Assembly: GCA_021432655.1 (NCBI GenBank)
Contig: MU271435.1
Location: forward strand, 13,414 to 66,198
Direction of reading: 5' to 3'
DNA length: 52,785 bases
Origin: Atractiella rhizophila
Lineage: Eukaryota
Both the position numbers and the translations under genes were made by a program. This document shows, in pieces, positions 1 to 52,785 of this stretch (positions within the stretch are counted from its first letter, which is position 1; every line of letters begins with the position of its first letter). Under the pieces are notes generated by a model. The model saw nothing but the letters and a program-made list of their open reading frames with translations. It made no database searches and was not told the DNA's origin.

Positions 1-1327
1 GCTCTTCTCGCATCGGATGACAGTATCGATCACGAGTATCTCCCCATCACCGGTCTCCCCTCCTTCACCACTGCATCAGCAAAACTTATCTCTTTGGGGA
101 AAATCACAAAGTAATCAAAGAGGATCGCGTCGCCAGCGTACAGACCATCTCTGGGACTGGGGCGAATCACCTCGGAGCACTTTTCCTGGCTCGCTACTAC
201 AGACCTCCTGGACTCCCTCCTCATGGAGGTGTCAAGCTTTATATCTCAAACCCTACTTGGGGTGCGTGTTCTTTTGAACTTACCAGGGCGTCTTGAGAAC
301 TTAGGCTGGTTCAGCGAATCATGAACCTATCTTTGCGAATGTTGGAATATCAGCGACCAAGTATCCATACTATGATCCGAAGACGATCGCCTTAGATATG
401 AAGGGATTTTCGAAGACTTTAGAGGAGGCGCCGAACCACAGCATCTTCCTCCTGCACGCTTGCGCGCACAATCCCACCGGTTAGTAGCGGCATTCCTGAC
501 CAATCACGAACATGGAATAACAGGTGGCAATAGGCGTTGATCCCACACCAGAGCAGTGGAAGGAACTCGCCGAGATCTTCCTGCGCAAAAAACACTTTGC
601 CTTCTTCGATTGCGCATATCAAGGCTTCGCTTCGGGTTCTCTCGACAACGATGCGTTCTCCGTCCGGCTCTTTGCAGACCTCAACGTTCCCATGCTTGTT
701 TGCCAGTCGTACGCGAAGAATGCTGGTCTGTACGGAGAGCGGATTGGATGTCTGAATCTCATTGCGTCGACGGCTGGTGACGGTGTGGGAGGGAAAGCGA
801 GGCTTCAGAGTCAACTCAGTGTGCTGAGTAGAGTTGAGATCTCAAACCCGCCGACCTTCGGAGCACGAATCGTTGGTTTCCTTTTACTGCCTCCGCATTC
901 TTATTCGGACTCTGAATTTTAATGGCGCAGGTATCAAAGATTCTCAATGATCCCCAACTCTTTGAAGAATGGAAGAGGGACGTGAAGGAGATGGCAGATC
1001 GAATCATCTGGACGAGGGAGACTCTGTACAATCTTTTGACTCAGAAATACCAAACTCCTCCTCTAGGAGATAGCGGGAACTGGGAACACATTCGTCGGCA
1101 AATTGGAATGTTCAGTTTCACTGGTCTCAATCGTTCGTCCATCTCATTTACTTCCAAAACTGATATTAAAATTAACGTTGGAAACAGCGGAACAAGTGGC
1201 TGTAATTGTGAAAAAAGGGCACGTCTATATGACTGGCAACGGCAGGATTTCGATGGCTGGTCTGAATACGAAGAACATTGAATATGTTGCTGAGTGTATC
1301 GATAAAGCTGTAAGAGGTACATTCTGA
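1..1327 (+). CDS. Aspartate aminotransferase (class I PLP enzyme), 5'-truncated by the window edge, multi-exon; apparent frameshift near 88-93
   Basis: Spliced translation gives HEYLPITGLP, VQTISGTGANHLGA, SNPTW-ANH, LLHACAHNPTG-VDPT, FFDCAYQGFASG, QSYAKNAGLYGERIG (PLP lysine), QIGMFSFTGL and GRISMAGLN; stop at 1325-1327; introns e.g. 262-314. Confidence 0.95.
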
Positions 1328-1580
1328 CGACCGTGAAGGGAAATGTGTGTGTAGATCCGTTGTACTCGGAATAATATCCAAAAAGTGTCTCCATTCCAGC
1401 TTCTGGCTTCTCTGCACCTGTGTGCACTTTACTGACCACATTAATATTTTAGCTGCGTCCATCTCTCTCTGGATTTCTTCCAGATTACCACGTGACTGAT
1501 GCCGTCACTCACGAGGCTGATTGAGACCCTTATCTTGGATTCATTAAATTTTTTTCCCAAGTCTCTTGCAAGATTGCAAG

Positions 1581-3477
1581 ATGTCTACTCCTTTCGAACC
1601 CACTGAACACGCTCACAGACGTTTCAATCCCCTTACACAAACTTGGGTGCTCTGCTCCCGTTCGTCTTTCCCTCACTTCCATAGACGCATTTACTGATGA
1701 TATGTTGATATGTTGGCGATTCTTAGCGCATCGCACGAAAAGGCCGTGGCAGGGCGAAACTAACCCTCCTGTCCTTGACGATCGCCCTGTATTTGATCCA
1801 AAATGCTATTTATGCCCTGGGAATGAAAGAGCGGGAGGGCTTAAGAATGAAAAGTATGAGACTACTTGGATTTTTGAGGTACGTTGTTATCTTCACTTGA
1901 ATTTGAGGAGGAAGGCGACAGCGGGAGAGGAACCGCGCAACCCCATCTTTCTCTTGTTCGAGTGGTACAGCCATACTAGTTACAGAGATCTGTTCATCTA
2001 CAGTTCCAGTGATGAAGTAGTCATTGGGTAGCATACACTCTGTCGTTGTCCAGCAGACACATCTGATCTACATGGGTACAGCGCCATTCCAGCGTCGAAG
2101 AATCTACATCTCAGTTATTGCGTCCTCAATTGTTGCAGAACTGCAGGATAGTTGGAATTACTAACGCCCGCGGCGCTACAGAACGATTATGCTGCTGTAC
2201 AAGATCTTACAGTAACCACAGACGCGACGCAAGCCGCCACAGCAAGTCAGCATTTGTATTCTATCCATGCTGTACATCTGATCCCGTTCGTGCGGATAGC
2301 AAACCTTTTCAGGGCTGCTCCAGCTCGAGGAAAATGCCATGTTGTCTGTTTCTCTCCAAAGCATAATTTAACGATCGCCGAGATGTCAGACGAAGAGAGG
2401 TTAAGAGTTATCACAGCTTGGTTCGTCATATTGCTCCTTTCTCTAGATTAAGATCGAAAGAAAAGCAGGCAGGAATTGTATAAGGATGTGTCAGAGAAAC
2501 ATGAATGGATTAAGTATATCCAGATGTATGCAGTTTCAATACCTCGGGCGAAAATGCTGAGGACGGTGTAGATTCGAAAATAAAGGCGCTCTGATGGGGT
2601 GCTCTAATCCTCATCCTCATGGACAGGTGCGTCGTTTCATTCTATCTTATCGACGGGTCAACCAACCGAGAGCAGTCATGGTCGCTAGACTACATTCCCA
2701 GCCTCCCATCTGCGATCCTTCGTTCTTTCAAAGAGTTCGCAATGAAAGAAGTCAATTTAGAAAGTGCCAAATCATCAAAGATCCCTTTATTGTTCGTATT
2801 CTTTCTCCCATCTCGACTCTCCTATTCAACAGTGAAAAAGAAATAACGGACGACCCTCTCTCCTTCTCACTTACGCATCCCAGGAGCTCTCTACTTATCG
2901 CACATCGCCAGAAAGTTCGCGCCTCATCGTGACACCAACGGAGGAATCCCATTTCCTCGCGCTTGTGCCCTACTGGGCAACTTGGCCGTATGAAGTCATG
3001 ATCCTTCCTTTCAGAAGGCACATTCCCCATGTGGCTGAGTTGAAAGAGGAAGAGCGGAGGAACCTGGCGGTGGTACTAGGACAAGCGACCAGGAAGATGG
3101 AGTGCGTCTCACCCATCGGTAGGCCAGAGAACTGAAGATTTTTCCTACAGCAACCTGTTTCAGACTTCCTTCCCGTACTCAATGGGGCTCTACCAATCCC
3201 CAGTGTCGGGAAGTGATGAGCGCGAATGGGCACAGTTCCACATCTCTTTTTATCCTCCACTTTTGAGGAGCGCAGACGTCAGGAAATTCCTTGTTGGGTT
3301 TGTGTCGCGGCTTTCAACTCCCAGGCTCTTTTCTGATATTGGAACAGATTTGAGCTCTTCGCCGAAGCCCAGAGGGATATTACACCTGAACAGGCAGCTG
3401 AGAAACTCAGGAACCTGCCTGATATCCATTACAAAGCGAAATTGATGACTAGCTCCGCCGCCACGCTTCACAATTGA
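1581..3477 (+). CDS. GAL7: Galactose-1-phosphate uridylyltransferase, multi-exon
   Basis: ATG 1581 [43 protein letters not shown], catalytic [11 protein letters not shown] (from 2594), [38 protein letters not shown]; stop TGA 3475-3477. Confidence 0.96.
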
Positions 3478-5480
3478 CCAAAGCAACTGAAATCGTCGAT
3501 GCGCTGACTCGCTCGAGATGGTTCATCGTTCTTTCACTAAGGAAAGCTATTGTGGCACGGCTGGTAAGCTTGTCGCATGGGGGAAGCTATCCTGACGAAC
3601 AAGGTTGCGTTGTAAAATATGTTCGAATCTTTTCATCCTGAATTTCATGCAGCCCACTCTCGCAGGATTTATCAACGACTGGGAGATGAGATGCACATTG
3701 TCCCTGGCTATCCAAATGCACCTGAAATGATATCCCATTGAAAACAGATGACCAAGGACAAGACCTCACTCCAGGGCAGAACCTTACCTCGAGCAAGGAT
3801 TTTAGGATCTCTCAGCTCACGAAAAGGGAGGGAGGGTTGTTTTCGAGCACAGATGAATGTGAAGGCAGATTTGCTACTTTCTGCAGAGAGTCCATGAATG
3901 GCTCCGCAATGATCAATGATTCGCTCCTCGCTGCCGACTCACGTCTGTGTACCTTCAGTTCAGTCGTCAACTCCCTGCATGAGCTCCACATTCGTACCTC
4001 ACCTTGCAGGAGCCACATCCCCCTTAGCTTGTCACTCATTCACATCTTGTCAACTACGCCGCCGGATGCTACTGGGGGCACGAAGGTGCATGGTAATTTG
4101 GGATAGATTGGAGTGTGCGGGTGTGAAGACTACCAATCATCGGTTGGATGCTTTGAGTTGTGGTTGGGAGGACGTGAAGTGGATCAAGGGCTAATCGCGA
4201 ACCAAACCAAGCGAGCCCGAGAGTACGTGTCATGTGTACGCTATGGGGACACAAAGATCCGATGGTTTCGTATATTCGCTCTAATGCGTTACTTAGTACT
4301 TATCCCAGCTTTCCAAATGTAAAAACTGTCAGTTCAATCATTCTATCTGCAAACTTGGCTCATCCAGCCGGTATTTTGCATCTTTTTCGGAGTTGATACT
4401 ATACTATTGGTAGCGGTGTACCCAACTGTTTACGACCCTTTCATTGTTACAAGGAAGGACCATGAGGGACAACTAAGTTTGAAAGTAAATTTTCAGCTCA
4501 CCACTCTCCCGAAATAGGTTCTCCCCTGTAGATTTGACCAGATGGCATCGCAGGATTGGCTACGATCGAGCTGAACAGAGCGAGCAGTGAGGGAGAGTGG
4601 CTGAGAAGGCGGGAGGAGGAGGAGAGGTGAGCACCGACGCTTATTTCCTTGACAAGGAAGGCGCAAAACAAAAGTGGGATGGCGCGATTGAGGTTGTTCG
4701 GAGAGAGAGAGAGGGAAAGCGTGCGGCGTAACGTGTCACTCAACAAAAAGTGTTGGCTGCTTCCTCATCAAAAGCAGTTACAGGCACAACTGACTATTTC
4801 CCTACATCGTAGATCCTCTTTTGAGGAGACGCTGGGCCGCTGGGGTTCTGGCTGGCTGGCTGGCTGGCACTTCTCGCAAGCCTTCGGTATATATCCATTT
4901 TTTTTTTCGACTTTGTGCAAACAGGCCCGGAGGGGCAAGTGGGGAACTTCTGAAACCCTGACCCTGAGACGAAATGACTGTCCGTCCTCACTGCCATCAC
5001 CTCCATCAGGCTCCCAACTCTCCCTCACATCTCATTTTGTTGCACCTTTGGCCATCCCTGTTGGACCAATTTTACTAATATTGCGAGGGAGTCATCTGAA
5101 TACGCTCCATTGACGGAGGTAAGTTGCCATCCTCTTCTAGTCGCCTATGGTCATTTTCCTTTGGTCTGAGCTCGTTTTCCTTCCCCCTATCGAACTTCTC
5201 TCTAAATAATCCAACTCTCAAATGCTCAAGCCTCCTCTGTCTTTTCTCCGACTATAGCGCGGTTCCGCAATTTGTCTGATTCAGCAACCTCCACATTTTC
5301 CGCCACAACCATCCTATATATAACCGACTCTACTGACTTTGCAACACCTTTGTCGGTGCAGTTCTTTGTTCAGTGAATTCTCAACACTCTTCCGGAAGAA
5401 AGGAGTTTAGAAGAAAGAACTAGCTTTGTTGAACCTCCTCTTATAAGTGGAGGCAATTGCCTGAGTTCGCTTCAGTCCTC

Positions 5481-6721
5481 ATGTCGTCTTCACAAAAGTC
5501 CAGAGAGTTCACAACTGAGGGGAAATCTGTGGAGACTTCCGGCTCAACGGAAGTAACAGGCCCCTCTCAAACACAAACGTTGAAACCTGAGGATACGGCG
5601 CGAAATGCACTATGTAAGTTCGAATTCAATATCGATTTTGAGCATGACTGACTGAGAATTTGCTAGCTTGTCTTGGACGGGATGGACACGCAATGACTAG
5701 GGAGGAGTTTCTGTCGTACCATTCCCCGACCAATCCCTCCGCGACACAGAAACGAGAATCTTTGTGGGCCATCAATTTCAACGATAGGAGAGAGAGTTCT
5801 GCTACCCATGGGGTCTCACGAATATATGACGACTACACCTATCCCCTTGTGCGCTTTGAACTCACCGTCCTTTCAACGAATTTCGATGGCTCGGATCTTC
5901 GTCTTCTGTCCTCGTTCCTGGCTGTATGTGAGGACCCAAGCGACGACGTAGTTGCAAGAGGAGAAATAACAGACATGTTCCATCCGGATCATGACGTGGA
6001 TGGACGATATTACCTAGCACATCGCAGGCTCACGTTCACGACGATACGACGACCAAAACTGCTAGAGCGTCGTCCGCCTCTCCAAAATAACAGCAATGGG
6101 AGAAAACCCCCAAACCCCAATGCTTCAAGGCGTTATGAAATGTATTTGCGGCTAACCTACTTCGCGAGGAAGTTGCGAGAGTTGAGGCAGGCTTTGAATC
6201 CTTCTTTGGGGTTCTCCGCTCTTGCAGCTTCCATTGCTGCGAACCCTACCCTTTCCATTCAAGTAAGGAGCGGCTTTGCTGTCACGGGTACGGTCATATC
6301 CTCGTTATCTTGCCTTTTTTTCGCTTCAGGGATACTCGTCGAAGTCTTGGAGACCAAATTACGTCAACTTATTCTTGAAGGTTATCCGCAGGGCCAGGCA
6401 ACCAAAAATCGTCCTCATCGTCGCTCGAATTTCGTGAGGACAATCGCCTCCCTCAAGCACTACTCGGCCCTTTTTGTTACTGGTGCAGCTGTCACAGCAT
6501 CTGTGGCGTCCCATCCTGATATTCCGGAAAGCACGAGGCGGCCGTTAGCCGTCATTGGGATCGTTCTTGCCGCCACGGGATGTGCTCTCTACATTGTCAG
6601 CTCGACAACCTGGTTACTTCTCTCGGATGGCGTTGTGGAACCCGACCTGAAGGGCAAAGCAAGCCTGTCGGTGGAGCTCAAGGCTCTTGGTTCTCTCTCC
6701 CCTCCCCCTGAACCAGATTAG
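5481..6721 (+). CDS. Orphan protein with hydrophobic C-terminal half (paralog A)
   Basis: Exon 5481-5613, intron 5614-5666 (GTAAGT...TAG), exon 5667-6721. The intron position is shared with the paralog at 43721-45044. Several predicted hydrophobic helices; no family recognised. Confidence 0.8.
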
Positions 6722-8763
6722 GATCAAGACTGTTCTGCGCTCTAGAAGTTTGATGTAGTCACGTAGGCGATCTCGATGATCAGCCATTTCCTTTGACTGC
6801 ATGGCTTCTCCGACTTCGAGATTCGTGACAGTTCAACGTCTTCGCCACTCGTACAGTGACCTCGCAGCGCCGCTGTGTCTCTTGTACATAGTTGCTCACA
6901 TAGCAAGACGGTTGGTGAGACAGAAGACCTGTCTGCTGATGGCTCGCCGTCTCTAACGCGCAAACTTGCTACGATATCACTCCATTCCTCCCTCATAACT
7001 TCCCTGCAATAAATATGATCCTAGCCAGACCACCCTTTTTTTTTTGGGAATTGTCCTCCAAGTATCTGGAACCTACAAATCATCCACAACCCGAGCCATG
7101 TTCCCATCATGAGAATATGTCCCTTCAATAATGATTTCATGGCATTGAAGAGTAGTTCAGCACTCATTGGTGGAGTGTCTAAGTTGCCAGAGACTTATGG
7201 ATGCATTGGGGAGATGTTGGAAGGAGTGTTTGGACAGTGTTGGAGGATTATTTTGTGGAGGGGGTGGAGGATGTTTTGGAAGTGTTGTTTCGTAATTGTG
7301 TAATGAGTGGTCTCGGTGTGTTAAGGATTACAGAGTAATTGTGCCATCCTCTCCAAAGAAGATTGCCATGATTCTTCACATGCAAATTTTGCAACATCAT
7401 ACTATTGCATGTGTTCCAAGATGCTACTTCATCTCTTTGTATCTAAAGCTGTCCAGCTTCATTCTTCCGATCGCCATTCCCTGATCACACTTCATAATTC
7501 TTGGCTTTTTGCTCGCTCTGATTTGTTCACCTTTGCCTTTGCCTTTCATCTTCCCTCATCTTTCTTCCTCTCCCATACCAGTTGCACCATCGATAGTTCC
7601 GCCTTTTGTCACTTGCTCTCGTACTGCTTATTCAAAATTTCACTGCCTAAATACAAACACCATCAGTTCATTCTACAGATTGAGCCCCAGATAGCCAAGA
7701 TATTAAGGCTGTTTCCCTTCAGCAGAATGCCTCCTAGCACCATTAAACAAGAAAATGGCAAGCAAAAGCGGTTAAGATATTCTAGCTCCTAACTCATCGA
7801 TAAAGAAGATTTTTCAAACACAAGTGAGAAAGCCAAGCAGATCAAAGAATAAAGTTTCATCAGATGATCATGCTTCCAGACAAACCTGACAGCCTGGAAC
7901 TAAGGACTATAGTTTTTCAAGCTACTTCCTACTCTCTAATCTCCTTAAGCTTCTGATTCTATATTCTGTATGGCCAGTGACCTGTATCAACTGTCCTCCT
8001 CAATGCTTTTTTGATCTTGATGAATTGTGTTCTGTGTGAATTGGTGCCCAGGTCGCCTGTTTGATGACCAGCACTTGTTTACATATTTGCACTCCAATCA
8101 ACATTTGTGCAAGTCAGCATCCATTGCCAATTTGTATCTCCCGTCATCTGTTTGTATTCTGTATCAATTGATGCCCAGTCACCCATTCACAGTTAGTGAG
8201 AGCCTTCAGCTCAACTTTGAGCCTTTTTGTGAAAGGTACTGCAGCTGAATCAAACTTTGGAGTCTCTATTCCTTGTGCTCACCAATTTGGTGCCTGGCAT
8301 TCGGATAGTTGATCCTTCTAACACTATCCGTCCTTTACATCCACATATGCAAGAAAATAAGCCTGTGGACAAGCCCAACCTTCCAGCCAATCAATGTGAT
8401 CAGACGGCTAAACGTTGGAACTTTATGCATAGGACCCTTTGAAGGGTTATAAGCCATATGACGGAGCAAAGACACCTACAACTTTTTTGCCACTTTCAGG
8501 TATTTCTGAACTCTATTTTTCACACAACGATCACTGCTGCATTTATCTTTACATACATTGAAGATATCCTGATTGCGACAAAGCCAAAGAGGAACACTGG
8601 GAAGGCATTCAACAAGTTTGTCAATTTTACATGAAAATGGACTTTACGTAAATTTGCAGAAATGTGTGGTGTTAAGATGAGGTGGAGTATGTAGGTTTGG
8701 TTGTTTCCAGCAGGGGGATCGAACCAGACCCAGTAGAAGTTGCAGGTGTGATGGATTGGTCAG

Positions 8764-8920
8764 AACCAAAAAAACATGAAGGAAGTCCAAATGTTTCTTC
8801 GTTTCGCCAACTTCTACTGCCGTTTTGCAACAGATTCTGTCACAACCAAAAAACAGGAAGGAAGTCCAATGTTTCTTCGTTTGCCAACTTCTACTGCCAT
8901 TTTGCGACAGATTCTATCAC
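8764..8920 (+). repeat. ~80-bp tandem duplication within the RT of copy A
   Basis: aaccaaaaaa(a)ca.gaaggaagtccaa...cagattct.tcac occurs at 8764 and again at 8844. Confidence 0.85.
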
Positions 8921-10208
8921 AACACACGATCATTATAGGACCTAACAAAAAATGTTGCTTCTTGGGTCTGAGGCATATCAGCAACATTCGTTCGCCACTC
9001 TGAAACAGTTCATGATTTCAGTGCCTGTTTTGGCACATTCTGAACCAACATGATTATTTCTGCTCAAACTTGGTGTGTCACATTTCATGACTGGCACCCT
9101 GTTGTCACAAATGAAGTCAAGTGGCGAGTTTCACCATCTTGGTTTTGTGTCAAAATTGCCCAATGCTGCCCAGAGGAACTATGATACCTACGATAAAGAG
9201 ATGCTTACAATTATATGTGGACTACAGGAATTCTTGTGGAGACACCTCCTTCAGGGTACTGATGGCCCATTTCTGATCTTGACAGATCACAAAACCTTGA
9301 GTATTTCAGGATACCACAAAGTTATATCAGCAACAAGCGTGTTGGATCACCGAACTTGCATCTTTACTTCACTCTTTTACACCATACTGGACGAAATTCC
9401 ACAATACCGGATGTGCCAGTTGGCAACTGGATCACAAACTGGTGACTTATGTCAATTTCAATGCAGTGCTACTCCCTGAGCGTTTTTTCAACACAAATCA
9501 TATCATCAACTCAACTGGATGTGTACTTGAGCATACTAGAACGTGTGAAAAGATGCCTGAATAGGAAGGACAAGTGGGTGAAGGGAGAGTTCCCAGATGA
9601 ACATGTCAATGGGAGAGTTTCCAGATGAACACATCATTTTAAATTCGCTGACGAGAATGGCAAGAAGTGACAATGCTGTCTACTTTCACGGAAAACTGTT
9701 CATTCCGCAAGATGACAATACTCACTGCTTGACTTTGCAAAACCTGAACGATTCACAAATCACCGGTCATCCAGGTGTAAAATCAACGACCATTCTCATA
9801 AATAGGTACTACTTGTGGCCAAGTTTGGCATATATGTTTGCTGCTATATGGGTGCCTGTCACACTTGTCATAGGACAAAAGCTTCCCTTCTCCACCTTTT
9901 GGATTGTTACAACCAAATGACATACCCACATGTGATTGGCAAATTGTCAGCATGGACTTAGTTGCACCGCTCCCAGAATCTTGGGGTTTGACATGATTGT
10001 CGTCATAGCCGAAAGACTCTTAAAACATACCCATCTCATACCTACCCATTCAACAATGGATGCAGAAGGCTTTGCAAGACTTTTTCTTGATCACGTATGG
10101 AAGTTACATGGACTTTGATATCACGATTTTCGATTGAGGTAAAGAGTTTCCAAATTCACATCGGCACATTATTGTCTGTTAGCCATCAAGGGTTTGGCAT
10201 CGATAGCC

Positions 10209-10401
10209 TGTGAGAGTAGGAGCGTGGTACTCACCGCACTGCCCACCGCTATCTTCGTGCTTACCCCACTTTGCCCCACTTCCATGTATATGTAGTCCAC
10301 TTCCTCCTCTCTGCTCTAGTGGTTCACTACCTAGAGCAGGTAGGTCCTGCATTGCATCCAGAGTGGTTGTTCACCATCCAGAGCAGAACGACCCTCTCAC
10401 C
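10209..10401. mobile_element. Short solo LTR (193 bp) inserted in the integrase of copy A
   Basis: Termini TGTGAGAG...CTCTCACC; TSD TAGCC (10204-10208) / CAGCC (10402-10406); host integrase sequence (S-T-A-Y-H-P-Q-S-D-G-Q) resumes across it. Confidence 0.8.
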
Positions 10402-10486
10402 CAGCCTACCACCCACAAAGTGATGGCCAGGCAAACATATGAACCAAGAACTTAAGCAATATTTGTCCATTTTCTGCAACCACCTT

Positions 10487-10777
10487 TGTAAAGGTTAGAA
10501 GGTTTCACGACTAGAGTTTACAAAGCTTATGTGCTTTGATCTCTTTCACACTAAGTTTAAACAACAATCCTTTCGTAAGCTAGGTGAAAGACTTAATGTT
10601 GTTGGTTGTCGGTAATCCTTATGTTATTCCAAAGAAATATCATAAGATGAAATGTATACAAGAGGTTTGAAGGTTGGTTGTGGAGGCATCGATCCAGTCT
10701 CTGTGTGTTGAAGGAGTAGAATGTTGGAATGTTCGGGAATCCTTGTCTGTTTGAGCTCCTTTCATGTGGTTATGGAA
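10487..10777 (-). mobile_element. Truncated LTR of gypsy family X
   Basis: Aligns to 11888-12180 (tgtaaag.ttaga.ggttt...gagctcc.ttt.atgtggtta.ggaa); the far end is deleted together with part of the host integrase. Confidence 0.85.
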
Positions 10778-11887
10778 AGCACAAGTGGCACTCAAGCAAG
10801 CAATTGATCTCATGGCAAAGCATTATGACAAGAAATGTGCATTGGTGCCCAAATATCACATCAGCGATTTCGTCTGGTTGAGTGCAAGAAACGTCAAATT
10901 GATGTTACCTGTCAAAAAGTTGGACGATAAATAGCAGTCCCCTTTCATGTTTTGTCAGTTTTGGGTCCCCTTAACCTCAAACTTGACTTGCCATCCTTAT
11001 GGAACATACACGTCCTCCATGTTGCCCTAGTATGAAAAGTCAACACAGATGACATCCCTGGCAGAGTCCAATTGCCCAAACTACCCCCAAAGCTGGTAAG
11101 TGGAATTGAAGAATGGGGAGTGGAAAAAACTGCCAACGGCAATGGTTTGACACTTGTCGCAGAGTTTTCAAATGTCGCATTTGATACAAAAGGTACTCAC
11201 CATCTGAGGACAAGTGGATCAGCATCAAAGATCTCAAAAATTTGCAAGATGCCCTAAAAGACTATCACACTGCACATCCTCTTGCAGTTTGTCCTGATTC
11301 CACATCAAACTCCTCCAAAATCACCCAACAGGCTTTTTTATAATCTTCGACGAAAATGTGCTGAAGGGTCTCCTCACTCTAAATGGGTCCAACACCCTAT
11401 TTGCCCTGCCAGGTGAAATCCTAGGCTTTGGTGTTTAGGTCAAGGCAGGGTGCTGACTTGCTCCTCAACGGGCAGGTTGGCAATTTAGTTGTTGATGAGT
11501 CCATTCGTTGCCTGCTGAGATAAATGCTCATTGCGTTCTCACACTAACAACAATGTCGCCCTTATGAATATGGCCCTCCATTGTGTGGTCCCTCCCCCTC
11601 ATTTTAAGAGGTCCTACTCTTCTGCATGCCCTGCTGGGTGAATTCCTAGTCACATTGTTGAACATAGGTCAAGGTGACGTGCCGATCTGTTGCTCATTGG
11701 ACAGATCAACAGCCAGATCATTGTCAAATTTGACAAGCTTCTCAAATTGCAAGGTACACAAATCTCTTACTCCACCAACCTGGTCTCTTTTCGAGCACCG
11801 ACTTATTGTTTGGGCTGACACTATGTATGATCGCCGATGGGCGATGTGTCTGTAGTGAAGATAAACCTAAATGCATCATATGGCATG

Positions 11888-12340
11888 TGTAAAGATTAGA
11901 CGGTTTACGACTAGACTTTACAAAGTTTATGTCCTTTGATCTCTTTCACACTAGGTTTAAACAACAATGCTTTCGTAAGCTAGGCACAAGACTTGACGTT
12001 GTTGGTTGTTGGTAATCCTTATGTTATTCCGAAGAAGTACTATAAGATGAAATGTATACAAGAGGTTCGCAGGGTTGGTTACCGAGATGTTGATCCAGTC
12101 TCTGGAATGTGCTGAAGGTAGAGTCGTTGGAATGTCTGGAATCCTTACTTGTTTGAGCTCCTTTTATGTGGTTACGGAATTGTTCCAGAATATTCCAGAC
12201 ACTCTAAGCAATGGCAGTTAAGGTTATTCAGAGAATATTCTAGACTATTCTACCATATTCCAGAGTAATGTTCTAGGCTGTTCTAGGAGGTTCCGGAAGG
12301 TTCCAGTATCTCCTATAATGTATGTGGCCTAACCATTACA
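11888..12340 (-). repeat. 3' LTR of element X
   Basis: TGTAA...TTACA termini; PPT adjacent; matches 20247-20553. Confidence 0.9.
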
Positions 12341-12576
12341 ACTTCTCCCTCCTTGAAAGGAAGGCTTGTCCTCAAGCCTTGTAGAAATGAACCTGTAGTA
12401 ACGTGGCACTGTACTATCTTCTTTTATGAACAGTGTTCGATTGTTCTTATTGATCTAGTGCCTTTGTATCATACAAGTTCTTTGGTTGAGAAATACAAAT
12501 ACAAGGGGTTCTCTTACCCTAGCAATATAAGTACAAGTTGTTCGCTATATCCTTTAAGAAGGAACTTTTCCGACGT

Positions 12577-13164
12577 TTAGTGTCTGGCAGCATCAAAAGC
12601 CTTCAAAAACTTCCTAGTAGCTTTCATAGCTACAAGTAGTTTCCTACAAGCAGGTTGCCTGTGTAAGTCCTCGAGGGTCAGCCAATAGACAGGTCTTCCA
12701 ATTGGGTGGTGTCTTCCTGTCTCCAGATCCCAGTTGAGGACTGCTAAGATCTTCCAACCACAGGGTTCCGAGGTGTCAGTCTTGCACATCATGATGTGAT
12801 AGATGAGTGAGGCTTTGGTGAAGGCAGGGCTGAAGTCTCTCATACCGGCATTTTCGACTTGGATGGGGGCTCGCCAAGGCAGAGGAGGAGAAGGAGGTTG
12901 ACCATTGGGGATAATTCCGTAATACCCTCCTTGAAGGCTTCCAGGGACGATCGGGGCCGAAAGAGCTCTTAAAATCTCTGTCGTAGCGAATATCTTGGCT
13001 GGGCTCTTCTTTGGAGGCTGATAAACTGCAACGTCTTGCAAACCAGTAGACATGGTCTCCAAAGAGGGCGAGGGAGCTAGCGATGTTAAAGATAGCGTCT
13101 TCAATGTCCGAAGTTGAAGCATCAGGTCTGAGCGATTGTGCAACAGCAACCGATTCGAGTTCAT
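12577..13164 (-). CDS. Unassigned ORF in the 3' region of element X
   Basis: 195-aa ORF on the element's sense strand between pol and PPT; the C-terminus (KILAVL...WLTLEDL...CRKLL...F) is weakly chromodomain-like. Confidence 0.35.
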   Translation of the reverse strand: MNSNRLLLHNRSDLMLQLRTLKTLSLTSLAPSPSLETMSTGLQDVAVYQPPKKSPAKIFATTEILRALSAPIVPGSLQGGYYGIIPNGQPPSPPLPWRAPIQVENAGMRDFSPAFTKASLIYHIMMCKTDTSEPCGWKILAVLNWDLETGRHHPIGRPVYWLTLEDLHRQPACRKLLVAMKATRKFLKAFDAARH

Positions 13165-13445
13165 CGATTACTTTGATTGAAGGAGGAGATTGATTATTTG
13201 CACCCACATCGGTTCTCTCCACCTGATTGTCGCGTTGAGGGCGCTTAAAGGTTTCCCCACATATTTTCCATCAACCTTGGGTGCACACCAAGTCCTTGCA
13301 TGCAGTAAAGGCTTCTTTTCACAATTTATAAGGTAACATTGACATTATTATATGTGTTTCCAGAATAGGAAGTTCCAGGAAAGGAAATTCTAGGAAAGGC
13401 AAGTGTGCCGCATTCGAATCCCGGTTGTGGATGCTTTTTTGCTTG

Positions 13446-13500
13446 TGACGTACCCCGTCCCGTCCGTACATACTATCACGTGACAGCCATACGTCAAGGA
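13446..13500 (+). repeat. Left arm of a 55-bp inverted repeat (partner 16655-16709)
   Basis: tgacgtaccccgtcccgtccgtacatactatcacgtgacagccatacgtcaagga is the reverse complement of 16655-16709 with a single CpG-to-TpG difference. Confidence 0.95.
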
Positions 13501-14210
13501 TATCCTTGGGCAGTTTTCCGGCATGTCATGGTTCTCAAACCATGATGCAATGAAAGGCTTCCATCAAATACCGATTGTACATCAAGAAGATAGAGCAAAA
13601 ACAGCCTTTAGGACGCATAAAGGTCTGTATCACTTCAAACGAATGCCACTAGGCGTTAAAAACAGACCGGCAGTGTTCCAGCGGGGTATGGACAGGATAC
13701 TTGCACAACATAAGTGGAAGTATGCTCTTATTTACATTGATGACATTGTCATCTATTCAAAAACATTTGAAGATCATTTAACACACAACGAAGCAGTTCT
13801 TCAAACGATCATTACAAGTGGACTTACATTATCGCTCAGTAAGTCACACAAAGCCCTCGGTCACAATATTTCAAACCGAGGCATCATGACAGACAAGAAG
13901 AATGTTGAAGCTATACTGAGTTTCCCTCCTTCCAAGACAGTAAAAGAGGTATACAACATCACTACTGTAGAAGTGGATCCGGAGCAGCTCGATAAAATGA
14001 GGAGGTGGTAAATGGAGGATGCATTTTTTGCAGACATCATCAGTGCACTACAAAGCAATAACCCACTACCTTCTCTTCGTTTCTTCTGTTTACTCAGCAG
14101 ACTTCTTTATAACAAAAATGAAGTAACAGATAACTGGGTACAATGTATTCCAGACCTCAAAGCACTTAAACTTCAAATTATTCAGGAATTACATGATTCA
14201 GAAACATCTG

Positions 14211-14590
14211 TTTGATGGGATGACCGGAACACTTACGCCTTCTACTTTCTGGGAGCATTCACTTCTCTTAGTATCCTTACTGTGGCGTGTTCAAGTTTTC
14301 TCTTCACTTCCAAATACGCCTTCTCATTATTCAGAATCTTCCTTGATAAAAGCGAGTTGCACTGCAAGTGCGAGACCACATTCTTATTGGTTGGTCTCAC
14401 ACCTCGTAGGTAATGTATTTCACCTTTACATAGCTAGAATTACATTCTTATTGGTTGGTTTCGCACCTCGCAGCCTCGCACCTCACCCCTCTCTTAATCT
14501 TATCAATTGGTAGCGAGAGACTAGTTCTCATCTAGCCTAATCCCCACTTCCCATCAGCCTCAACGTCTGAAAGCCATGAGACGGCAATCC
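14211..14590 (+). mobile_element. Copia 5' LTR, PBS and gag-start fragment
   Basis: Similar to 34100-34445 (minus); LTR end atca followed by PBS tggtagcgagag near 14507; inserted in the integrase Zn-finger (ETS|GHFG). Confidence 0.75.
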
Positions 14591-14598
14591 TTACTTCT

Positions 14599-14715
14599 TT
14601 TGATATAATATCATTATATTATAATCACTATTTTTTATTTTTGTATTTATTATTAATTTATTATTATTTGAAATATGTATTTATTATATTTTAAATATTT
14701 ATTAATTATAATATA
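14599..14715. other. Extremely AT-rich filler segment
   Basis: About 117 bp with only a handful of G/C bases, in a window of moderate GC content. Confidence 0.85.
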
Positions 14716-16057
14716 GTCATTTTGGCTATGCAAAGACAGTGGCTTTGGTTTCTCAGTCATACTACTGGAAGAACCTTACAAAAGATGTCAGAAGATATCT
14801 TGAGTCCTGTCCGAGCTACCAGAGAAATAAAGCTGTAAATAAAAAACCCATTGGACCTTTCAGACCCTTACGAATACCACCATCAAGATGGCACACGGTA
14901 ACAATGGACTTCACAGTTGGTCTTCCAGCATCTGGACATGAACAATACGATTCTGTGCTCAACGTAGTTGATAAACTCTCCAAATGAACACACTTTATAC
15001 CTACATTTACAACTATTGATGCCGTGGCATTAGCAAAACTGTTTTTCAAAGAGATTGTTAGGCTTCATGGACTCCCTAGGATCATCATCTCTGACCAAGA
15101 CCCAAAATTCACATCACAGTTTTGGAAAACGCTCTTTCAGACCTTCAATACTAAGCTTAACCTCTCCACTGCCTTTCACCCTCAAACAGATGGACAATTG
15201 GAACGACAAGTATGAGTGTTAAAAGAAGCACTCCGTCACTACATTAACTACGCACAGGACGATTGGGCCGAACTTCTCCCCTCTCTCGAGTTTGCGTATA
15301 ACAATGCTGTACATGCCTCAACTGGGCGAACACCTTTCGAACTCGACACTGGTTTCATCCTATCACACTGGAACAATTACAGATTACAGTAACCTCTACC
15401 GAAGAGTTTATTGAAGAGCTCGACCTTGACCTGGCTGCTCACGAAAGCCTTAAGCTTGCTTCACTTCAACAAGGCAAGTACAAGGAACCTACTCGACGTT
15501 TGCATGTGTTTAAAGAAGAAGACTTGGTAAAGGTTTCAACTGAAAACTTGAATGCCGATTTCTTCTCAGACAGGAAGAGCAAGAAACTTCGACCACGATA
15601 TATCGGACCATTTGAAATCGTGGATGTCTATTCAAACTCTTGTCTTATTGACTTTCCAGCCAACATAAAGATATTCCTATCATTAATACGGATTACTTAG
15701 AACCATGGTTAGAAAGCCCTAAGAGTTCAAAGGGCGTAAGGAACAAGAACCACCCTTCAACATTATTGATGAAGATGAGTATGAAGTCAATAAAATACTG
15801 AATAGACAGGTGCATAGAAACAAAGTAGAGTATCTGGTACTGGAAAGGCTATCCTGAACATGAATGGACCTGGGAGACTCTTGATAACCTCAAAAATGCT
15901 CCAAATGCTGTTACAGATTATGAGTGAACCCTTAAACCCACTTCCAACTATAATACTTCAAAGGCTGATGTTCAATACACATCCACAGGGCCATTGTACC
16001 CTCACCAAAGTGTCTATATTTCCTCTATTGATGGTGAGACACTTCTTCCCTCCCAAG

Positions 16058-16709
16058 TGAAGTCGCTTATCCCAGACTAGAGGGAGAGTTCGAATTGGGA
16101 ATAAACGTTTGGTAGGCAAACACTGAAGCAGCTTAGTGAAAAAGGGCTAGGACAGCAAACTAGTGGTTTTGCAATGAAACAGATGCACTTTCAACACTAT
16201 AATTGACCCAAAGTACACTAAGCAAGCACCTGAGGATGAGAGAAATAAGTAAGTAGTCAAATGAAAGTGTGGGATGCTCACAGCGCGAGTGAGGAATGAT
16301 ATTTCCATCTAAACTTTCCCCTTTTATAGCTTTTCTCCTCTCCAGCACTCCACCTGGCTCCACCCCCTTTTCCTCCTCAATCTCTGATCTCCTACATCCT
16401 TCCCCTAAGTCCTACGTTGCCCTATTTCCTTTTATCTTGCCCACATTTTCTATCTTGTTCAATCGCTATTGTCTTCTTATTTAAGGTTAAGATGGAGTTT
16501 TCTATTGGTCCTTGTTTTATCTTGAATTGGTCTTTGTCTGCTTTTCCTTGTTCCGATTGAATTAACAACATGGTTGCGGAGTTATGCGTTGTGGTGAAGT
16601 ACGTAATTTGGTTGGTGTTGCAGTGAAATAGGCTGTTTGTCTCGCACGTGTCCGTCCTTGATGTATGGCTGTCACGTGATAGTATGTACGGACGGGACGG
16701 GGTACGTCA
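16058..16709 (-). mobile_element. Probable LTR (family W)
   Basis: Minus strand reads TGACGTACCC...GACTTCA with TATAAAA near 16322-16328; its first 55 nt recur inverted at 13446. Confidence 0.6.
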
Positions 16710-16990
16710 TGTCCCTCCTGTTTGTCGAGTTGCCCCCGACAAGTTCAAACCTTAATGGGACCCTAACCCTACGTTGGTCACATTGTTCACCTTCCTGCCC
16801 TAAAGTCAATATATAAACCACCATCCCTTCGTCAACCTCCCCCAATTTCAACCACCACCTTCCTCATCCTTCCCCCTTTTTCGTTTGCAAGCTGTCAGGT
16901 CTTAAAGAGTGATTAGCAAGCTACGATTAAGGCAGTGAATTTTTAATTTTTGGGTGAAATTTGTACGGGGTTTCAGTACCCTGTCGTTTT

Positions 16991-17040
16991 TCGCTTACGC
17001 TCAAATGGACTTCTCGCTTACGCTCAAATGGACTTCTCGC
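16991..17040 (+). repeat. 23-bp tandem duplication
   Basis: tcgcttacgctcaaatggacttc x2 followed by tcgc. Confidence 0.85.
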
Positions 17041-18089
17041 TTTCTCCCTCACGCGCGGAGGACCGAAGACTCTTTCTTTTCGATGTCGAAGGTGCTTCCA
17101 GGATAGAACTTGAAAAAAAAGCCGAGGATATTTTGCATCGGACTCGTTTAGAACTGGTGAACATTTGATAGAGTTTCCTGGTACGTCCTTTCTTGTGAGC
17201 AGTGACTGGGTTTGGTGTTCATCTTTTATGTTGCGTCCAGCGAATTGGGGCATTCTTCATGATTTGCGAAACTTCGATTTTAAGTATGGGCATCTGCCTG
17301 CCTCGTCTGCTTTTTGGGACTCTCCTCGCCTTGTTGTAGGCTCCCTTGACTTTTCTTCACTTCTCCAGTTTTTCCTGCGTACAGTTGAAGGTTTCCTCTC
17401 CGTCTGGTTAACTGTGGAGAAGGCCCAGGAGCTCGTCCGCCTTGTAAACTCGATTTTTCCTCCAAGTTCGACTGATCTTCCTTTGCCCACCCATCGCTAC
17501 TTCCTTTCCGTCGTCCTATATTTCTGCCTCTTGGTCTGCTGGGCCTGCTATTTGTCTCCTTTGAGTTCGAGACGATTGATGGGAGCCCAAGCAATTTCTG
17601 TTCGAAGAGTGTAAATGGATTGAGCGACAACTCCGCCGGTTGCAATGTATTTTCTTCGAGGACTTCTGTTTTTCTGGACTCATCGCACCATTGGCGAAGT
17701 CAAGTATGGTTCCTCCGTCCTTTCTGCGTGGCATGGGTGGCAAGAGAGTGGAGCTCGCCCTGAAATGTTGGAGCCTTCCGCAATTATCGTGGCTGTATCG
17801 TCATGTCGTGTTTGGGTTCAATTCTCAGTGTAAGCATCCCATCCTTGATCTATGCCCCCCCTTCTTGTGCTGACATGCTATTACTAGGTGGCGTCCTCTA
17901 TTATCTTCGTCGTGCTCTCTATACGTTCCTGTGTCTGGCCAAGTCTTCCCTGTTCCTTCTCCTCACCTTATCCGCCGTGAATATCCCCTATCTTCTGATT
18001 TTTCCTTCCCTCGCATTACCTTCGCCTCTCCGGCTCCTCCAATCCCATCATCTCCTCCTTATGTTTTCTGTCCTCCCGATCCTTATCCA

Positions 18090-20093
18090 TCAATGGAATC
18101 TTGAAGTCCCTGAAAGTGGCAAAGGAAAAACAAGAATGTTCCAAATCAATAAGCGCATTGTAAGTAGAAAGAAAGTCATTGCCATAATCTTGGTCATGCT
18201 TACTGGACTAACATGGAAAGTAATGCGAGCTTTGATTTTTGGTATGCTTCTGAACTTAAGCACCAAGTCAATGCTCTTCCAGGTTTTAGATATGGATCCA
18301 AGTCCTTTTAAGGTTACTTGAGTGCACTCCTCAAATTGGAAGTTGCATATGTTTTTACATGCAAACTCTTCATCAATGAGAGTGATTGTAGATCCTATAT
18401 CTACACATGCTGGGTATGATCCGAGGGCGCCATCAATTTCAACAATTGTTGTTGCTGGGCACTTAGTTTCATGCCAATCTGATGCCCATTTTGAGGTGGT
18501 TGGTGCTACTAGTTCTACCTCTGTAGGAAGTATAGGGTTAGGAGGTGTTTGCCTGTCAATAATCATCCGTTTACGATGAACTGGTTCTGGCTTCGAAGGT
18601 AACTGTCGTTGATGTGACCAGGTTTGTACTGCATTGCTCTGGCTGATTGTCGGCTCTAGGACATGAACAATGTTCACTGAGGCGTCATATTTGTTATCCT
18701 CTAATTGCTTCAAAGCGTTCATATAAAACTCTTCTTCATTGTCATTGTCAACTTTGTTGTCTATGCTCTCCACATTGTTGCTTCTTGCTGAGGACTTGTT
18801 CAGAAACCTATTCTTGACAGAGGAAGTTTTATTGCTTCCTGTTGCAGGATAACTCTAGGCTATATTTGCAGAAGCATGATTGGTTGATTGATTCCTGTTA
18901 GGGCAAGCATTCGCCTAGCGTCCTATTTTACCGCAGACATAACATGGATTGGTTTGAGGTCTACTATTACTTGGTCGTGAACTCGATTGATGGTTTGATC
19001 CTGATCTGAGGGTTGAAGACTGGCTATTGTTACTGCTACGTCCTTCATTGTTTGATGAGTAGGGTTTTCGCTCTTGATTAGCTCCCTGTTTCTTAAACCG
19101 ACTGTTCTGTCCTGACTGCCTAGTGTTATACATCCTTTCTTCTGAGCTATTAAACATCCGAGTTCCATAGCTGTTCTGACTTGCTAGTATTGTGGGTTCC
19201 CATTGTAACACAATGTGTCGGAAGTGTGAGACCCTGCAGTTCTTGGGTATGTCGCCTTTGATACTAACTCTATACTGTAGAGGAATACCACTCAGTATAT
19301 CATGTATCAACGTTGAATGGGCTACATTATTGTCATAAATAAGCCTCTGAAGTCTTCTTTTATCTAAGAAGTAAGCAGTGACTGACTCGCTCTGCTTAGG
19401 GTAACGATGCTTGTTCTCGATGACCAGTTTGTCTAGCCAGTCAGGTGGTCGAAATGTTTCTCTAAGACTTTTTCTCCAACACTTCCAAGTGTTCATGCTG
19501 AAGCGTTCTTCTTCTTCTAGTGATGAAAACCAATCAAGTGCTTCAGCTTTAAGACATTGAGGTAAAACTGACAATAGGTTCCATTCTGAGGTGTCTCCGA
19601 AACCCTAAATCGAGTCAATTTTATGGATCCATTGGTCCAGATCATCACTCGAGCCGTTGAACTTGGGCAGGTCACTAGCCTTCAGCTTTGACACACTCTC
19701 TTTAACTACTTCTATCCGTCGGTGTTGTTTCAGCTTGATTGGTTTCCCTCTGTAATGGGGTCTGTCTTCTTCAGGGTTATCATCACTAAGGTCTGATGGT
19801 GGATAGTGACCATCATCATCGTCATCTGATGATGGGTTTGAGGAGGAGAGCTCTGTAGGCTCGGCACATTCCATTTGTTTCCTATACTCCCTTTGTTGTC
19901 CTGTTGTAGGTGGTGGGACAGGCTGTTTCCTGTTTGCTCTAAGGGGAGTTGAGCTAAATGTATGTGTTATATTAGCCTTTGTTGACTTTAATGGCCTAAC
20001 GGATTCGGGTTTAATAGTATCTCCTTCTATTACTCTTTTCTCTGTATCCCTCTTTCTGGAATGATCGGATTCGCCTAACTCAAGTGAGTTCAA
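18090..20093 (-). pseudogene. Gag (capsid-like, zinc knuckle) and aspartic protease of element X
   Basis: LPKFNGSSDDLDQWI, LKAEALDWF, QSESVTAYF, CYVCGKIGR*ANAC knuckle, protease ACVDIGSTITLID; stops and frameshifts. Confidence 0.85.
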
Positions 20094-20951
20094 GTCAAGA
20101 TCCGAAATCTTTTCTCCTCCAGGGATAGTCTCAAGTGTTGTGCTTCTTCCTTGTTGAAGTGGATATGAGGCTGGGTGCTCCTATTGCCTATGATGGATGA
20201 TGAGTTTTCTGCAATATTAGTCTTCATTGCCTTTCAATGCTCATCAATTCCGAAGAAGTACGAAATGTATACAAGAGGTTGGAAGGGTTGGTTGCGGAGG
20301 TGTTGATCCAGTCTCTGGAATGTGCTGAAGGTAGAGTCGTTGGAATGTCTGGAATCCTTACTTGTTTGAGCTCCATTTATGTGGTTACGGAATTGTTCCA
20401 GAATATTCCAGACACTCTAAGCGATGGCAGTTAAGGTTATTCAGAGAATATTCTAGACTGTTCTACCATATTCCAGAGTAATGTTCTAGGTTGTTCTAAG
20501 AGGTTCCAGAAGGTTCCAGTATCTCCTATAATGTATGTAGCCTCACCATTACAGCATGAGAAGACTAACCTGTAGTGGAGATAAACCTAAGAGAATACTC
20601 TAAGGTCATCATCACTACATCTCAATTTATATATACATATGTAAAGGCACCGCCATGAACTGTAAAGTATATCTCATAACTAGATCAGGAAAGCACCAAA
20701 GGGAAGAATCGGTAATAAGATATAATGAGTAGAGCAATGCGAAAGGATGTCAAGATGAAAACGCTGACGATGCAGACCTGCAAAATGTATAAGGTTACTG
20801 AGCGGCGACCCACATGAGGAAGAGGTAAAGTGACGGAGAGCATGGGTATATGCAAAGCGGCGATTGGTAGGTACGTGATCCTTCGAAGTAGGAAGGTAGG
20901 TCACGTGACTTGGTTGGTGTATTTCAGTAATGTACAGGAGCAAGACTGACA

Positions 20952-21222
20952 CTTTTACATTCGGCATTTTTCACAAATCAGCAAACCTCACAAATTAGGA
21001 GTTTCTGCTTAAGGAAATTACCGTAGTAACTGGGAGGTGTTGTCAGGTTTGCGTCCCATGCAAATTGGCGCTTGTTTGCCACTTTGCTCGTCCATCGCCC
21101 ATTTGAATTCTGCATGCATTGGCACTCATTTACCCATTTGCACTCCTGTGACTCCCATTTGTGCACAGTGCATTATGCTCCCATCACCATTGAGCCTATC
21201 TCCCGTCTTAGCAACCACATGA
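20952..21222 (+). mobile_element. 3' end of chromovirus copy A: 3' region, PPT and truncated 3' LTR (21041-21222)
   Basis: Matches the reverse complement of 35400-35545; PPT actgggaggtgt followed by TGTCAGGTTTGC. Confidence 0.8.
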
Positions 21223-21395
21223 TGTTAGGGCAGACCCTATGTACGGTTGCCGATCAGCGATGCAGCTGTAGTGGAGATGAACCTAAGAGAGAATACTCTA
21301 AGGTCACCTCCACTACATCTCAATTTATATATACATGTGCAAGGGGCACCGACATGAACTATAAAGTGGGTCTCATGACACATGTAGAATAACTA
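21223..21395 (-). mobile_element. Truncated family Y LTR (R/U5 part)
   Basis: tgttagggcaga...ctgtagtggagat.aacctaag...gaatactctaaggtcacctccactacat matches the LTRs starting at 35063 and 40821. Confidence 0.8.
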
Positions 21396-24300
21396 ATTTG
21401 TAAACAGTGCTCTGTGACTTGTGATTGTACAAAGTGGCGAAGTCTGAATCTGAGCAACCAGTAAGTTCTTCTCCTCCACTTTGGTAGACTATCTTCAAGT
21501 CTGAGGTGCCTCGCAGGTAACGAAAGATCCTCTTCACGGCCTTCCAGTGGTGCGACAAAGGCTTCTCACCGAATTGTGCAACTTGTGTGACAGTGAAAGT
21601 GATGTCCGGTCAAGGGCGACCATGAGGAAGAGCAGAGAGCCGATAGCTTCTCGTTAGCGACCAGTCCATGGCTCATTGATGTGACCTTCTTCGTCCTCGT
21701 CTGTCGCTGATTCTAACTGATTCTAAGTTCTGTCCAAGTTCAAAAAGGGTTGAAACTGGCTTGCAGTTTGCCATCCCAAACTTCTCCAGCAGGCGCTCAA
21801 CGTATGCTTTTTGGTCAATGGAGATTCTGTCGTCAGATTGGATGATGCAAATTCGGAGGAAATGATAAGCTCTCCCTTCATCTTTGAGTTTGTAATGTCT
21901 TCTAAGTTCTTCTTTGACCAGTGCAGCTCTTCGTCATTTTTGGCAAGGATAAGGAAGTCGTCGACATAGACTGCTACCAGTACGTATCTACCAGTCTTCT
22001 CATCCCTCTTCATGTAGATAGTTGATTCTGACTTGTATTATTTCAGGCCCATACTCTTCAACCTCTCATCTGCATCCCCATTCCAAACGTGACCACTCTG
22101 ATGAAGACCATACACCGCTTTTGTGACTTGAATAACCCAATCTGGGTGTTCGGGATCTTTCCAGCCAGGAGGAGGTCAAAGGTTCACAGGTTTGTTGAGT
22201 TTTCCATAGATATGCGGCTGAAATGTTGATCATGTGGACAGGCTACTTATTCTTCGCAGAGACGGATAGGATCAGGCGGAACGTCGGCATGGAGAGGACC
22301 AGGGAGGAGGTTTCCTCATAGGCGATCCCCTCGTGCTGTGTGAAGCCTTGGGCAATGACCCTTGCTCACAACCGGTGGTTTCTCCCTCTGGACCCAATTT
22401 CTCCTTCAATACCCCAACACGAACCAATCATATTCTCCCCCTCAGGCAACGGACCCATCTCCCCGACCTCTCTCTTTTTCCACAACCTTTTCTCCTCATC
22501 AAATGTATCCTGCCATTTGGACCATTGACAGCTTGTTCATAGGACAGAGTGAGGTTTCAGATGGGCAAGGCAATGGTGATGTGGCCTACAGCGTCAGAAA
22601 AGGTGAGTCCCCAAAATACTTCACTCATTTTTCTTTCTGAGCTTCTGCAGGAGAACGGTGTGCACACTGGGAGTGTTCATGAGGCTGAAGTGGGTCAGGT
22701 TTCACCTTCGACAGAACTTCAGTGTGTCTCTCCCCCCATTCTGTTCTTTTTCCTCTCTACCCTCTCTGACTGTTCTTTTGGAGCAGGAGGGTCCATCACT
22801 TCGTTCGTTTGAACTTCAAGAGGTTGTAGGAGAGATGCAGGGTAGGTCTTGTCAAGTTGAACGTGCAGGTGTTTGGTTACTGACCCATTCTTGCGATTGT
22901 AGATCCGATAAGTCTTGCTTTCCCAGTTATAACCAACCAACCTCCCTTCCCATGAACACGCATCAGGGTTCTGTCAGTTCGGTTCAGGCTGGATAAGGCT
23001 GTAAGTTTTGCACCCCAGCACTCGCAAGTGTTCAACTGACAGTTTCTTGCCAGTCTAGGCTTCAAATGGTGTCTTGCCATCAAGCGTGGATGTTGGACGA
23101 CGATTGATGATATGGATTGCTGCGACAGCGAGCTCTCCCCACAGCTTTTTGGGGATCTTGGAGGAATGGAGGGTGGAACGAATGAGAGCAGAAATAATGA
23201 GGTTGAGACGCTCCACGATGTCATTCTGTTGAGGAGTGTAAACAGCTATGTGTTCGTGTTTGATGCTGTGCAACGTCAGGTGCGTCTTGAACTCGTTGCT
23301 CGTATACTCTCCCCCGTTGTCAGATCTGATTGATTTGATCTTTAAGCCGGTTTCGAGTTCGACTTTCGCTTTGAAATCTTTGAAGGTGGAGAAGATATCG
23401 GATTTGTGCTTGAGAACTTAAATCCTCGACCTGTTGTCCATGAAGCTGACCCAGTAGTCAGCTCCACTGATCAGCTTCACAGGTGCAGGACCCCACACAT
23501 CAGTGTGGATGAGCTCAAGCTTCTCATTTGCACATTTCGTAGTCCTAAGGGGAAAGGGAGTTTGGATTGACGACTAAGGAGACATGCAGCACACGGTAAT
23601 CCTCCTCTCCCACTTCCATTCCTCTAACCATTTCTTTCTTTTGCAGCTCCTTGAGTCCGGCTAACCCCAGGTGGCCGAGCCTGCAATGCCAGACATGAGA
23701 GGAAGCTAGTTTCATGATTGTGTTTAGATTTGTGCTCCATTTGCATCCAGGAACAGTACTGATGCATCTAGTTTGTGTAGGCCTCCCTCTGCAACAATCT
23801 CTGCTACCACAGTTCCATCACGCTTCATGACTCTCCTTCGTTTGTCTGTAGAGAAGATGATGTCAAAGCCACGAGTGTTAAGTTTGTGGGTGGAGAGGAG
23901 CGCACAGCCGATCTCGGGGTTGAGGAGGACTTCTGTGAGTTCAATCTCTCTTTCAATTCCATTTACCCTTGTCAGGATTCTGACTGTTTCAATCCCAGTG
24001 GCCTTTGTGATGATGCCATGGGACGAGTAGAAGTGATGACTATGTGGGGAGAGCAAGGAAAACCAAAACCTGAATGGGACAATATGATCTGTGGCTGCAG
24101 AGTCGACATAGAGTCCCTCATGGTGCGTCCCATCTCCAGGGATCGTGTGGAAGGCTTCTGAGATTCTAGCTTCCCCAGGCTTCTCTTCTTCTTCCAGCTT
24201 CTTCTTTCAGAATCACTCTCCCAATGGCCTCGATACCACAATAGTGGCACTTCCCTCTCTTCTTCTCATCTTTTGACTTCACTTCATGGCTACTTCCACC

Positions 24301-24540
24301 AATAGACTTGGTAAAGTTCCTTCCGTTCCTCCAGGCTTTGCGACCAATGCTTCGCTAGGTTTGAAACCTGGGTTCCTTCGGTCTGCTTCAAGAAGGAGAT
24401 GAGATGTGACGTAGGAGGAGGTGAAATCAGAAGAGGAGACAGCATTGAAGGAGGAAATGACCTCAATCCAAGATGGCGGCAAGGAGATCAGAATGAGCAT
24501 CGCCATGTCCTCATCATCTGTTTTATCGCCCATCACCTTC
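21396..24540 (-). mobile_element. Ty1/copia element, 3' portion (gag end, protease, integrase, RT), decayed
   Basis: DDEDMAMLILISLPPSW, CHYCG..GHW, WHCRLGH, LIHTDVWGP, IRSDNGGEY, YTPQQN..VER, VAVYVDDFL, HWKAVKRIFRYLRGT; integrase before RT is the copia order. Confidence 0.92.
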
Positions 24541-24599
24541 TATGGAGGGACGTAGGGCTACGCTGTCATTTGCACATTTTTTTAGCACTCCGGCCATTG

Positions 24600-25500
24600 C
24601 TGCACCTGCCGAAAGGCCGCTGTCAATCTGTGAAAGTTGTCAACTTGTCGACTGCTTCAAGGATGCAGCTGGATGGAGCCCAAAGGGGCATCGCGGTTAA
24701 GATAAAAAGGTGTTCGCACTCTTGCTTATGTTTCTTATCGTGACGGCTTTTTCCTGTTTTCACCATGCTGTGTCTTGAACTGCAACACCCAACAAGTAGG
24801 TCCTTTTTATCGCTGGGTTTAGTATTCCTAACATGATTTTAATCTTCAGGTTCTTCAACCCACATTCTCACACTCGCTGAGGCTGCAGCATGCCTGACGA
24901 ACACCTTCCTTCTGCCCTTTCAGCCACCTCTGACTCCTCCTGCTGCCAACACAAAAGCCAAAAGAATAGGCATACGACAAGACTCCGAACCAAACGCATA
25001 CAGCCCGCCATGGGCCATCGGTGTCCCAAATTGATGGAACAGACAACTTGGGTCCTTCAATAGTCTTATGCTCCAACCCTGGAAGCCATGATGTTCAGGA
25101 AGGAATCGAGTAGGATGAAAGTGAATTGGGGAGTCCTTCGATATGACAGACTAGCAGGTGCTACGCCAAAACCGTATGTGCCCCGTTGCTCACCTTCAAT
25201 ACCAATCCCACAAAATTGACAAAACAGATCGCACGTAGTGAAGAGTCTGCTGGAAGTTATGCCGTGAACCATGTGAGCTCCTATGCCTATCTCCTACCAA
25301 TATCTGATCACAATATACTGAAATATCCGTGGACATTGTTGGGGTAGGTCCCTTTGCATTCTTACAGTCGAGATTATACAACTCGGCTAATGCCGCCTCA
25401 AAAGCAGAGCGAGGTTCTTTGCTGCCAGTCACCTTGGAATTGCAGGTAGGATGAGTGCCCTCCCTCTCATGATGGCTAACATGTCCTGCTGTAGCCACAA
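24600..25500 (-). pseudogene. Unrecognised gene remnant inside the DNA transposon
   Basis: Chain of coding-like minus-strand ORFs (EPRSAFEAALAELYNLDC, GIEGEQRGTYGFG, WDTDGPWRAVCVWFG, EHLFILTAMPLWAP); no family recognised. Confidence 0.3.
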
Positions 25501-25899
25501 GCGAGTTCGAGTACTATAGAAGACATTGTCAATGACGATATCGGCTGACTCTGCTTCCTATGGGGAGACTTTAAACAAAGAGTCTCTGTGTTACTGTATT
25601 TTAAAAGATAGAGACTGTAACCAATGCTTAGAATAATGTGGTCAAATACTTCATATTGCATCGTACGAATTACAACAGTTGAAGCAGGCAAGAGGAATTC
25701 AGATTTTGTTTCCAAATAATCTCAATAGGAATGGCAGGATGTAGGGTTGAGTTTAGCGAATAGTGAATCAATACCAACCACTAAGTATCTTCTCAATGGC
25801 TAAGTGTTTATCGCTGTGTCTTGAATGAGAAACTCCCTTTATGTTCTGTAAACGGTTGGGATACATTCAGTCAACCAAGATCTTAGACGGTCTTCATTT

Positions 25900-28106
25900 A
25901 CATTCTAAAACAAGGCCCCCTCTGTTCCACCTCTTCCTATGCTATCTATATCTTCAATGTCTTGAGATAGACTAGTTTCATCCCAAATCGCATTAATACC
26001 ATCATCCATAAGAAGAGCTTGACCGTCCGAGACACAGAAAACTACTCTGGCCAGGCTATCAATCTCACTTTTGTCGCCGGAGACGGGTTCATGTTGATCA
26101 CCACTGATGTGGTGTCCAGCGGTGTCAACAATTTCGAAGCATGGAAGAGTCTAGTTCGGGATTAAGAGAGAATCATCTGATAGATGCATTTTTCGAAAGC
26201 CCATCAAAGCAGGAATCTCCAATTTCTATGACAGAGTGAGATTCAGAATCTGTCTGGTGTAAGTAAGGGATCATGCTGACCTCAGTAGAAATTTCGAACA
26301 CTTGAGAATGAAACTCTGCTTCACTTTTAGACTAAACATCCTCCGCGATCTTGACACATATCTCGTCAAATATGCTGCCCAGAAATTGTCGATTGTGAGC
26401 TCGGATGGTTGAATATTCTGGGCTTTGCTGCAGTGGAGAACAACAGTCCATGTTCCTGTGGAATGAGGCCGAAAACTGGATGATCATGAGGAGAGACAAT
26501 GGCTTCCACTTCATTGATTTGCTCAGTCGAGACTTGAATCTAGCAGAAAATGTTAGATTCTGCCTATGGTAAAGAGACATGAACTAGGACAATACATACT
26601 GCATAGTCCTCTCCGTTGAACTTGCATGGCTCTCGAGCTATTGCATTTGGGTTGGCGCCTTGAGGGAGTTTCCGATTATGGTCATATCTCTTTGGGTAAT
26701 TGTTGAATAACTGGAACGCAGAGTAGTTCAGCTCTTTTTGAAGGAACAGAACAAACATGTAGCGGAAAACGAGGCTGATTCAAACTCATCACCAACTCAT
26801 ATAAGAGATATCGAAGAAAGAGGACAGACATGTCAAGCTGGGACCTTTTATCATACCAACCTCGGTCCACCCCGTCTTGCATCAAGTTTTCGTAAGTTGG
26901 GCTAAACTGTCGGCGCATCCCAGACCACCACTGTTCTGACTTGATATTCTTCTTGTCGGGACACCACCGATGGACGATGAGTTCAGGCAACTCGGGTTTC
27001 ACCATTCGATGCAGCAGGGTGTGGGCATTAGCAGGGCCATGGTTCTCGTTCCCAAAATCTGACTGAGTAACCCAAGGAGTTCCTGTAAATGGGGCATGAG
27101 ATTAATTTTAATGTGTAAGAAAAAACTAACTATTCCCATTATCTCGTACCGCATCGAGGTAGTACTTGCCAATCAATCGCGGATTTGAGTTCGTCCACTA
27201 AACTCGTGCCCACAGAACTCGTCCAGACCATCCATCCAGTCCAGCATGGAGCCAGATTCCAAATCTAGGCCCCCACTGGACGTAAATCAGTCAGCAGATT
27301 GTAGATTCAGTATAGTAACCCTGATATGCACCTTGTCATGTTGGTCAAATGCCCAATGGTCGTTGAGACCAGTTGCCCAGTATGTGTTACACTTGAATCC
27401 ACTGATGCCATGCCTACGAGCACTCCATCCAGGATCATACTCCTTATTGTATTGGTTCGCAAGTGTGCTTCATTTGCTGAATGATTAGTTTGTTGTCATG
27501 AGAGAACTGATGAGAATGCATACAAGGTTGTTGCAATTCTTTGAAGCTTTAGATGTGCTCTCAAATGACTTTGCCAGCAGTGGGATAACACTTTTTTGAT
27601 GTTGTCGGCAACTGCCTTGAAACTTTCCGCACTTTTGAACTTTCCACCCCTAAAACTTTGACACCCTAAGAGACCTCTCCATTTTTTCATACTACCCAAC
27701 CTGCTCATCGTTTCAGAAAAGAAACAATGTTTTGATTAGAGCTACATAAATAACATGTGTCACTGTCCGTTCACCTTTCTCGCACAAACCACAATTGACT
27801 TTTGCCAGAATCTGCTGTTGGGTTTCTTCAGTCCTACATGCCCCTACAAGGAGTTCTTTAAACGGCAGAGCTTTGTGAATCCAGTTAGCAAGAGCCTGGT
27901 TGAAGAGAGTGGAATCCCTATACAGATTTCCGTGTTGATTGACCATGGTGACATGATAGCCTGATCTTTCTGATACACTCTAACCTGAAATATAAGGGAC
28001 CTGTGAAGCAATACAAACTGCTGCCTCTCCTGCATGGAATCGATTACAATTTGCTGTAACGATAGTTCACGTTCATCTGTTTTTGAAATGGTTTGTTTCT
28101 TCTCAT
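25900..28106 (-). pseudogene. Integrase-core-type DDE transposase, intron-containing, with a nonsense mutation
   Basis: YWATGLNDHWAFDQHDK|WGPRFGIWLHAGLDGWSGRVLWARV*WTNSNPRLIGKYYLDAV, VTQSDFGNENHG.ANAHT, KKNIKSEQWWS, FLQKELN, RKLPQG..P; putative D 27344-27346, D 27057-27059, E 26934-26936; TGG>TAG at 27198-27200; 3' end approximate. Confidence 0.85.
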
Positions 28107-28248
28107 TTTAACGGCTTCTTTAACTACATTGAAATTTCTACGTCTATCCGCTGAGTGTGCTATATAGACACGTCCTTTGCACACTTCCTTTATTTTCACC
28201 TTTTAGAACTAAACCTCAGCATCATTTACACTCCATGAATCCACTCGC

Positions 28249-30686
28249 ATGCCACCACCTCCTCCTGAAATAATTGCCACAGAAGATGAAGGGGGCATGG
28301 GCTTCTGTACAAGTGGTCGAAAAATTGAAGGGCGTGGTTGCCCAGCCAGTCTAACCGCTGTTCCAATCGGTTCAATGAAGGTTGTTTTGAAGCGTACTAA
28401 AGAGGTCGGAACAATCGAATGCCGCGTCTGCCACTCCTGCTTTGCTTACTATGAAAACAAATCAACAGTTTATGCCTTACTGGTGTGTTCTTTTGTTTCT
28501 TAGTTGTATGATTTATCACTAAGAGTTTTCTTCTCACCCCTAGGAGCTCAAACCAATCAGAAAGTAGTGGCTCACAATCACACGAGAGCGGGAGCAGAAT
28601 GGATGGCAGGATAAGCAATAACAGAAGAAATCAGCACACCAGTATGTAATTTGTGTTCATCCAATCCTTAATTTCTCCCACTATCACCATCCTTTGAAGC
28701 CGGATGTACTTTTACTTCTGCTAAAGTTTCAGTGGCTGCATGTGCCGAAACTTGCAATGCGTTCCCGATTTATTTTGTTATTCCATGACAGCATCTCAAG
28801 GTTTGCTTGCATCACACTACTATGTGTCCTCGTCGGAATCTGTGCAGGCTACACTCCTTCCTGTGCCTGAAGTTAAGCCTCTGCGTTCATCGGACTCACT
28901 TCATTTTGCTGGAGCTTTGTCGAAGATTGCTCAGGAAAATTTTGCAAGGAGGACTGCTGGTTTGTTTTCTCTTCATTTCTTTCTTACATCCAGTGCCAAC
29001 AGATTGCACAACCTACAGGACTTGTGGCTGTCCAATCTCGACATGCCATTCCATCACACATCAGCACTCAGTTTTCTGTCCAAACCTCCGGTACTCGTTC
29101 TGTTCACTCCCATGTCCATGTGAACCGAGAGACAGTTAAAAGAAAGAAGGCCAGAAATGCCAATACCCTCTACCCAACACCTGCACATTGGCTGTACTCC
29201 CTTCAAGTTGCCGTTCAACATCGCACCGGGAAGTCTCTCACCTGGGCTACCACAGCTCAGCTATTGATATTGACGTACCGAATGACTCTGGCGATCTGAA
29301 GCCATCTGAAATTTTTGATGAGGTTTTCGAGCTCTCCAGGAAATCTGGCCATATTCTGCCTCCCCACTGATCTGATCCCAGTTGGAACTTCGCACAACAG
29401 ACAAACAAGACGTCTTCACCAAGATCAAACAGCTTATGGACCTTGCTCCAAGACGACTGCTGGTCCTAAGGATGGTGTTGCAATTGAGTTGTTTCTCATC
29501 ATGAGTTTGCAAAGTTGGGAAAATGTAACAGAGGGAAAGGATATGGACGATGATGACAGCCCTTGTAAACCTGGAAAGCGTTCGAGGATCAGCTTTCCAG
29601 ATCACAGTAGCATGGCTATCGAAGACAGCAGAACCGAATACCTTACCCACCAATCTGGCATCAACTCCGCTGCGCAATCCAGTCAACCTGTTTCATTTCG
29701 ATCCCTTTATTCCTTGCCACTCACCACTAGTCAGGCAGCTCCTCCAATTTCTCATTCTCATTCTTTTGATCATGCCAACACTGTCTTTTCTGCCTCCTCT
29801 TCTCCGCTCCCGGATACATCTAATATTTGCACTTCATTGACACCATTATTTGGAGCTGAGGAGCGACTGACGTTCAGGCATCCCCAACATTCCTCGATTA
29901 TGCAGTACCTCTCACCGAAAATGACTACATCAGTCCAGTCTTGAACCTTCAACCACAGCTTCATCAAGCAGTTAACTCGAATGGCACACATCAGCCAGCG
30001 TTCACTTCACCTTGTTGCCTCTTGATGTAGAAGTCACATGTCTTCTCCCTCTCCCTCTTGTACAGCTCGTCGAATTTGCTTTGCAATCTGGCGAACCATC
30101 TCTCCACAATCTTCCTTCTATCGAATCCCACGGCCGTTTGGTAGTTTTTCACAATCATGAACTGGGTCGGGGGACGTTTCGAGTAGCATATCGAGGTGTC
30201 TTTACGTTTGAGAGAGATGGAAAAAGTTTGGAAAGTTGATGTTGTGGTGAAGAAGATGTAGTGGAGGATGACTCTGGTAACACTTGAGCCCTGCCACCTA
30301 CTGAAGAACGAGAGCGAATCATTGCGGATGCTGTCAATCTCCATTGGGCAGATTCTCTCCTAGAAAAAAGCCAGAACTATTTCAAAATGGCTGCTCAGGA
30401 ATGCTCTCCACCGCTTGACCTTCAGGAGGTTGCAACCTTTTCATTTGTCAAAGGAGCGATTATTCTCATGTTTCACCTCTTTATTCTCAATCTAATACAG
30501 TACAATAGGAAACGCTTCGGTGTTGGGAACCTGCCTAAGACAGCTGAACAGTTTCTCGAACAGCATAAGTGTTCAAGCAATCCCTATTGCAATGGTTTGG
30601 GAATGCTGGATCGACTGGCGATTACATGCAGCAACTGCGGCTGTGCGGTTGGCTTTTGTTATATTCTGCTCTCGTATTTAGTATGA
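28249..30686 (+). pseudogene. Alpha-kinase (eEF2K/MHCK-type atypical kinase) gene with Cys-rich N-terminus, decayed
   Basis: ELGRGTFRVAYRG (~30159-30197), VVVKK, and the C-terminal signature FGVGNL....QFLEQHKC..NPYCNGLG (30516-30602); N-terminal CTSG...GC...ECRVCHSC; central catalytic part appears deleted; stops present. Confidence 0.72.
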
Positions 30687-30699
30687 GGCTTTGTTGTAC

Positions 30700-31660
30700 T
30701 AAGAAGAGATGCACCTGCAGGTCATTACATTTTAGCAATTTGAGGGTCGCTGGAATATCAACTTGACCTAACAGCATCAAGTCGGATACAAAGGAGGCGA
30801 AGAACACAAGTACTTAAGTCAACATTGGTTCGGATTGTCCCTTCCAACATATCAGCCAGCTTATGCTTGTGGTTTTCAGGAGCTTCCGTAGTAGCCTTTA
30901 AACATGTTCATCATCTTTAATATCGAAAATGAAGGATCAGATGACAGACCTGATGCGAGATTAAGCTAAACCAGAGGTCATTACAGAGCCGTGCGACCTC
31001 TGCACGTGTGACTTCCATCACAAGTTTGAGGGGGCATATGATGCTCTCCATCTTGGCAAGTTGTGTGAAATTAGCGAGGAGGGAGAGAAGGTATTCAATG
31101 TTTCCGGTTTCACTCCAATTGCTCAGTACGAGCTTCCAGGGATGACTGCCAACAAGATCTTGAAACCACCATCCACAGTTGTTGTGAGAGGCATCTGGTG
31201 GGAACTCCGCTTGTTCCAGAGCATATCGAAGGGCTGTGGCCCTCTGGCTGAGTTCTTGCATTGGGAAACCTTCATGCCTGTCTTCCACCAAGCGAAAGAA
31301 TGATTTGGTAAGTGATGGATAGAATTCTAAGACCTCAGGGAGTACTATTGATGAGGTGATGGCGGCTTATATGCTTACAGGCTAATTCGGCTACTGCAGC
31401 TTGAGGGTTGGTATTTTAGTAAGAGACAGCAAAGGAGAACAGGCATACTGGTTGGCTTGACCATGACCTGTGTCACTCGATTTAGAATGGGAGGAGGCGA
31501 GGATAATGGCAAATTTGCAGGAGTATCGTCAATAATATCATCAATCACTGGGGGTACGGAGGGTACTGATCTCGTGCTGTATTCCTCCCAGCTAACGTCA
31601 GCAATGAAGTCCTTATCTTCAATTTGGTCCAATACTATCACAACTACACTTGTTTGCACG
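30700..31660 (-). pseudogene. Unrecognised gene remnant inside the DNA transposon, convergent with the alpha-kinase
   Basis: ORFs 31375-31659 and 30917-31291 with protein-like composition (LSQRATALRYALEQAEFP...WFQDLVGSHPWKL). Confidence 0.4.
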
Positions 31661-32049
31661 GCATAGAGTGAGAATCTTTGTTATTTCTGCACAAAGTCGG
31701 ACTCAATTTTGTTTCAGGTCATACGAAGGCATGTGAGTGCCCGCAAATAACATGGAGAGCAATTGAGCACGACTCTGATTGCTCTCCCTTTTAGTTTTCT
31801 TTGTCTTTTGGCTTATACCCGTGCTCTGCTGCTAATCAAAGAGTTTTTTCAGTCCTTCTGTAGCAGAGTATACAATGCTTAGAAATAAATATAAATCCAA
31901 TTCCAGATCCTTGAGTACACATTACACTCATTCTAGTTCCAAGCGAACTTCTACTTCCCCTCACCGAAGCATATGCTGCTGTTTCCGATGCTCTCCACAC
32001 CTGCACACTGTGATTATGGGAGAGTCTCTATATTATTGCATTCTATGTT

Positions 32050-33450
32050 CAATTATCCAATTGTAAATACTATCGAACTCTGGAATCACATGATGAACAA
32101 CAAATCTGTGTCGATTGGATGACAAGCCAAAAGCTGAGGTTTCTGACTATAATTCTCCTTGAGTTCCTCCGTGATTGTTTTAAGCAATTGCGAGTAGCTC
32201 TGTTGGGGATACTTGGTCAAACTGCATGAATGCTTAACTGTTCCCCCGTTGAGCGTCGTGAGAAAGAATGAGCTGTGCGAACGCGAACCTCATAGATCCA
32301 GTAGCCTCTCCTTGAACCTGGTATCTGCGCTAGTCTGATCGTCCCTGCAACCGCTGAACATGATCACCTTTCACACCTGTCAACCACAGCTTTCGTTTAG
32401 GGGGGGGGGACATGCCTCAGCAAGAGAAGTATTGTTTTTGATTGTTACCTCGTGCCCTGTATCCGCCTTCTCTGCCATCTGGGTAATCTACTTCGTAGTC
32501 TCTAAAGCCCCTCTTCGTCACCAGCAAGATAGCTCTTTAGAGCCTCCATGGCTCCACCTCCTGTTTGATCCAGGACACGACCGTAGGGTTTTTTGATCTT
32601 GCCCTCAGTAGCATACATATACAGTAGGTTGAGGCAGAACCAGAGTGACAGCAGTCGAAGAGCCTGCTAGAATCTTAAGCAGGTTGGCCTGGGAACATAT
32701 TTAGGACGATGCATTCGCAGTAAGACGACATCCAGCAGGAAGTAGTCTAACAAGCAGGTCGTGAATCATGTCGTCGACGATTGCCCCTCTTCGATGGAGT
32801 CAACAGGACAAATGGTCTCATCAGCACCTGAGACCAGAATCGTGAGGCTACGGTCTATCACGTTAGAATGAGATGAGAACGAACCATCCTGCTAGTCACC
32901 GTCCCCTGCGCCACCACCCTCGCCGAGAACTTGACCTCCATGCCCAGAATAATGAAATACCAGACTGTCGTTCCGCTGAGCAGCTGCAACCAACAACCAA
33001 CAACAAAATAAACGAAAGCCCAAGAGGGGCCAAAAACAGGTTCAAAACCAAGAAAAAAACCTCTCCAAGAAGGCCAAAAATTCCCTCCGCCAAGGGTTAA
33101 CCAAGAAGAACAAAAAGGCAACCGCCTTCAAAACCGAACCCAAAAACAAAAAACCAAACCCCCCAAAAGTAAAAAACAGCCGAAGCCCCAAAATAAACAA
33201 ACCTTTCAAGGTTTCGGCATCATTCCAACATCCGCACAACTCAGCCTTTGTTCCCACATAGTCAGTGCTAGCGCAAACTGCCTGGCATCTCCTTCACCGT
33301 CTATCCCAATCAACCCACTGCTCATCGATCCAGGTCCACTACTTCTCACTTCCTCTTCTTCAATCTCGACAACGATCTGTTCGGCGCGGCACATCGATTC
33401 CTCCGCGCTAGTTACAGATGGCAGTAAGTAGCTCCCATTCATCATTCTCA
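32050..33450 (-). pseudogene. Possible further gene remnant near the right TIR
   Basis: Coding-like pieces (AEQIVVEIEEEE...ARQFALALTMWEQRL; VVSWIKQEVEPW...RDYEVDYPDG) interrupted by an A/C-rich patch. Confidence 0.3.
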
Positions 33451-33642
33451 GTCGATGTGATGGGAGCGACGGCAGATGGCGGAGGCAAGGAGATTGTCGT
33501 AAGTTTTGAGGTTGATGGATAGCTTTAGAGTGGTCCTGGCTGAGAGGGCAGAGGCAAGGCAAGCGAAAAGCTGGTGAAACCCCGGCTGAATCTTTGGTTG
33601 AGCAGTGGCTGTCAGATCAGCATAGCCCTATGTCCCTTTATA

Positions 33643-34445
33643 ACCTTCAGTTTCTGTCCTGTCATACAGATTCAGTTAACGTGGTCATGCATGGATCTGC
33701 CCTTAGCGTAGCGGGAAGTGTAAAGCTCCTGACAAAGAAGTACTCGTGCCTGACGATCTTGAGTTGGCACAGCTCCTTGAGCTTGTCCCAGACTTCTTTT
33801 GGCTTTTCAATGTCGATCTCTCGGATGTTGGTGAGTACATGATCTTTACAGGCATCGATGATGATTGAGTACACTAGGTTCGCTCACCTTGGCCAATCCT
33901 TCTGCATTGCCACCACCTTAGCGACATCCTCCGCCTTTGCAACCCTTCCACAATGGCAACAGGTTTGACATCCATTCCAGCAAGATCCCCATCAATTCTT
34001 GTCAAGCAGCTTCGCCTTGACATGGAAGTACCAGAAATGGTAGTTCTCCCGTCCCTCGAGTTTTGGGATAGTCGAAGAAGTAATGATGGAGGTGTCATGG
34101 CTTTCTGACATTCTGGACTGACAAGGTGGTAGGGATTTGGCTAGATGAGAACAAGCTCGTGCTACCAATTGATTGAGATTACGAGTGCGTAGCACGTACG
34201 AGACTGCAAGGGGTGAGACCAAAATAAGCAGTATTAATATTGTAGTATATACGTGATAAATCAAATACATTACCTGCAAGGTGTGAGACCAAAATAAGTG
34301 GTGGGTCTCACAATTGCAGGGCAATTCTTCTTATAGCAAAGAGAGCTGAATAATAAGAAAGTGCAAGCAACAGTGAAAGAAAGGCTTAAGGCATACCAAA
34401 CGTGATGGAAGGAGGAGGTGCAAGTGCTCCTGTGGCCCCATCAAC
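33643..34445 (-). mobile_element. Ty1/copia element, 5' portion: LTR (34170-34445), PBS and gag N-terminus
   Basis: PBS tggtagcacgag (34156-34167, minus); IPKLEGRENYHFW; PKEVWDKLKELC; joins 24540 in frame across the ACCTTC TSD. Confidence 0.85.
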
Positions 34446-35676
34446 CATGATCCGGTGAAAACTAAAATGCTCAATTATTTCCTGACAACCTCTTGAGGGA
34501 TATTAAAAACCTTTGTTATCAACATAATATTGTAATAAACCTCAAAAGAGGTTTATGGGCATTGCCCCAAGAGATTTCTTAAATAATATGTTATTAACCT
34601 TAATTTACTAGTAAAAAACCAATTTGCTTGTAAAAAAAAAGCTCTTATGAAGTTACGAGCGACCTGTAAGTCTCAAAATCTTATGTTATTCAATGGTAGC
34701 AAATCGTAAATTAGGGAATCTTTCATATAAACATGTTCTCCGCCTCCTTCTGTTTGTCCCATCCAACATTATCTGCCTTCTTCTCCACCTTCAACGATCC
34801 TTTCATCGCCTTCCTCTCGTCCTTTGCATCTCCTTTCATGAATTTCACGAGTTCCTCATTCCCCAAATCCACCAACTTCTCCACCTCCCACTCCAATTGA
34901 GTTGCTCTGGAATGCTTTTCAAAGCATTGTCCTCCTCAGTTGGCTCTAGCTCCTTCTCGATCCGCTCAAGAACACTCAAATCTTTCTCATCCTTCTCCAA
35001 ATGCTTTCTAGTGACAACTGGCATTCTTTTCATACTGCTTTTGCCGGATCTCACTTAATCTCTGTTAGGGCTGACACTATGTGCAGTCGCCGATGGGCGA
35101 TACGTCTGTAGTGGAGATAAACCTAAGGGCATGATATGACATGAAGACTAACCTGTAGTGGAGATAAACCTAAGAGAATACTCTGAGGTCACCTCCACTA
35201 CTCTCTGATCTATGTATACAAGCGGAATAACACTGCCACAGAGTGTAGAGGAGAGCAGATGAAACATGTAAGAGAACTAAAAGGGGGAAGTGACAGTGGG
35301 ATTACGCGGAGTTAATAAGAGGAGAATAGACACAAATGGGCTAAGTGGTGATGCAGGCGCAAATGGGCGAATGGGAGACGCAGAGTGGCGACCGGAGGTG
35401 CAGAGTGGTGACGGGAGAACGGGCGCCGATTTGCATAAGATGCAAACCTGACAATACCCCCCAGTTTCTGTGGTGCTTGCTGCAGGCAGAAACTTCTGCT
35501 TCGTGAAGTTTGCCAATTTACAAAAATGCCGAAAGTGCCAGCTGCTTCTCGAACAGAGATGAAGATGTCGGAGTAAAGAGACATTGTATACCTCGTAATT
35601 TGAGGAATTTTTTCGAAGTTGACCAAGTGTTGTTTTTTGGTGTAATAAGTGCCCATCCTGCGAAAACGGGCTGGAC

Positions 35677-36045
35677 AACTCACCAACAAACTGGTCGCCG
35701 ATCTGTCCGTTGAGGAACAGACCGGCGCCTCGCCTAGACCTATGTTCAACAATGTGACTAGGGATTCACCCAGCGAGGCGTGTAGAGGAGTAGGACCTCT
35801 TAAAGTGAGGGAGGGGACCTCACGATTGTGGGCAATTTTCGTAAATGCGACATTGGTGATGGTGCGAGAACGCAATAAGCATTCTTCTTTGACGGGCGAC
35901 GAATGGACTCACCAACGACCAAGTCGCCGACTTGTCCGTTGAGGAACAAGTCGGCGCCTTCCCTTGACCTAAGTATCAAAGACTAGGATTTCACCCGGCA
36001 AGGCATATAGGGGTATTGGACCACTTAAAGTGAGGAAGACCCTTC
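35677..36045. repeat. Diverged direct repeat (period ~230 bp) in the 3' region of chromovirus B; also present in copy A
   Basis: actcaccaac......gtcgccga..tgtccgttgaggaaca...cggcgcct near 35678 and 35907; gactagg.attt/ccaccc and ggacc.cttaaagtgagg also repeated. Confidence 0.75.
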
Positions 36046-39000
36046 AGCGCGTTTCGTCAAAGGTTACAAAAACGCGCATTCGGGCGATTTTTGGCGGAGT
36101 TTGTTGTGGAATTGGGACAAACTGCAAGAGGATGTGCAGTGTGATGGTCTTTTATAGCATCTTGCGAATTTTCCAAATCTGCAATGTTGATCCACTCGCC
36201 TTCAGATGGTGAATACCCTTTGTATTGAACGCGATATTTGAAACTTTCTTTCGGGTACCGAACCATTTCCCATCCACAATTTTTTCTACTTCCCATTCTT
36301 CAATTCCATTCACTAATTCCGGAGATGGTTTAGGCAACTGAACTCTGCCAGGGATGTCGTCTTCGTTGACTTTTCGTATTAGGCCCACATGGAACATTAG
36401 ATGTATCTTCCATGAGGATGGCAACTTGAGTTTGAGGTTGAGGGGACCCAAAACTTGCAGAATGCGAAAAGGGCCATGCCATTTGTCGTCCAACTTTTTG
36501 ACAGGTCTCGTCGATTTGATGTTTTTCGTGCTCAACCAGACAAAATTGCCGACGTGGTATTCGGGCGCTGGTGCGCATTTTCTGTCATAATGTTTTGCCA
36601 TGAGGTCTGCTGCTTGCTCTAGTGCTGCTTGTGCTTCCCGGTCGGCGATTTGCATCTTTTCGACGAACTGCGCCGCTGCGGGAATGTCCTCGCCGGAGAT
36701 GGGTTCAAAGGCCATGCGGGGATGTTGACCGCAATCGAGCGAAAATGGAGTTACGCCCGTCGCCGAACTGACACGATTGTTGAGCACAAATTCTGCGTTG
36801 GGAAGTCCTTCCACCCAATTATCCTGAAGGTGGTTGCAGAAAATGCACAAATATTGCTCAACTTCTTGGTTCATACGTTCAGTCTGGCCATCACTTTGTG
36901 GGTGATAGGCTGTTGATGGTGAACCCTTGATACCAATAGGTGAAAAAGTGCGGATGTGAATTTGGACACAAACTCTTTGCCTCGATCGAAAATTGCGACA
37001 TCGAAAAGTCCATGTAACTTCCATACGTGATCGCAAAAAAGTCTTGCAAGGCCTTCTGCATCCATCGTCGAATGGGTGGGGATGAGATGGGTGCGTCTCG
37101 AAAGTATGTCTGTCTACTATGACGAAAATCGTGTCAAACCCCCCAGATTCTGGGAGTGGTGCAACCAAGTCCATGCTGACAATTTGCCATCGGCGCATGG
37201 GAATATCATTTGGTTGCAACAACCCGACAGGTGGGGAAGGAAAGTTTTTCGTTCTGTAGCAAGTGTGACAGCCGCCGACATAGCCGGCGAACGTATTGCG
37301 CCAAACCCGGCCACCATTAGTACCTTTTTACGAGAGCCGTTGTCGATTTTACGCCTGGATGACCGGTGATTTGCGAATCGTGCAGGCCTTGCAAAATCGA
37401 GCGGTGAATTTCGTCGTGGCGGGGAATGTAGAGTTTTCCACGAAAATAGACAGCACCGTCGACTTCTTGCCACTCCCATCGGTGAATCACGTCGACCGGT
37501 TCGTCTAGGATCTCTCTCAAGCCTTGACTACTTGTTCTTCCCATTCGGGCACCTTTTTCACGCGTTCCAGTATACTCAACTCCTACATTTGTCTTGTGAG
37601 CGCGACCGCGCTCCCAGTCCCGTTGATGGTGATACGATCCATGTTGAAAAACGTTCTGGGATAATACTACGTCGAAATTGTCGCAAGTCACCAGTTTGTG
37701 ATCCGGTCGCCGCCTGAGCACATCTGGTTTTACGGAGTTTCGTCCAGGACGGTGTAAGAGAGTGAAGTTGAAAGATGCAAGTTCAGTGATCCAGCGCGCT
37801 TGTCGCCGATTCAACTTTTGTGGCATTCTGAAATACTCAAGGTTTTTGTGATCAGTCAAGATCAGAAATGGCTCATCAGTACCTTGAAGAAGGTGTCTCC
37901 ATTCTTGCAGTCCACGCATAATCGCGAGCATTTCTTTGTCATAGGTGCATAGTTCCTCTGTGCAGCGTCGAGCGATTTTGACACGAAACCGAGAGGATGA
38001 AACTTCCCATCTGGCTTCATTTGCGACACGACGGGGCCTGTCGCGAAATTTGACGCATCGACTTCGAGCAAAAATCGTCCTATTTGTTCGGGATGTGCTA
38101 AAACGGGCGCCGAAGTCATGAGCTGTTTCAAAGCGGCCAACGAACCTTGTTCATCTACCCCCCAGAACCAGGAAATCTCCTTTTGGTCAGTTTATATAAA
38201 GGTCTTACGATGTGACTAAATCTGTCACAAAAGCGGCGATAGAAATTAGCAAAACGGAAAAACATTTGGACTTCCTTCATGTTTTTCGGTTCCGGCCAAT
38301 CCATCACACCTGCAACCTTTACTGGATTCGGTTCAATCCCTCCGCTGGTAATGATCAATCCTAGATACTCTACTTCGCTTTGACACCAAACACATTTCTG
38401 TAAGTTAACATAAAGTCCATTTTCGCGCAAAATTTGACAAACTTATCGAAGGCATTTCCAGTGTTCTTCTTCAGTTTCTGTCGCAATTAGGATGTCGTTG
38501 ATGTATATGAAGATGAATGCAGCTGCGATCACAGCACGGAAAATAGAGTTCAGGAAAGCTTGAAAAGTCGCCGGTGAGTTGCAGAGGCTGAAATACATTA
38601 CCAATGGTTCGAAAGTCCTTGATTTGTGTGAAACGTCGCTTTGTGTTCGTCTCCTTCTTTGATACGAACGTTGTTGAACCCTTTCCTCAGATCAATCTTG
38701 CTTAAAAACTTCTTACCAGAAACCATGGAAAAGAGGTCAGCTTGAATGGGGAGTGGGGTCTTGTCTTTGACTGTGGCTTCGTTCAGCGTCCGATAATCGA
38801 AAAGGGGACGAAGTTCGGAGGAGTCTTTTTTTGTGCGTGAAACAAACAGAAGCTCCATGTTCACCTGTGCTAGGACGTATACGACCGGCGCTCAGTTCGG
38901 CATCAATGAATTGGTCGAGCGCCGCTTGTTCGTCTCTTTTCAAGGGGTAGACCGGACCCGCATATGGTCATGATTCGGGTATGAGGTTGATCGCGTGGTC

Positions 39001-40808
39001 CCAAGGACGCCGAGGAGGAAGAGAAGTTTTGAATTTTTCGTCGTCGAAAATGTCTGCAAAATCAGCGATTTGCGTTGGTATTTCGACGACATTTTTTGGT
39101 GCGTCTTTCGCCAGTTTCTGCGCTTTTGTCATAGCGGCTTGTATCGAGGTCAACGATGGCGGGAAGTGTTCGTGAGTGGTAGACACGTCATCTGCATTGC
39201 AACTGGTAGGGCAACGAGAGAACTCCACTTTCCCTGAGTCCCAGTTAATCTCTGGGTTGTGGTGTCTTAGCCAGTCGTGGCCTAAAATCATGTCGACAGT
39301 CCCTAACTCCTCTACAGCGAATTGCCAAACCTCATGGTGAGCAGCGATCGAAATGGGCAAGTAAGTGACAGAATGGATGGATCCTCCTTGATTGAGAGAT
39401 CCGTCAATGTTATAAACAGGTACTGGGGAAGGAAGTTGAGTGACAGGTAGGTTGTATGCAGAAACAAGTTTTGAGAAATAAAAGAAGTAGTTGCGCCGCT
39501 GTCAATGAGCGCCGACGTGGTGTGTCGGCGATGGGAATGTGGATGGTGGAATGCGGTTCTGAGCGTCGTCTTCGAACTGACAAGAGATGCTGTTGTCGAG
39601 CGTAAGTGGACTTTGTCGTACATTTTTGCGACTTCTGCGCATCTTTGTCTCCAGGAGGGAAAACATAATTTCGGGAATGGGGAGTCTTGTTCAGACGTGC
39701 TGGGCGGCATTTTGTTGGAAGTGATTTTAGATGACGCAAATGAATTGCAAGTCGGCGATGGGGACACTTCTTCCACCCACCGCTGTGCTAAAATCCTCCT
39801 CAAGATCTTTCGATTGGGTAACGCTCGTTTTCGGCGACTGGTCGGCGAATTGTCCAAATTGTCGTTCTTGGTACATCATTTTTGAATCAAAATATTCCCC
39901 TTGAGCTTGGAGATATTGCTCCTTGTTCATAGCCGTTCTACACTCCCTTTCCCACTATCCTATCTTTTGGCATCGTCTGCAACAGGAGGTCTAGATTTCG
40001 TCGCATCGACTTCCATGTCATCAGGGTCTTTGGCTCTATGAGCGTGTGTAGCGGCATTTGGTGACGGATCGGCGACCGTTGACAAAGCGGCGCTCGGTTG
40101 ATACGATACGGGTGTTCTGTTCTCTCTGTGTTCTCTCTGTGCTTTGAGTCTGTTTTGCAGAAACGCACTTTGAACTCTGACAAAACTTGTTCCCGCGAAA
40201 TTTGTTCCTCTATTTTGACAAGTCGGCGCAAAATCCCAGCGGCGAATTTTTCCGCATCTCCTTCTTTCATGTAAGAAAGGGTAAATAAGATTTTCGATTT
40301 TTTGGTCGGGAATTGGCCTGGAACAGTAGACGTGTAGACGTAAATTTCGGGTAAAAATGTCGGAGCTGTGTTGGGCACTCCTTTGAAGATTGAAGGTGGG
40401 GCAAGTTTGATACCTGCATATGGTGCAACTTGGGTAGTTTGGGGTATAGAGGGAGAAGAAGAAGATTGAGGTAATGGGTCTGTTCACGATAAAAAGGGGG
40501 AAGTGGTGCCACTGTCTCTAGGAGGGGGTAATCTGGAGTCTAGTAGTTGTAAAATTCGGTCGTTTGTGTTTTGGACGTCGGACCTTAGTTGTGCAATTTC
40601 GTTCGCGTTCTGGCAGGCTTGCGCATTTTGTTGGTTGAAACTTGTTATGAGGTCTTGTTCGAGTTTTTTGAACTTTTTTTCAGTTGTGAGATGTAGAGTT
40701 TGGAACATCCTTTCTAAGTGTTGGATGTGTTCTTCACTCGTCGGCGGTTCGCGCGTTTCCATGTCTCCCCAGACCTCCGACATTTTTAAGTTTGATTTTG
40801 AAAGGGAG

Positions 40809-40818
40809 AGAGTATTCT
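40809..40818 (-). promoter_or_regulatory. Self-priming primer-binding site
   Basis: Minus-strand AGAATACTCT lies 2 nt after the 5' LTR and is complementary to AGAGTATTCT at 40943-40934, ~30 nt downstream of TATATATA (40970-40977). Confidence 0.7.
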
Positions 40819-42284
40819 TCTGTAGGGCAAACACTATGTGCGGTCGCCGATGGGTGATGCGTCTGTAGTGGAGGTAAACCTAAGAGAATAATATGGCATG
40901 AGGAGACTAACCTGTAGTGGAGGTAAACCTAAGAGAATACTCTGAGGTCACCACCACTACATCTCGATGTATATATACATATGTAAAGGCACTGGCATAA
41001 ACTGTAACATATGTTTCTTGAAACATGTAAGATAGCTAGATCAGGAAAGCAATAAAGGGAATACTCAGGAATAAGACATACTGAGCAGTACAAGTGAGAA
41101 AGGATAATAAGGCAATAATGGAGACGGTGCAGACCCGCGAAATGTGTAAGGTCTGCTGACCGGCGATTCATGTGATATGGGGGAAGGTGGCGGTCAGCGC
41201 GAACGGGAGCAAATCGGCGATGGGTAGGCACGCGATCCTAAGACGTACTAAAGTAGGTCACGTGACTTCAAATGGTGCATTTCGGTAATGCGTAAGGGCA
41301 AGCCTGACACTCTGTTGGTCTAGCTCAATTTCGAATACTGTTTTTGCATCACTTCTCATTCCTTTCTTCCTTCCTCCTCCTCCCTTCTCATCCACCATCT
41401 CAATATCTTCCTTTGACCTCTTTTGACCATCTCTCCAGTCCTTAATCGGCACTGACACGCGCTCAGAAAGGTTTCCAGGTGCCGATTCCGACAAAGTGGC
41501 CCACCTCGTTGCCTTGGAACAATCCATCTTGTTGTTGAACTCTTCAAAGATACATTCGGGATCCAGTGGGCCTTAGCGATAGGTGTCATCAGTAGCGAGG
41601 GGGACAGCAGCAGGTCGGTTGGTGCTCAGCATTAGGAGGCACTGAAGTTGATTTTCGATTTCAGGTCTGATTTTTGGCATGATACCACAGTTGCAGAGAG
41701 GCAAATTCTGACAGGAAGGGAGCACTGAACATTTTGAGGATGGAGAGCTTGATAAAGCTATGAACTCCATGTCTGGCAGTAATGGGGGAGATTGTTCTTG
41801 GAAACTTAGAACTGGATCGAACTTAAAATAGGTTTTCCGATGTCTTGACACAGCATAATGGCCTCATAGGTTTGAGCGGAGTTTTTTACAAAGCCCCCAT
41901 CATTTCAGCTACTCTCCTGTTATTATTTGTAAATAACTAGGTAAATTACGTCACTGTTATTTACATCAGGCTTTTTCACCGAACCCTGTCATCAATACAA
42001 CTCACACTTACTGTTGTCTCACACTATGCAGTGCTCTCTTATATTTGTCAGTGCGGAGCAGCGCTTTGGCAAGAGTCACTTAATGCCCAACCCTGCTTGA
42101 AATAGAGGTGATTCTGTTTGTAAATTTCAGGTAAAAAAGAGAATGGAGGGGGCAGGATTGGGAGGAGACTACAGCAGCTGGTGTGAGGCTTCCTGGATAT
42201 TCCGAGGTTAAAATGGGAGTTCTACATATCAGCTCCAATGCTTAAGACTTCATGTAGTCAGGAACAGACAAAGTATGATAGAAC

Positions 42285-42468
42285 TGTCAGGTTTGCATCT
42301 TATGCAAATCGGCGCCCATTCGCCACTCTGCGTCTCCGTCGCCCGTTTGCCCGTTTGCACCTACATCACCACTTAACCCAATTGTGCCTATCCTCCTCTT
42401 ATTAACTTGTAATCCCACTGTCACTTCCCCTTTTAGTTCTCCTACATGTTTCATCTGCTCTCCTCTAC
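42285..42468 (+). mobile_element. Truncated family Y LTR (U3 type 1)
   Basis: Reverse-complement match to 35245-35453 (tgtcaggtttgcatcttatgcaaatcggcgccc...tcatctgctctcctctac). Confidence 0.85.
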
Positions 42469-43720
42469 GCTTAGGTCCAAGAGACGCTTCATGGGACTGC
42501 AAACAGCTTCAACATTGCACATGCCTCTTTGTGACCGGTTAACATGTACTTCTGTCCAACAGCATGCTCTATGCCATTCCACTGCTTTCTTGACTCCCAT
42601 GGTACATATATGTCATAGTGCGCATCATTTATACCTACAAGCCGATGCATCCTCGTCCACCACATCAACTTTTTGTTTCTACTGTTTTCAATAAACAGTG
42701 AAAGCTGAGGGATTGACTTTACTGTTAGGAACATACTGAGAGATAATCAGTGATCAAATACTCATAACACTTCTTTGTAAATTACATTATCTGTTAAATT
42801 GTGTGTAGGCACTCCTGGCTTCAGGGTGAGGCGACAGGGAATCAAACCAATGCCAAAAGCAAAATTAGGTTAGGTTCATACATAATACCATCTACACCAT
42901 CATGCAAACTTGATACCTTGCCAACTTACTTAAGTAGGAAAGGAAAATCTTGCTGAAAGTGCCAAAGTCAGTCACTTGACTCAGTCAGGAAAACAAATTT
43001 GTTTCGTCTTTTAAATAAGCTTTGTTGCATATGGTTTGAAAGGCACCAACACACATATTCTGGTGGTATGTTCAGATTTTTGACAGGGTTATGTGTGGTG
43101 AGAGAAGTGCTCAAAAGTACATGCGTGAGTCAGCTAAAGACCCGTTGTGCTTTACAGAAGTTGAATGTCAGAGCAAACCTGGTATGATTGAGAAAGTTAG
43201 CAAACATAAAGAAAGGGCGTCCATATATGTACATTGGCAATTTGAGGGCCTGATGGTTAGAGACAACAAAGTCGATGAAACTTGTACTCACTATGTTTTC
43301 ACCAATTCAAGGTGGACACAAATGTGTTGTGTTACATTTTTGCAATTCACGCTTGTACTACCTGACATCGTTTATCAGTACACCGTTTATATTCCCGCAG
43401 TAACATCACTCATTTTTCCAGCAGTAAATCATCACAGACTTCCAAGGTAGCCAAACATTTCAAGAAAGATGCAACAAACCAAAACAATAATGCCTAACAT
43501 ATATCATACTAGTAAAAGTCATATTCAAGCTAAGAGTCACAATAGATCGCTCAATACACTCAACTTCTAAACCTTTTGATACTGCCTACGAGCCAGTGAG
43601 TTTACAAAGTCAATTACAAAATGCCGTCGAATCTGGAGGCATGAGATAGTACTCATCGTCGTCGGCGAAATGATAGTCGCAATTGTCGAATCCAGGTCCA
43701 GATCCGTCAGGAACAGGGAG

Positions 43721-45044
43721 CTATGCAGCTCCGTTGACATCGTTTCCGGTAGTACAAATGTTTCCGACGGTCTGGGAGGCCACCTTGACAAGAATGGGTC
43801 CGTCCTCGTGCCGTCCGTCGTCCTCTGGAGATTTTGCAGGCAACGCCGTCTGCAGGAGCATCTCGCATGACTTGGACCTGGGAGGACCTGTCGCTGTCGT
43901 CGTCCCGCGTAATGCGGTGCGTGATACCACACGACGACTTACGATGCTCGCAATGCCGTGAAGGCAAAGTAGGAAAGCCACGACGATTCCAAAGATACCA
44001 AAGGCATTCTTGTCAGTGTGGAAAGTGATAAAAGCTGCTGCAGCTGCAAAAACAACCAAAAGTGCCCAGTAGCATTTGAAGTAGACGATTAACCCGATGA
44101 TATCTGAGCAAAGACAATTTCGGGTTGGCTGCCTTGATGGAGCGACATCGAGAATAGGTGGTCGTATTTTGTTCTCCAAGACTTCAGCGAGGATCTCTGA
44201 AGCGAAGAAAAGGCAGGATACCGAGGATATCACCGTACCCGTGACAGCAAAGCCGCTCCTTACTTGCATGGAAAGGGTAGGGTTCGCAGCAATGGAAGCT
44301 GCAAGAGCGGAGAACCCCAAAGAAGGATTCAAAGCCTGCCTCAACTCTCGCAACTTCATCGCGAAGTAGGTTAACCGCAAATACATATCATAACGACTCG
44401 AAGAACCCCGGATCCAGGGCATCCTCCCATTGCTGTCAAGTTGGACACGCGGACGACGCTCCAACAGTGCAGGCCGTAGAACCGACGTGAACGTGAGACT
44501 CCGATCAACCAGATAATACCGTCCATCCACGCCAGGATCCCGATAGAACACGTCTATTATTTCTCCTCTTGCAACTACGTCGTCGCTTGGGTCCTCACAT
44601 ACAGCCAGTAGCGAAGACATAAGACGAAGATTCAAGCCATCGAAATGCGTGGAAAGGACGGTGAGTTCGAAGCGCGCAAGGGGAAAAGTGCACTCGTCAT
44701 ATATTTCTGAGACCCCATGGGTAGCAGAACTCTCTCTTCTACGGTTGAAAGTGATGGCCCACAAAGATTCCCGTGTCTGTGTCACGGAGGGATTGGTCGG
44801 GGAATGGTACGACAAAAACTCCTCCCTAGTCATTGCGTGTCCATCCCGTCCAAGACAAGCTAGCAAATTCTCAGTGAGTGACGCTCAAAAATGATCGAAA
44901 TGACATTTATAACATACACAGGGTATTTCGCGCAATATCCTGTGGTGTCAAGAAAAGCGGTGATGGAGGAGACCTGGTCGAGGCAGTTGAACTAGAAGAG
45001 GCAAAGTGTTCATTTGTGGAGTTTGCTGGCTGTTTTGATTCCAT
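43721..45044 (-). CDS. Orphan protein with hydrophobic C-terminal half (paralog B)
   Basis: Exon 45044-44918, intron 44917-44860, exon 44859-43721; clearly homologous to 5481-6721 (CLGRDGHAMTREEFLSYHSPTNPS...LRQALNPSLGFSALAASIAANPTLS). Confidence 0.8.
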
Positions 45045-45699
45045 TTTGTACTGAAGGGAATTGAGAGAGGTTACTTCGGTGGTTTCGTACTGGTCGAAGG
45101 GAGAGCAAAGGCTGAGGGTTTTGATGCGCGAGTTGGTATGATCGGATACCTTAGACATTCACAATTCGGCACTCTTGCGGTCTGATTTGCTAAGCGAGCT
45201 TAGCTTGGAAGTATTGTACTGTAGAGACGAAAAGAAGTTGCGTTGCTAGGGCTCTTCACCCCCATTTGAAGTTTGGCACTGAGACGGTGACGGGACGGGA
45301 TCGACTCCTGCCTGCCCGACGGTCTCCGGCTGTCTCCAATTCTGAATCTAACGGGATGTCTGACGTCGTGGTCAAGAATACTCTGGCATAGGCTTGCAAA
45401 CTTTGTGAAAGGGTTAGGAAACCAGCAATAATTGTGTGCAAAGTGTAGGATTTTGTGTTCCACACAAAACTTCAAAGCTTTTCCGCATTTTTCACAGGCC
45501 TTGTCATGAAAATTACGACCCTGACGGCTGCTTAGCCTGCCAACTCATCCGATGGTGACGCGACGGGAGTGCCAAAAGGCATACATCCCGTCCCGTCGAC
45601 CGTCTATTCGGCCGTATGCGTTGCCACCCAAGACCTAAGCCATGACTCATAGAAACACAACTTGAGCCAGCTCCTTTCTACTCCAATCTGCATAATGTG

Positions 45700-46364
45700 T
45701 CTTCGTTTCGAGCTATGTGTGAAGACTCACTCGACGACATAGTCGCAAGAGGTGACGTGACGTATTAGACCTTTCTACCCCGATCAAGATCAGGAATGAG
45801 GGTCGGATCTGGTGCATTGCAATCTCACCTGAAAGACGATCCGACGACTAGACCTGCTCGTCAGTCATCTCCCTTCTGAATCTATCGCGATTGGGATTTG
45901 GGAAAGCTTCGAGGCGTTACTCCGCGTATCTGCGATTGAGATATTTGGTTAGACGCGTACGAGAAGTGAGGAGGGCTCGCTCTCACAGCTTCAATAGCTG
46001 CTAATCCTACCCTTTCCGTGCAGGTCAGGAGCGGCTTTGCCATACAGGAACGGTGATCTCCTATATTTCGTGTGTCCTCTACGCGGCTGGCATCGTGGTC
46101 GAAATCTTGGAGGCGAGAAGGAAAAGACTGATTCTTGACGTCGTTGCTCCACCAGCATCGTCATGCGTTGTCCACTCGACCTTCTTGCGAAGAATCTACT
46201 CCAAATGCTATTCAGCAATCGTCATGGCCGCAGCCGTCGCAGCGTCCATCCCTTCGCATGACATTCCTCCCACACCAAGAAACGGTTTGCTCGAGCTGGG
46301 GTCGGGATGCGTCCTCTACATCGTGAACTGTATCACTTGCTTGCTCTTGCAGGAGAATATTTAG
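45700..46364 (+). pseudogene. Decayed third copy (paralog C) of the orphan membrane-protein gene
   Basis: RFEL, DDIVARG, YLRLRYLVRRVREVR, ASIAANPTLSVQVRSGFA, GIVVEILE..RKRLILDV and GCVLYIV recognisable amid deletions and stops. Confidence 0.75.
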
Positions 46365-46677
46365 GCGGGAGCAGAGGCTGGATGAATTAAGGATAATTGC
46401 GGAAGAAAACAGGGATTAAGTTTTTATCTCGTCAGATTTTGAATAATTTATACCAAGTTACGACTTGTATTTAACGCCAGCATCATATGGACGTGCTTCC
46501 CAGTATGCCAGTGGCATCAATTGAATCCTCCTTAATCAACTGAATCCTTCTTATTTGGTATGGACAGGAGAACAATGAGTTTCTTTGGATTCGGGTCGAG
46601 ACAATCAGTTTTCTCATTCGCATCTCAGTATGCTTTATCTACAACTGTCTCCTGCTCCAGCCTCCGTTCTCAAATGC

Positions 46678-47287
46678 TCACAACAGAGCGGTGATGACAG
46701 TTGTAACCGCAGTGAGACCAATGACGGTGTATCCAGCGGTATAGCTCGTTTTCAAATTCAGAACTGCATTCATGATCATCACACTCCGCCCTTTCACTCG
46801 CGAAAGAAACATACAATATCCTAGATCCCATCCCAAATGCCTGAAGCCATTCCAGGTATGGAACCAAAAAGGCAACGCAACCGTGCCCTTCCCAAGCACT
46901 TTCAACCACTCCGGAAAGCTCGCGACCAGATTGATGAAGGTGTTGGCGTCCCATATACCTCCAAGGTAGCCGATTGAAAAACCGTAAAGAGCGGTAGAGA
47001 GGGCGACGCCGGTCACACGGTTAAAGATGGAAGAATACCATGTCAGTTGCGGCTGGTAGATTGTGAAGTGGGGAGAGATAGGGCGCTCGAGACGGAGACG
47101 GGAGAGGTGGTCCGGAGGTGCCGAGGTGGTCTGGATAGGACGAGACGAAGGGCGTAGAACTTCACATTTCATCATAAGCAGCCTTCTCTCCAAAATGTTA
47201 GGACTTACGAATGAGAGAACTCGCTGATACGCTTGAACGGGCGGAAAGATGCAGCAACTGCCGCCTGGCGAGAGTTGTGGTAGCCAT
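46678..47287 (-). CDS. SDH3: Succinate dehydrogenase cytochrome b560 subunit (SdhC), multi-exon
   Basis: ATG 47287 with an Arg/Ser-rich presequence-like start; RLERPISPHFTIYQPQLTWYSSIFNRVTG; FWFHTWNGFRHLGWD. Confidence 0.93.
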
Positions 47288-47517
47288 AGTCGTGGTTGAA
47301 ATTCTGGCGGTTGCCGGTTGACGACAGCTGATGATGAGGATGTCACGTTATCCATGCAGAGATGCAGAGGGCGGCACGATCGAATCGTGGGAGCTTTTCC
47401 TGTAGTAGATATCTGAGCCCAAAATACATTCATTCGACTTATATTTTCGATTAGTTTACATGCAAGCTACAGGTACCAATTTTGAGACAGGTTTTGATGG
47501 TCACTTAGCATCGAAGT

Positions 47518-50013
47518 CTACTCGTCGTACTTATTCGTCTCTCCACTCTTTGCACTCTGCTGCAACAGAGCTCTTGGACAGTCCAGAGGATCCAGATCGA
47601 CCTTCCACCCACTTACATCACCGTCACTTCGCTGGAAGGGAAACGTGCTCACCTCAAGCAACGTGATCTTATCCGCCCTCGCAAACTCCTCGTCCTTGAA
47701 AAAGATGTTCTCCAGTTCCCACATCGTGCTCGCTTTCAACACTCGGTATTGACCTTCATGAGGACTGAAAAGTTGGAGGAGCTGTTGCCATTTCCAGGGT
47801 TGGACATCATTATATTTCCTTTCTTTCCTGTGTGATTATCAGGTTTACGCCCTGAACTCTGCCGCGCGAAGGGGGGACAAACCCATGAATAAATCGCTCG
47901 ATCGTATACCCCTTGTTCTCAAGAACCACAATGATAGGCTTGAGTCCGAGACGGATCATGGAGGAGACCTCTTGTACAGTAAGCTGGAAGGATCCATCGC
48001 CGATAAAAAGAACAGTCCTTCGAGGGACTGGGCTTTCCTGAGCAGCAAGTAAACAGCCAAGCGTTGCTCCTCCCGTCCTATCGGCAACTTTCAACTTCGC
48101 TTTCTTCTGAGAATAGAGAAGAGTCTGTACATACCATCCTATGCTACCCCACAGAACCTGTCCCACAAAGGTGGAGTTCTTCGGCATCTTCACATCCAGC
48201 AGACCGAACAGAGCCGTCCCAGTTTCACCAATGATAATGTCGTCTTCTTTGAAGAAGCGACCACAAGTCTGCCAGAACGTGTCCTGCTTGATCTGACTGT
48301 TGGAGGAATACTTCTCCACTTCCATTTGAACGGCTTTGGGGAGTGGAGGTGCAGAGGAAGGATGGGAGAGACTCGCTGTCAGCTCTGGGAGGATAGAATG
48401 GAACGATACGTTCTCGTAGCGTCCATACTGGATTAAAACGTGGTCCGAGTGCAACTCGACTACTTGTTCAGTTGGGAACTTCCAGCTGAATGCACCAGAG
48501 TTAACTACAAGTTCGAATATCAGCGCAAATCTAAATGTGAGAGGGTCTTACAGTCGCTCTTGATGGTACCGATTGTAATGATAAGATCGGCTTTCTCAAA
48601 GCTCTCTTTGACGTGCGGGAATGAAGTTTCGCCAACTGTTATCCCAAAACAAATCAGCATCACGGGCCTCAGCTCGCCATCACCTGCAGCTGCATGCTCA
48701 TGCTCAATGAGAAGTCTGAATGCGTACTATAAACACCTGCAAATCCCTCTTCGGTCTCGCTCACTCCAGTCTTACCCATCGGGCTGCTGAACCACCTAAC
48801 GCCGGTCTTGCGAATCAAGTCCCTGACGAGATGTACTACTCCGAAACGGATCGCACAAGCGTCCACTAGTATCACTGGATCTTTGGCGGCGGCCCACATC
48901 TTCTCAATGCGACGCACGACGAAGGATTGCTCGTCAGATGAGATGGAGGTGCCAGAAGGGAGGAAGGGGTCAGATGTTAAGGCTCCTGCCCATAAAATGT
49001 CGTTAGAAGTTCTAAGCAGTAGTTGACAACATGCCTTTAAACAATGGCTCTGAAAGTGGAGAGGCGTTGACCCACTTCTGTACGAGATCTGTGGGGAGGG
49101 TAAGGTAGGTGGGACGAGCCTTCATCATGCATATCTTATCAGCTTGTCTGCGTTGATAGAAAGCAAAAACTCACAGTTTTCAAAGCATGCTTTATAGCCT
49201 TGTCCACCTGCACACCAGCAGACTCTGGTTTGGTAATATAAGCCTGATAGCTGGTAACATGTTCCGCAACTTTCTGATATGCATCAAAACGGCCATCTCC
49301 GAGCGTATGGTGCAGAATAGCATGTCTCTCCTGGAGGTGAGACGCTGGTACGCCGACAATGTGTAACATGGGGATATGCTCCGAGAATGCGCCAGCCACA
49401 CCGTTGACGCAAGAGAGCTCGCCCACGCCAAAGGTTGTGCAGAGCACGCCTAGTCACCAGTCACACAAATATGTTAGGATGAGCCAAAAGGAGAGAAAAG
49501 CGGAGAAGAAGCCTAAAGACGAACCCAGACCGTATACACCACCTCGGGGAGGATTTTCTCCTTCCGACGCTTTCGAAGCAACGTCCTCACGAACCTGTTG
49601 AACCTGCTTGATTCGCGCGAAACCGTCTGCTGCGTAGCTTGCGTTCCTGCATGTTTTGCATATAGCTTAGCCTTCTAACATCAATCTCTCATGATGAATG
49701 AAGAACGAACAATTCACTGAACCACACCATGTTCTCGTGAGCTTATGCTGATAGGCTGGACATGAAAACAGACTTGCAACATCCTACCCAATCAATAGTT
49801 TTGTGGTCCTCGATGAAATCGAGCCAGCCGAGGTTGAAGTCTCCAGGGACACCGAAGATTTTCTGTCGACAGCCAAATTAGCACTCAACGCCGCAAACTG
49901 GATGCAAAGTGTGGCGGAAGAAAGAGGTGTACAGTGATCCCCAACTGCTCCAATCTCGCCAAGATGTAATACCCCAGCTTGATCTTGCCATTTTTCACGT
50001 ATTCGCTCGCCAT
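47518..50013 (-). CDS. PDC1: Pyruvate decarboxylase / 2-oxo-acid decarboxylase (ThDP-dependent), multi-exon
   Basis: IFGVPGDFNL, GCCNELNASYAADG, TTFGVGELS.VNGVAGAFSEH, LHHTLGDG, GETGT, QVLWGSIGW, FIGDGSFQLTVQE, NKGYTIERFIHG. Confidence 0.93.
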
Positions 50014-51000
50014 GTTAACCCGATTTTATAGTACCAGGAAACTATCGCACGATGGATGACTTGCAGATAAGTAAGATGTTGGTCGTTTTTGATGGAAAGG
50101 AGGGGATGTCAAGGACATCGGTTCTGTTTTTATACGGAGTGGAATGAGTGACGTGAAGTTGAAAGGCTCCCGGTTTATGCCCGATATGTAACGATAAGGG
50201 GTCGCCGGATCGAGCAACTGCAGGGGGAATGGTCATCGGACTGCACAATAGCGTAAGTTGGCTGGGAGTCTCTCAGCTCGGAACTCCTGAGGACGTTCAT
50301 GAGATTGATTGCTGAACGCTAGGTAGGTACTGAGATCAAGTTGTTGTCAAAAATCGACACGTGATAGCAGCCCCACATGCAAAAGCATGTTTGTATTGTA
50401 TTTGTATGACTTTTTGGAGGAAGAGGTAAGCCTCTGCCATATTCGTTAAGATGGAGAAACCGGATGAGAGACTAGTTGCGCTGGAAGAGCAAGTTGAAAC
50501 ACAATGTTGCTGAGGCTGAGGCTGACCTTCCAAAACAGCATCTTCACTCTGTCGCGTTGATTGACGTATCGCTCACATTCACATCATGATTGCACATTAG
50601 CATTCGGTTGCCGGCGCAAAGCAGCGCTGAAACAACAACTTTGGTGTCGCTCAACCTCTTCTGAACGAAAGAGTAATGAGCACGGAATGAAGTCATAGCG
50701 TCTAATCATTCGAGGCGTTACAGTACTCACAGGCTGTCGCAAGGAGTTTTTGTCTGACGTGAATAAGCAATTCGCTCTCGACTTGTCGAAATCGTGTTCA
50801 AACGCGTCAAGAATGCGTCAAACGGCGAACATTTATCCGTGATCTACCTACTCTGTCTATGACTGCATTCGCGACTAGGCGACGCGACTGTTCTGCTTAC
50901 CAACTCAGGTGCCCCATAAAAAGGGTTAGGGGGAGCCATAGTGTGTAGCTGCAGTCCTGAGTTCGCCTGTCTACTGCTCAATCTCAACCAGCAGTCAAAC

Positions 51001-52588
51001 ATGTATGCAGACTCGCTAAAAATTTCCGCCCCGAAACCTTTCAAAGTATCCATCCCTCAATCACAGGTCGACGACCTGCATGCCAGGGTCAGTTCAGCTT
51101 CTTTGGAGGCGTACACTTCGTCCATCCTAGCACTTTCATCTCCCTCCGAAACTCACAATTTTGACTACGGCATTCCCCCTACGATTCTTCAGAGCCTCTT
51201 TGAGACGCTCAAAAACGATTATGATTGGCGAAAGGAGGAAGAGGCGATGAATGCGATGGGAGAACATTACTTGATCGATGTTGATGGCATCGAAGATGAA
51301 GGGATCATGACCGTTCACTTTGTATGGCTCAAGAGCGAAAAGAAAGATGCAAAGACCATCATGGTCATCCATGGTTGGCCAGTGAGCAAGGAGTTCATTC
51401 ATTTTGCCTGTTGAACCTAATTTGATCAACAGGGGTGTTTTTTCGAAATGAGCAACTTTGCCAAATCGCTTCAGAGTACTTATAATGTCTTGGTGCCATC
51501 ACTTCCGGGTACGCATTCAAATCTTCTCACCTGCTCGCCATTCACAAATTATCGTTGATGAGGTAGGGTATACGTTCTCGAGCGGACCAAAAGCAAACCC
51601 TTTGAGCTTCACCTTCACTAAAGCTGCTGTCCTGCTCGATGCTACTGCGCACAGCTTGGGAATTAACGAGTACTACGTTCAAGGGGGTGAGCCCTCGAAT
51701 GTTTCAGCATCGTACTTGCTTGATGACACAATTGCATTGGCAGGTGATTGGGGAAGCAGTGTGTGCCGTCGACTCGCTCAAATCTATCCAAATCGAGTCA
51801 AGGCTATTCGTATAGCATTGTTCCTCTACTCAAAATGACGAATCTCATGTTTCTATGTTTGTGACAGATTTGAACATGTACGATGGCGGTGACCATTGGC
51901 ATAAGCAGCTCTCAAAGAGCGACATTGACGAGATGCCAGATCTGGAAAAAAGAGGAGTGGAGCAAATGTACAAGTTTTTCGAACTAGGCGCTGGTTACGG
52001 TCAACTACAGGGTGAGTACATTGCCATTTCACCGGCACGAGTATATCTCACCTGTCGCAATAGGGACCGCCCCATATGTACATTCATCTTCCTTACTTTG
52101 GAGTGTTATCTCACGCTTCTCAAGACGATTGGTGCAGCTCTTTCACTTGATCCTCTTGCTTTGATAGCCTACGTGAGCGAGAAATTTTACCGCTGGAGCC
52201 CACCAGAAACGAAACTCTCGCGATCGCATATCCTCTCCTGCATTCTGCTCTACCACTTCACCTCTTGCATCACTTCTTCTTTTTGGTTCTACTACATCCG
52301 GAGGCATTCACCTCCAGGAGACTTCGAGCTGGTAAGGAATGATCCTATAACGCAGCCACTGGCTTTCTCCTGCGGTTATTGGGAGATTCAGTGGCCGAGC
52401 AGAAAGCTTCTGGAAAGCAATGAGATTAAAGATTTGCGCGACTATAAGGTATTGAAAACAGGTGGTCATTTTCTTGGGTAAATGATTTTTCTCTCCAACA
52501 TCTGAAGAGAAAGGCTGACATAGAGCTCAGGATGGAGGAACCTGATTTGTTAGCGGGTGAAGTAAAAGGCTTTTTAGAAGCTCTCTAA
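51001..52588 (+). CDS. Microsomal-type epoxide hydrolase (alpha/beta hydrolase), multi-exon
   Basis: PKPFKVSIP, YDWRKEE, HGWP, PSLPG-GY, QGG-DWGS nucleophile motif, GGHF; stop 52586-52588. Confidence 0.9.
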
Positions 52589-52785
52589 TGACGGCGCAGG
52601 ATTCCAATAAAGTTATGCGCTAGTATTGGTGATGAATATTAGCTGTAGCTCATAGACTTTAAAACGTAATGCCCCATGATTTGTAGAGGAGAACAACAAA
52701 CCAAGGGCAAGCGAGCTGAGAGTCGTATAAATTGAGTTGTACCAAAGCTGAGCACCCGAAGCATGTAGTCCGATATTGCGGCTGG

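Follow-up and report, generated by a model that had tools for sequence, protein, structure and literature searches.

Among the transposons described to date, the closest to the locus analysed here are the IS3EU (GingerRoot) elements. In the portions of Kojima 2023 (PMC10045372) available to us, these elements have TA..TA termini and usually 6-bp target-site duplications (TSDs), and encode a DDE transposase of the IS3/IS481/integrase type that has no HHCC zinc finger and carries its first catalytic D 100–300 residues from the N-terminus. The same portions give TSDs of about 4, 15 or 25 bp for IS481EU, and published trees do not separate IS3EU from IS481EU. For rust fungi, the accessible part of Kojima 2025 (PMC12730594) reports IS3EU elements that have 6-bp TSDs, TAYGG..CCRTA ends, and a transposase and an alpha-kinase gene in opposing orientation, and places a TET/JBP gene between the two; the TET-positive families are given terminal repeats (TIRs) of more than 30 bp. 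One sentence of that paper is all that was found in the literature on a fungal alpha-kinase together with a transposase, and a claim that the kinase is an obligate second gene was not found in the text available. A genome survey (PMC4469406) lists Alpha_kinase counts of 79 and 39 in two table columns; according to its text, rusts show a high expansion of the family and Microbotryomycetes have none.

The window (the whole stretch of 52,785 nt of an Atractiella rhizophila contig that was analysed) contains a single insertion of 9102 bp at 24541–33642, as evidenced by its TIRs, its TSD and a contig of the empty site (Table 1). The reading we favour, with a probability of roughly 85%, is that of an old, inactivated copy of an IS3EU cut-and-paste transposon that lies in a copia gag and has a resident two-gene core of transposase and alpha-kinase.

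Table 1. Features of the 9102-bp insertion and its borders (positions in the window)
Feature	Position	Strand	Evidence or remark
Host copia gag, downstream part	24282..24539	-	PF14223 profile positions 114-168, E 4e-6
Left TSD copy, ACCTTC	24535..24540	.	Sequence; empty-site contig skipping 9108 bases
Left TIR, starts TATGG	24541..24565	+	21/25 match to right end
DNA past transposase 3' end	24566..26413	.	P0001 appends exons here; no homologue support, no Pfam
Integrase-type (Pfam rva_4-like) DDE transposase pseudogene	26414..27979	-	Homologues, exons, motifs
Transposase exons supported by homology	27463-27332, 27275-c.27130, 27086-26800, 26773-26594, 26533-26414	-	
Alpha-kinase gene remnant	28213..30683 (start approximate)	+	Divergent from transposase; HMM, tblastx
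N-terminal CxxC zinc-ribbon-like motif of kinase remnant	28420-28473	+	Common to L002 and L036
TGA stops of kinase remnant	30237-30239, 30285-30287	+	
Kinase-domain homology	30300-30464, 30510-30593	+	HMM alignment
Right-hand 2.9 kb	30684..33617	.	Repeated elsewhere in genome
Right TIR	33618..33642	-	Reverse complement starts TATAA, i.e. TATGG with two G>A changes
Right TSD copy, ACCTTC	33643..33648	.	Sequence; empty-site contig
Host copia gag, upstream part	33665..33883	-	PF14223 profile positions 41-89, E 0.011

The first-pass annotation proposed that the 9102 bp had inserted as one unit of the IS3EU type, with 25-bp TIRs and a 6-bp TSD, and the borders bear this out. The left TIR and the reverse complement of the right TIR are identical at 21 of 25 positions, and each of the four mismatches is a transition (GG>AA, G>A, C>T). 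The right terminus reads ..TTATA, in which the TA..TA is retained and CCRTA is changed by two transitions. A 20-nt core pattern of the TIR occurs exactly twice in the window, both times at the element ends, with 0.01 occurrences expected by chance. No terminal repeat beyond 25 bp was found by blastn of the two 400-nt element ends, and decay may have shortened the TIR. A 531-nt contig, present in two public runs, passes directly from 24535 to 33644, omitting 9108 bases, that is, the 9102 of the element and 6 of the TSD. As this contig is deep (383/508 compared to a single-copy depth of 89/134) and is approximately 90% like the element flanks, the empty site is held by paralogous copies of copia. 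The two gag halves are collinear on the PF14223 profile across the insertion. An in-frame rejoin of the gag had also been claimed, which stands for just the last 7 codons ahead of the junction and fails about 20 nt upstream of it, where the frame shifts. This frame change is due to copia decay and is unrelated to the 9102-bp insertion. The locus is a dead transposon within another dead transposon.

The gene on the reverse strand was initially described as an intron-containing transposase with an integrase core, and this is confirmed by GT-AG introns, such as that at 27331–27276, and by homologues with rva_4. There are 184 homologous proteins at E≤1e-3, and rva_4 (PF24764) is found at E≤1e-3 in 55 of 149 homologues among the matches listed and at E≤0.01 in 26 of the 28 that are full length. 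The catalytic motifs DQHDK, TQSDFG and NIKSE are retained and match the invariant D158 and S216 and the nearly invariant D217 and E259 of the DDE alignment (A2). In the transposase core, an in-frame TAG (27200–27198) stands where the conserved VWWTN motif has its first W. The rva_4 and rve models of Pfam gave no match in 107 window ORFs or in P0001, the public A. rhizophila gene model at this locus, even at E≤10, and the assignment of the window copy rests on its homologues and on HMMs built for this analysis. The phmmer homologues align to residues 7–287 of P0001 only, one tandem-repeat artefact aside. A relative of the transposase was modelled at a pLDDT of 81.9; there are 17 PDB matches at E≤1e-3 for its fold, which resembles those of TnsB, IstA, MuA and the retroviral integrases. 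The sole transposase paralogue seen in Atractiella is a diverged fragment, P0002, which is 60% identical by tblastn and 64% by phmmer.

The transposase and the alpha-kinase remnant are oppositely oriented in one TIR-bounded unit and directly adjacent, with a gap of a few hundred bases. Custom alpha-kinase HMMs detected the kinase with E-values of 4.7e-5 and 1.5e-6 as the sole significant match among 1050 window chunks (next-best chunk 0.31, reversed control 0.2), and tblastx to the kinase of the metagenomic locus L028 gave an E-value of 5.6e-5. The Pfam Alpha_kinase model (PF02816) had no match in the 107 window ORFs or P0001, even at E≤10; homologues and the HMMs built here are again the basis of the assignment. 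The catalytic core of the kinase is lost, with about 92 profile positions (105–196) missing between the two homology stretches. The missing stretch would hold the LLEE, QH.QY, SDYQG and TDPQ motifs, of which SDYQG and TDPQ have catalytic-core roles in the TRPM7/MHCK literature. No inverted or direct repeats bracketing the kinase were found in the window. The copy is dead, with a nonsense codon in the transposase and two nonsense codons and a lost catalytic core in the kinase. The observed/expected CpG ratio is 0.59 in the element versus 0.86–0.89 at the window ends, which fits methylation-linked C>T decay. By read depth and contigs, the centre of the element, including the transposase, is single-copy in the Atractiella genome. 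The search for further copies that had been recommended found no second core at ≥80% likeness, so that mobility of this exact family in Atractiella is at most putative.

The kinase was compared across 80 metagenomic transposase loci. An alpha-kinase domain is present in 27 of the 80, in 18 of the 21 with at least 3.5 kb of upstream flank and in all six with both flanks of at least 3.5 kb; three loci (L070–L072) have no kinase despite 4.2–9.8 kb of upstream flank. The gene order is divergent as in the window in 19 loci, convergent in five and tandem in three, and the spacing in 17 of the 19 divergent loci is 2288–3159 nt. Five complete elements (L002, L008, L036, L050 and L066) have TAYGG TIRs matching at 27–30 of 30 positions and TSDs matching at 6/6, and enclose both genes, which are divergent in four elements and tandem in one. 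The Alpha_kinase gathering score of Pfam is reached in L002 and L066, and rva_4 is detected in L036. Kinase and transposase distances co-vary, with a Mantel r of 0.935 over 231 pairs and 0.806 with 15 representatives, and neither value was reached in 2000 permutations. Correlated distances of the two proteins could partly stem from a common history of the hosts. The dN/dS of the kinase is 0.21–0.36 in three independent comparisons (0.27–0.71 for the transposase), and by these ratios the kinases of the relatives are under purifying selection. Among public proteins, P0003 from Arthromyces, the best full-length homologue of the transposase, is a gene model with fused rva_4 and Alpha_kinase domains, and transposase pieces occur in 4 of 26 alpha-kinase homologues. 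Because the relatives enclose the kinase within TIR/TSD units, and because of its co-divergence and purifying selection, the kinase is a resident accessory gene and not a host gene captured by the window copy. The label of cargo originally given to it is accordingly replaced by that of a resident second gene, and the proposal that alpha-kinases spread in basidiomycetes through such elements gains support from the relatives.

About 4.8 kb of the 9102 bp is assigned to neither gene, and some of this DNA recurs at other places in the genome. It is unlikely that 24566–26413 and 30684–33617 hold decayed cargo genes, for example a TET/JBP dioxygenase, even though such a gene is documented in IS3EU in the part of Kojima 2025 (PMC12730594) at hand. 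Complete relatives are 5.9–9.3 kb long, the minimal two-gene elements L002, L008 and L066 being 5.9–6.4 kb, and the excess of 2.7–3.2 kb in the window element would leave room for cargo, as would ORFs of 100–149 aa such as 30920–31366(-). However, no Pfam family was found at E≤0.1 in the 107 window ORFs of at least 45 aa (TET/JBP included, which makes the element TET-negative), and none is detectable in 30920–31366(-) or 31378–31680(-). An Atlas search with the right-hand 2.9 kb was empty, tblastx to the 80 relatives gave just two short low-complexity matches outside the transposase and kinase, and a scan of 44 of the 70 ORFs of at least 100 aa in the five complete relatives yielded no third Pfam domain. 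The TET/JBP gene of the rusts also sits between the two genes, according to the same partial source, where the window has a gap of only a few hundred bases. Nested or shared repeats fit the region better: depth is 2–3 times single-copy at 25443–26256 and 159–603 against a single-copy 89 in the right-hand 2.9 kb, where a contig with about 89% likeness covers 32417–32803. The roughly three unrecognised gene remnants of the first-pass annotation were not recovered, as by Pfam, phmmer, tblastx and Atlas no ORF outside the transposase and kinase has a family or homologue.

Membership in Ginger1, Ginger2, IS481EU or a new integrase-like superfamily is improbable. It draws on an IS3EU placement made from published descriptions of termini, TSD and gene layout, on a window transposase that reaches no Pfam model, and on the trees in the consulted portions of PMC10045372 that leave IS3EU and IS481EU unseparated. 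Against it, those portions characterise IS3EU by a 6-bp TSD with TA..TA and IS481EU by other TSD lengths, the available text of PMC12730594 assigns to IS3EU those elements that combine TAYGG ends with an alpha-kinase gene in the orientation opposite to the transposase, and five relatives have TAYGG ends and 6-bp TSDs. The element is most probably an IS3EU element.

The reading of the kinase as incidental cargo, either a captured host gene or a nested insertion with its own ends, and in both cases with no lasting link to the transposase, is largely refuted and has very little probability left: the transposase is present once in the genome and the C-terminal part of the kinase, with everything to its right, more often, a contig breaks at 30491 near the kinase deletion, and the relatives vary in gene order, but four complete relatives have the divergent pair at like spacing within TIR/TSD units (the fifth being tandem), the kinase is present in 18 of the 21 loci with ample flank, distances co-vary (r 0.81–0.94), kinase dN/dS is 0.21–0.36 and the window shows no inverted or direct repeats on either side of the kinase.

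Under the IS3EU reading with a two-gene core, and by analogy with the family, the transposase would bind the TAYGG-type TIRs, excise the element and cut the target with a 6-bp stagger, the repair of which would produce the ACCTTC duplication. The core consists of the transposase head to head with a protein of about 700 residues that has an N-terminal zinc-ribbon-like motif and a C-terminal alpha-kinase domain. The kinase has been kept with the DDE transposase over 27–65% protein divergence and under purifying selection, which suggests an accessory function, perhaps one that aids transposition or helps the element to escape silencing by the host. Tentatively, it may serve the element in trans, with the transposase itself or a host factor of chromatin, repair or silencing as the substrate that it phosphorylates. 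To our knowledge, a kinase that serves as a transposition or anti-silencing factor is not known for any DDE transposon.

The locus by itself has little significance. The wider proposal, to which we give an even chance, is that a Basidiomycota-wide IS3EU lineage has the alpha-kinase as its obligate, co-evolving second gene, that this kinase serves transposition or counters silencing, and that alpha-kinase expansions are largely transposon copies. If true, the expansions in fungal genome surveys (e.g. PMC4469406) would largely be transposon copy number, which gives a testable account of why alpha-kinases abound in some basidiomycete lineages and are absent in others. Transposon genes are recorded as hypothetical proteins of the host in gene models such as P0001 and the fused rva_4 and Alpha_kinase models of Arthromyces, Crassisporium, Lyophyllum and Mycena, and fungal kinome counts are inflated as a result.

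In comparison with known systems, the window element shares TA..TA termini, a 6-bp TSD and an integrase-type DDE transposase with IS3EU/GingerRoot as described in PMC10045372, though the portions available of that account contain no second gene and the word kinase zero times, whereas the window has an alpha-kinase. With IS3EU-7_PSt and IS3EU-3_PCor of the Pucciniales, as far as the partial text of PMC12730594 goes, it has in common the 6-bp TSD, TAYGG..CCRTA-type termini, the opposite orientation of transposase and alpha-kinase and a host in the Pucciniomycotina. It differs from the TET-positive rust elements in having no TET/JBP gene and a detectable TIR of 25 bp rather than more than 30 bp, and from rust IS3EU in its host class (Atractiellomycetes), its pseudogenised state and its single-copy core. 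The architecture, at first thought to be undescribed, is thus already in print in the termini, TSD and opposed gene pair given in the available part of Kojima 2025 (PMC12730594), and the window holds a further, dead member. The retention of the kinase, its co-divergence and its purifying selection across metagenomic relatives are new here. The five complete relatives resemble the window element in their TAYGG-type TIRs, perfect 6-bp TSDs and zinc-ribbon-like alpha-kinase; their transposases are 56–66% different from that of the window, and their genes, with long ORFs and every recognised kinase motif, appear undamaged, unlike those of the window copy. PIF/Harbinger elements are likewise two-gene transposons, with a transposase and a Myb-like DNA-binding protein. 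They belong to an unrelated superfamily and their second gene encodes a DNA-binding protein instead of a kinase, but like the lineage of the window element they are DDE transposons that keep a second, co-evolving gene.

The analysis confirms the 9102-bp insertion at 24541–33642 as an IS3EU element with exact borders. Such elements have TA..TA termini and usually 6-bp target site duplications (TSDs), with 45 families in Repbase (PMC10045372). The first-pass annotation had described 25-bp terminal inverted repeats (TIRs) and a 6-bp TSD, and both are borne out: 24541–24565 is identical to the reverse complement of 33618–33642 at 21 of 25 positions, with each of the four mismatches being a transition, and ACCTTC is present beside both ends. 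The 20-nt core pattern of the TIR occurs twice in the 52.8-kb window, both times at the element ends (chance expectation 0.01). No longer TIRs or subterminal repeats were found at these ends, nor were any repeats common to the element and the remaining window. Around it, 8000–43000 is filled with nested transposons and bordered by host genes, as listed in the table.

Features of the window in and around the IS3EU element
Feature	Position	Strand	Remark
Aminotransferase and GalT	0.5–3.4 kb		host genes, left end
RT_RNaseH	9054		Ty3/gypsy
RVT_1	13484		Ty3/gypsy
SH3_Tf2-1	15302		Ty3/gypsy
gag	18918	minus	Ty3/gypsy
SH3_Tf2-1	36155	minus	Ty3/gypsy
LTR-like repeats	12049/20262, 35066/40823		examples; several families (D1–D3)
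rve	23058–23417	minus	interrupted copia
Pol_BBD	23727–24206	minus	interrupted copia
Transposase exons	27463–27332, 27275–c.27130, 27086–26800, 26773–26594, 26533–26414	minus	tblastn of relatives onto the window
Sdh_cyt, TPP enzyme and epoxide hydrolase	46.7–51.4 kb		host genes, right end

The strongest evidence that the observed insertion is real comes from public reads. Read contigs from two runs were placed on 23001–35200 at ≥80% likeness, and 87–89% of the element's sampled words are present in these same runs. A 531-nt contig connects 24535 to 33644 directly, skipping 9108 bases, the length of the element plus one TSD copy. The depth of this contig is 383/508, whereas single-copy contigs at the locus have 89/134, and 51 positions distinguish it from the flanks; the empty site is therefore preserved in paralogous copia copies of the same genome, and all 9102 bp arrived in a single insertion, as originally proposed. 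Both ORFs flanking the element are copia gag (PF14223), matching profile positions 41–89 on the right and 114–168 on the left, collinear across the insertion. The in-frame rejoining of gag noted earlier holds for seven codons and fails further out, where gag shifts frame approximately 20 nt upstream of the insertion site. This frame change, at 33650–33671, is independent of the insertion.

The public gene model at the transposase locus of Atractiella rhizophila, P0001 (hypothetical protein BT69DRAFT_1299713, 510 aa), covers 24858–27979 on the minus strand and was the single match in a word-index search. A HMMER search with P0001 returned 184 proteins at E≤1e-3, aligned to residues 7–287 only. 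Among the matches listed, Pfam PF24764 (rva_4, "integrase core domain") was identified at E≤1e-3 in 55 of 149 relatives, and it is found at E≤0.01 in 26 of 28 full-length relatives. The homologue-defined exons, a canonical GT-AG intron (27331–27276) and the retained DDE motifs DQHDK, TQSDFG and NIKSE uphold the initial reading of an intron-containing integrase-core DDE transposase. The window protein itself reached no Pfam model. A profile of A2, the transposase alignment used to position the catalytic motifs, gave a best E of 0.14 to HTLV integrase cores among PDB sequences, which is not significant, and a fold search was used instead; a modelled relative (pLDDT 81.9) exhibited fold matches to TnsB, IstA, MuA, ISCth4 and retroviral integrases. 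A TAG stop at 27200–27198 replaces the first W of the relatives' VWWTN, and the splicing of P0001 goes round it. The 3' exons of P0001 have no supporting homologue by HMMER, the sole apparent match being a tandem-repeat artefact: P0015 (1177 aa, RING-repeat) was rejected because its score comes from a single weak 37-residue similarity of 24% identity, counted again in each of approximately 20 identical repeats, and P0120, with nine matched stretches, was judged a similar artefact by Pfam scan alone. P0001, listed publicly as a protein of the host, is a pseudogene belonging to the transposon. On another contig, P0002 (Atractiella rhizophila, 117 aa, partial) is a diverged second transposase fragment, 60% identical by tblastn and 64% by phmmer; at least one further IS3EU lineage is present in this genome.

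Pfam Alpha_kinase was not identified in any of the 107 ORFs of the window. The best full-length transposase homologue, P0003 from Arthromyces matolae, combines rva_4 and Alpha_kinase in a single fused gene model, and the first kinase-domain HMM was constructed from it and 25 homologues. Searches were run on 200-aa chunks of the window translation (n=1050), whole-frame translations having given poor statistics. The only match to the first HMM lies at 30300–30464 and 30510–30593 on the plus strand (E 4.7e-5 among 1050 chunks), and a second HMM from 22 transposon-borne kinases gave E 1.5e-6, with the next-best chunk at 0.31 and a reversed control at 0.2. These two HMMs confirm the alpha-kinase gene proposed within the element, here as a remnant: in the alignment it is missing profile positions 105–196, the seat of the LLEE, QH.QY, SDYQG and TDPQ motifs, and two TGA stops are present at 30237 and 30285. 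A CxxC zinc-ribbon-like motif at 28420–28473 matches the N-terminus of the relatives' kinase proteins, so the gene extends from about 28.2 kb to about 30.7 kb in a head-to-head arrangement with the transposase. A word-index homology search with the kinase ORF (30288–30683) scored 0 of 205 candidates, and ESM Atlas recognition of ORFs 30288–30683 (plus) and 30920–31366 (minus) was under threshold, with no usable matches. A candidate second kinase at 12.8–17.7 kb on the minus strand was rejected; its weak tblastn matches (E 0.005–0.25) were unconfirmed by the HMMs (E>3) and the region is Ty3/gypsy.

The first-pass annotation also counted about three unrecognised gene remnants in the element. The regions 24566–26413 and 30684–33617 contain no Pfam family, HMMER with P0001 found no homologues, the ESM Atlas gave no lead, and tblastx against the relatives showed no conservation except two short low-complexity matches at 33212–33353. 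By read depth, 26257–30326 is single-copy (one 4721-nt contig, 0 differences), and 25443–26256 and 30327–33582 are present in 2–7 copies. These results give no support to three further gene remnants; the two regions more likely consist of nested or shared repeats. The CpG observed/expected ratio is 0.59 in the element versus 0.86–0.89 at the gene-bearing ends of the window, with a TpG/CpA excess in the element, in agreement with the transition-only differences between the two TIRs. One read contig at single-copy depth joins 30625 to 31570 on opposite strands and another joins 25131 to 31885, with 6753 bases skipped, 6 additional letters and no more than 24 nt on its shorter side; these joints may come from partial copies that were rearranged elsewhere, or may be matches by chance.

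Scanning metagenomes with an alignment of 20 transposase proteins yielded 80 loci, of which 27 match the kinase HMM. The match is present in 18 of the 21 loci whose sequence upstream of the transposase is 3.5 kb or longer, in all six with both flanks at least 3.5 kb, and in 4 of 50 with both flanks under 2.5 kb. Nineteen kinase-bearing loci are divergent as in the window, 17 of them spaced 2288–3159 nt; five others are convergent and three tandem. Five complete elements of 5.9–9.3 kb (L002, L008, L036, L050, L066) enclose both genes and feature TAYGG TIRs (27–30/30 matching) and perfect 6-bp TSDs, with L036 and L050 having a TIR in common and different TSDs. Pfam confirms rva_4 in L036 and Alpha_kinase in both L002 and L066, and no third domain was identified in the 44 ORFs scanned out of 70 of at least 100 aa. 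Among 26 alpha-kinase proteins, four (Arthromyces, Crassisporium, Lyophyllum, Mycena maculata) are gene-model fusions with transposase fragments at their start. The distances of the two genes are correlated, with r = 0.935 for 231 pairs and r = 0.806 for 15 family representatives, values reached by 0 of 2000 permutations. Kinase dN/dS is 0.21–0.36 in three independent moderately diverged comparisons (transposase 0.27–0.71); for copies that are nearly identical the ratio is about 1 or cannot be estimated. Given this frequency, arrangement, complete units, fusions, co-divergence and dN/dS in the relatives, the kinase behaves like a gene that is resident in the element and under selection.

In L070, L071 and L072, which share a transposase family, the alpha-kinase domain is absent from 9.8 kb (L070/L071) or 4.2 kb (L072) of upstream sequence; this branch may lack the kinase, or the gene may be located past the downstream flank, which is short (1.8 kb). 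L018 and L054 look like internally deleted copies, in which only 74 nt and 3 nt, respectively, separate the alpha-kinase domain from a truncated transposase match that starts at profile positions 120 and 131. Repeated subterminal motifs (TACAGTAGAAAGTCAC...), inverted at both ends inside the TIRs, occur in L036 (1557–1650 and 9255–9285) and L050 (1077–1145 and 9970–10038), which belong to one family, and may be transposase-binding sites. TIR/TSD calls in L028, L037, L049, L067 and L069 were dropped, as the inverted repeats reach the contig ends or are without a TSD. The contig ends of L028, L049, L067 and L069 are long near-perfect inverted repeats up to the termini, with no TSD; either TIRs of great length or fold-backs made in assembly may explain them.

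The initial structural reading is right overall, with the exception of the extra cargo and the novelty of the architecture. The transposase and alpha-kinase architecture is already published, in two sentences of PMC12730594 that concern TET-positive rust families only. The alpha-kinase family is described as strongly expanded in rusts and as missing from Microbotryomycetes (PMC4469406). Our literature search found no paper calling the kinase a conserved transposon gene or the cause of alpha-kinase expansions; the supplements of PMC12730594, outside this search, may contain more IS3EU families with an alpha-kinase. More broadly, the metagenomic loci and gene models support the view that the kinase co-evolves with the transposase as a core gene and probably underlies the patchy expansions of alpha-kinases. 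The rust IS3EU families for which PMC12730594 gives this architecture are TET-positive, whereas the window element, which is pseudogenised with a single-copy core, is TET-negative and resides in a host belonging to the Atractiellomycetes.
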